From contig JAUNLL010000002.1 in NCBI GenBank assembly GCA_030532275.1, positions 1 to 45,271 on the forward strand: a stretch of 45,271 nucleotides of DNA. Direction: 5' to 3'. This stretch comes from Peptoniphilus sp. Lineage in GTDB: Bacteria; Bacillota; Clostridia; Tissierellales; Peptoniphilaceae. Below the pieces are notes generated by a model. The model was not told the origin of the DNA. It made no database searches and saw nothing but the letters and a program-made list of their open reading frames with translations. A program made the translations under genes and the position numbers. Shown here in pieces: positions 1 through 45,271 of the stretch; positions within the stretch are counted from its first letter, which is position 1; each line of letters starts with the position of its first letter.

Positions 1-2
1 AC

Positions 3-98
3 ACGCATAATCCCTCTGAAAGGGATAAAAAAGCCATAGAAGAGTTTAAAAATTTTGAATACTATGTATCCAATTTAAAGATAAAAAAAGTAAAATAA
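3..98 (+). CDS. 3' end of an unidentified gene running in from the left edge (partial)
   Basis: Frame 3 is open from the window edge to TAA at 96-98 (THNPSERDKK...KKVK*) and is followed directly by a terminator-like hairpin. Confidence 0.5.
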   Translation, partial: THNPSERDKKAIEEFKNFEYYVSNLKIKKVK

Positions 99-130
99 AA
101 GGGCATAACCATGAGTTGCGCCCTTTTTTT
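97..130. terminator. Probable bidirectional intrinsic terminator
   Basis: AAAAGGGC...GCCCTTTTTTT inverted repeat between convergent genes. Confidence 0.65.
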
Positions 131-140
131 GAGGAAAGGA

Positions 141-680
141 TTATTTTTGAAGTTTTTCGCCGCATTGGGGACAGTAATTATAGTTTTTTTCCAGAGTTTC
201 GCCACAGAAGGGACAGTATTTAAAAAACTTGGATCGCTCCGAGGTTTCGGTATTTTCCCCATTTTCTGTATCTTCTGTATCTTCCCTGTGGACATCAGAC
301 ATTAAGGCATGGAACTTTTCCTTGAAGTAGGGCAGATTTTTGCTCATATCTTCGTAATTCTTGTCCAACTTTTGCCTGCGAATTCTGTCCATATTTGAAG
401 GGTCTTTCCTGTAGCTATGTACTTGATCCTCGAAATAATCAGGGGTACCTTGTTTTTTATCTTCTCTGTAGATTTTATAGGATTTAATAAAGAAATTAAG
501 CATAAAAATTCCCATCAACACAAAAATAAATCCCAAGAGAGGAAAGATATAACCCATGATTATATTTCCCGATTCTCTGAAGTGCAGAGTCTTGATGTAG
601 GACACATAGGTCCACAGAATTCCTATTAACATCATTAAAATAGCACCAAGCAGGTTGAATAGCGACGGTTTATTTTCCAA
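141..680 (-). CDS. Membrane protein with C-terminal double zinc ribbon
   Basis: Two N-terminal hydrophobic helices; CPFCG...CPQCG at the C-terminus; TTG start with a GAGGTG RBS. Confidence 0.8.
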   Translation of the reverse strand: MENKPSLFNLLGAILMMLIGILWTYVSYIKTLHFRESGNIIMGYIFPLLGFIFVLMGIFMLNFFIKSYKIYREDKKQGTPDYFEDQVHSYRKDPSNMDRIRRQKLDKNYEDMSKNLPYFKEKFHALMSDVHREDTEDTENGENTETSERSKFFKYCPFCGETLEKNYNYCPQCGEKLQK

Positions 681-895
681 AGTATCACCTCTACTAATAG
701 GTTATACCCTTTGAAGCGTATTGTAAATTAAAAGTTATTGTATTAATATTATGAAAAGGACGGCGCAAGATTTCTTTGCAAAAAATAGAAATTCCCTCTG
801 TGGAAAAGGCGTTGTTTTGTGTTAGGATATTACTTAGTTTAAAAATTGAAATAAAATTATTTCGTGTTTTACGAAAGTAGAAAAGAGGAAATTAA

Positions 896-1729
896 TTGTC
901 CGGAGTTAAATCCATACATGATATAGAAAGATCCATAATCAAAGGTTACAGAAATTACCTGTGGAGCAACTTCATAAAAGCCATAAAGGACTTTGAACTG
1001 GTGCAGGAAGGCGACAGAATTGCAGTGGCCATATCGGGAGGCAAGGACTCCCTCACCTTGGCGAAGCTACTTCAGGAGCTGAAACGACACAGCAAGTACA
1101 ATTTTCATCTGGAATTCATAGCCATGGATCCCGGCTATAAAAGGGAGAACAGAGAATTGTTGGAATACAATTGTGAGATGATGGGTATTCCGGTGAAAAT
1201 CCACAACTCCGACATATTCGAGGTGGCGAACAGATTAGATGAAGAAAACCCCTGTTACATGTGTGCGAGGATGAGAAGAGGCAATCTCTACTCAAAGGCT
1301 CAAGAGTTGGGATGCAACAAACTTGCCTTGGGACACCATTTTAACGACGTAATAGAAACCATTCTCCTAAATGTGATCTTTGCGGGAAACTACAAAACCA
1401 TGATGCCCAAGTTGCACTCCAAAAACTTTGAAGGTCTGGAGCTCATAAGACCCATGTACTATATAAAGGAAAAATCCATAATCAGCTTTATGAACAGCAC
1501 GGGACTTCACGCACTGGACTGCGCCTGCAGCATAACGGAAAAGCAGGATGCGGGCATGAGATCTTTTGTGAAGAAATTAATTGAGGATTTGCAAAAGGTA
1601 AATAAAAATGTGGATATAAATATCCTGAGATCTGCGGAAAATGTGGACATAGGAGCTATAGTCGCATATAAGAAGGGCGATAGGAAAATAAATTTTTTGG
1701 AAGAATATTACAAGGAGGAAAATTATTGA
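896..1729 (+). CDS. ttcA: tRNA 2-thiocytidine biosynthesis TtcA-family protein
   Basis: PP-loop SGGKDS, CYMC...RR motif, LGHH, IRP and a second Cys cluster (DCAC). Confidence 0.85.
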   Translation: MSGVKSIHDIERSIIKGYRNYLWSNFIKAIKDFELVQEGDRIAVAISGGKDSLTLAKLLQELKRHSKYNFHLEFIAMDPGYKRENRELLEYNCEMMGIPVKIHNSDIFEVANRLDEENPCYMCARMRRGNLYSKAQELGCNKLALGHHFNDVIETILLNVIFAGNYKTMMPKLHSKNFEGLELIRPMYYIKEKSIISFMNSTGLHALDCACSITEKQDAGMRSFVKKLIEDLQKVNKNVDINILRSAENVDIGAIVAYKKGDRKINFLEEYYKEENY

Positions 1730-2478
1730 AACTGATATCTTGGAATGTAAACGGACTTAGAGCGGCAATAAGAAAGGGGTTTATGGAATCCTTTGAAGAA
1801 TTAGCTCCCGACATAATGGCTCTGCAGGAGATAAAGCTATCTGAAGGACAACTGGATTTGGAGATAGAAGGCTATGAAATGTACTACAACTACGCCGAGA
1901 GAAAGGGCTATTCAGGTACTGCCGTCTTTACAAGAATCAAACCCTTGGAAGTTACCTACGGAATAGGAATTGAAGAGCATGACCACGAAGGCAGAGTCAT
2001 ATGTTGTGAATTTGACAAATTCTACTTTGTGACGGTTTATACTCCCAACTCCAAGAGAAAATTGGAAAGACTTGAATACAGAATGAAGTGGGAAGATGAC
2101 TTCAGAGATTATCTGCAGGCTCTGAGAGATAAAAAACCCGTGATCCTCTGCGGAGATTTAAACGTGGCGCATAAGGAAATCGACCTTGCAAATCCCTCTA
2201 CAAACAGGAGATCTGCGGGATTTACCGATGAGGAGAGAGAAAAATTCACGACTTTGTTGGACAGTGGATACATCGACACCTTCAGAATGCTCTATCCCGA
2301 CAAAGAAGAGGAATACTCATGGTGGTCCAATTTTGCAAAATCCAGAGAGAGAAATGTGGGCTGGAGAATTGACTACTTCGTAATATCCGATGACATAAGA
2401 GAAGAAGTTGAAGATGCGACCATTCATCAAGACATCTTCGGATCGGATCACTGTCCCGTGGGATTGATTTTAAAATAA
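1726..2478 (+). CDS. xth: Exodeoxyribonuclease III (AP endonuclease)
   Basis: Motifs ISWNVNG, LQEIK, GYSG, GDLNVAH, WRIDY and SDHCP. Confidence 0.95.
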   Translation: MKLISWNVNGLRAAIRKGFMESFEELAPDIMALQEIKLSEGQLDLEIEGYEMYYNYAERKGYSGTAVFTRIKPLEVTYGIGIEEHDHEGRVICCEFDKFYFVTVYTPNSKRKLERLEYRMKWEDDFRDYLQALRDKKPVILCGDLNVAHKEIDLANPSTNRRSAGFTDEEREKFTTLLDSGYIDTFRMLYPDKEEEYSWWSNFAKSRERNVGWRIDYFVISDDIREEVEDATIHQDIFGSDHCPVGLILK

Positions 2479-2486
2479 ATTGTGAG

Positions 2487-2523
2487 AAGCTGTTAAATTT
2501 TACAAAGATTTGACAGCTTTTTT
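2487..2523 (+). terminator. Intrinsic terminator after xth
   Basis: AAGCTGTTAAAT/ATTTGACAGCTT stem followed by a T-run. Confidence 0.75.
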
Positions 2524-2524
2524 A

Positions 2525-2553
2525 TTGTAGAGATGATATTAAAGTGATATCAT
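2525..2553 (+). promoter_or_regulatory. Sigma-A-like promoter overlapped by an inverted repeat (candidate operator)
   Basis: TTGTAG-17 nt-TATCAT with TG extension; the ATGATAT-N7-ATATCAT inverted repeat at 2533-2553 overlaps the spacer and the -10. Confidence 0.55.
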
Positions 2554-2579
2554 AGACATATCAAAAAAGGAGGAGTTCT

Positions 2580-3638
2580 ATGAAGGAAAGAAAGAGGAGC
2601 AGAATGCAAAAAGGGGAGATGGAAGAAAAAATTCTCAAGGCGAAACCGGGAATACCCATGCTGATATTATTAATTATAACGCATGTTTTATCAGTGTTTA
2701 TCTTTGTTAAGGGACTTGAACTCGTCGCCAGAGATATTCCCAACGGAGCTGTGCTAATAATTTTTGGAGTTATTTGGTTTTTTGTAAACATAGTTCTATA
2801 CTTCGGATTTAAAGTAATCAAGCCGCAAGAGGCCTTAGTACTTACACTCTTCGGAAAATACTACGGTACTTTAAAGGAAACGGGATTTTACTATGTAAAT
2901 CCCTTCAGTTCAGGCTTTAATCCCGCAGCCAATACATCCTTGGGACAAAGCGGAGATGTAAGCACAAAGAAAACTAAAATAATCCGTGCCGACGGAAGTA
3001 ATTTAAGCGCTGAAATGCCCTCGGGCAAAAAGATATCACTCAAGGTGATGACCTTAAACAACTCAAAGCAAAAGATAAATGACAGACTGGGAAATCCCGT
3101 AGAAGTGGGCATAGCTGTCATGTGGAGAGTGGTGGATACTGCCAAGGCGGTATTTGAAGTGGACAACTACAAGGAATTTCTATCCTTGCAATGCGATTCT
3201 TCCCTAAGGGACATAGTGAGAATTTATCCCTACGACTCCGTGCCGGGAATTGACACCACAGGAGATGGCGAATCAGATGAAGGAAGCCTTAGAGGTTCCA
3301 GCACCATGGTCGCACATAGAATCAAAGAAAAAATTCAAGAAGGAGTAGATGTAGCAGGCATTGAAATAATCGATGCAAGAATCACATATCTTGCCTATGC
3401 ACCGGAAATAGCAGCGGCAATGCTCCAAAGACAACAAGCCGCAGCAGTTGTAGACGCAAGAGCGACAATAGTGGACGGAGCTGTGGGAATGGTGGAAATG
3501 GCTCTTGAAAAACTCAGCGAAAAAGGCGTAGTTGACCTTGATGAAGACAAAAAGGCAACCATGGTATCCAATTTGATGGTGGTACTCTGCAGCAACAAAG
3601 ACCCACAACCCGTGGTAAATAGCGGAAGTATTTATTAA
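2580..3638 (+). CDS. SPFH/band-7 domain membrane protein
   Basis: AGGAGG RBS; two TM helices, then FGKYYGT...[16 protein letters not shown] and [17 protein letters not shown] typical of this SPFH subfamily. Confidence 0.9.
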
Positions 3639-3651
3639 AGAGAGTGATATT

Positions 3652-3819
3652 ATCACAAGGAAACAAATACCGCTTAGGATATCGGAAGAGCTTTATGAGG
3701 AATTGTCAAAATGGGCCAATGACGAATTCAGATCCATTAACGGTCAGATAGAATATATACTGACACGAGAAGTAAAAAAAAGAAATAAGAGTGCATTTTC
3801 CAAAGAGGATAAAGAATAA
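3652..3819 (+). CDS. Small Arc/ribbon-helix-helix DNA-binding protein (not in ORF track; apparent ATC or ATT start)
   Basis: Translates as (M)[54 protein letters not shown]. The beta-strand + helix + RSxNGQI pattern is RHH-like. There is no in-frame ATG/GTG/TTG between the upstream TAA (3616-3618) and this N-terminal strand. Confidence 0.8.
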
Positions 3820-3853
3820 ATAGAGGATTGACTTAAGGGTCGGTCCTCTATTT
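3818..3853 (+). terminator. Intrinsic terminator of the SPFH-RHH operon
   Basis: AAATAGAGGATTGAC / GTCGGTCCTCTATTT stem followed by T-rich sequence. Confidence 0.75.
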
Positions 3854-4044
3854 ATTGTTGTCTGTAATCAGTGGAGTTTAGGAAACTTAAAAAGGCAAAT
3901 TTTTATTGTGTAATGAGAGAAAATTAGACGACATGGAGAAGAAGTGGAGAGGGAAATTTGTCTATGTTTCGATTTTGGAATAAAATGGTATAATATTGAC
4001 TATGAAGTTTTAAAGTTTTTAAAATTTAGTAGGAAGGACAAAGG

Positions 4045-4671
4045 ATGAAAAAATTAAATTTAAATAAAATTAAAATTTTTACAGTGGTAATTTCTTTAAT
4101 TGCTCTTTTTGGGCTTAGCGCATGTGGTGATAAAGCTGAAGAGCCGAAAGAAAATCAAAGTGCAGCCATTCAATCTCAGGAGCAGGCGGAAGAAAGGGAA
4201 CAGCCCGAGGAACAAAGGGAGATAAGGACTTTTAAGGATTTAAAGGTGGAAGATTTCTACGGAAAGGAAGTGGATTCTTCCATATTTGCAGAAAATAAAG
4301 TCACGGTGATAAACTTTTGGAGTACAACTTGTCCTCCCTGTATTGAAGAGTTGCCTATTTTAGAAAAGATAAGTGCGGATATGAAGGACAAGGGTGTGGG
4401 CGTTAAGGGATTTTTATATGAATTCGGAGTGCAGATAAATGATGAGGTTCTCGAAGAGGCTAATTACATCTTGGAAGAGGGCGGAGTTACCTACCAACAG
4501 TTAATAGGTGCCGGAGATATAATGAAAGATGAACTCATTCAGAGCATATATGCAGTACCCACCACCTTTGCTGTGGATTCGCAGGGTGAGATCATCTTTG
4601 CGACAGTGGGCGCCATGGATTATGACGGATGGCAGGAATTCATAGATGCGGCTCTCGAGGAGGTTCAATAA
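4045..4671 (+). CDS. TlpA/ResA-family thiol-disulfide oxidoreductase lipoprotein
   Basis: Signal peptide with lipobox LSAC; NFWSTTCPPC active site; cis-Pro motif AVPTTF. Confidence 0.9.
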   Translation: MKKLNLNKIKIFTVVISLIALFGLSACGDKAEEPKENQSAAIQSQEQAEEREQPEEQREIRTFKDLKVEDFYGKEVDSSIFAENKVTVINFWSTTCPPCIEELPILEKISADMKDKGVGVKGFLYEFGVQINDEVLEEANYILEEGGVTYQQLIGAGDIMKDELIQSIYAVPTTFAVDSQGEIIFATVGAMDYDGWQEFIDAALEEVQ

Positions 4672-4676
4672 ATTCT

Positions 4677-4826
4677 ATGGGAGATGTGGAAAAGAGAAGA
4701 AAATTCGGAAGAGCCTTTTTGATTTTGGGAATAGTTCTCTTAGCTTTGGGAATATACAGAGGCGAGATGGTAACGGTATTTAGAAAAGCTGTGGTGATCT
4801 GCCTGGAATGTATAGGCATAGATTGA
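4677..4826 (+). CDS. Small membrane protein with C-terminal CxxC (CD1871A-like family)
   Basis: One TM helix, then RGE..TV..KA..ICLECIG; lies between TlpA and a 4Fe-4S protein. The start could also be GTG at 4686. Confidence 0.75.
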   Translation: MGDVEKRRKFGRAFLILGIVLLALGIYRGEMVTVFRKAVVICLECIGID

Positions 4827-4846
4827 GGGCAGTAAGGCGGAGTGTA

Positions 4847-5704
4847 ATGAAAGATAAAAAGAACAGCAAAATTTCAAATTTCCGAACAGGTTTTCAAATT
4901 CTGTTCACGGCTTTGACCAACGGATATGCTTTGGGATTTGCGAAGGGAAAAATTTATCAAGGTCCTGTTAAAAATCTATGTGTGCCGGGACTTAACTGCT
5001 ATTCCTGTCCCGGTGCCTTGGGATCCTGTCCCATAGGAGCCTTGCAAGCGGTGGCCACCAGCAGAGATTTCAACATATCCTTTTACGTTATTGGATTTTT
5101 GATGATAATAGGCTCTCTAATAGGCAGATTTGTATGCGGTTGGATGTGTCCCTTCGGATTGTTGCAGGACTTACTCCATAAAATACCCTTTCCCAAGAAG
5201 ATCAAGACCTTCAAGGGAGAGCGCCACCTGCTCAAAGCTAAGTACTTAATACTTTTGATTTTCGTCCTTTTGCTTCCCATCACTATCACCGTCGGCGGCG
5301 GATATGGAAAACCGTGGTTTTGCAAGGTGATCTGTCCCTCGGGAACTCTCATGGGCGGAATTCCTCTGCTCTTGACAAATGAGAGTTTGAGAAAGGCGGC
5401 AGGGCTTATTTTTTCATGGAAGGTCACCGTGCTTTTGATGATCATTTTTTTGTCCATGGTAATACATAGACCCTTTTGCAAGTACCTGTGTCCCTTGGGT
5501 GCCATCTATGGAGGTTTTAATAAAATTTCTCTATACCAATACACCGTCGATGAGCACAAGTGTATTAAATGCGACCAGTGCTACCGTCAATGCAGCATGA
5601 ATGTGAAAATTTACGAAAATGCCACAAGTGCTGAGTGTATTCGTTGCGGAGAGTGTACCAAGGTGTGTCCCACCAATGCCATTTCGACAAAATTTAAAAA
5701 ATAA
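4847..5704 (+). CDS. Polytopic 4Fe-4S binding membrane protein (NapH/CcoG-like)
   Basis: Repeated CxxxCP motifs (CGWMCP, CKVICP, CKYLCP), TM helices and two C-terminal ferredoxin-type Cys clusters. Confidence 0.85.
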   Translation: MKDKKNSKISNFRTGFQILFTALTNGYALGFAKGKIYQGPVKNLCVPGLNCYSCPGALGSCPIGALQAVATSRDFNISFYVIGFLMIIGSLIGRFVCGWMCPFGLLQDLLHKIPFPKKIKTFKGERHLLKAKYLILLIFVLLLPITITVGGGYGKPWFCKVICPSGTLMGGIPLLLTNESLRKAAGLIFSWKVTVLLMIIFLSMVIHRPFCKYLCPLGAIYGGFNKISLYQYTVDEHKCIKCDQCYRQCSMNVKIYENATSAECIRCGECTKVCPTNAISTKFKK

Positions 5705-5708
5705 TTTT

Positions 5709-5737
5709 ATCCTCTCTATGGAAGGGAGGATTTTTTT
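5709..5737 (+). terminator. Intrinsic terminator
   Basis: ATCCTCTCT/AGGGAGGAT stem plus T-run. Confidence 0.75.
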
Positions 5738-5810
5738 GTAGTTAAATATATATGAGATTAAAATTGAGGAAAAAATAGTGATTTAATTTATTTATTTAAT
5801 AAAATAAAGC

Positions 5811-5839
5811 TGGACAAGGAAGTAATTGTGTGTTATGAT
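5811..5839 (+). promoter_or_regulatory. Sigma-A promoter of the aro operon leader
   Basis: TGGACA-17 nt-TATGAT with extended -10 TG and an AT-rich upstream tract. Confidence 0.7.
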
Positions 5840-5868
5840 TCTTAAAACTTTGAAGAAGGAGAATAATC

Positions 5869-5970
5869 ATGAAAGCCATTACTAATGCACAATACTATTA
5901 CAGCTTTTACTTTACTTATTTTTATAGTAGAGCTTTTTTGGGTTGTGCAGACGAGGAAACTTTTTCTTAG
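5869..5970 (+). CDS. Tyr/Phe-rich leader peptide (putative attenuator) of the aro operon
   Basis: AAGGAG RBS; MKAITNAQYYYSFYFTYFYSRAFLGCADEETFS*, with 6 Tyr + 3 Phe in 11 consecutive codons, placed between the promoter and terminators upstream of aroF. Confidence 0.85.
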   Translation: MKAITNAQYYYSFYFTYFYSRAFLGCADEETFS

Positions 5971-5999
5971 TTAGATAAGATCTTATTAAAAAGTAGTCT

Positions 6000-6027
6000 A
6001 AGCTCCCAAAAATACGGGGGCTTTTTT
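6000..6027 (+). terminator. Attenuator terminator 1
   Basis: AAGCTCCC-loop-GGGGGCTT followed by a T-run. Confidence 0.8.
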
Positions 6028-6057
6028 GTTGGATAATCTTACTTAAAAGGATTGCCT

Positions 6058-6085
6058 AAGCTCCCAAAAATATGGGAGTTTTTTT
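6058..6085 (+). terminator. Attenuator terminator 2 (duplicate of terminator 1)
   Basis: AAGCTCCCA-loop-TGGGAGTTT with a T7 run; shares the 17-nt block CTAAGCTCCCAAAAATA with terminator 1. Confidence 0.8.
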
Positions 6086-6108
6086 ATTATAGCGAAGGGG
6101 GAGAAATT

Positions 6109-7122
6109 ATGATAATAAAATTAAAAAGAAATCCGAAGGAAGAAGAAGTAGAAAATTTGCGCCGTTGGATAGAGGGACGGGGAATAGAGGTCATGACTTC
6201 CGTGGGAGCCAACATCACAATTTTGGGATTGGTGGGAGATACCACAAAGCTAGACATCGACTTGCTTAAAACTATGTCCATAGTGGAGGATGTAAAGAGG
6301 ATTCAAGAACCCTACAAAGCTGTAAATCGTCGTTTTCATCCTGAGGATACTGTGATCACCTTGGAGGACGGAACTAAAATAGGGGGCGACAATTTCACCA
6401 TGATCGCAGGACCTTGCTCCGTTGAATCTGAAGAACAGGTCATAGAGATAGCAAGGCGAGTTAAAAATGCAGGAGCAAATATTTTGCGTGGCGGTGCCTT
6501 CAAACCGAGGACTTCTCCCTACTCCTTTCAAGGCATGGGAACAGACGGACTGGAGTTGTTGCTCAAGGCGAAGAAGGAAACGGGACTGCCCATAGTTTCC
6601 GAGGTGATGGACGCATCTCAACTTCAATACTTCAAAGATGTGGATATTCTTCAAGTGGGAGCCAGAAATATGCAAAACTTCCATCTTTTAAAGGAAGTGG
6701 GAAAATTGGATAAACCCGTTTTATTGAAGAGAGGACTTTCAGCAACCTATGAAGAGTGGTTGATGAGTGCTGAATACATCATGTCAGGCGGAAATAAAAA
6801 TGTAATTTTGTGCGAAAGAGGAATCCGAACCTTTGAAACAAAGACTAGAAATACTCTGGATATTTCTGCAATTCCGGTGTTGAAGTCCGAAACTCACCTG
6901 CCCATAATCGCAGATCCCTCCCATGCCACCGGCACGAGAAGGTTGGTTGAACCCCTTGCAAAGGCAGCAGTGGCTGCAGGTGCTCACGGTGTGATGATCG
7001 AAGTTCACAACAATCCCGAAGGTGCCCTTTGTGACGGTCCTCAATCCCTTGATCCCGAACAATTCGATGGCATAGCTGAAAAACTTAAAAAACTTCGCAA
7101 AACCATAGAGGAAATAGGATGA
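6109..7122 (+). CDS. aroF: DAHP synthase, type I-beta with N-terminal regulatory domain
   Basis: IAGPCSVES, GAFKPRTSPYSFQG, GARNMQNF, CERGIR, DPSH; GGGGGAG RBS before ATG 6109. Confidence 0.95.
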   Translation: MIIKLKRNPKEEEVENLRRWIEGRGIEVMTSVGANITILGLVGDTTKLDIDLLKTMSIVEDVKRIQEPYKAVNRRFHPEDTVITLEDGTKIGGDNFTMIAGPCSVESEEQVIEIARRVKNAGANILRGGAFKPRTSPYSFQGMGTDGLELLLKAKKETGLPIVSEVMDASQLQYFKDVDILQVGARNMQNFHLLKEVGKLDKPVLLKRGLSATYEEWLMSAEYIMSGGNKNVILCERGIRTFETKTRNTLDISAIPVLKSETHLPIIADPSHATGTRRLVEPLAKAAVAAGAHGVMIEVHNNPEGALCDGPQSLDPEQFDGIAEKLKKLRKTIEEIG

Positions 7123-7973
7123 AAATAGGAGTTGTAGGCTTGGGATTGATGGGCGGAAGTTTTGTCAAGGCGATTAAAGAATACGGAAGTGAAGAGGTCT
7201 ACGGCTTTGACAAAAATGATGAAGTTCTCAAAAGAGCGTTGAAGGATGGAAGCATAGATGATGTTTTGACGAGGGAAAATATCACGCAGTGCGACTTGGT
7301 AGTTCTTGCCTTGATGCCCGGAATAGCCATAGATTTTGTAAAGGAAAATCACACTTTGATAAAGGGACTTCTCCTTGATTTTTGCGGAGTGAAGAGAGAA
7401 GTGGAAAGACAGATTCTTCCCATTGCAGTGGAAAAGGGATTTTCCTACATGGGCGGACATCCCATGGCAGGTAGAGAAGTGGGCGGATATGAACACAGCA
7501 GCAAGGACCTCTACCAGGGGGCGTCGATGATTTTAGTAGAAAATGAAACGTCCCGAGGAAAGGGGAAAAACTTGGAAGAGTTTTTTTATAATTTAGGATT
7601 TGCACAGATAAAATACTCCGATTCCTCAACTCATGACAGGGTGCTTGCCTATACTTCTCAATTGGCCCATGTGGTGTCCAATTCCTTTGTCCAGTCGCCC
7701 ACTCACAAGGAGGAATACGGATATTCGGCGGATAGTTTAAAGGATTTGACCAGAGTTGCCACCTTGGATGTGGACATGTGGACGGAACTGTTTTTTGACA
7801 ACAAGGATTTTTTATACGATGAAGTCATGAGGATCAGCGACCATTTGAGCCAGTATGCAAGGGCGATTAAAGAGGAAGATGAAACCCTGCTGAAAAAACT
7901 GTTAAGCGCCGGTTGCATCGCCAAGAGGGAAATGGAAGAAAGAAGGAAGAATAATGGCGGAAATTCAAATTAA
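7119..7973 (+). CDS. tyrA: Prephenate dehydrogenase
   Basis: GLGLMGGS Rossmann motif, GGHPMAG, HD...TSQLAH, DLTRVA. Confidence 0.92.
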   Translation: MKIGVVGLGLMGGSFVKAIKEYGSEEVYGFDKNDEVLKRALKDGSIDDVLTRENITQCDLVVLALMPGIAIDFVKENHTLIKGLLLDFCGVKREVERQILPIAVEKGFSYMGGHPMAGREVGGYEHSSKDLYQGASMILVENETSRGKGKNLEEFFYNLGFAQIKYSDSSTHDRVLAYTSQLAHVVSNSFVQSPTHKEEYGYSADSLKDLTRVATLDVDMWTELFFDNKDFLYDEVMRISDHLSQYARAIKEEDETLLKKLLSAGCIAKREMEERRKNNGGNSN

Positions 7974-9009
7974 TACAGGTAAGCCCTATTCTGTCTTTGT
8001 GGAGAGGGGACTATTCCAAAAAATCGGGCCCATGCTCAAGGATAATATAGGTGGAAAAGCCCTCATACTCACCGATGAAAGAGTGGGAAAACTACATGCT
8101 GATTTAATTTTAAGTCAGTTGCAAAGTCAAGGCATAGAAGGAAGTATCTATGTTGTAGAGGAAGGCGAAGGCAGCAAATCACTAAGGGTCTACGGTGAGA
8201 TTTTGGAATACATGGCGGCGAACAATTACCACAGAAATGATACCGTCATATCTCTTGGAGGAGGAGTGATCGGCGATTTAGGCGGCTTTGTTGCGGCTAC
8301 CTTTCAAAGGGGAATGGAATACATCCAAATGCCCACAAGCCTTTTGGCGGCTGTGGATTCTTCCGTGGGTGGAAAAACCGCTTTGAATTTGCAAGAGGGC
8401 AAAAATTTGGTGGGAGCCTTTAAGCAACCCCTTGCAGTGTACTGTGATCCCGAAGTATTTGCAACCATGGAAGATGAAAGATTTGCCGACGGAGTGGCGG
8501 AATCCATAAAGTACGGAATCCTCTTTGATAGAGATTTTTTCAATCTATTTAAAAATCCTCTGAAAAAAGACGATGAACGCCTTGAGAAAGTGGTGGAAAA
8601 AGCTGTGAAGTACAAGGCAAAGGTAGTGGCTGCCGATGAATTTGAACGAGATGAGAGAAAACTTTTAAATCTCGGTCACACCGTGGGACACAGCGTGGAA
8701 AAGGCAAGTGATTTTAAAATAACTCACGGACATGCCGTCGCCATAGGAACAGCTGTCATGGCGAGAGCCTGCAACAAAAGGAAGATTTTAAAGGATGAGG
8801 AAAAGGATGAAATACTGGAGGTTTTAGAGAAAAACAATTTGCCCGTCAATACATCCTTTTCCGTGGAAGAGCTTTTTAAATCTGTCTACAAGGATAAAAA
8901 AAGTGACGGAAAGAACATAACTCTGGTGGAGATAGAGAGAATTGGAAGGTGCAGACTGAAGAAAATTCCCCTTCCGTCCTTTAGAGAATACATTGAGGAG
9001 GGTCTTTGA
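7954..9009 (+). CDS. aroB: 3-dehydroquinate synthase
   Basis: GGGVIGDLGGF, DSSVGGKT, LNLGHT.GH, HGHAVAIG. Confidence 0.95.
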   Translation: MAEIQINTGKPYSVFVERGLFQKIGPMLKDNIGGKALILTDERVGKLHADLILSQLQSQGIEGSIYVVEEGEGSKSLRVYGEILEYMAANNYHRNDTVISLGGGVIGDLGGFVAATFQRGMEYIQMPTSLLAAVDSSVGGKTALNLQEGKNLVGAFKQPLAVYCDPEVFATMEDERFADGVAESIKYGILFDRDFFNLFKNPLKKDDERLEKVVEKAVKYKAKVVAADEFERDERKLLNLGHTVGHSVEKASDFKITHGHAVAIGTAVMARACNKRKILKDEEKDEILEVLEKNNLPVNTSFSVEELFKSVYKDKKSDGKNITLVEIERIGRCRLKKIPLPSFREYIEEGL

Positions 9010-10268
9010 TGATTGTGGAAATCACTCCCAAAAAATTGAGGGGAGAAATGGAAATACTGTCTTCCAAATCTGACGGACACCGTCTGTTGATTTGCGCGGC
9101 TCTCAGCGATAAAAAAACGGAAGTGCTGATAAATAACAGCTCCGAAGACATAGAGGCGACCATGGGTTGTCTGAGGGCTTTGGGAGCGGAGTTTCAAAGG
9201 ATTCCCGGAGGTTACGAGGTAACTCCCGTAAGGGATATTCCCGACTATGCGGAGATAAATCCCGTGGAAAGCGGCTCGACGTTGAGATTTATGTTGCCCG
9301 TTGCCACTGCCCTTGTGGAGAAGATCCGCTTCACGGGACGAGGAAGGTTGCCGAAAAGACCGATTAAAGATTTACAAGATGAGATGAAAAAAAAGGGTGT
9401 GAAATTTTCTCAAGATTTTTTGCCCTTCTGCACAGAGGGAAAATTAAAGGGAGGAAATTTTAAATTCCGTGGCAATATCAGTTCACAGTACATATCGGGA
9501 ATACTGTTGGCGGCTCCACTTTTAGGGGGCAGAGTCACAGTTGAAATCGAGGGTGAATTGGAATCTCGTGCCTATGTGAACATGACCGTGGACAGCATGA
9601 GAAAATTCGGAGTGGAAGTAAGGGCAGAGAATAATTCTTACATAGTGGATAGCGAAGGATACAAAAGTCCGGGCGGAGTTTCTGCTGAGGGAGATTTTTC
9701 CAACGGAGCCTTTTTTCTGGCGGCGGGAGCCTTGGGAGGACCTGTGAAGGTGTCGGGACTTTCTGAAAACACCTTGCAGGGAGATGCGAAGATCGTAGAC
9801 ATATTGAAGGAAAGAGGAGCAGTTTTGGAAAAGGATGATGCTCTGATTTTTTCAAAGGGAGAGGAAAGAGCGCTTAATGTGGATCTGTCACAGATTCCCG
9901 ATCTGCTTCCCGTGCTGGCTGTGGTGGCGAGTTTTTCTGAGGGAAAAAGTGTGTTTTACAACGGAAAAAGATTGAAATTGAAGGAGAGCGACAGACTTGA
10001 AACCACTGCAAAGATGATTGAGGACTTGGGCGGAAGGGCGCAGGTGACGGAGGACGGATTGATAGTTGAAGGTGGAGGACTAAGGGGCGGAAGGACGTCT
10101 TCCTTCGGAGATCACAGAATTGCCATGGCAGCTGCCATTGCATCCTGTAGAGCCGAGGAGAAGATAATCATCGAGGGAGCCGAAGCGGTGAACAAGTCCT
10201 ATCCCGATTTCTTTGGAGATTTAGAAAAAATAGGGGGCGAGATAAATGTCATCCACATGGGGAAATAA
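9009..10268 (+). CDS. aroA: EPSP synthase
   Basis: SKS..HR, ESGSTLRF, SSQYISG, KESDR, DHRIAM, KSYPDF; the ATG overlaps the aroB stop (TGATG). Confidence 0.95.
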   Translation: MIVEITPKKLRGEMEILSSKSDGHRLLICAALSDKKTEVLINNSSEDIEATMGCLRALGAEFQRIPGGYEVTPVRDIPDYAEINPVESGSTLRFMLPVATALVEKIRFTGRGRLPKRPIKDLQDEMKKKGVKFSQDFLPFCTEGKLKGGNFKFRGNISSQYISGILLAAPLLGGRVTVEIEGELESRAYVNMTVDSMRKFGVEVRAENNSYIVDSEGYKSPGGVSAEGDFSNGAFFLAAGALGGPVKVSGLSENTLQGDAKIVDILKERGAVLEKDDALIFSKGEERALNVDLSQIPDLLPVLAVVASFSEGKSVFYNGKRLKLKESDRLETTAKMIEDLGGRAQVTEDGLIVEGGGLRGGRTSSFGDHRIAMAAAIASCRAEEKIIIEGAEAVNKSYPDFFGDLEKIGGEINVIHMGK

Positions 10269-11343
10269 TATTAAAATATCTATTTTTGGAGAATCGCATG
10301 GAAAAGCTGTGGGAGTTGTCATTGACGGATTGCCCTCAGGAGAGGAAGTGGACGAAGAAAAACTGTTGGACTTCATGAAAAGACGAGCGCCGGGACAAAA
10401 ACTGACCACGGGAAGAAAAGAAGCCGACCTTCCCCACATACTGTCGGGAATTTACCAGGGAAGAACCACGGGCAGTCCTCTCTGTGCAATTATTGAAAAT
10501 AAAGATCAGCGCTCAAGGGATTATTCCAACTTAAAGGATGTACCACGCCCTGCTCATGCCGATTTGACAGCCTATTTTAAATACGGACAATTCGCAGATA
10601 TGAGAGGTGGCGGACATTTTTCGGGAAGGCTTACAGCACCTCTGTGCATAGCAGGTGGAATTGCAAAACAAATTTTGGAAAGGCGAGGAATTTTTGTAGG
10701 GGCGCAACTTTTCTCAGTGGGCGAAGTGGAGGGCAGGAGTTTCAGAAGGGCGGATTTAAGCCTTGATGAGGTGCTTTCAGCAGGCAGAAGAGAATTTCCC
10801 ACAGGAGATGAAGAAACTGAAGATAAAATGAAAGAATTGCTAGGGGAAGTATCATCGCAGGGAGATTCCATAGGGGGAAGTGTTGAATGTGCAGCCCTAG
10901 GTTTTCCCGCGGGAATCGGAGGTCCCATGTTCAAGGGAATGGAGAACGAAATCGCACAGATGATCTTCGGTATTCCCGGCGTGAAAAGTTTGGAATTCGG
11001 TTCGGGAGTGGAAGCAACTAAGATGAGAGGCTCTCAGCACAACGACCCCATTGAGATAGAGAAGGGAGCAATTCGCACTAAGACAAATAACGCAGGAGGA
11101 ATAAACGGGGGAATAACCAACGGTATGCCCATAATCATCAGGGTGGGAATGAAACCCACACCCTCCATAGGATTGGAGCAGGAGTCCATCAGTCTTTCAA
11201 AGATGGAAAAGGAAAAGCTGTTGATTAAGGGAAGGCACGATCCTTGCATTGCCGTTAGAGCAGTGCCCGTGGTGGAGGCTGCCGTGGCTGTGGTATTGTT
11301 GGATCAATGGTTAGGAGCGGGATATGGATTTAAAAGAGCTTAG
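10246..11343 (+). CDS. aroC: Chorismate synthase
   Basis: FGESHG, RPAHAD, RGGGHFSGR, GRHDPC. Confidence 0.95.
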   Translation: MSSTWGNNIKISIFGESHGKAVGVVIDGLPSGEEVDEEKLLDFMKRRAPGQKLTTGRKEADLPHILSGIYQGRTTGSPLCAIIENKDQRSRDYSNLKDVPRPAHADLTAYFKYGQFADMRGGGHFSGRLTAPLCIAGGIAKQILERRGIFVGAQLFSVGEVEGRSFRRADLSLDEVLSAGRREFPTGDEETEDKMKELLGEVSSQGDSIGGSVECAALGFPAGIGGPMFKGMENEIAQMIFGIPGVKSLEFGSGVEATKMRGSQHNDPIEIEKGAIRTKTNNAGGINGGITNGMPIIIRVGMKPTPSIGLEQESISLSKMEKEKLLIKGRHDPCIAVRAVPVVEAAVAVVLLDQWLGAGYGFKRA

Positions 11344-12460
11344 GGAACAAATCAACGAAATTGATAAAAATATATTGGAAGCCTTTACGGAGAGAATGGA
11401 AGTTTCTCGTGAAATTGCAAAGGTGAAAAAAGAAAAGGGCCTGAGTTTGGAGAACAAGGTGAGAGAGAGGGAGATACTGGACGGAATCACCGAAAAAACC
11501 GGAGATTTATCCCACTATGCAAGGCTTTTGTATTCGACGCTCTTCGATTTGAGCAAGTCCTATCAATCGCAATTCCTTTTTACAGAGGGAGAATTTGAAA
11601 GACAGTTGCAGAAGGCGGCGGAAAACACTCCCAAAATTTTCCCGAAGAAGGCGAAGATTGCAGTACAGGGAAGAGAGGGTTCCTATTCGCAACAGGCATC
11701 GGATCACTTGTTTTCACAGGGCAAGCTGTTGTACTTTCACACCTTTGAGGAAGTATTTGATGCAGTTGAGCGAGAGATTTGTGATTATGGTGTACTGCCC
11801 TTGGAAAATTCATCCAAGGGTTCGGTGAAGGAAGTCTACGATTTAATGGAAAGAAAGCAATTCTTCATCGTTGCATCTTACAGACTGTTAATTCACCACG
11901 CTCTCATGGCGAAAAAGGGAGTTGCAGAAGAAGAGTTAAGGGAAATAATCTCCCACGCTCAAGCTCTGGAGCAGTGCAGTGAATATTTGAGAAGCATTGA
12001 AAATGTGAAGGTGGGTTCTGTGGAGAACACAGCGGTGGCGGCAAAGATCGTCAGCGAATCACCTAGCAGAGAGATTGGAGCCATATCCTCATCTCACTGT
12101 GCCGATTTGTACGGATTGGAAGTTTTAAAGGAAGGAATTCAGAACAGCGACAACAATTACACACGCTTCATCTGCATTTCCAAAAAAATGGAAATCTATC
12201 CCGGAGCAAGTAAAATATCCTTCAGAACTACTGCTAAGCACGAGCCGGGCGGATTGTATAAAATCATTGCCCAGTTTGCAGCCTTGGGACTTAATCTCAC
12301 AAAGATAGAAAGTCGTCCCATAATAGGAAAGGATTTTGAATTTTTATTTTATTTTGATTTTGAAGGATCGGTGCATATGCCCGAGGTTTTGGGATTGCTC
12401 AGCGCATTGAAGAGAGAGAACAAGAAATTTGTATTTTTAGGAAATTATTTGGAAAGGTAG
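11324..12460 (+). CDS. pheA: Bifunctional chorismate mutase / prephenate dehydratase (P-protein)
   Basis: N-terminal CM domain (LREQINEID), PLENS, SHAQALEQC, NYTRF, and ACT motif LTKIESRP. Confidence 0.93.
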   Translation: MDLKELREQINEIDKNILEAFTERMEVSREIAKVKKEKGLSLENKVREREILDGITEKTGDLSHYARLLYSTLFDLSKSYQSQFLFTEGEFERQLQKAAENTPKIFPKKAKIAVQGREGSYSQQASDHLFSQGKLLYFHTFEEVFDAVEREICDYGVLPLENSSKGSVKEVYDLMERKQFFIVASYRLLIHHALMAKKGVAEEELREIISHAQALEQCSEYLRSIENVKVGSVENTAVAAKIVSESPSREIGAISSSHCADLYGLEVLKEGIQNSDNNYTRFICISKKMEIYPGASKISFRTTAKHEPGGLYKIIAQFAALGLNLTKIESRPIIGKDFEFLFYFDFEGSVHMPEVLGLLSALKRENKKFVFLGNYLER

Positions 12461-12463
12461 CAT

Positions 12464-13699
12464 ATGAAATTCGGATTATTGGGAGCTAATTTGGGACACA
12501 GTTTTTCCAGGGAAATTCATAACAGATTGGGTGACTACACCTACGAGTTTTTTGAGCGAAGAGAAGATGAAATTGAAGAGTTGTTTAAAAATCCCGATAT
12601 TGCAGGATTTAACGTGACAGTTCCCTACAAGCAAAGCGTGATTAAGTACTGCGATGAAGTGGATGAGGACGCTCTGAGCATCGGAGCGGTAAACACCGTA
12701 GTAAAAAACGAGGGGCGATCAGTGGGATACAATACCGACATCGACGGATTTTTATTTCAAGTGGAAACTTCTGGTATTTCCGTGGAAGGAAAAAAGGTCT
12801 TGATTTTAGGAGAGGGCGGAACGTCAAACACCGTGCATCGTGCCATGGAAAAATTGGGCGCAGGGGAAATACTCAAATTTTCACGGAGAGGACAGCTGAA
12901 GTTCAAAGATTTGGAAAATCATTTTGACGGTGAGATAATAGTCAACTGCACTCCCGTGGGAACCTATCCCAAGAACATGGAAAGCCTTGTGGATCTAAGG
13001 GACTTTTCGGATTTGGAGGGTGTTTTGGACGTGGTGTACAATCCTCTCAGAACCAAGATGATTTTGCAGGCGGAGGAATTAGGCATAAAAAACAATTCCG
13101 GATTGGGAATGCTCGTGGTGCAGGCAAAGATTGCATCGGAGTATTTTCAGAGGACTAGCATACCTCACGGTGAAGTTTTTAAAATTCTAAGGGAGATTGA
13201 AAGGGAATCGGAGAACGTAGTGCTAATAGGAATGCCGGGCAGCGGCAAGAGTGCTCTTGGGCAGAAGATAGCCGAGGCTTTGAAAAGACCCTTCATAGAC
13301 ATAGATGAAGAGATAGAAAGAGCTGTGGGCAAGTCCATCCCTGAAATATTTAAAGAAGATGGAGAGGGATTTTTCCGTGAAAGAGAAACCGAGATCACCG
13401 AGAAATTCGGCAAGAATAGGGGAATGGTAATTTCCACAGGCGGCGGCACGATTTTAAAGGAAAAAAACAGGCAGGCATTAAAACAAAACGGCAGAATATA
13501 CTTGATCCGTCGACCTCTTGAAGAGTTGAGCACCAAGGGCAGACCCCTTTCAGAGGGCGGATTGATGAAATTGCAAAAATTATATGAAGAACGTCGACCT
13601 CTTTATGAAAAATTTTGCGATTATTCCGTGGATAATGAGTTTTTTGGAAAAACAGTACAGGATATAATAGGAGAGTTTTATGAAAATCATCGTCATTAA
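12464..13699 (+). CDS. aroE: Fused shikimate dehydrogenase - shikimate kinase (AroE-AroK)
   Basis: N-half: HSFS, NVTVPYK, GAVNT, NTD. C-half: P-loop GMPGSGKS, FRERE, STGGG, RPL. Confidence 0.92.
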   Translation: MKFGLLGANLGHSFSREIHNRLGDYTYEFFERREDEIEELFKNPDIAGFNVTVPYKQSVIKYCDEVDEDALSIGAVNTVVKNEGRSVGYNTDIDGFLFQVETSGISVEGKKVLILGEGGTSNTVHRAMEKLGAGEILKFSRRGQLKFKDLENHFDGEIIVNCTPVGTYPKNMESLVDLRDFSDLEGVLDVVYNPLRTKMILQAEELGIKNNSGLGMLVVQAKIASEYFQRTSIPHGEVFKILREIERESENVVLIGMPGSGKSALGQKIAEALKRPFIDIDEEIERAVGKSIPEIFKEDGEGFFRERETEITEKFGKNRGMVISTGGGTILKEKNRQALKQNGRIYLIRRPLEELSTKGRPLSEGGLMKLQKLYEERRPLYEKFCDYSVDNEFFGKTVQDIIGEFYENHRH

Positions 13700-14123
13700 C
13701 GGGCCAAATATGAATATGCTGGGCATTAGAGAACCGGATATTTACGGCAGAAAAACCTATGCAGATTTAATAAATATGATAGAAGAAGAATACAAGGACA
13801 AGAATTTGGACATAGAATTTTATCAGTCCAATCACGAGGGATGCATAGTGGATAAAATTCAGGATATGTACGGACAGAGGGATGCCATAGTCATCAATCC
13901 CGCTGCCTACACTCATACTTCCATAGCCATATTGGATGCATTGAAAAGCGTCGCCCTCCCTGCGGTGGAGGTTCATTTGACAAAGGTGGAGGACAGAGAG
14001 GACTTCAGAAGAATTTCCTATCCGGGAAAGTACTGTGAAAAAACCTTTGCGGGACTGGGATTTCAAGGATATATAGAGGCCATCGACTACTTGATTGAAA
14101 AATATGGCAAAGATCATGAATAA
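13680..14123 (+). CDS. aroQ: Type II 3-dehydroquinate dehydratase
   Basis: NGPNMNMLG.REP..YG, QSNHEG, INPAAYTHTS, EVH. Confidence 0.95.
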   Translation: MKIIVINGPNMNMLGIREPDIYGRKTYADLINMIEEEYKDKNLDIEFYQSNHEGCIVDKIQDMYGQRDAIVINPAAYTHTSIAILDALKSVALPAVEVHLTKVEDREDFRRISYPGKYCEKTFAGLGFQGYIEAIDYLIEKYGKDHE

Positions 14124-14130
14124 ATAGAGA

Positions 14131-14163
14131 AAAGAGTTTATTATGGGTAATAAACTCTTTTTT
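14131..14163. terminator. Bidirectional terminator between aroQ and ybaK
   Basis: Perfect AAAGAGTTTATTA / TAATAAACTCTTT inverted repeat. Confidence 0.8.
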
Positions 14164-14183
14164 ACGCATGAAGTATTTTTCTG

Positions 14184-14660
14184 TCAATCTTCCACAAAGG
14201 TGATATCTGCAAATTTTGCTCCTGTGACCTTTGCCAAGTCCAGGGGATTTAACACCACTTGCATGCCAAGGGTGCCGGCGCTGACTGATATTTGTTTCAA
14301 ATTTTCTGCATCGGTGTTTATGACGGTGGGAAATAATTTTTTCATGCCCACGGGGGAGCAACCACCGTGTATGTATCCCGTGAGTTGCTTTAAATCCCTT
14401 TGAGAGAGCATTTCTATCTTCTTCTCGCCCACGGTTTCAGCTGCTTTTTTCAGATCTAATTTTTGATTGACTTCTATCACAAAGACGTAATGGCCCTTTT
14501 TGCCTTGAGTGACCAAGGTTTTAAAGACTTCTCCATAGGCCACGCCCACCTTGTCGGCAACGGACATCCCGTCTATCTTGTCATCGGATATGTCGTAGAT
14601 CCTCACTTCATAATTAACTTTATTTCTGTCAAGTATGCGCATTGCATTGGTTTTTTTCAT
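14184..14660 (-). CDS. ybaK: Cys-tRNA(Pro) deacylase YbaK
   Basis: KTNAMRILD, FKTLV, TGYIHGGCSP, SAG. Start trimmed to MKKTN. Confidence 0.9.
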   Translation of the reverse strand: MKKTNAMRILDRNKVNYEVRIYDISDDKIDGMSVADKVGVAYGEVFKTLVTQGKKGHYVFVIEVNQKLDLKKAAETVGEKKIEMLSQRDLKQLTGYIHGGCSPVGMKKLFPTVINTDAENLKQISVSAGTLGMQVVLNPLDLAKVTGAKFADITFVED

Positions 14661-14798
14661 TTTCTGTTCCATTCTTTTAATTAATTTCAGTTGACTTTTG
14701 AATTTTTGCATAAATAAAGGGTAGAGTTAATATAATTATAGCATAGCTTTTAATCCGCATGCGCAAATTTATGGAATTTTAACCTTGGAGGGATGATG

Positions 14799-15647
14799 AT
14801 GAAATGGCGAGGAAGATCGGGCAGTTCAAATGTTGACGACAGGAGAGGACGAGGGGGCAGAGGTGGAGCAGGCCTGGGAATTGGAGGTCTGGTCATAGTG
14901 ATTTTGTTCACTTTGCTCACGGGTGGAGATTTAGGCGATGTAATTGGCAATATCTCCATGATGGGCGGTACGTCCATTGAACAGAAATACGAGCCCACAC
15001 AGCAGGAGGAGGAACTGGCGGAATTCAGCAAGGTTGTATTCAAAGATACCGAAGATGTTTGGAACGGCTTGTTTGAAGAGATGGGCGAGAAGTATGTGGA
15101 GCCGGGATTGGTGCTTTACACAGATTCGGTAAATTCAGGCTGTGGATATGCTTCGGCACAAATCGGGCCCTTTTATTGTCCTGCTGATGGCAATGTGTAT
15201 ATAGATTTGAGTTTTTACAAGGATCTAAATGACAAGTTCGGAGCAGCAGGAGATTTTGCCTTTGCCTATGTAATTGCCCATGAAGTTGGTCACCATGTGC
15301 AAAATCTCTACGGTATTTCCGGACAGGTGCAATCCCTTAGAAGCAAACTTTCCCAAAGTGATTACAACAAGTATTCTGTGGCCATGGAGTTGCAGGCGGA
15401 TTACTTAGCAGGAGTTTTTGCGGCGCATCAAAGGGACAAGGGATATCTTGATGTGGGAGATGTTGAAGAGGCGATAAATGCCGCAGGTCAAATAGGAGAT
15501 GACAACATTCAAAGGCAGACACAGGGTTATGTAGTGCCTGACAGTTTCACTCATGGAACGGGAGCGCAGAGAAAAGAGTGGTTTGAAAGAGGGTACAATG
15601 CAGGGGATCTGTCGGATTGGAACACCTTTAAAGCTCTGGGGCTTTAA
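14799..15647 (+). CDS. Neutral zinc metallopeptidase (YpfJ-like)
   Basis: MKWRGR..SSNVDDRR, GPFYCP.D, HEVGH, ELQAD, SFTHG. Three tandem ATGs at 14793-14801. Confidence 0.88.
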   Translation: MKWRGRSGSSNVDDRRGRGGRGGAGLGIGGLVIVILFTLLTGGDLGDVIGNISMMGGTSIEQKYEPTQQEEELAEFSKVVFKDTEDVWNGLFEEMGEKYVEPGLVLYTDSVNSGCGYASAQIGPFYCPADGNVYIDLSFYKDLNDKFGAAGDFAFAYVIAHEVGHHVQNLYGISGQVQSLRSKLSQSDYNKYSVAMELQADYLAGVFAAHQRDKGYLDVGDVEEAINAAGQIGDDNIQRQTQGYVVPDSFTHGTGAQRKEWFERGYNAGDLSDWNTFKALGL

Positions 15648-15681
15648 TCAAAATCAAGATATTTTTAAACATATAAACAAG

Positions 15682-15707
15682 AAAGGCAAGTAGAACACTT
15701 GCCTTTT
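15682..15707. terminator. Bidirectional terminator
   Basis: AAAGGCAAGT / ACTTGCCTTTT inverted repeat between convergent genes. Confidence 0.75.
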
Positions 15708-15733
15708 ACTATGTAGTATTTTAAATTAAAGAA

Positions 15734-16564
15734 TCATTTATAGAAATTTAAAGAGCTTTGCAATAGGAGCAGGTTGGTAATGCTGCCCACGCCCTTGGGA
15801 ACGGGTGAGTAGGCTTTGATTTTTCCGTCCACTGCAGCCGCATTCAAATCTCCTCTCCACTTGCCCTCCGCGTTCTTTGAAAGTCCGATGTCTATGACTG
15901 TGGAATTTTCTGTGAAATAGGATTCATCCAGCATTTCAGCCACGCCCATGGCTGTGAATACTATGTCGGCGTTTTTGGTGTGGAATTTCAAATCTCTGGT
16001 CTTTACATGGCACAGTGTAACTGTCGCCCACCTTGTGAGCAGAATCATCTCAAGAGGTTTGCCCACTACATCGGAGTGATTGATCACCACGCAGTCCTTG
16101 CCTTCCAGATCAATTCCGTAATGGTCGAGAAGTCTTATGGAGGCTTTAGGAGCTAAGGGAATAAATCCCTCCACATCTCCTGAAAAAACCTTGGCTTTAT
16201 TGAGGGGATTTACACAATCCAAGTCCTTTTTCGGAGAGATTAGATTGTTTATCCTGTGAGCATCCAGGTGGTCTGGATAGGGTCTGAAAACAAGAATACC
16301 TCCTATGCTGTCATCCTTATTTATTTTGTCGATTAAATTCAAGACAGAATCTTCTTCCGCATTTTCATCCAATTCGTGAATTTCATATCCGATTCCAAGT
16401 AAATCAGCACTTTTTTTAATGCCCCTTTCGTAGGCTAAATCGGCTCCCTTCGCTCCAAATCTCAATATGGATATCTTGGGAGCGACGGTGAGCTGTGCGA
16501 TTTCTTCTTTGATTTCAGCGATTATTTCGTCATAGAGTTCTGTCGAATCAAGTACCTTTGTCAT
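15734..16564 (-). CDS. folD: Methylenetetrahydrofolate dehydrogenase FolD (divergent, probably dehydrogenase-only)
   Basis: KDLD, S.VVGKP, ATVTLCH, VIDIG, GD, SPVPKGVG; AGGAGA RBS before MTKVLD. Confidence 0.85.
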   Translation of the reverse strand: MTKVLDSTELYDEIIAEIKEEIAQLTVAPKISILRFGAKGADLAYERGIKKSADLLGIGYEIHELDENAEEDSVLNLIDKINKDDSIGGILVFRPYPDHLDAHRINNLISPKKDLDCVNPLNKAKVFSGDVEGFIPLAPKASIRLLDHYGIDLEGKDCVVINHSDVVGKPLEMILLTRWATVTLCHVKTRDLKFHTKNADIVFTAMGVAEMLDESYFTENSTVIDIGLSKNAEGKWRGDLNAAAVDGKIKAYSPVPKGVGSITNLLLLQSSLNFYK

Positions 16565-16578
16565 TTTAAATCTCCTTT

Positions 16579-17115
16579 TCAAGGTTCGAAGGGTTCAACT
16601 AAAGAGGAGCTGACCCATGAGTATTGAGTATCGTCGTTATTTAAATAAAATCCGTACCAAAGGGTGTCACCTGATTTTTTTGAATCGTAGACGGTGAATA
16701 TATATCCCTCGTTGAATTGATCCACTATTTCTCCGTCCAGTCCCGGAGTGGCTCTGACGTTCACTCCATCGACCTTAATCCTGAAATCTCCGTATTCCTG
16801 AGACAATTGAGCGTATCCCGAATTTTTTCTTTTGGAAGCGCTGTTTTCCAAATCTTCATTTTGCAATCTCAGTCTTTGTATTTCCGATTCCAGGCTTTCA
16901 ATCTTTGCTGTGGTTTCAGGATCCAGTTGAGGATTTTTTGCTCTTGCCTCTGCTTCTTCGTACTTGGCACTCATTTGGGCAAGGTCCGATTTATATTTCA
17001 TGTTTTGAGCGAAAAGCCAGATATTTGTCAGTAGGGAAAGGACTAACAAAAGCAAAAATAATCTGATTTGCTTTTTGTATTTAAGAATATAATTTCTCTT
17101 TTCGTTATTGTTCAT
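16579..17115 (-). CDS. Membrane-anchored coiled-coil protein with C-terminal SH3b-like domain
   Basis: One TM helix, a heptad-rich linker, then VNVRATPG...WY...SWVSS. Confidence 0.75.
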   Translation of the reverse strand: MNNNEKRNYILKYKKQIRLFLLLLVLSLLTNIWLFAQNMKYKSDLAQMSAKYEEAEARAKNPQLDPETTAKIESLESEIQRLRLQNEDLENSASKRKNSGYAQLSQEYGDFRIKVDGVNVRATPGLDGEIVDQFNEGYIFTVYDSKKSGDTLWYGFYLNNDDTQYSWVSSSLVEPFEP

Positions 17116-17130
17116 AAAACACCTCAAATT

Positions 17131-18393
17131 CTATTGTAGATCTTTGTAGACAATATTTCCTCTGCAAATAGTATATTTGATTTTTCCGGGGAGTTTTTCT
17201 CCTATATAGGGAGAATTTTTAGACTTTGAAGAAAAATCTCCCACGATGTATTCCTCTTTGTCATCAAAAATAACTATATCTGCCAAGGATCCTTCAATTA
17301 AATTACCGGCATTTAAATTGTATAGCATAGCAGGATTTACGGTCATCTTTGCCAATAGCTCCGAAAGGGTCAAGTGTCCCTCATTGACTAAATTTTTAAT
17401 GCCTAACCCAATGGCTGTTTCAAGTCCGATTATCCCAGAGGGTGCCTTTGTGAATTCCACATTTTTTTCTTCCTCTGTGTGTGGTGCGTGGTCAGTTGCG
17501 ATTATCTCAATGGTATTGTCCTTTAATCCCTCTATTATGCCCAGTCTGTCCTCTTCCGTCCTCAAGGGGGGATTCATCTTTGCAAGAGTGCCCTTTTCCC
17601 TTAGGAGTTCTTCTGTGGAGGAAAAATGGTGTGGTGTAACTTCGGCAAAGAGATTTGCACCTCTTTTTTTGTAGTATCTCACCAGTTCCACTCCGCCCTT
17701 TGATGAAATATGTTGAATATCCACCTTTGCTCCCGTTCTCAGCGACAAAAGTCCGTCCCTTGCTATCATCACTTCCTCCGACAGAGCGGGAGAACCGTAC
17801 AGACCCATTTCTTCCGAGACTTCTCCGTGATTTATTCCGTTTTCAACATTTAAGTAGGGACTTTCCTCATGGAAGGATAGGGGTACCTTTAATTTTTCCG
17901 CTCTCTCCATACCTTCTATTACCAACTTCAAGTTCATATTTGGAATTCCGTCATCGGAGAAACCCACAGCGCCCTTTTCGATTAAATTCTCCATGTCCAC
18001 AAGCTCTTCACCGCCTAAATTCTTGGTCAAGGATGCCACCGTGTGAACATTTATGGGAGATTTTTCGGCTTTTTTCAAAAATTCCTTGAGGACTTCTTCG
18101 CTATCCATGGCAGGTCTTGTATTTGCCATACACACCACGGAGGTATAGCCGCCCCTTGCCGCCGCATTAGAACCCGTGAGCAAATCCTCCTTGTGAGTGA
18201 AGCCGGGATCTCTGAAGTGGACATGCACATCCACAAAGCCCGGAGCTGCGATCAATCCTGTTCCGTCTATGGTATTTTCCTCTGTCCTATCTATCTTACC
18301 TATGGTTTTTATCCTATCTCCCTCCAATAGGATATCGGTCACTTCGTCAGTGTCCGTTGCGGGATTTATAAGTCTTATATTTTTAATTAACAT
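17131..18393 (-). CDS. pyrC: Dihydroorotase
   Basis: DVHVHFRDPG, MANT.P, EVTPHH, KMNPPLR, ATDHAPH. Confidence 0.93.
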   Translation of the reverse strand: MLIKNIRLINPATDTDEVTDILLEGDRIKTIGKIDRTEENTIDGTGLIAAPGFVDVHVHFRDPGFTHKEDLLTGSNAAARGGYTSVVCMANTRPAMDSEEVLKEFLKKAEKSPINVHTVASLTKNLGGEELVDMENLIEKGAVGFSDDGIPNMNLKLVIEGMERAEKLKVPLSFHEESPYLNVENGINHGEVSEEMGLYGSPALSEEVMIARDGLLSLRTGAKVDIQHISSKGGVELVRYYKKRGANLFAEVTPHHFSSTEELLREKGTLAKMNPPLRTEEDRLGIIEGLKDNTIEIIATDHAPHTEEEKNVEFTKAPSGIIGLETAIGLGIKNLVNEGHLTLSELLAKMTVNPAMLYNLNAGNLIEGSLADIVIFDDKEEYIVGDFSSKSKNSPYIGEKLPGKIKYTICRGNIVYKDLQ

Positions 18394-18716
18394 TTTCACA
18401 CCTCATGTATATTATAAGGCATAGAAAGATGTAAAACAAAAGCATTTAACAATCTTTTCAAATTATTTGCACTTAGTCTAAAAGAGGAAAAATATTTTTG
18501 AAATCTTTGTCACTGCCTAAAAACTCAAAATTTATAAAATGCCATGACAAAAGTTCTAAGCAGTCCTAAATTTTAAAAATGCTTTTCTAAAGTATCAAAT
18601 TATACCAATAGCTATTTTTATAAAATATACTTATTTCGTTGATTTTACTAAGAATTTATGGTACTTTCATATCTGTAAATAAATTAATTGTTTTGTTGAG
18701 ATCTCATGGAGGTAGT

Positions 18717-19382
18717 ATGGCGGAATTTAGTATATATGATGTACTTGGACCCATAATGGTGGGGCCCAGTTCTTCTCATACGGCGGGAGCTTGCAGAATT
18801 GCTCAAGTGGCCCTCAAGATATGCGGAAGAGATTTTAAAAGCGTAGAGTTCATTCTTCACGGATCCTTTGCGGCAACTTACAAAGGACATGGCACGGACA
18901 AAGCACTTCTTGGAGGAATTCAAGGTTTTGACACCTATGACGACCGCATAAGATATTCCTTTGAATATGCGGAAGAAGCGGGAATCAAATATTCTTTCAA
19001 GACTGCCGATCTGGGAGAAGAGTACCATCCCAACACGGTGAAGATAGTTTTTCACTATGATGACAGAGATGAGTATGTAATAGGCAGCTCCATAGGTGGA
19101 GGAGTGATGGAAATTGTAAATATAAACGGAATTGCCCTTAGATTCAGAGGCGAGTTTCCCGTTATATTGCTCCAATATCCTGAACAAAAGGGAGTTATCG
19201 CCTATGTGTCTTCAGTATTGTTATCAAGCAATTATAATATAGAATCCATAAATACTGACAAGGACACACTGAAGAACATAGTGACATTGACCGTTGAAAT
19301 CGACAAAAACTTAGCGGAAAATTTAAAACCTGCAATAATTGGCAGCGATAGATTTACTTTTTCCAAGTATGTAGAGGTGTAG
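18717..19382 (+). CDS. sdaAB: L-serine dehydratase, Fe-S dependent, beta subunit
   Basis: GPIMVGPSSSHTAGA, GSFA.TY.GHGTD, SIGGG and a C-terminal ACT-like region. Confidence 0.93.
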   Translation: MAEFSIYDVLGPIMVGPSSSHTAGACRIAQVALKICGRDFKSVEFILHGSFAATYKGHGTDKALLGGIQGFDTYDDRIRYSFEYAEEAGIKYSFKTADLGEEYHPNTVKIVFHYDDRDEYVIGSSIGGGVMEIVNINGIALRFRGEFPVILLQYPEQKGVIAYVSSVLLSSNYNIESINTDKDTLKNIVTLTVEIDKNLAENLKPAIIGSDRFTFSKYVEV

Positions 19383-19383
19383 T

Positions 19384-20265
19384 ATGTTAAATAAAGCTGA
19401 AGAAATAATAGAATACTGCGAAAAAAACGACTGTCATATCTATGATTTAGTTCTTGATTATGAAATGAAAGTTTTAAAGAAGAGCGAAGAGGAAATCAGA
19501 TCTTACATAGATGAAATCATATCCATAATGGAAGGCTCAGCCACGAGATATTTGGAAGATCAGACGGAAACTCAATACAAAATGATTGATGGATTTTCAA
19601 AATTGACCTATGCCTATGCGCAAAACAAAGAACCCATAATGGGAGAGTTTGCGACAAAAGCCATGGCAATGGCCTTTTCCACATCGGAAGTCAACGGCTC
19701 CATGGGAAAAATAGCGGCGGCACCCACTGCCGGTTCCTCGGGAATAATGCCGGCGATGTTGGTATCGGCGAAGGAAAGATACAACTTCGACCAGAGGACT
19801 TTGCAAAATGGATTTTTGACATCGGTGGGAATAGGGCAAGTCATCGGAAAGTACGCAACCTTTGCCGGAGCTGAGGGAGGTTGTCAAGCTGAATGCGGTT
19901 CAGCATCGGCTATGGCGGCATCGGCTTTGACGGAAATGCTTGGCGGAACACCGGAACAGGCTCTTACTGCTGCAAGCATCACTCTCATAAATGTAATGGG
20001 TCTTGTGTGCGATCCCATAGCAGGACTGGTGCAATATCCCTGCACCTTTAGAAATGCTTCGGGAGTTATAAATGCATTCATATCCACGGATCTTGCCCTT
20101 GCAGGCGTTAAATCCATAGTTCCCTTTGAAGAAGTGGTTCAAGCCATGAAGGAAGTGGGAGATAAAATGGATGTCAGCTTGAGAGAAACAGGTCTTGGCG
20201 GAATTGCAGGCACAAAGACAGGTCAATGCATCAGAAAAAATTTTTTAAACATAAAAGGAGAATAA
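19384..20265 (+). CDS. sdaAA: L-serine dehydratase, Fe-S dependent, alpha subunit
   Basis: AAPTAGSSG, GAEGGCQAE, GLVCDP..GLVQ.PC, LRET..GG. Confidence 0.93.
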   Translation: MLNKAEEIIEYCEKNDCHIYDLVLDYEMKVLKKSEEEIRSYIDEIISIMEGSATRYLEDQTETQYKMIDGFSKLTYAYAQNKEPIMGEFATKAMAMAFSTSEVNGSMGKIAAAPTAGSSGIMPAMLVSAKERYNFDQRTLQNGFLTSVGIGQVIGKYATFAGAEGGCQAECGSASAMAASALTEMLGGTPEQALTAASITLINVMGLVCDPIAGLVQYPCTFRNASGVINAFISTDLALAGVKSIVPFEEVVQAMKEVGDKMDVSLRETGLGGIAGTKTGQCIRKNFLNIKGE

Positions 20266-20266
20266 T

Positions 20267-21487
20267 ATGTCAGAATCAAGCAAAAAATTCAAATTGGGAC
20301 TTATTCCCAAACTAATTATCGCAATATTATTGGGTACGCTTGTGGGATACTACTTGCCCGCCCCTGTAATCCAAGCAATAGTTACAGTATCATCGCTTTT
20401 CGGAAAATTTTTGAACTTCATAATACCCCTTATGATAATCGCCTTTGTATCTAAGGGAATTGCGGACTTGTCCGAAGGAGCAGGAAAGCTGTTGTTGGTA
20501 ACTCTTGTGTTGGCCTACGGTTCAACTTTAATCGCAGGAACTCTATCCTACACCATGGCTTCAAACATATTTCCCAGCTTTATATCACAACAAATGGTAC
20601 AGGATATTCAAAATGCCAGCGAAAGAACCCTTGAACCTCTTTTCCAAATACCGCTTAATTCCTTCATAGATGTAACGGCAGCCTTGGTACTTGCTTTCAT
20701 CATGGGACTTGCAGTATCGGTACTCAGACAAAAGGGATCGGGAAAAACCTTTTATGCACTTATAAATGAATTTAATGAAATAATAGTAATGGTCCTTTCA
20801 AAGGCGATAATACCCCTACTGCCATTGTACATATTCGGAAACTTCGCAAACATGGCATACTCAGGATCTGTCTTTGCAATCTTGTCCATATTCATAAGAA
20901 TATTCGCTTGCATCATACTGCTTCACATCGTCTACCTGTTTATCATGTTCTTGATTGCAGGTGTGTATACGGGCAAAAACCCCATCACTTCCTTCAAAAA
21001 GGCCACTCCTGCATACTTCACAGCTGTGGGAACACAATCAAGTGCTGCGACCATACCTGTAAATATAAACTGCAACAAAAACATAGGAGTTTCAAAACAA
21101 ATAAGGGACTTTGTAATACCCCTTTGTGCGACTTGTCATATGCCGGGATCTATGATCACACTTATATCCTGCGTGTTCACACTTTTGCACATGTATGATA
21201 TGCCCCACGGATATGGACTTATAGTCAGATTCATAGCAATATTGGGCATAGCCATGGTAGCGGCTCCCGGAGCGCCGGGTGGAGCGGTAATGAGTGCTCT
21301 TCCCTTCCTGCCGGTAATTGGCGTTGCAACGGAAAGCCCCATAGCTACAATACTTATTTCACTTTATTTGACACAGGACAGCTTCGGAACAGCGGCAAAT
21401 GTCACAGGCGACAATGCAATATCCATGGCTGTTGAAAAAATCTACTACAAACACATAGTAAAAAGACCCATTCCCGTAGAGGAATAG
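20267..21487 (+). CDS. Dicarboxylate/amino acid:cation symporter (probably serine uptake)
   Basis: TQSSAATIP, APGAPGG and DSFGTA.NVTGD motifs. The substrate is inferred from co-location with sdaAB-sdaAA. Confidence 0.85.
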   Translation: MSESSKKFKLGLIPKLIIAILLGTLVGYYLPAPVIQAIVTVSSLFGKFLNFIIPLMIIAFVSKGIADLSEGAGKLLLVTLVLAYGSTLIAGTLSYTMASNIFPSFISQQMVQDIQNASERTLEPLFQIPLNSFIDVTAALVLAFIMGLAVSVLRQKGSGKTFYALINEFNEIIVMVLSKAIIPLLPLYIFGNFANMAYSGSVFAILSIFIRIFACIILLHIVYLFIMFLIAGVYTGKNPITSFKKATPAYFTAVGTQSSAATIPVNINCNKNIGVSKQIRDFVIPLCATCHMPGSMITLISCVFTLLHMYDMPHGYGLIVRFIAILGIAMVAAPGAPGGAVMSALPFLPVIGVATESPIATILISLYLTQDSFGTAANVTGDNAISMAVEKIYYKHIVKRPIPVEE

Positions 21488-21492
21488 GAAAC

Positions 21493-21531
21493 AAAACCGG
21501 TCAAGGTTGTATCAACTTGACCGGTTTTTTT
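21493..21531. terminator. Bidirectional terminator
   Basis: AAAACCGGTCAAG / CTTGACCGGTTTT stem. Confidence 0.8.
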
Positions 21532-21552
21532 ATGGACACATTTAAAGGCAGC

Positions 21553-22287
21553 CTATCTCCACCATGTAAAAAATAAATATAATATCATATATATGACTAC
21601 CTGATGCAGCAGGTAGATGACAAGGGAGTGCCTACCGATTTTCGACAATATATTTTCTCTTCCATATATTCCGAAGAAATCATTTTTCTTTAAGTACAAT
21701 CCCAGAAAATATCCAAAGTGGTATATGAATACCCAGGGAATCAAGGGAAAGTAGTCCGAAGATGTAAATTCACGAGAGGGAAATCCAAGAAAAAACAAGT
21801 TGTGTTCATAGAGCGTTTCACTCACGGGTATTTCAGCGAAGAATAAATTCACAACTCCCGAGGATATAGAATAAAATATCAGAAAAAGGACAAGAAATAT
21901 CGGCGCTAAAAATCTTTCATCAAAGCCTCCCAAGGCTTTTGCGGAGAAGTATAAAATTATCATTGAGGCGCCAAGGCCGCTTAACACGCCGAAGACTATC
22001 CTTTCGTCGGGGATAGCCACGGAAGTGACAAGAGTGATCAAAATTCCCAAAAGAGTTAAGATCAATCCTCTCTTCAACAACTTGCCTCTTTCGCTGAGAG
22101 TTGCCGAAATACCTGATATTGTGAAGAAACTCACAGCTATGGATATTTGCCAAGGTCTTACATTTTCTATGGTGTAAAAGGAAATATCACAATTGAAGAT
22201 ATACACCAAGTCGTAAAAGAGGTGGTACAGTACCATGGACACTATGGTAAACCCTCTGAAACTGTCAAGGCTGTGAACTCTTTTCAT
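21553..22287 (-). CDS. DUF1624 / heparan-alpha-glucosaminide N-acetyltransferase-like membrane protein
   Basis: R..SLD.FRG...V.M..YH, DYFPLIPW, GRHSL.IYLLHQ. Confidence 0.8.
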   Translation of the reverse strand: MKRVHSLDSFRGFTIVSMVLYHLFYDLVYIFNCDISFYTIENVRPWQISIAVSFFTISGISATLSERGKLLKRGLILTLLGILITLVTSVAIPDERIVFGVLSGLGASMIILYFSAKALGGFDERFLAPIFLVLFLIFYSISSGVVNLFFAEIPVSETLYEHNLFFLGFPSREFTSSDYFPLIPWVFIYHFGYFLGLYLKKNDFFGIYGRENILSKIGRHSLVIYLLHQVVIYMILYLFFTWWR

Positions 22288-23129
22288 AGGTCATGCCTCA
22301 AGGATTTGAGCAGTTTTATTTCTTCTCCGTGACCTGCGTTGTCGTTGGGAGTTTCCAAGAAAAAGGGTAAGTGTCTTAATTTTTCGTGGTTTATTATCCT
22401 TTCAAAGGCTTCAAGTCCAATATGGCCTTCTCCGATTTTCGCATGGCGATCCTTTTTTGAACCCTTGGGTGTCATGCTATCGTTTAAGTGAAGGGCTAAG
22501 AGTTTTTCCAAGCCTATGATTTCATCAAATTCCTTCAGAACTCCATCTAAGTCCTCTACTATATCGTACCCTACGGAATAGACGTGGCAGGTGTCCAAAC
22601 ACACGCCCAAGTATTCATTGAGATGCACTCCATCCATGATTTTTTTAATCTCCTCAAATCGGGAACCCACTTCCGTGCCTTTTCCGCTCATGGTTTCCAA
22701 GAGGACAGTGCTTTTCATACCCTCAAAGAGAGAGTTGTTTAGCAACTGGGATATTTCATCTATGGCGATGTCTGTTCCCTTGCCCAAGTGATTGCCCGGG
22801 TGGAAGTTGTACAGATTGCCGGGGAAGTATTCCATTTTATTCAAGTCATCTTTCATGACCTCCAAGGCGAATTCCCTGACGTATTCTTTGTCTGAAGAGG
22901 GATTTAAGGTGTAGGGAGCATGGACTAAAAAGACCTTGAAATTATTTTCTTCCATGAGTTGCAGAAGTCTTTGGGCATCTTCGGGATCGAATTTTTTAGA
23001 TTTTGATCCTCTGGGATTTCTCATGAAAAACTGAAAGGTATTTGAATTTATTTCTTCTGAATATTTGAACAATCCGCTGAAACCTTTGTCGAAGGATTGA
23101 TGTGCGCCTATTATAAATTGATCTTGCAT
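22284..23129 (-). CDS. nfo: Endonuclease IV
   Basis: IGAH, HAPY.LN, FHPG, LETM.GKG.E.G, DTCH, HLNDS, DRH, LETP. Confidence 0.95.
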   Translation of the reverse strand: MQDQFIIGAHQSFDKGFSGLFKYSEEINSNTFQFFMRNPRGSKSKKFDPEDAQRLLQLMEENNFKVFLVHAPYTLNPSSDKEYVREFALEVMKDDLNKMEYFPGNLYNFHPGNHLGKGTDIAIDEISQLLNNSLFEGMKSTVLLETMSGKGTEVGSRFEEIKKIMDGVHLNEYLGVCLDTCHVYSVGYDIVEDLDGVLKEFDEIIGLEKLLALHLNDSMTPKGSKKDRHAKIGEGHIGLEAFERIINHEKLRHLPFFLETPNDNAGHGEEIKLLKSLRHDL

Positions 23130-23202
23130 AAAAACCTCACTAATACTTTAACTAAAAAAATATTTTTCTATTTGTTATAATATACCCATAGGAGGAATAG
23201 TT

Positions 23203-23889
23203 ATGATGGGAAAAATTTTAGTCGTTGACGACGAAAAATCAATTGCTGAAATAATTGAATACAATTTGAAGAGAGAAGGATATGAGGTTACATTGGCCCA
23301 TGACGGACAGGAAGCCTTGGATATATTTAAAGATAAAAACTTCGATCTGATCATCTTGGATATAATGATGCCGAAACTAGACGGTTTTTCCGTGTTGAAG
23401 GAAGTGCGAAAATCTTCCGGTGTCCCCGTGATAATGCTCACGGCAAAACAAGAGGAAGTGGACAAGATATTGGGTCTTGAATTGGGAGCTGATGACTATG
23501 TGGTGAAGCCCTTTTCCATGAGAGAGTTAATAGCTAGGATAAAGGCTATTTTAAGGAGAAACGGACTGGAAAGCGAAGGGGTGAAGTCCAATATCTTGGA
23601 AGTGGGAGATCTTAAAATCGACATGGACAAGTACGAGATAAAGAAGAAGAACAAGGAGATAAATTTGACCTTGAGAGAGTATGAACTTCTCAAGTACCTA
23701 ATTGAGAGAATGGGGCAAGTGGTGTCCAGAGAGGAGCTTTTGGACAAGGTGTGGGACTATGAATACTACGGAGATATAAGAACCGTGGACGTCACCATAA
23801 GAAGACTTAGAGAAAAAATCGAAGACAAGGGCAAGGATTACAAATATATTTTGACAAAACGTGGAGTGGGATATTATTTCGGGGGATAA
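23203..23889 (+). CDS. walR: OmpR-family response regulator WalR (YycF)
   Basis: Receiver plus winged-helix domains, VWDYEYYGDIRTVDVT.RRLREKIE; followed by a kinase and yycH/yycI-like genes. Confidence 0.88.
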   Translation: MMGKILVVDDEKSIAEIIEYNLKREGYEVTLAHDGQEALDIFKDKNFDLIILDIMMPKLDGFSVLKEVRKSSGVPVIMLTAKQEEVDKILGLELGADDYVVKPFSMRELIARIKAILRRNGLESEGVKSNILEVGDLKIDMDKYEIKKKNKEINLTLREYELLKYLIERMGQVVSREELLDKVWDYEYYGDIRTVDVTIRRLREKIEDKGKDYKYILTKRGVGYYFGG

Positions 23890-23892
23890 GAG

Positions 23893-25668
23893 ATGTTTAA
23901 CAGCATTAGATATAGATTTATAATTATATATCTGCTTTTGGTTCTCATATGCATGGCAATAGTGGGTGCCTTTATAATAAACAGACTTGAAGTTGTGCAG
24001 ATTGACAGCATAACAAATCAAATGCAGCAAACTCTTCAATCCATTGAAAATACTGCGGGGTTTTTGTCTGAAGAGGAGTGGAATGAAAAAGATGCAGAGA
24101 TATACAATACTCTGTCGGCTTGGAAAATATCGCAAAACGATACGATCTATGCCATCTCCGAAAACAACGACATACCGGAGATAGTCAGTTCCACCGCCAA
24201 TGCGAAGATAGGGGGCAGATCCGCCCTTTCCCATAAATCTCTGGAGCCCAGTTTGATATTGAGCGCACTCAAGGGAGAAGAATCGGAAACCGTAGTCTTG
24301 GGTGAAATAGATGATTTAAATTCAAAGCATATAGCCAAACCCATATTCTCCTCCGAGGGAGATGTGAAGGGAATACTCTACATGACTTCAAATTTATCGG
24401 AGGTCTATCAGGTTGTGGACAAGGCACGTTCCATACTGACCAATGCCACGGGAATCGCCTTGGTCATAACGGCTGTATTGGGATACTTCATAGCAAGTTC
24501 CATCACCGAACCCATAAGGGATGTCACCAAGAAGGCATCGGCAATGGCAAAGGGCGACTTCGATCAAAAGGTAGAAGTCAAATCCGATGACGAGATAGGA
24601 AACTTGGGGCATATGTTCAACTACTTGACCGATGAGCTGAAATCCACAATATCACAGATGGAGTTGGAGAAGTCGAAGCTCAACACCATATTTAACTACA
24701 TGGCCGAAGGAGTCCTTGCCATAAACAGAAAGGGATACATGATTCACGCAAATCCCATAGCCAGAAATATTTTAGATTTAGATGAGGACTACATAGAAAA
24801 GCAATTCGACCTTTCGAAGTTGAATATAAAGGTGGATTACAACGTGCTTTCAACTCTGGAGGGAGAAAGTCAGGTGCCCATAAAGGGTGAATTTTACAAG
24901 ATAAAGTATGCGCCTTACAGACTTAAAAATTACTTTGATTTGGGAATTATCGTGGTGCTTCAAGACATCACCAAGGAGCACGCCCTTGAAACCATGCGAA
25001 AGGAATTTGTAGCCAATGTGTCCCATGAGCTTAAAACTCCCATTACTTCCATAAAATCCTACACCGAAACCCTATTGGACAGCGGCAATTTTACAGAACA
25101 GGACAGAAAATTCCTCGACGTGATAAACAAGGAAAACAACAGAATGTCATCCATAGTGACGGATTTGCTGCAACTTTCCGATATAGATTACAAATCCTAC
25201 GCCTTTAAGTACGAGCCCATAGACACCTATGATGCCATAAGCAGCGTACTGGAGAGCTTGGAACTATTCATAAAAGAAAAGAAGCACAGAATAAAATTGG
25301 ATGTGGATATGGATATAAAGGATATTTTTGCAGACAGAAACAGCTTGGACAGAATATTGATAAACATAATTTCCAATGCGGTTAAATACACCGACGACAG
25401 AGGAAGAATAAGGATATCTGCCACATCAGATGAAGCCTATGTAAAAATTTCCGTGGAGGACAACGGAATAGGAATACCGCAAAAGGATATGGACAGAATT
25501 TTCGAGAGATTTTACAGAGTTGAAAAATCCCGCTCAAGGGAAATGGGCGGTACGGGTCTTGGACTTGCAATAGCCAAGGAACTCACGGAACTTATGAAGG
25601 GCAGTCTGAAACTCAGCTCTCGCTACGGAGAGGGAACGACTGTCACCATAAGGTTAAGAGCCTGTTAG
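23893..25668 (+). CDS. walK: Sensor histidine kinase WalK (YycG)
   Basis: Two TM helices, HAMP, PAS (YMAEGV.A), EFVANVSHELKTP and HATPase GGTGLGL. Confidence 0.88.
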   Translation: MFNSIRYRFIIIYLLLVLICMAIVGAFIINRLEVVQIDSITNQMQQTLQSIENTAGFLSEEEWNEKDAEIYNTLSAWKISQNDTIYAISENNDIPEIVSSTANAKIGGRSALSHKSLEPSLILSALKGEESETVVLGEIDDLNSKHIAKPIFSSEGDVKGILYMTSNLSEVYQVVDKARSILTNATGIALVITAVLGYFIASSITEPIRDVTKKASAMAKGDFDQKVEVKSDDEIGNLGHMFNYLTDELKSTISQMELEKSKLNTIFNYMAEGVLAINRKGYMIHANPIARNILDLDEDYIEKQFDLSKLNIKVDYNVLSTLEGESQVPIKGEFYKIKYAPYRLKNYFDLGIIVVLQDITKEHALETMRKEFVANVSHELKTPITSIKSYTETLLDSGNFTEQDRKFLDVINKENNRMSSIVTDLLQLSDIDYKSYAFKYEPIDTYDAISSVLESLELFIKEKKHRIKLDVDMDIKDIFADRNSLDRILINIISNAVKYTDDRGRIRISATSDEAYVKISVEDNGIGIPQKDMDRIFERFYRVEKSRSREMGGTGLGLAIAKELTELMKGSLKLSSRYGEGTTVTIRLRAC

Positions 25669-25676
25669 GTGGTAAA

Positions 25677-27023
25677 ATGAAAAAGAAAATCACGCTTAAC
25701 TTCATATTGGTATTTTTGGTGTTGCTGACCATCCTACAAGCAGGTGCTCTGTGGATACAGTTGTCATCGAAAAGTGAAGGGAAGAGAAGGGCGCAAAATG
25801 AAGATGCATCCTATTTTAAAACCATGCTAAGACCTGAAAAGGCGGTAATCAACTTTTCGGGCTACGACCACACTCTTCTCTATGATTGCAGAGATATCTA
25901 TGACAGATACAGAGATTTGATAATTGAAACCTTGGGAAAGACATCTGTGGAAGAGATGATTTTGCTATCCACGGAAGAATACATGGACTTGATGAAAAAA
26001 AGCTCCATAGTATTTCAATTCAATGATGATATAGAGGGAAATATTTTTGCCAACTTCACGGGACTGGGGGCCGTGAACTCTCAAGAGAACAGTCAACTGA
26101 GAGAGATCTATCTTTCCAATGAGGAAGTGGCAATATCCATGGATGAAAAACACTACTATGTGAATATCCAAGGAGTGGAGGGACTGGAAAGCGAAATAAT
26201 ATCCCTAAAGAACACCGAATACGATCCCTATTTAAATTTTAAGGAACTATACGATATAGACAAAAATATATACTTTCCCGCAAGAAATCAATTCTTGGTG
26301 GACAGGGTATTTTATATGTCAAATATCGACAATATGAATGATGTATACAGACAAAATATAGTTGAGAGATTTTTGTCCATGGATATAGAATACGTCAATC
26401 AGATAACTCAATCGGAGGAAACCATCTATGCCTTCGGGCAAAAATACCTGAAGTTCAGCAATGACGGAACCATAGAATACGTCAACAACGAGGAATTTTC
26501 ATCACAGAATTTAAATCTCTACACGTCGCTGAACACCGGCATAAATTTCATAATATCCATACTGGGTTCAGCTGAAAACCTAAGAGTTGTGGGCATAGAA
26601 AAACTGGATGAAGCAGGCAACATGGGATATAGGATATTCTTCAACTATATTGAGGACAACATAACGGTCTATCCTCACAGGGAGGATAAAAAAAGCTACT
26701 TGGAAGTGGAAGTCTATTCCAACCATGTAAAATCCTTTAAACAGCTGTATAGAAGGAGAGTGGAAACTCATTCAACTGTGGAGGAAGTCCAAAGCATAAT
26801 GTACTTGGACAGAATTGTGGACAGAAATATCGAGAAATTCGTACCCAGTTCCAATGAGAAATCCCTCAGAGAAATCCTCGGCAAAATAACATCCATAAGC
26901 ACGGTCTACATAGACGATATGAAGCCGGGCAGCACGGCATTGCTGCCTGCCTTGAAGATAAATTATGAAGGAAGACAACTTTATTTTTCGCTGAAAAGCG
27001 GAAGATTTTTAATGGAGATATGA
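25677..27023 (+). CDS. yycH: YycH-like WalK regulatory protein
   Basis: N-terminal TM anchor, large extracellular domain, size and position after walK. Confidence 0.7.
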   Translation: MKKKITLNFILVFLVLLTILQAGALWIQLSSKSEGKRRAQNEDASYFKTMLRPEKAVINFSGYDHTLLYDCRDIYDRYRDLIIETLGKTSVEEMILLSTEEYMDLMKKSSIVFQFNDDIEGNIFANFTGLGAVNSQENSQLREIYLSNEEVAISMDEKHYYVNIQGVEGLESEIISLKNTEYDPYLNFKELYDIDKNIYFPARNQFLVDRVFYMSNIDNMNDVYRQNIVERFLSMDIEYVNQITQSEETIYAFGQKYLKFSNDGTIEYVNNEEFSSQNLNLYTSLNTGINFIISILGSAENLRVVGIEKLDEAGNMGYRIFFNYIEDNITVYPHREDKKSYLEVEVYSNHVKSFKQLYRRRVETHSTVEEVQSIMYLDRIVDRNIEKFVPSSNEKSLREILGKITSISTVYIDDMKPGSTALLPALKINYEGRQLYFSLKSGRFLMEI

Positions 27024-27024
27024 G

Positions 27025-27876
27025 ATGGATTGGGCAAAATCTAAAATAATTTTAATTATAGCGCTTATAATTACAAATATTATTTTATTCACATATATAT
27101 TAAACGACTACAATGCACGTCAGGACAAAACTCTGTCCAAGGAATTCATCGGCAAAACCGTGCAGCTGTTGGAAGATGAGGGAATAAAACTGGACACGCA
27201 CATACCCACGAGCAAGTCCAAACTGCCCTCTCTCCTTGTGGAATTTGAAAGCTATGACAAAAAGGACCTAAATGAAAAATTCTTTGCACGAAATGGCAAA
27301 ATAGAAGATCCCAACAGCGAATTCACTCAAATAACCTTCAACACGGAAACTCTAAGCATAATAAACACCAGAAGAATTATCTACGAAAATTCCATGAAGA
27401 TAACGCAGAAAAAAGAAGTGGATTTTGCGCAGGCGCAGGAGCTGGCGAAGATATTTCTCATGGATAGAGGATTTAACGTTCAAAATATGCAGTGCAATTA
27501 TTTTGAAGAGGAGGACAACGTCTTTCGCTTGAGTTTTTCAAAACTCTACGAGGGCGTGGTCATAGAGAGATCCTATACCAACTTCGTAATAGACAACGGA
27601 GTGGTCACATCAATGGACAGACTTTGGATAGATGTGAAAAACAAGTCGCAAAATGAAATATATCTCAGTTCAGCACCTAAATCCCTTTTAAGACTTTTGG
27701 AGGACAGCTCCGATTATTACAACAGCACCATCACCAGCATAAAGGAGTGTTACTATTTCGACCCCGAAGAACAGGGATATGTAGATGATATCACAAGGGT
27801 AATGCAGGGAAGAGCCATACCTGCCTGGAGAATACAGTTTGACGACGGAACCAATACTGTGGTGAACAGTTTTTAA
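27025..27876 (+). CDS. yycI: YycI-like WalK regulatory protein
   Basis: MDWAKSK.I.I...L..N N-terminus, IPAWRI C-terminus and synteny. Confidence 0.85.
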   Translation: MDWAKSKIILIIALIITNIILFTYILNDYNARQDKTLSKEFIGKTVQLLEDEGIKLDTHIPTSKSKLPSLLVEFESYDKKDLNEKFFARNGKIEDPNSEFTQITFNTETLSIINTRRIIYENSMKITQKKEVDFAQAQELAKIFLMDRGFNVQNMQCNYFEEEDNVFRLSFSKLYEGVVIERSYTNFVIDNGVVTSMDRLWIDVKNKSQNEIYLSSAPKSLLRLLEDSSDYYNSTITSIKECYYFDPEEQGYVDDITRVMQGRAIPAWRIQFDDGTNTVVNSF

Positions 27877-27908
27877 CTCTTAAAACAAATTCCGTCTATG
27901 GCGCTGAG

Positions 27909-27945
27909 AAAAAAAATCCCCCGAACATAAAAGTCGGGGTTTTTC
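27909..27945. terminator. Bidirectional terminator
   Basis: A-run, CCCCGA / TCGGGG stem, then T-run. Confidence 0.65.
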
Positions 27946-27966
27946 TATGCAAATTCCATATTGTGA

Positions 27967-28923
27967 TTAATTGACTACATTTGTGGGATTGCCTGCTAAG
28001 AAATTCGCCACATTGTCTATGGCTATTCTGAGCAGCCTTGCCCTTGCATCTTCCGCCGCCCATGCCATGTGCGGTGTGATGAATGCGTTTTCAGCTTTTA
28101 GTAGGGGATTATCGTCGGGAATGGGTTCCGTGGACACTACGTCCAACCCTGCTGCGTAGACTTTGCCGGAGTTCAGCGCATCTGCCAAATCTCGATCCTT
28201 AACCAATCCTCCACGGGCGGTGTTGAGTATTATCACGCCATCCTTCATCTTTGCGATATTATCTCTGTTTATTATCTCTGCGGTTTCAGGAAAGAGCGGG
28301 CAGTGCAGAGATATGACGTCGGAGTTTGCAAATAGAGTATCGAGGTCGACGAATTTTACATGGTCGGTATCTTCTCTCGGCGTCCTTGTGTAGCAAAGCA
28401 CTTTCATAGATAGAGCTTGTGCGATTTTAGCTACCCTCTGTCCAATTGCACCGTATCCGATCAATCCCATGGTCTTGTCAGCGAGTTCAATCAAGGGGAA
28501 ATCCCAAAAAGTCCAATCCTTTCTTTTGCTCCATTCGCCTTCTTTTACACGATGGGAATGGTATCCGATTCTGTGGCATATTTCAAGGAGAAGCCCCATG
28601 GTGAATTGAGCCACTATATCGCTTCCGTACTCGGGAACGTTGGTAACGGTTATGTTTCTATCTCTTGCGGCCTTTATATCCAACACATTGTATCCTGTGG
28701 AAAGCATACCCATGTACTTAATGTTGGGAGAAGCATCGATTATCTCCTTAGATACAGGCACTTTGTTTAAAAGAACCATATCATTATCGGCAATTCTTTT
28801 GAGTATTTCATCCTTATCCACGGTCAGATCGTGGTATATTGTCAGCTCTCCAAATTTTTTCAAAGGTTCATAACCACCATCGCCTAATTTCAAGCTATCT
28901 CCATCTAGAACAACAATTTTCAT
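27967..28923 (-). CDS. D-2-hydroxyacid dehydrogenase (glycerate dehydrogenase / hydroxypyruvate reductase-like)
   Basis: MKIVVLDG, TGYNV.D, GYGAIG, SLHCPL, NTARGGL, DV...EP, TPHMAW. Confidence 0.88.
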   Translation of the reverse strand: MKIVVLDGDSLKLGDGGYEPLKKFGELTIYHDLTVDKDEILKRIADNDMVLLNKVPVSKEIIDASPNIKYMGMLSTGYNVLDIKAARDRNITVTNVPEYGSDIVAQFTMGLLLEICHRIGYHSHRVKEGEWSKRKDWTFWDFPLIELADKTMGLIGYGAIGQRVAKIAQALSMKVLCYTRTPREDTDHVKFVDLDTLFANSDVISLHCPLFPETAEIINRDNIAKMKDGVIILNTARGGLVKDRDLADALNSGKVYAAGLDVVSTEPIPDDNPLLKAENAFITPHMAWAAEDARARLLRIAIDNVANFLAGNPTNVVN

Positions 28924-29091
28924 AAATTCTCCCCCTTATGTTTTAAATTTCATGTGAAAGTGATTTAATTTACATTAATACACAGAACTTTTACCTTTAG
29001 CTATCAGTTTTATGAAAAAATATACTCTATAATATAATAAATGCGCCAAAAAATAAATGCCTTAATTTAATTATAGGAAACAAGTTGAGTT

Positions 29092-29120
29092 TTGCCCAAG
29101 AGATATAATTATGGTAAAAT
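29092..29120 (+). promoter_or_regulatory. Sigma-A-like promoter of the walJ-surE unit
   Basis: TTGCCC-17 nt-TAAAAT with extended -10 TG. Confidence 0.55.
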
Positions 29121-29140
29121 GTTCTGATGGAGGTTATTAA

Positions 29141-29926
29141 ATGAAGTTTTGTTCATTATCCAGCGGTTCATCGGGTAATTCTCAATATATTGAATATAGG
29201 GACACGAAGGTGCTTGTGGATGCGGGACATTCGGGCAAAAAAATCGAGGAGCTTTTAAAGTCTGCAGGATCCGACATCAAGCAAATAGATGCGATTTTTT
29301 TGACGCATGAACACATAGACCATGTGAAGGGCGTGGGAGTTCTATCCAGAAGGCACGGCATCAAAGTGTTCACCACTTTGGAAACCTGCAAAGCGATGAC
29401 ATCCATCACCAAGGAGATAGATCCCAACAATCTGTATCTTTTTGAAAATAATAAACCCTTTTATTTTAAGGATCTGTATATAGATCCCATGGATTCTTTC
29501 CATGATTGCATCAAGGGCACTTGTTACAGCATAGTGGGAAATGCAAAAATTTCAATCGTAACTGATACCGGTTGGGTAAATAGTGAAATGATGGATAAGA
29601 TGCAAGGGTCCTCTCTTTACTATATAGAGGCAAATCATGACAAAGATATGCTCCTTCAAGGTTCCTATCCTTGGGCTACGAAGCAAAGGATTCTCTCCAA
29701 CAGAGGGCATCTCTCCAACGAAAATACCGGGGAGATTTTAAACAAGCTGCTCAAGAGAAAAAATGAACGAGTTATGCTTTCTCACCTTTCAAAGGACAAC
29801 AACGATCCCAAGCTCGCCGTGAGAACTGTGAGGGATTCTCTGCAAAGAGGCAATATAAAAGAGGGAATTGACTATATAATGGAAGTTGCACCGAGAGATA
29901 ATATATCGAATATATACGAATTATAG
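29141..29926 (+). CDS. walJ: MBL-fold metallo-hydrolase WalJ (YycJ)
   Basis: SGSSGN, THEHIDH, HD, TDTG, EANHD, YPW..KQRI...GHLSN, HLS..NN. Confidence 0.85.
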   Translation: MKFCSLSSGSSGNSQYIEYRDTKVLVDAGHSGKKIEELLKSAGSDIKQIDAIFLTHEHIDHVKGVGVLSRRHGIKVFTTLETCKAMTSITKEIDPNNLYLFENNKPFYFKDLYIDPMDSFHDCIKGTCYSIVGNAKISIVTDTGWVNSEMMDKMQGSSLYYIEANHDKDMLLQGSYPWATKQRILSNRGHLSNENTGEILNKLLKRKNERVMLSHLSKDNNDPKLAVRTVRDSLQRGNIKEGIDYIMEVAPRDNISNIYEL

Positions 29927-29934
29927 GAGGAAAA

Positions 29935-30678
29935 ATGAAGATACTTCTGACTAATGACGACGGATTTTTTGCACCGGGAATAAAGGCAATGGCCAAGGCT
30001 CTTTTAAAGGAAGGCCACGATGTGAAGATTTTTGCGCCGGAATTTGAAAATTCAGGCAAAAGCCACTCCATTACCATCATGGAAAAACTCCATGTGAACA
30101 AAGTGAAAATCAAGGGATTGGATTGCGAGTGTTACAGTGTTTCGGGAACTCCCGCCGACTGTGTGAGAGCGGCAATACAAATCGAAGGTAACAATTTCGA
30201 CTATTGTTTTTCAGGAGTGAATTTAGGGTATAATGCAGGTATGGATATACTCTATTCAGGAACTGTATCGGCAGCCATAGAGGCCAATGTATTCGGCATA
30301 AATGCCATAGCTGTATCGGCAAAGTACGCTCGTGAAAAGACGAGATTTTCATCGGCGGCAAAATCAGCCATAGAAGTTTTTGATAGACTTCACGACAAAC
30401 TTGACGGAGTGCAGGTTTTAAACGTCAATGTACCCAATTTAAAATATGAAGAACTAAAGGGAATCAAAATCTGTAGAGTTGGCGGTTCCGTACTTGACAA
30501 GTACGAAACTGTTAAGACTGAAACGGGTTACACCCTGGAACTTCACGGAAGAAACAGTGAAAAGGAAGTAAGTAAATCTGACAGATACTATCTTGAACAA
30601 GGATATATTACCGTGACACCCTTGGTATATGATTTAAATAATACAGAATTAATAGAAAAGTTAAGTGATGAAATATGA
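29935..30678 (+). CDS. surE: 5'/3'-nucleotidase SurE
   Basis: ILLTNDDG, GTPADC, SGVN.G.N.G...YSGTVSAA.E. Confidence 0.95.
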   Translation: MKILLTNDDGFFAPGIKAMAKALLKEGHDVKIFAPEFENSGKSHSITIMEKLHVNKVKIKGLDCECYSVSGTPADCVRAAIQIEGNNFDYCFSGVNLGYNAGMDILYSGTVSAAIEANVFGINAIAVSAKYAREKTRFSSAAKSAIEVFDRLHDKLDGVQVLNVNVPNLKYEELKGIKICRVGGSVLDKYETVKTETGYTLELHGRNSEKEVSKSDRYYLEQGYITVTPLVYDLNNTELIEKLSDEI

Positions 30679-30965
30679 AATTAAACAAATGGAAAGTGAG
30701 AGAATCTCTGTCTTATAGGATATTTATATCCTTGATAGCTCTCACGGCTATGATAACTTTTATCTCGAAGGACAATCTTGAATTGGACGGGATAAAGTAT
30801 GTTGCAGTGGGTTTGTCCGCAGCATCTCTCTTGGTGCTGATCTTCACCAATGCCATGAACATGGTGGAAACAAAGGACTACACCGCCAAGAGATTTTTCA
30901 ACTTGGGAATAAACATCATCTTCTTTGAAAATTTGGCATATGTATTTTGGTTTAAGTTGCAATGA
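30675..30965 (+). CDS. Small hypothetical membrane protein
   Basis: Three hydrophobic segments; 4-nt overlaps with both neighbours suggest translational coupling. Confidence 0.7.
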   Translation: MKLNKWKVRESLSYRIFISLIALTAMITFISKDNLELDGIKYVAVGLSAASLLVLIFTNAMNMVETKDYTAKRFFNLGINIIFFENLAYVFWFKLQ

Positions 30966-31852
30966 CCTATAAAATAGAATATAAATCCGCTAATAAAATC
31001 GACGATATTCAGGCTGTGATATGGGATTGTGAAAGCCCTAAGGCCCTGCTCCAAATCGCTCACGGAATGAGTGAGTATATAGACAGGTATGAGGATTTTG
31101 CGAAATTTTTAAATACCAAGGGCATAGCGGTGGCGGGAAACAATCACTTGGGACACGGACCTGCGGCCAAGACCTTGGGATATTTCGGCGAGGGAGAAGT
31201 TTGTGAGTATTTAATAGATGATATGAAGTATCTGTCGGATTACTTGCAGGACAGGTACTCTTTGCCGGTTTACTACTTGGGTCATTCCATGGGATCCTTT
31301 ATACTCAGGTATTTTTTGTCAAAATATCCTGCAGAGAAGGCTGTGTTAATGGGCACGGGATATGTGGACAAAAGACTTGCAAGCCTGCTTGTGAAGTTGT
31401 CAAGGCACATGATGAAAAGACATGGTGAAAAATACGACTCAAAATTGCTCTACATGATGACTGTGGGTGCCTACCAACTGAGAGTGCCCAAGGGCGAGAT
31501 ATGGCTTAGCAAAAATCTGGACAACGTCATGAAGTACAAAGACGATCCCTACTGCGGATTTAATTTCACAGCAGGAGGATATGAAGTCTTGGGCGAGTTG
31601 CTCAAGAGGATAGTGGATGAAGATATAATTTCAAGGACTTCCAAGGATGTGGAAATGCTCTTTGTGTCAGGATCGGAAGATGCAGTGGGCGACATGGAAA
31701 AGGGAGTTATAAAGGTTCATGACTTCTACAAAAAATTAGGCTATGAAAATTTGGAAGTGGAATTTTTTGAGAATATGCGTCATGAAATATTAAATGAAAA
31801 GGACAATATAAAGGTTTACAATAGAATATATGAATTTTTAAAGACCCGCTAA
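30962..31852 (+). CDS. Alpha/beta hydrolase (lysophospholipase-like)
   Basis: HGMSE...RY, GHG, GHSMG nucleophile elbow, D.VG, RHEILNE. Confidence 0.88.
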   Translation: MTYKIEYKSANKIDDIQAVIWDCESPKALLQIAHGMSEYIDRYEDFAKFLNTKGIAVAGNNHLGHGPAAKTLGYFGEGEVCEYLIDDMKYLSDYLQDRYSLPVYYLGHSMGSFILRYFLSKYPAEKAVLMGTGYVDKRLASLLVKLSRHMMKRHGEKYDSKLLYMMTVGAYQLRVPKGEIWLSKNLDNVMKYKDDPYCGFNFTAGGYEVLGELLKRIVDEDIISRTSKDVEMLFVSGSEDAVGDMEKGVIKVHDFYKKLGYENLEVEFFENMRHEILNEKDNIKVYNRIYEFLKTR

Positions 31853-31865
31853 GGGGTCTTTTTTT
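31840..31865. terminator. Terminator overlapping the hydrolase stop codon
   Basis: AAAGACCC / GGGTCTTT stem followed by a T-run. Confidence 0.7.
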
Positions 31866-31866
31866 G

Positions 31867-32883
31867 TCAGTTTATTTTCTTTAAGTCTGCGATTAAGTTG
31901 TCGATTTCCTCAGGAGTGGTTCTGTAAGACGTGACAAAACGCAGGATTTTTTCATCTTCGGAGTAGGGAGATACCTCAAAGGAGTTGTTTTCTGCAAGTC
32001 CTTGGATTTTTTCCGTGGGATACAGTATGAACACTTGATTGCTCTGCGGTTCTGCATAGAATTTCACACCCATATCTCTCAAGGATTGCGCAAGGTGTAT
32101 GCTCCTTTCGTAGCTAGTTTTTCCCAATTCATAGTACAGTCCGTCTTCGAAGAGGGCTTCAAATTGTGCACCCAAGATAAATCCCTTGGCAAGTACCGCA
32201 CCTCTTTGCTTCATGTAGCGCCTTATGTTCTTCTTCAAAGCATCATTTACTATTACCAGGGCTTCACCGTAGATGGCGCCGTTTTTAGTACCGCCCAGCG
32301 TGAAGATATCGCAGATGCTACACAGGTCCTCAACTTGCACATCGGAAGCTGCAAGTCCCACCGCCATCCTTGCTCCGTCTATGTATAGATAGCAGTCCAA
32401 TTCCTTACATGTGGCGTAAATATCCTTTATTTCCTCGAGGGAATAGACCGTTCCCAATTCAGTAGTTTGAGAAATATATACCAATTTCGGAGAAACGGTG
32501 AATTCCTCGGACAGTTGCGAATATTTTTTTCTTATGGACAGACTGTTTAGCTTACCGTCCTCGGTAGCGACGGTTTCAATTTTTTTGCCCGTGGCTTCAA
32601 TGGAGCCTGCCTCGTGGGCGTTAATATGGCCGGAGTCTGCGGCTATTATCCCTTCATAGGGCATTAAATTTGACGTTATGGCTATGATGTTGGCAATGGT
32701 TCCGCCGCTTAAAAATTCTATTTCAACATCTTCTCTTTTTAAATCTCTCTTGATGAGTTTCTTTGCTCTGTCTGTGTATGTGTCGAAACCGTATCCCACA
32801 TTGCCCTTGGGATTTACTTCTGTTATCCTCTCAAGGACCCTTTCGTGGCACAAATCGTTATAGTCATTTAAAAATACATTCAT
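31867..32883 (-). CDS. ltaE: Low-specificity L-threonine aldolase
   Basis: F.NDY, GGT.AN, HEAG, TELGTVY, DGAR, GGTKNG (PLP Lys). Confidence 0.85.
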   Translation of the reverse strand: MNVFLNDYNDLCHERVLERITEVNPKGNVGYGFDTYTDRAKKLIKRDLKREDVEIEFLSGGTIANIIAITSNLMPYEGIIAADSGHINAHEAGSIEATGKKIETVATEDGKLNSLSIRKKYSQLSEEFTVSPKLVYISQTTELGTVYSLEEIKDIYATCKELDCYLYIDGARMAVGLAASDVQVEDLCSICDIFTLGGTKNGAIYGEALVIVNDALKKNIRRYMKQRGAVLAKGFILGAQFEALFEDGLYYELGKTSYERSIHLAQSLRDMGVKFYAEPQSNQVFILYPTEKIQGLAENNSFEVSPYSEDEKILRFVTSYRTTPEEIDNLIADLKKIN

Positions 32884-32942
32884 TTCTTTCACCTCAATGT
32901 TATAATTATTATATTACTTATTGGCAGGAAAGGAAGATAAAA

Positions 32943-34016
32943 ATGAAAAATAAACACGGAGCGAATATCTTCGACATATCCAGGCAGTATGGATATGACT
33001 TAAAGGATATTGCGGATTTTTCCTCAAATATAAATCCCATGGGTGCAAGCCCCAGGGCGAAAAAATACTTAATTGAAAACATAGACATGGTCAGCACCTA
33101 CCCCGATACGGACTATGTGGAACTGAAAAATGCCATGGTGGAGTACTCGGGAGCAAGAGCCGAAAATATACTCCTCTTCAGCGGAACGACAGAGGGCATA
33201 GTCAATTATATAAAACTCATAAATCCCAAGAGGGCAATGCTTTTATCTCCCTGCTATTCAGAATATGAAAGGGAACTTAAAAGGATAAATTCAGAGATAT
33301 TCTACTACGATTTAATGGAAGAACAGGAATTTAAAATAAATGTGGCAGACATCATCGATCAAATTCAAGAGAAGAAAGTGGAGATGCTCGTCTTCGCAAA
33401 CCCCAACAATCCCACAGGCACGATTTTGAAAAGAGATGAGATAGAGAAAATATTGCAGAACACCACTGTGAAAATCCTGCTGGATGAAACCTACGTGGAA
33501 TTCACCGACACCGACGTGTTTTCATCGGTACCCCTTACGGAGAGGTACGAAAATCTCTTTGTGGTGCGTGGAGTCAGCAAGTTTTTTTCCATGCCGGGAA
33601 TCAGATTGGGTTATGGAATTAGCAGTTCACAAGAGATAAAGGATTCCGTAAACAATGCGGAGATCCTTTGGAATATAAATATCTTTGCCGACATCATGGG
33701 CAGAGAATCCTTTTTAGATCGCCCCTACCAGAGGGAAGTCTACGAGTTCATAACAGATCAAAGAGAGCTAATGGTGAAGGAGTTGCGAAAAATAGAGGAT
33801 ATAAAAGTATTTGATTCCTACGGCAACTTCGTACTTTCAAAAATATTAAAGGATAAAACCGCTGCTCAACTGAGAGAATACCTGCTTAAATACGGAATGG
33901 TGGTGCGAGATTGCTCCAATTTTAAGAATTTGAGCGACAAGTATTTCAGATTTTGCATACTAAAAAAGGAACAAAATCAAAAACTTCTAAGAGGAATAGA
34001 GGAATTTTTTCGATGA
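32943..34016 (+). CDS. Class I/II PLP enzyme, CobD (threonine-phosphate decarboxylase) / HisC-like
   Basis: HGANI, DFSSNINP.G, NPNNPTG, DETY.EF, SKFF.MPGIRLGY. Confidence 0.8.
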   Translation: MKNKHGANIFDISRQYGYDLKDIADFSSNINPMGASPRAKKYLIENIDMVSTYPDTDYVELKNAMVEYSGARAENILLFSGTTEGIVNYIKLINPKRAMLLSPCYSEYERELKRINSEIFYYDLMEEQEFKINVADIIDQIQEKKVEMLVFANPNNPTGTILKRDEIEKILQNTTVKILLDETYVEFTDTDVFSSVPLTERYENLFVVRGVSKFFSMPGIRLGYGISSSQEIKDSVNNAEILWNINIFADIMGRESFLDRPYQREVYEFITDQRELMVKELRKIEDIKVFDSYGNFVLSKILKDKTAAQLREYLLKYGMVVRDCSNFKNLSDKYFRFCILKKEQNQKLLRGIEEFFR

Positions 34017-34127
34017 TTTAATTTGTCCAAATTTATACACAATCTTAACAATTTCTTAATTATGTTGTTATAGAATCTAAATAGATATGCACTATAATAA
34101 AAATATAATCAAGAGAGGAGAAGCATT

Positions 34128-34733
34128 GTGGATAAAATTCAAAGGAAATCAAGCATAAAATACTGGCTCAATATTGCAGCTATAATATCCACCGTACTTT
34201 GTTTAGGATTTGTGTATTACGGATTTAAAACAGGCATATTCACATCTGAAAACGAACTGGCGAGTTTCCTGCTTAAATTCGGCATATTGGCTCCTGTGGC
34301 GATGATCGCACTTCAGGCGCTGCAAGTGGTATTTCCGGTGGTTCCTTTTGCCATGGGATTGGTGGTCAGCATACTGCTCTTCGGTCCTGTGAAGGGATTT
34401 ATATACAATTATATAGGCATATCCCTAGGCTCAATCATAGCCTTTTTAATAGCAAGAAAGTACGGAGTGGATGTGCTTAATCTTCTCTTCAAGGAAAAAA
34501 CTGTGGACAAGTACAGAAGGATAGGAGCGAACAAGAAATTCGTCAGATTTTTTACCATGGCTATATTTTTTCCCATAGCGCCTGACGATTTTCTGTGTTA
34601 CTTGGCAGGAACTACCAAGATGAAACTGAAAACTTTCATTCCCATAATACTGCTGGGCAAACCGCTATCCCTTGCCTGTTACAGCTTCGGACTTAATTTT
34701 TTGGCAAAGTACATTTCGGTCTTTGTCGGATAG
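34128..34733 (+). CDS. TVP38/TMEM64 (DedA superfamily) membrane protein
   Basis: LQVVFPVVP, GS..AF..AR.YG, P.APDD.LCYLAG.T.M. Confidence 0.85.
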   Translation: MDKIQRKSSIKYWLNIAAIISTVLCLGFVYYGFKTGIFTSENELASFLLKFGILAPVAMIALQALQVVFPVVPFAMGLVVSILLFGPVKGFIYNYIGISLGSIIAFLIARKYGVDVLNLLFKEKTVDKYRRIGANKKFVRFFTMAIFFPIAPDDFLCYLAGTTKMKLKTFIPIILLGKPLSLACYSFGLNFLAKYISVFVG

Positions 34734-34741
34734 GTGGCATA

Positions 34742-35746
34742 ATGAAAGTTTTACTATATACTAAGAATCAAAAACTAATAGATAAAAGCGGCGTGGGAAA
34801 GGCCATAGAGCATCAAAAGAAGGCTCTGGACAGTTTGGGGATAAAGTACACCACGGACTCCAAGGAGGATTTTGACATAGTGCAAATAAACACGGTTTTC
34901 CCTGCATCGCTACTGACCAGTTTAAAATCCAAGAAAAAGAAAATTCCCGTGGTCTATTACGCACATTCCACGGAGGAGGACTTCAAAGAGTCCTTTGTAG
35001 GTTCCAACCTGCTTGCTCCCATATTCAAAGCGTGGATCAGCTTTTGCTACAATTCGGGAGATGTTATAATCACACCTACGGAATATTCCAAAAGACTTTT
35101 AAAGAGCTACAAAAACATCAATAAGCCCATAATCAGTCTGTCCAACGGAATAGATACTCAGTTTTACAAGTATGATGAGGAGAATAAAAACAGATTCAGA
35201 AAAAAATATTCCCTATCTCCTGAAGATAAAGTGGTGATGTCGGCAGGACACTACATAGAGAGAAAGGGAATTATAGAGTTCGTTCAATTGGCACGGGAAC
35301 TTCCTCAATACGAATTTTATTGGTTCGGCTACACAAGCCCCGCCATCGTCACCAAGGAAGTAAAGGCAGCCGTTGAAACAAAACTTCCCAATTTACACTT
35401 TCCCGGATATATCAACAAGGAAGAATTAAGAGATGCCTACACCGGATCGGATCTATTTTTATTTTTGACTCACGAAGAAACGGAAGGCATAGTACTCCTT
35501 GAAGCTCTGGCATCTAAATTGCCCGTATTGGTAAGAGATATACCCGTCTTTGACAACTGGCTCAAAAATGGAGTAAATTCCTACAAGGCGCAAAACCTAG
35601 AGGAATTTAAGGACAAGATTCAACTCATATTAGAAGGTGAAGTGCCCGATTTGACAGAGAAGGGATACCAATTGGCTCTGACGAGGGATTTAAAAAACAT
35701 AGGAAAGGAACTTAAAAAAATTTACAGTTCAAGAAAATTGGCCTAG
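34742..35746 (+). CDS. Family 4 glycosyltransferase (CpoA-like, probable glycolipid synthase)
   Basis: SGVG.A..HQ..AL, HST.EDF..SF.GS, RKG, EETEGIVLLEA. Confidence 0.85.
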   Translation: MKVLLYTKNQKLIDKSGVGKAIEHQKKALDSLGIKYTTDSKEDFDIVQINTVFPASLLTSLKSKKKKIPVVYYAHSTEEDFKESFVGSNLLAPIFKAWISFCYNSGDVIITPTEYSKRLLKSYKNINKPIISLSNGIDTQFYKYDEENKNRFRKKYSLSPEDKVVMSAGHYIERKGIIEFVQLARELPQYEFYWFGYTSPAIVTKEVKAAVETKLPNLHFPGYINKEELRDAYTGSDLFLFLTHEETEGIVLLEALASKLPVLVRDIPVFDNWLKNGVNSYKAQNLEEFKDKIQLILEGEVPDLTEKGYQLALTRDLKNIGKELKKIYSSRKLA

Positions 35747-35761
35747 GACAATTACATTTAC

Positions 35762-35804
35762 AAACTCTCTTTTAGATAGGGATTTATCCGAAGGGGAGTT
35801 TTTT
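35762..35804 (+). terminator. Intrinsic terminator
   Basis: AAACTCTCTTT / GAAGGGGAGTTT stem plus T-run. Confidence 0.65.
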
Positions 35805-36055
35805 AATTGTCGGGAAAGGATTAAAAACCAGGGATGAAATTCATAGAGCTTATCTTTTTAAAAAAATCATATTTATAGTATAATTGTGTCGGTTGAAATA
35901 TTTAAGATGAAGAAAAAAAGGGAATGTCATTGAAATTATCACCTTTGCAACTGTCAGTTGACAAAGTTCAAAGGCGACTTTATGGAATGCAACTGATGAT
36001 TTTGTTAATATTGACCCTAAGAAAAGACGAAACACTCAAGTGAAAGGAGTTAGTT

Positions 36056-37033
36056 ATGATATTAGCGGAAAAGATATTAAAACACAGAAAAGAAAATAAC
36101 TGGTCACAGGAGGATTTGGCATATAAATTAAATGTGTCCAGACAATCCATATCCAAGTGGGAAAGCGGAGCGTCCATTCCCGATATTGAAAGAGTGATCT
36201 TGATGTCGGAGATTTTTGGAGTTAGCACTGACTACCTGCTCAAGGACGAAGTGGATATAGTGGAAAGTGAAAGAGAGTACACCTTGCCGGACAATGAAAA
36301 TGCAAGGAGAATAACCCTTGAAGAGGCCAATGAGTTCATGGAATTTAGCGAAAATCACGCAAAGTTGGTGGCGCTGGGAGTGGCACTGTGTATATTAAGT
36401 CCCGCCCTTCTGATATTCCTCAGTCATCTATCGGAGGCGAAAATAATCGACATGAGTGAAAGCGTCGCAGAAGGAGTGGGCGTAGTTACAATTTTTCTCA
36501 TGGTTTCGGCAGCTGTGGCAATATTTATAAATTTTTCCATGAAGATGAAGGAATACGAGTATTTTGAAGAAGATTTTGACCTTGAATACGGAATAGCGGG
36601 CATAGTGGAGGCGAAGAAGGAGAAGTTTAAACCTCAACATAGAAAATCCATAATAGCGGGCGTTGCTCTCTATATACTTTGTTCAATACCCATAATAATG
36701 ATAGCATCCTTGGGATTTTCGGAAACGGTTCAAACTTCAGGTGTGGCATTGCTCCTATTGGCCGTCGCTGCAGGGACCTTTATGATCATAAGAGCGGATG
36801 GGATACTGGCATCCTATGATAAAATTTTAGAAGAGGGAGATTATACCGAGGAGAAAAAACAGCAGAGGAAAAAATTGGAAACTCTTGCGGAATTATACTG
36901 GATAATCGCAACGGTAATATACCTAGCGTGGAGTTTCTACACCTTTAATTGGTGGTTCACCTGGATAGTATGGCCCATTGCAGGAGTGCTTTACCTGTTA
37001 GTTGAGAAACTTGGCGAGATCTTTATAAAATAG
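36056..37033 (+). CDS. XRE-family HTH protein with C-terminal multi-TM domain
   Basis: SQEDLA..L.VSRQ.ISKWE.G...PD helix-turn-helix followed by about six TM helices. Confidence 0.88.
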   Translation: MILAEKILKHRKENNWSQEDLAYKLNVSRQSISKWESGASIPDIERVILMSEIFGVSTDYLLKDEVDIVESEREYTLPDNENARRITLEEANEFMEFSENHAKLVALGVALCILSPALLIFLSHLSEAKIIDMSESVAEGVGVVTIFLMVSAAVAIFINFSMKMKEYEYFEEDFDLEYGIAGIVEAKKEKFKPQHRKSIIAGVALYILCSIPIIMIASLGFSETVQTSGVALLLLAVAAGTFMIIRADGILASYDKILEEGDYTEEKKQQRKKLETLAELYWIIATVIYLAWSFYTFNWWFTWIVWPIAGVLYLLVEKLGEIFIK

Positions 37034-37102
37034 AATTGTAGATGAGTTACTATTTAAAAATTTAATGGGTATTATAGTTAAAAGATGAATAAAGGAGAAG
37101 AT

Positions 37103-37552
37103 ATGGAACTGCACATAAAGAAAATGGAGGACTTCAGTACCTTTGAACTCCATGAAATATACATGATCAGAGTGGGAGTTTTCATCGTGGAACAAAAATG
37201 CCCCTATCAGGAGATAGACGCCATAGACAGAGATGCCTACCACATTTATTTCAAGGATGATGAGGGAATTAAAGCCTACTTGAGATTATTTGAAGATGAA
37301 GAAGTGCCCGGCAAATATAAAATCGGAAGAGTGATCTCCACACAGAGGAGAAGGGGTTGGGCAAGTAAGTTGTTGAGAGAAGCCATTGATTTCACCCTTG
37401 AGGAATTAAAGGGCGAAGTAATTGAGCTTGAGGCACAGACCTATGCGAGAGCACTCTATGAAAAGGCCGGATTTAAACAGATTTCAGAACCTTTCTTAGA
37501 AGATGACATAGAGCATATAAGGATGGAACTTAAATTAAAGGATGTAGAGTAG
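37103..37552 (+). CDS. GNAT N-acetyltransferase (ElaA-like)
   Basis: VFIVEQ.CPY.E.D, IGRV, AQ......YEK.GF, FLED.I.H..M. Confidence 0.88.
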   Translation: MELHIKKMEDFSTFELHEIYMIRVGVFIVEQKCPYQEIDAIDRDAYHIYFKDDEGIKAYLRLFEDEEVPGKYKIGRVISTQRRRGWASKLLREAIDFTLEELKGEVIELEAQTYARALYEKAGFKQISEPFLEDDIEHIRMELKLKDVE

Positions 37553-37598
37553 GTCTGGAAAAAGACCGATTAAATTAATTTAATTGCATAAAATCGGC

Positions 37599-37682
37599 AA
37601 AATCCCTTCCATTGGAATTTCAGGAGGGGATTTTTAAATTGTGTGGATTGTGGAAATAAAAAAACCCCGAAAAGGGGTTTTT
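37599..37682. terminator. Two adjacent terminator hairpins between convergent operons
   Basis: AAAATCCCTTCC...GGAGGGGATTTT (37599-37635) and AAAAACCCC...GGGGTTTTT (37658-37682). Confidence 0.7.
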
Positions 37683-37703
37683 GATTTTAAATTCCATTGC
37701 GTA

Positions 37704-38936
37704 CTATTGAAGTTTGTGAATGAAAAGTCCGGATCTGGGCTTGGGTTCAAACCAAGTGGATTTCGGCGGCATTTCCTTATTTGCGTTTGCCACTGTCATG
37801 AGTTCGTCAAGGGATGTGGGATATAGTGAAAAGGCTATTTCCATATCTTCTCCAACTCTTCTCTCCAGTTCTTCTAGTCCTCTTATGCCTCCGATGAAGT
37901 CGATTCTATCGTCTGTCCTGGGATCCTTTATTTCTAGGATGGGAGAGAGCAATTTGTTTTGGAGTATGGATACATCTAAGTCTTCTATTTCATCTCCCGT
38001 CATTTCTCCATTGTAGGTGAGTTTGTACCATTGACCCTTTAAGTACATTCCGAATTCCGATTTTTTTGAGGGTTTCAGTTTTTGGTCGACTTTTTCCAAT
38101 TTAAAGTTCTCTTCTATTTTTTCAAGGAGTTCTTCGTGAGAAAGTCCCTTTAAGTCCTTGACCACTCTGTTGTAATCGTAGATTTGCACATTGTCAGAGG
38201 GAAAGAGGATGGACATGAAGTAGTTAAATTCTTCGTCGCCCTTAAATTGGGGATTTTCTTCTCTTCTCTTTAAAGAAACCTTAATGGCCGATGCACTTCT
38301 GTGATGACCGTCTGCTATATAGAGATTGGGTATTTCCGTAAAGTAGTTTTCCAAGTCTGAAATAGTCTTTTCATCTCTTATGGTCCAAATTCTGTGTCTG
38401 ACTTCGTCGTCGCTGATGAAGTCTATTTCTGAAGGTTCTTTTACGCATTGGGCAATGGTGTTTTTGATTTTTTCTTCATTTTTGTAGGTTAAGAAGATGG
38501 GACCGGTGTTTGCATCAAGGGCATCGATGTGGTTGATTCTGTCGATTTCCTTTTCTGCACGGGTTTTTTCATGTTTTTTAATGGTTCCGTCCAAGTATTC
38601 GTCCACTGAGGTTGCACATACAAGGCCCAGTTGAACGTGGTTATTCATGGTCATTTCATAGAGGTACAGACAATTTTCATCTTCTTGCATGAAGTAGCCC
38701 TCATCCCACATTTTTTTGAAGTTTATGACGGCGTGTCTGTTTATTTCAAGGTTATCTCCATGAAAATCCTCGGGAAGTGTGGCAAGGGGTAAGTCCACTT
38801 GCAAAAAGCTCAAGGGATTTTTGTTTATTTCTTCTCTTGCTTCTTTGGTATTGTATACGTCGTAGGGAAGAGCGGCAACTTTTGCGCTGTATTCAGTCTT
38901 GGGACGAACCGCTTTAAATGCTTTTATTGTAGCCAT
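37704..38936 (-). CDS. DUF1015 family protein
   Basis: LPYDV, IKKHEKTR..KE.DR, YIADGHHR, MPPKSTWFEPK.RSGL. Confidence 0.88.
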   Translation of the reverse strand: MATIKAFKAVRPKTEYSAKVAALPYDVYNTKEAREEINKNPLSFLQVDLPLATLPEDFHGDNLEINRHAVINFKKMWDEGYFMQEDENCLYLYEMTMNNHVQLGLVCATSVDEYLDGTIKKHEKTRAEKEIDRINHIDALDANTGPIFLTYKNEEKIKNTIAQCVKEPSEIDFISDDEVRHRIWTIRDEKTISDLENYFTEIPNLYIADGHHRSASAIKVSLKRREENPQFKGDEEFNYFMSILFPSDNVQIYDYNRVVKDLKGLSHEELLEKIEENFKLEKVDQKLKPSKKSEFGMYLKGQWYKLTYNGEMTGDEIEDLDVSILQNKLLSPILEIKDPRTDDRIDFIGGIRGLEELERRVGEDMEIAFSLYPTSLDELMTVANANKEMPPKSTWFEPKPRSGLFIHKLQ

Positions 38937-38945
38937 TGGATCCTC

Positions 38946-40124
38946 CTATTTTATAAATCTTACTCTTACTACGCCTTCTATTTTCCACAGTTCATCCTTC
39001 AATGTTCCGTCCACTTCAGAGTCTATATCTATCATGGTGTATGCCCAGTTGCCCTTGTGTTTGTTCAAAAGGTTGGCTATATTTATGTTTTTTTGAGCCA
39101 GAACAGCTGTTATTTGTCCTATCATGTTTGGAATATTTCTGTGATTTACAGTTATTCTATGCACGCTTTGACATACTCCCATATCGCTGTCGGGGAAGTT
39201 GACGGAGTTTTTGATGTTTCCGTTGTTGAGGTAGTCCATCATCTGTCTTACTATCATTTTTGCAGAGTTTTCTTCACTTTCAGGAGTAGATGCTCCCAAG
39301 TGAGGGATGTTGATGGTGTTGGGTAGAGTCAGGGTTTCTTCGTTGGGGAAGTCGACCACATACTTTGCCACAGTTCCGTCTTCAAGGGCAGCTCTTAGGG
39401 CTTTCAAATCAACTAAACCGTCTCGTGCTATGTTTATTAGTCTAAGGCCCTTTTTAGCATCCTTTAAAAGTTCTGCATTTACGAATTTGTCGGTGTCCTT
39501 TGTGAAGGGAACATGGATTGAAATGTAGTCGCACATAGAGAACATTTCCTTCAGGCTCTCGATGTATTTCACATGAGTGTCCAAGTTCAATGCGCTTTCA
39601 ACGGACATGAAGGGATCCAGTCCATAGACGTTCATGCCCATGGAAACTCCCATTGATGCGACCAATCTGCCTGTGGCGCCCAGTCCTATTACTCCCAAAT
39701 TTTTTCCGTATATTTCAGGGCCGATAAAGTTTTTCTTGTAGGCTTCCACTTCTTTTACAACATTTTCATCTTTGTCCAGCGTCTTGACCCATTGGATGGC
39801 GTCGCCGATTTTTCTTGAAGATATCAACAATGCCACTGTGACTAATTCCTTTACGGCATTGGCATTTGCTCCCGGTGCATTGGAAACTACTATTCCCCTT
39901 TCAGAACATCTTTCTATGGGTATGTTGTTAGTTCCTGCGCCTGCTCTACCGACGAATCGCACGTTTTCTCCGAATTGGAATTCATGCATATCGGCACTTC
40001 TGACCAATATGGCATCGGGATTTTCTTCCTCCGATGAAGCTATGAAATTAGGTCTTAGAAGTTCCAATCCTTTATTTGAAATATTGTTTATCGTTTTTAT
40101 TTTATATGTTCTAATATTGTCCAT
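38946..40124 (-). CDS. serA: D-3-phosphoglycerate dehydrogenase with C-terminal ACT domain
   Basis: RAGAG.NNI, PGANANAV.E, GLGA.G, PHLGAST.E.E and ACT motif HRN.PNM; adjacent to serC. Confidence 0.88.
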   Translation of the reverse strand: MDNIRTYKIKTINNISNKGLELLRPNFIASSEEENPDAILVRSADMHEFQFGENVRFVGRAGAGTNNIPIERCSERGIVVSNAPGANANAVKELVTVALLISSRKIGDAIQWVKTLDKDENVVKEVEAYKKNFIGPEIYGKNLGVIGLGATGRLVASMGVSMGMNVYGLDPFMSVESALNLDTHVKYIESLKEMFSMCDYISIHVPFTKDTDKFVNAELLKDAKKGLRLINIARDGLVDLKALRAALEDGTVAKYVVDFPNEETLTLPNTINIPHLGASTPESEENSAKMIVRQMMDYLNNGNIKNSVNFPDSDMGVCQSVHRITVNHRNIPNMIGQITAVLAQKNINIANLLNKHKGNWAYTMIDIDSEVDGTLKDELWKIEGVVRVRFIK

Positions 40125-40133
40125 TTCCACTCC

Positions 40134-41219
40134 TTAAGAATTTTGTCTTTCAAAATCTTTCATATAATCCACCAATGCACGCACTCCTTCCAAGGACATG
40201 GCATTGTAGATGCTCGCTCTCATACCGCCCACAGATCTGTGACCCTTGATACCTATGATGGATTTTTCCTTGGCGCCCTTCACAAAGGCTGCATCCAAAT
40301 CCTTATCGCCTGTGACGAAGACTACGTTCATCAGAGATCTGTCCTCAGGTGCGACGTTGTTTTTGTAGAGCTTGCTGTTGTCTATGAAATCGTATAATAG
40401 ATTTGCCTTTTCTTCATTTATTTGTTGAATTGCCTTTACTCCGCCTAAATTTTTAAGCCATTTCAGTACCAGACCGCATATGTATATGCTGTAACAGGGG
40501 GGCGTGTTGAAGAGTGAATCTTTTTCCAGGTGAGTTTTGTAGTCTAAAATTGTAGGCAGCACTCTTCCGTCATCGGGCAGAAAATCCTTGTTTATTCCCA
40601 CGATTGTAAGACCGCTGGGCCCTAAATTCTTTTGAGCTCCCGCAAAAAATATATCGAATTTGTTAACATCGTATTCTTCAGAAAGTATATTTGACGACAT
40701 ATCGGCAACCATTTTTGTACTTAGTGAATTGATCACTTGGGGTGCTGTCCTGGTTCCGTAAATCGTGTTATTGATACAAAGATATAAATACTTAGATTCT
40801 TTGTCAATTTCATCTCCATTAATTTTAGGAACACAGGTAAAATTTTCGTCTTCGGATGAAGCTAAAATCTCCACATTGCCGAAGAGTTTTGCTTCTTTGT
40901 AGGCCTTTTTCGCCCAGGAACCGGATATCACATAACTCGCCTTGTCGTCTTTTGACAAAATATTCATGGGTACCATGGTGAATTGCGTGGATGCTCCGCC
41001 CTGTAAGAACAGTATTTCATGTTTGTCATCCAAATTCAGCAGTTCTTTCAGTAAGGCCTTGGTTTCCTGATGAATTTCATCATATTCAGCACTTCTGTGG
41101 CTCATTTCCATTACGGACATTCCGGAGCCTCTGTGGTTTAACATCTCCGCAGAAGCTTTTTCTAAAACTTCCAGCGGTAAAGTTGCAGGACCGGCTGAAA
41201 AATTATAAATTCTTTCCAT
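40134..41219 (-). CDS. serC: Phosphoserine aminotransferase
   Basis: NFSAGPA, EMSHRS, QGGAS.QF, DMSS, GAQKN.GP, GHRSVGG.RASIYN. Confidence 0.96.
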   Translation of the reverse strand: MERIYNFSAGPATLPLEVLEKASAEMLNHRGSGMSVMEMSHRSAEYDEIHQETKALLKELLNLDDKHEILFLQGGASTQFTMVPMNILSKDDKASYVISGSWAKKAYKEAKLFGNVEILASSEDENFTCVPKINGDEIDKESKYLYLCINNTIYGTRTAPQVINSLSTKMVADMSSNILSEEYDVNKFDIFFAGAQKNLGPSGLTIVGINKDFLPDDGRVLPTILDYKTHLEKDSLFNTPPCYSIYICGLVLKWLKNLGGVKAIQQINEEKANLLYDFIDNSKLYKNNVAPEDRSLMNVVFVTGDKDLDAAFVKGAKEKSIIGIKGHRSVGGMRASIYNAMSLEGVRALVDYMKDFERQNS

Positions 41220-41273
41220 TTTTTTCCTCCTATGTTCAATATTAATCCTTGCAAATAGCGAAAGATTTACAAT

Positions 41274-41302
41274 ATTATACTCTCAATAATTTATTTATAC
41301 AA
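41274..41302 (-). promoter_or_regulatory. Sigma-A promoter of the serC operon
   Basis: Minus-strand TTGTAT-17 nt-TATAAT. Confidence 0.6.
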
Positions 41303-41387
41303 TGAGAAAATTCAAATAAAAACCTTTGTCTGTTAAATTTCACCTAAAGTTTAAGATAATTTTACAAAGTACCTCCGAGAAAAATAA

Positions 41388-41416
41388 TTGGGATAGGTGC
41401 TAATTTTTGGTACAAT
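41388..41416 (+). promoter_or_regulatory. Sigma-A-like promoter of murJ
   Basis: TTGGGA-17 nt-TACAAT with extended -10 TG. Confidence 0.5.
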
Positions 41417-41436
41417 ATACATAAAGTGAGGTAATT

Positions 41437-42942
41437 ATGAAAACATCTTATATATTAATGATAGTAACTATAATTTCAAAGGTTTTCGGATTGGCGAGGG
41501 AAAAGGCCCTTGCGCATTTTTTTGGAACCAGCATGGTGGCAGACGTCTTTCTAGTGGCCTTTCAGATACCCATGACCTTCACCAACGTCATATCGGGTGC
41601 CACCGCCAACGGATACATTCCCCTATACAATGAAGTGTTGGAGAAAAGGGGCGAGAAAAAGGCCAATGATTTCACTGCCAATTTATCCAATATAGTATTT
41701 TTATTTGCCTTGGTGCTGTCCGTTGCAGGCATTGTCTTTGCAGAAGGGCTTGTCAGCATGATGGCCATAGGATTTGAGGCGGAGAAGTTCGACTTTGCCG
41801 TGTTCATGACCAGAGTTGCACTGCTGAGTCTGTGTGCGACGTCGGTATTTTCCATCTTCAAGGCCTACCTTCAGGTGAAGAGGCATTTCATAGTGTCAAT
41901 TGCTCATGCCATCATCATGAACATAATCATAATTTTTTCCATGGCTCTCTCCTACAAATTAGGAGGCAGTTACTTAGCCTATGGAATTTTGGCAGGCTTT
42001 GTATTTCAATATGTGATATTCTTGCCCTATTTGAAGAAGACCGGTTACAAGCACAATTTGAGTTTCAACATTAAAGATGAAAATTTTGTTAAACTGTTAA
42101 AAATAATACTCCCCGTAATTATTTCCACATCGGTGATCGAGCTGAATTTCATAATATCGAAATCTCTGTCCTCATCTTTGTTTTCCGGTGCCATATCATC
42201 TCTTAACTACGCCTACAAGCTGCAGAGTTTTGTCACGGGCATAGTGGTGACTTCCATAGTCACGGCGGTATATCCCGAGATGGCAAAATTCGGTGCGAAA
42301 AAAGATTATGTAGGGCTTAGACATCAAACGGGTGATGCTCTCGTAACCATGGCAATATTGGTAATTCCTGCATCCATAGGATTGTTTATATATTCGGAAC
42401 CCATAGTTAAATTTCTCTTCGTGGGAGGAGCCTTTTCAAAGCAGGACGCTTACATCACGGCGACCGTACTCTCCTTCTATGCGCTGGGCATAATCGCCAT
42501 AGGCATAAGAGAGATAATCTCCAGGGTTTTTTACACCGTCATGGACGCAAAAACTCCCGTGGTAAACTCCGTGATCATGGTGGCAATAAACGTAATTTTA
42601 AGTATAGTGTTGATTAAAAAACTTCAGATAAGAGGACTTGCCCTTGCAACGACTCTATCCTTCATAATAGGTGCGGTGATGATCTACATAAGCGCACGAA
42701 GAAAAGTGGGAGAGGTATTCTCCAAGGACGTAGTAGTGGAGATTTTAAAAATCATCGTGGCATCGGTGACCATGGGCATCCTTTCAAAATTGCTTTTCGA
42801 TTTTGTCACTCCTCGCTTAGGTGAAATAATGTCGCTGATCTTGGCCATAGGAGCAGCCGGAGTTGTCTATCTGGCAATGCTTTTGTTGCTTAAGAGCAGG
42901 GAAATATTCAATATTATAGATAGGTTTAGAAAGAGAAAATAA
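41437..42942 (+). CDS. murJ: Lipid II flippase MurJ (MviN)
   Basis: SK..G..RE...A..FG....AD.F..A..IP, L.YA..L and D.KTP; about 14 TM segments. Confidence 0.88.
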   Translation: MKTSYILMIVTIISKVFGLAREKALAHFFGTSMVADVFLVAFQIPMTFTNVISGATANGYIPLYNEVLEKRGEKKANDFTANLSNIVFLFALVLSVAGIVFAEGLVSMMAIGFEAEKFDFAVFMTRVALLSLCATSVFSIFKAYLQVKRHFIVSIAHAIIMNIIIIFSMALSYKLGGSYLAYGILAGFVFQYVIFLPYLKKTGYKHNLSFNIKDENFVKLLKIILPVIISTSVIELNFIISKSLSSSLFSGAISSLNYAYKLQSFVTGIVVTSIVTAVYPEMAKFGAKKDYVGLRHQTGDALVTMAILVIPASIGLFIYSEPIVKFLFVGGAFSKQDAYITATVLSFYALGIIAIGIREIISRVFYTVMDAKTPVVNSVIMVAINVILSIVLIKKLQIRGLALATTLSFIIGAVMIYISARRKVGEVFSKDVVVEILKIIVASVTMGILSKLLFDFVTPRLGEIMSLILAIGAAGVVYLAMLLLLKSREIFNIIDRFRKRK

Positions 42943-42952
42943 ATTTGCAAAT

Positions 42953-42981
42953 AAAAAATCTCCTGAATTCAGGAGATTTTT
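42953..42981. terminator. Bidirectional terminator
   Basis: Perfect palindrome AAAAATCTCCTGAATTCAGGAGATTTTT. Confidence 0.8.
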
Positions 42982-42991
42982 GTGTGAAATT

Positions 42992-44290
42992 TTAAAAGAA
43001 TTGAGATAAAAATATTATGATGATCGCAAGGGGTGATATGTATTTAATAGATACTATCATCCATTTTTTGATGAGGGGATTTTTTATGTTGGCAGCTTTT
43101 ATGGTATTGTCCATGCCCCAAACATATCCGCAAAAAATGGCGATTATGAAACACCCGATGACCAATATGTAATTACTTTCGATTTTATCCAAGAGGTTGA
43201 ACAGAGCATCGTTGTTCACGGAGAAAAATGCTATGATGGATATTATGACTATTGCCACCGTCAGGGATTTATTTCTGGAGAACTTATATTTTTCAGTCAA
43301 AAGTCCCACAATAGCCTCAAGTATTCCTATTGAAGATGTAAAGGCCGCTATGTAAAATCCCAGATAGAACAACATCGACAATATCCTGCCGCCGGGAATC
43401 AAATTAAAGGCATTGGGAAGAGTCAGAAAACTCAAGGCAACACCCTCTGCAACTTCCAGCCCCGTGGCAAAGACTATGGGCATTATCATAAGACCTGCGG
43501 CAATTCCCGCAAAAATCAAAGCTATGCACACAACAGCTGCCGATTTAAAAATATCCTCATCCTTGTCCTTGATGTAGGAACCGAAAACCATGGAGCCCAA
43601 CATGGCAAGACCCAGAGCGAAGAAAGCCTGACCCAGACAGGTGAGCATAGAATCCAAGGTAAACTTTGAAAAATCCGGTAAAAACAAAAACTTAACACCT
43701 TCAATGGCTCCCTCAAGTCTGAAGGAGGAGAGAATAATCACCAGCATGATGATGAATAATATGGGTATCAAAAATTTCGACACCCTCTCGATTCCCTTTT
43801 GAATACCGAATTTAATAACAACTACGTTGAGCAATAAATTGAGCATAAAAAATAACATAACCGACGTCTTATTGGCATTGAAGTCGCTGAAGAAACTTTG
43901 AACTTCATCAGGACTTAGATTTGACAGATCGCCAGCAATGCTGGAAACAACATATTTAAAAATCCACGAATAAATAGGGGCAGTGTAGCCCAGTATTAAA
44001 ATAGCGGCAATTAAGTGCAAGTATCCCGCATAATACCATTTTTTGCCCGGCGCCAAAGTTTTGTAAGCGTCGACAGCTGTCCTCTGCGTGGCAAAACCTA
44101 TGGTTATTTCGCAGGTCATAAGAGGTATACCTATTATTAATATGATAGCTATGTACATCAAAATAAAAATTGCGCCGCCATTTTCACCCACCACATAGGG
44201 AAACCGCCAAAGACTGCCAATACCCAAGGCTAGGCCTATGGCTACCAATATAAATCCCAATATGGAACTAAATCCTTCCTTTTTTTCCAA
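42992..44290 (-). CDS. Sodium-dependent transporter (neurotransmitter:sodium symporter family)
   Basis: G.A.G.G..WRFPY....GG..F, GIE, GQAFF.L; probable TTG start after AGGTGA (GTG 44299 is an alternative). Confidence 0.88.
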   Translation of the reverse strand: MEKKEGFSSILGFILVAIGLALGIGSLWRFPYVVGENGGAIFILMYIAIILIIGIPLMTCEITIGFATQRTAVDAYKTLAPGKKWYYAGYLHLIAAILILGYTAPIYSWIFKYVVSSIAGDLSNLSPDEVQSFFSDFNANKTSVMLFFMLNLLLNVVVIKFGIQKGIERVSKFLIPILFIIMLVIILSSFRLEGAIEGVKFLFLPDFSKFTLDSMLTCLGQAFFALGLAMLGSMVFGSYIKDKDEDIFKSAAVVCIALIFAGIAAGLMIMPIVFATGLEVAEGVALSFLTLPNAFNLIPGGRILSMLFYLGFYIAAFTSSIGILEAIVGLLTEKYKFSRNKSLTVAIVIISIIAFFSVNNDALFNLLDKIESNYILVIGCFIIAIFCGYVWGMDNTIKAANIKNPLIKKWMIVSIKYISPLAIIIIFLSQFF

Positions 44291-44402
44291 TATAATCACC
44301 TTCCAATAGATAGTATAATATAAAAGAAATAAAAATAATATGCAAATTTATAAAACTTTGCACAACTGAAAAATATAGCTAAGATCACAGCGAAGAAAGA
44401 TA

Positions 44403-44431
44403 TTGCATTAAATAAAAAATGGATTTATAAT
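44403..44431 (+). promoter_or_regulatory. Sigma-A promoter of tRNA-Leu
   Basis: TTGCAT-17 nt-TATAAT just upstream of the tRNA. Confidence 0.7.
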
Positions 44432-44443
44432 ATTATTCTATAA

Positions 44444-44527
44444 GCGGGTGTGGCGGAACGGCAGACGCGCACGGTTCAGGTCCGTGTAAGGCAACTTGTG
44501 GAGGTTCAAATCCTCTCACCCGCACCA
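44444..44527 (+). tRNA. tRNA-Leu (anticodon CAG)
   Basis: Acceptor stem GCGGGTG/CACCCGC followed by A-CCA; anticodon arm CACGG-TTCAGGT-CCGTG; long variable arm; T-loop GGTTCAAATCC. Confidence 0.97.
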
Positions 44528-45271
44528 AAAAAAGCCCTGTTAGGCTCGTTGAATTAGGGATTTTAGAAAACTGATTTGATGAGTCTTTAGGTGGCAAGAG
44601 AAATTTATAAAATATCCATTAAAATGGTATCTCGTCATCAAAGTGGTAATCTTCGTTACCTTCTTCATTTATCTTAGGGTATAATACTTCTATTAGTTTA
44701 TCAATTGCTATAGGTATATGACTAGAATTTTTAGCAATATATTTTGCTATTCCTTGCTTATTTACTAAATTGTAAGCTGTTGCTTCTTCTTTTAATTTTA
44801 CATAATTTTCTTCTCCTAATTGATTCTTTATGGTTGTCTCATAATCCTGTCCAAAACATACATAATCGGTTCCTGTTATAATATAATGATATCTTTTTTT
44901 ATCTTCTGTATATATTTTGGATTCTTCAAAATCTTCTAATATATCTTCGAACAATTTGTTTTTTCTATCTTTAAGATTTTTTTTATTAATGTCACCATCA
45001 AATATACAAATACAACGATACCCAAATGATTTATATAGCCTATATAATGTTGGAATATTCGCTTTACCCATACAATTAATAATTTCAATTCCATTAGCTG
45101 ATAAAAAGTATTTTTTTCTTTCTAACCAAATTGGAATGGCTAATTTTTCAGTCAATCCTTCAACCAATATTATAGTATCTGCAAACATACCCTCTAGTTG
45201 TTCTGAATAGAGCCTTAAATCAAAGTAATTACCTAAATTATTAGACGAAATTTTGTTTTCATCTACCCCAG
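44528..45271. mobile_element. Edge of a putative AT-rich genomic island downstream of tRNA-Leu
   Basis: GC falls sharply (about 18-28% in three hand-counted 60-nt lines versus about 48-50% in two sampled core coding lines); defence-type cargo. No integrase or second att site is visible in the window. Confidence 0.55.
44619..45271 (-). CDS. OLD-family (ATP-dependent endonuclease-type) TOPRIM domain protein, 3' part (partial)
   Basis: The frame stays open from the window edge (GVDENK...SEQLEGMFADTIILVEGLTE...GK...IFDGD...DYE). EGxFA...LVEGxTE and DxD are OLD-TOPRIM signatures. The N-terminal ATPase would lie outside the window. Confidence 0.8.
   Translation of the reverse strand, partial: GVDENKISSNNLGNYFDLRLYSEQLEGMFADTIILVEGLTEKLAIPIWLERKKYFLSANGIEIINCMGKANIPTLYRLYKSFGYRCICIFDGDINKKNLKDRKNKLFEDILEDFEESKIYTEDKKRYHYIITGTDYVCFGQDYETTIKNQLGEENYVKLKEEATAYNLVNKQGIAKYIAKNSSHIPIAIDKLIEVLYPKINEEGNEDYHFDDEIPF

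Follow-up and report, generated by a model that had tools for sequence, protein, structure and literature searches.

A predicted Tyr/Phe leader-peptide attenuator with a duplicated terminator upstream of the aro operon of a Peptoniphilus species

Introduction

As a rule, Firmicutes rely on T-boxes. In the attenuator of the enterobacterial his operon, chained alternative hairpins pass the position of the ribosome on to one terminator. Older comparative attenuation studies from the groups of Gelfand and Lyubetsky reportedly may also cover mixed Tyr/Phe leaders.

The system closest to the one presented here precedes aroF in Corynebacterium glutamicum. Its leader, aroR, carries the codons Phe-Tyr-Phe and, as excerpted, responds to Phe and not to Tyr (PMC11802643); a mixed Phe/Tyr leader before the aroF operon of this species also appears in PMC4046766. 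The uORFC-13-1 motif of Acholeplasma combines a promoter, an RBS, a Phe-coding uORF and a terminator directly before aroF; attenuation was proposed from sequence, and the motif is known from Acholeplasma and environmental sequences (PMC8632094). Leader-peptide attenuators reported from Firmicutes include that of S. aureus ilv-leu, which contains Ile and Leu codons and answers to Leu (PMC5794164), and His leader peptides of the B. cereus group, Peptostreptococcaceae and Erysipelotrichales (PMC9413887, PMC2965389). Furthermore, Shewanella aroF is listed as a Tyr-tRNA attenuator (PMC2659441), and a riboswitch candidate precedes aroFBC-tyrA of E. faecium (PMC4448216). In C. difficile, an RNA 3' end was mapped 38 nt before the start of aroF2, which has the same gene length as the aroF studied here (PMC8237595), and this end is interpreted as premature termination for which no riboregulator is known (bioRxiv 10.1101/2020.08.10.244764).

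The excerpts of PMC4833913 and PMC3082878 do not mention a clostridial aro leader family, and titles and beginnings of abstracts from the mostly open literature contained neither a Tyr/Phe leader in Clostridia or Tissierellia nor twin terminators under one leader peptide. A preliminary description of the locus had presented a mixed Tyr/Phe leader in control of a whole aro operon as possibly novel. This was overstated, as C. glutamicum aroR and leader peptides of Firmicutes are, by their published summaries, precedents. New in this study are an uncatalogued clostridial leader family and a terminator duplication at the species level; the mechanism itself is textbook.

The aro operon and its leader ORF

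We analyzed a stretch of 45,271 nt from the contig JAUNLL010000002.1 of Peptoniphilus sp., referred to as the window; the genome it belongs to (G000) is 84% complete. Eight overlapping or abutting genes, aroF-tyrA-aroB-aroA-aroC-pheA-aroE/K-aroQ, extend from 6109 to 14123 (Table 1). Their profile matches agree with the operon content that had been proposed, i.e., aroF onward with pheA and tyrA and without trp genes. A TTG-start frame from 6052 was ruled out as the aroF start, since the family match begins at 6109, behind an RBS of its own. A single ORF encodes shikimate dehydrogenase and shikimate kinase as a fusion.

trpA was found neither in G000 nor in four congeners, and matches to trpB in G000 were far below cut-off. 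On another contig of this genome (C138), an SD-led 20-codon ORF with four Trp codons lies upstream of 2603-3383 (minus strand). It is unique among 339 regions, and no terminator was called for it. At the far side of the window, a tRNA gene (44444-44524) and a minus-strand ORF near the contig end (44619-45188), presumably a fragment of an OLD/TOPRIM-type nuclease, possibly mark the edge of an island.

A terminator-like hairpin sets the upstream 4Fe-4S membrane-protein gene apart from the aro promoter. The putative promoter, from which a transcription start at about 5846 is deduced, is by itself not above chance, with five promoter-like sites found and 3.5 +/- 1.8 in shuffles; it is nearly invariant in the congener G001. 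The leader region is AT-rich (28% GC), and its ORF is devoid of Trp codons and without a match in Pfam and NCBIfam searches. Promoter, RBS, the 33-codon ORF, its run of six Tyr and three Phe without Trp, and the hairpins were all recovered as listed in the preliminary description.

To assess chance occurrence, intergenic regions of G000 with a length of 150 nt or more, delimited with a crude gene caller, were scanned for SD-led short ORFs with 8 Tyr/Phe in 10 codons. A single one of 339 regions, the leader of the window, has such an ORF; the runner-up scores 6, and none of 3000 dinucleotide shuffles reached 8. The leader ORF is not a product of chance.

Table 1. Features of the aro leader and operon in window coordinates. 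Segment, terminator function and helix assignments are predictions.
Feature	Position	Strand	Remarks
Upstream gene terminator-like hairpin	5709..5738 (hairpin 5709-5731)	+	closes 4Fe-4S membrane-protein gene 4808-5704
Putative promoter, sigma-70-type	5811..5839	+	10/12 consensus matches, 17-nt spacer, extended -10 TG
Shine-Dalgarno of leader ORF	5856..5861	+	7 nt 5' of ATG; identical hexamer in L002, L003, L004
Leader ORF, 33 codons	5869..5970	+	
Segment 1, predicted anti-antiterminator 5' strand	5886..5914	+	pairs with 5923-5949; -18.4 kcal/mol
Control codons 9-19	5893..5925	+	6 Tyr and 3 Phe, all within predicted stall window (codons 3-20)
Segment 2 core, predicted antiterminator 5' strand	5935..5942	+	perfect 8-bp complement of 6005-6012 and 6063-6070
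Duplication unit 1, 58 nt	5970..6027	+	49/60 columns identical to unit 2
Terminator 1, terminator-like hairpin	6000..6027	+	5' arm 6000-6007, 3' arm 6016-6023, U run to 6027; -12.1 kcal/mol
Predicted relay helix	6016..6065	+	terminator 1 3' arm with terminator 2 5' arm; -15.2 kcal/mol including enclosed hairpin
Duplication unit 2, 58 nt	6028..6085	+	
Terminator 2, terminator-like hairpin	6058..6085	+	hairpin to 6081, U run 6079-6085; -11.6 kcal/mol
aroF, DAHP synthase with N-terminal ferredoxin-like domain	6109..7122	+	NF006421 above cut-off; PF00793, PF18152
tyrA, prephenate dehydrogenase	7119..7973	+	PF02153 and PF20463 above cut-off; NCBIfam hits below cut-off
aroB	7954..9009	+	TIGR01357 above cut-off
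aroA	9006..10268	+	TIGR01356 above cut-off
aroC	10246..11343	+	NF003793 above cut-off
pheA, chorismate mutase-prephenate dehydratase	11324..12460	+	PF01817 and PF00800 above cut-off
aroE-aroK fusion, shikimate dehydrogenase and kinase	12464..13699	+	both halves match, below whole-protein cut-offs
aroQ, type II dehydroquinase, last gene of run	13680..14123	+	NF003805 above cut-off

Conservation across related aroF loci

The comparison started from 110 aroF loci, 30 of one search and the best 80 of 561 from a second one. The window itself, two duplicates, four loci with less than 300 nt upstream and 12 whose match lacked the N-terminal domain were left out, resulting in 91 loci. In this sample, which draws on the best 80 of 561, SD-led ORFs with at least 5, 6 and 7 Tyr/Phe/Trp in 10 codons precede 64, 41 and 28 of the 91 aroF genes, compared with 1, 0 and 0 of 91 on the reverse strand. 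The preliminary description had pointed to aroF relatives as the place where further Y/F-rich ORFs behind an RBS should occur, and aromatic-rich ones are found there. Since the genomes are kin, 64 of 91 reveals conservation and not 64 independent events. Among the 12 short-match loci without the N-terminal domain, one has an aromatic leader.

Six further near relatives were added from a DNA search of family genomes and a metagenome search. An automatic hairpin finder, which miscalled L014, called a terminator downstream of 62 of 66 leaders, counting that of the window. The leader peptides diverge, while the aromatic run, the RBS and the downstream hairpin are kept; across the nearest subfamily, a G/S-K-A-F/Y-L/F-G motif 3' of the run is kept as well.

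Several loci deviate from this pattern. L008, L009, L015, L016 and L017 as well as genus g11 have a full-length aroF without an SD-led aromatic leader; L017 retains, 57 nt before its aroF, a hairpin followed by a U run. At L006 (G032:C49), two aroF copies are adjacent, the first of them without leader. L050 and L076 are records of Coriobacteriales (Actinomycetota) with a clostridial-type aroF and an aromatic leader, nested among Bacillota in a quick tree; either the operon was transferred together with its attenuator, or the records are mis-binned. A different leader type, in which Phe codons are spaced, Tyr is scarce and a single Trp is conserved, is found in a clade of mostly Oscillospiraceae (L059, L061, L065, L066, L070, L074, L080, L081, L084, L091, L095, L104, L106, L108, and L110). 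These leaders precede aroF-aroB-aroA, or aroF-aroA in the case of L095; the downstream genes of L061 lie beyond the sequence seen.

Predicted folding of the leader

In an equilibrium fold of the window leader with both terminator arms complete, the terminators dominate at every ribosome position (P > 0.9), and hence the switch must be kinetic. Because this fold gave no switch, a ribosome scan was run on RNA that ends where the 3' arm begins. The scan calculates the cost of freeing the 5' arm while the ribosome masks the 13 nt beyond its A site. Freeing the arm of terminator 1 is predicted to cost 4.1-9.4 kcal/mol for a ribosome whose A site lies in codons 3-20; from codon 21 onward the cost does not exceed 1.7, and without ribosome it is 1.1. 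The predicted stall window of codons 3-20 thus takes in every Tyr and Phe of the run, with the last Tyr (codon 19) at its edge. The antiterminator helix 5935-5942:6005-6012 has a predicted probability of 0.95 in the stalled state versus 0.01 without ribosome. Applied to controls from E. coli, the same scan peaks at Phe6-14 of pheL and at Trp10-11 of trpL.

The profile extends to most relatives. In 51 of 62 leaders, a ribosome at the aromatic codons makes freeing the arm costlier by 2 kcal/mol or more compared with a ribosome at the stop codon, and in 46 of 62 costlier than without ribosome; 11 of the 62 are without a stall profile.

Tests against randomized or exchanged sequences gave a varied picture. 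Whole-leader folding is mildly better than that of shuffles (z = -2.09), and shuffle tests on the window only are borderline for the antiterminator (26/500) as well as the anti-antiterminator (30/300). A broad comparison of own versus swapped duplexes was essentially null: the own pairing ranked in the best 5% for 2 of 16 cluster representatives and for 10 of 61 leaders. Within the nearest subfamily (24 leaders in 7 sequence groups), the antiterminator segment prefers its own terminator over the terminators of other groups, with a permutation p = 0.00065 for a segment that was picked after the pairings had been viewed. This narrower test placed 11 of the 24 leaders in the best 10%, the window's own pair lying outside (fraction 0.18). 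Exclusive pairing of antiterminator and terminator, open only with a ribosome on the control codons, is seen in the prediction, with borderline support from shuffles and a mixed outcome of the swaps.

Judged from its sequence, the aro leader shows every feature of a classical attenuator of the pheL/trpL kind that is accessible at this level. The ribosome-stalling attenuation of the aro operon suggested in the preliminary description is well supported by conservation, position and predicted folding, and we regard attenuation as such as highly probable.

A duplicated terminator and a predicted relay

Beyond the preliminary description, the terminators turn out to have diverged from a tandem duplication of 58 nt. 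Both units share an identical 17-nt core comprising 5' arm and loop and differ at 11 of 60 columns. An assembly artefact as the source is judged unlikely on account of these differences. The terminator arm recurs in one of 62 leaders, and the congeners G001 and G002 carry a single unit. No second carrier was found by DNA search in 237 other genomes of the family (36 with a match, loci from 29) or in two metagenome hits. The single hairpin of G001 and G002 reaches -13.9 kcal/mol, compared with -12.1 and -11.6 for the copies in the window.

When the 2:3 pairing is kept, the freed 3' arm of terminator 1 is predicted to disarm terminator 2: the relay helix forms with P = 0.93, and freeing the arm of terminator 2 would cost 6.9-8.6 kcal/mol, versus 1.0-1.3 once the ribosome has reached Phe23 or the stop codon. 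In an unconstrained fold, the relay and terminator 1 are of similar probability (0.35-0.46 and 0.47-0.60, respectively). If terminator 1 is folded and leaks during the stall, segment 2 is predicted to bind terminator 2 directly (P 0.66-0.79). The relay pairing follows automatically from any duplication of a terminator and hence is not evidence of selection; its helix is present in one genome only, without support from covariation. We put the chance that the relay operates in vivo slightly above even.

A competing view accepts the attenuator and sees terminator 2 as an unregulated or partly regulated leftover of a chance duplication, which only lowers expression or is blocked by segment 2 directly. 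In its favor, the duplication is absent from both congeners that carry the leader and limited to one of 62 leaders; each copy is also weaker than the single hairpin of the congeners, and segment 2 is equally complementary to 6063-6070, with direct binding predicted when terminator 1 is folded. However, the 17-nt core has stayed identical while 11 of 60 columns changed, as expected if both arms stay switchable, and an unregulated second terminator would reduce the induced output. We consider this view a serious contender whose odds fall somewhat below even.

Tyr and Phe as signals

Both Tyr and Phe are present in 58 of 62 leader cores; three cores are without Tyr and one is without Phe. Gene order was compared for the 57 leaders with enough downstream sequence, 24 with tyrA next to aroF and 33 others. 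Where tyrA directly follows aroF, all 24 leaders contain at least three Tyr (mean 4.7); the remaining leaders average 2.0. The Phe content is equal (4.1 and 3.9, respectively). On a quick tree, this link is represented by only three independent pairs, which all agree or tie at the threshold of three Tyr, and thus it cannot reach significance (sign test p 0.25-0.5).

Two leaders are extreme in their composition. L011 (G053) has nine Phe and no Tyr, with pheA following aroF, and L090 has six Tyr and no Phe, with tyrA following aroF. A Trp codon occurs in 4 of 24 leaders with tyrA next to aroF versus 25 of 33 otherwise; this association was lost in the independent-pairs test. No link was shown between Trp codons and trpA in the genome either, trpA being present for 2 of 4 leaders with Trp and for 2 of 9 without.

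A response to Tyr as well as Phe is plausible, as the predicted stall window contains codons of both amino acids and 58 of 62 cores retain the two. Provided that attenuation takes place, we expect both amino acids to be effective, with some reservation.

Alternatively, the attenuator might answer to one amino acid only, which could be Tyr or, following the example of aroR, Phe; the remaining codons would then be redundant or kept for pairing. The excerpted account of aroR, where the Tyr of Phe-Tyr-Phe is without effect (PMC11802643), sets a precedent. Codons 9-15 double as segment 1, so that their letters are constrained by pairing, and TAT/TAC and TTT are one base apart and interchange among near relatives; the four cores lacking one of the residues point in the same direction. 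Yet the six Tyr and three Phe of the window are spread through the predicted stall window, the two residues coexist in nearly all cores, and Tyr codons in the 24 leaders are almost equally TAT (45) and TAC (41). The higher Tyr content where tyrA follows aroF, though it rests on few independent contrasts, likewise speaks against a single input, which we consider unlikely.

Far less probable is a nascent peptide that acts as an arrest peptide sensing free Tyr/Phe or a pathway metabolite within the ribosome tunnel, comparable to TnaC, or that acts in trans. The G/S-K-A-F/Y-L/F-G motif kept across the nearest subfamily would suit this idea, but the motif stretch coincides with segment 2, its letters change along with the terminator loop from group to group, and the peptides have little else in common. 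Moreover, a stall in the run is predicted to switch a biosynthetic operon on, which fits starvation and not product excess.

T-box, riboswitch, TRAP and Rfam comparisons

Searched with Rfam at gathering level, the whole window contains tRNA only and no regulatory RNA. In particular, the T-box model (RF00230) has no match at E<=10 over 5650-6200, which confirms the absence of a T-box motif reported in the preliminary description. The best weak match of the aro leader is Phe_leader (RF01859) with 27.6 bits and E 0.017, compared with a gathering cut-off of 55 bits; Trp_leader (RF00513) scores 18.2 bits versus a cut-off of 41. The aro leader is not a member of the Rfam families Phe_leader or T-box.

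T-box matches elsewhere in G000 number 14, of which 7 are above cut-off and none is located on the contig of the aro operon. TRAP (PF02081) has no match in this 84% complete genome. One weak T-box match of 38 bits (G000:C158:10906-11028) precedes a putative tyrS, a gene which we take to be tyrosyl-tRNA synthetase from motifs in its N-terminus. This suggests T-box control of tyrS alongside leader-peptide control of the pathway.

Control of the terminator by a T-box, a TRAP-like protein or a riboswitch, with the ORF as a by-product of U-rich sequence, is the least probable explanation of all, since, for all the T-boxes used elsewhere in this genome and the AT-rich leader region, neither a T-box or riboswitch match at the aro leader nor TRAP in the 84% complete G000 was found, and an RBS with an open frame and in-frame aromatic codons occurs in 64 of 91 loci, compared with 1 of 91 on the opposite strand.

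Proposed mechanism

Our preferred reading is a ribosome-sensed transcription attenuator in which a stall caused by uncharged tRNA-Tyr or uncharged tRNA-Phe keeps both hairpins from forming; we assign it a probability of roughly 0.65. The leader ORF would be translated while being transcribed. When amino acids are plentiful, the ribosome is predicted to pass codon 21 and to cover 5935-5942, whereupon terminator 1 folds; polymerases leaking past it would meet terminator 2. When Tyr or Phe is short, the ribosome would wait in codons 9-19 and mask segment 1, allowing 5935-5942 to pair with 6005-6012. This pairing would take three C of the terminator 5' arm before the 3' arm exists. The unused 3' arm (6016-6023) is then predicted to pair with the 5' arm of terminator 2 (6058-6065), such that one stall opens both. 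If the leader remains untranslated, segment 1 would hold segment 2 and transcription would end.

In its most comprehensive form, the interpretation combines a single ribosome stalled on either Tyr or Phe, two serial terminators opened through an RNA relay to which one tandem duplication of the terminator gave rise in a single step, and a clostridial leader family, uncatalogued so far, in which the mix of codons is adjusted to the content of the operon, with more Tyr if tyrA follows aroF and more Trp if only genes of the common pathway follow. We put this combination forward as a tentative one, with odds of about one in three. If it is true, the duplication would make the OFF state tighter without impairing the ON state.

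Leader peptides for which the Rfam, Pfam and NCBIfam searches gave no match appear to govern the synthesis of aromatic amino acids in many Clostridia and Tissierellia. The leader family is a candidate cause of the unexplained premature termination before C. difficile aroF2. Furthermore, the species with two linked terminators and its congeners with one terminator and a nearly identical leader form a natural pair, which bears on the questions whether duplication alone tightens a switch and whether mixed codons give two-input sensing.

Comparison with known attenuators

By description, the aro leader resembles C. glutamicum aroR in having mixed Phe/Tyr codons before a DAHP synthase operon, with stalling that raises transcription in aroR and is predicted to do so in the window. 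aroR is actinobacterial and, in its excerpted account, has three codons and responds to Phe only, whereas the window leader has nine control codons and two terminators and is followed by the complete shikimate pathway together with tyrA and pheA. The Acholeplasma motif, likewise compared by description and not by alignment, codes for Phe, and its summary makes no mention of Tyr. The ilv-leu and His leaders of Firmicutes are, as summarized, classical attenuators like the one proposed here, devoted to other amino acids and operons.

With pheL-pheA and trpL-trpE of E. coli, the window leader shares the predicted 1:2 / 2:3 / 3:4 layout and the same kind of ribosome-scan profile. In contrast to both, it is longer, its control codons specify two amino acids and its terminator is duplicated, and it stays below both Rfam cut-offs. 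Unlike the chained hairpins of the enterobacterial his attenuator, the extra link predicted in the window is a second complete terminator that originates from a duplication.
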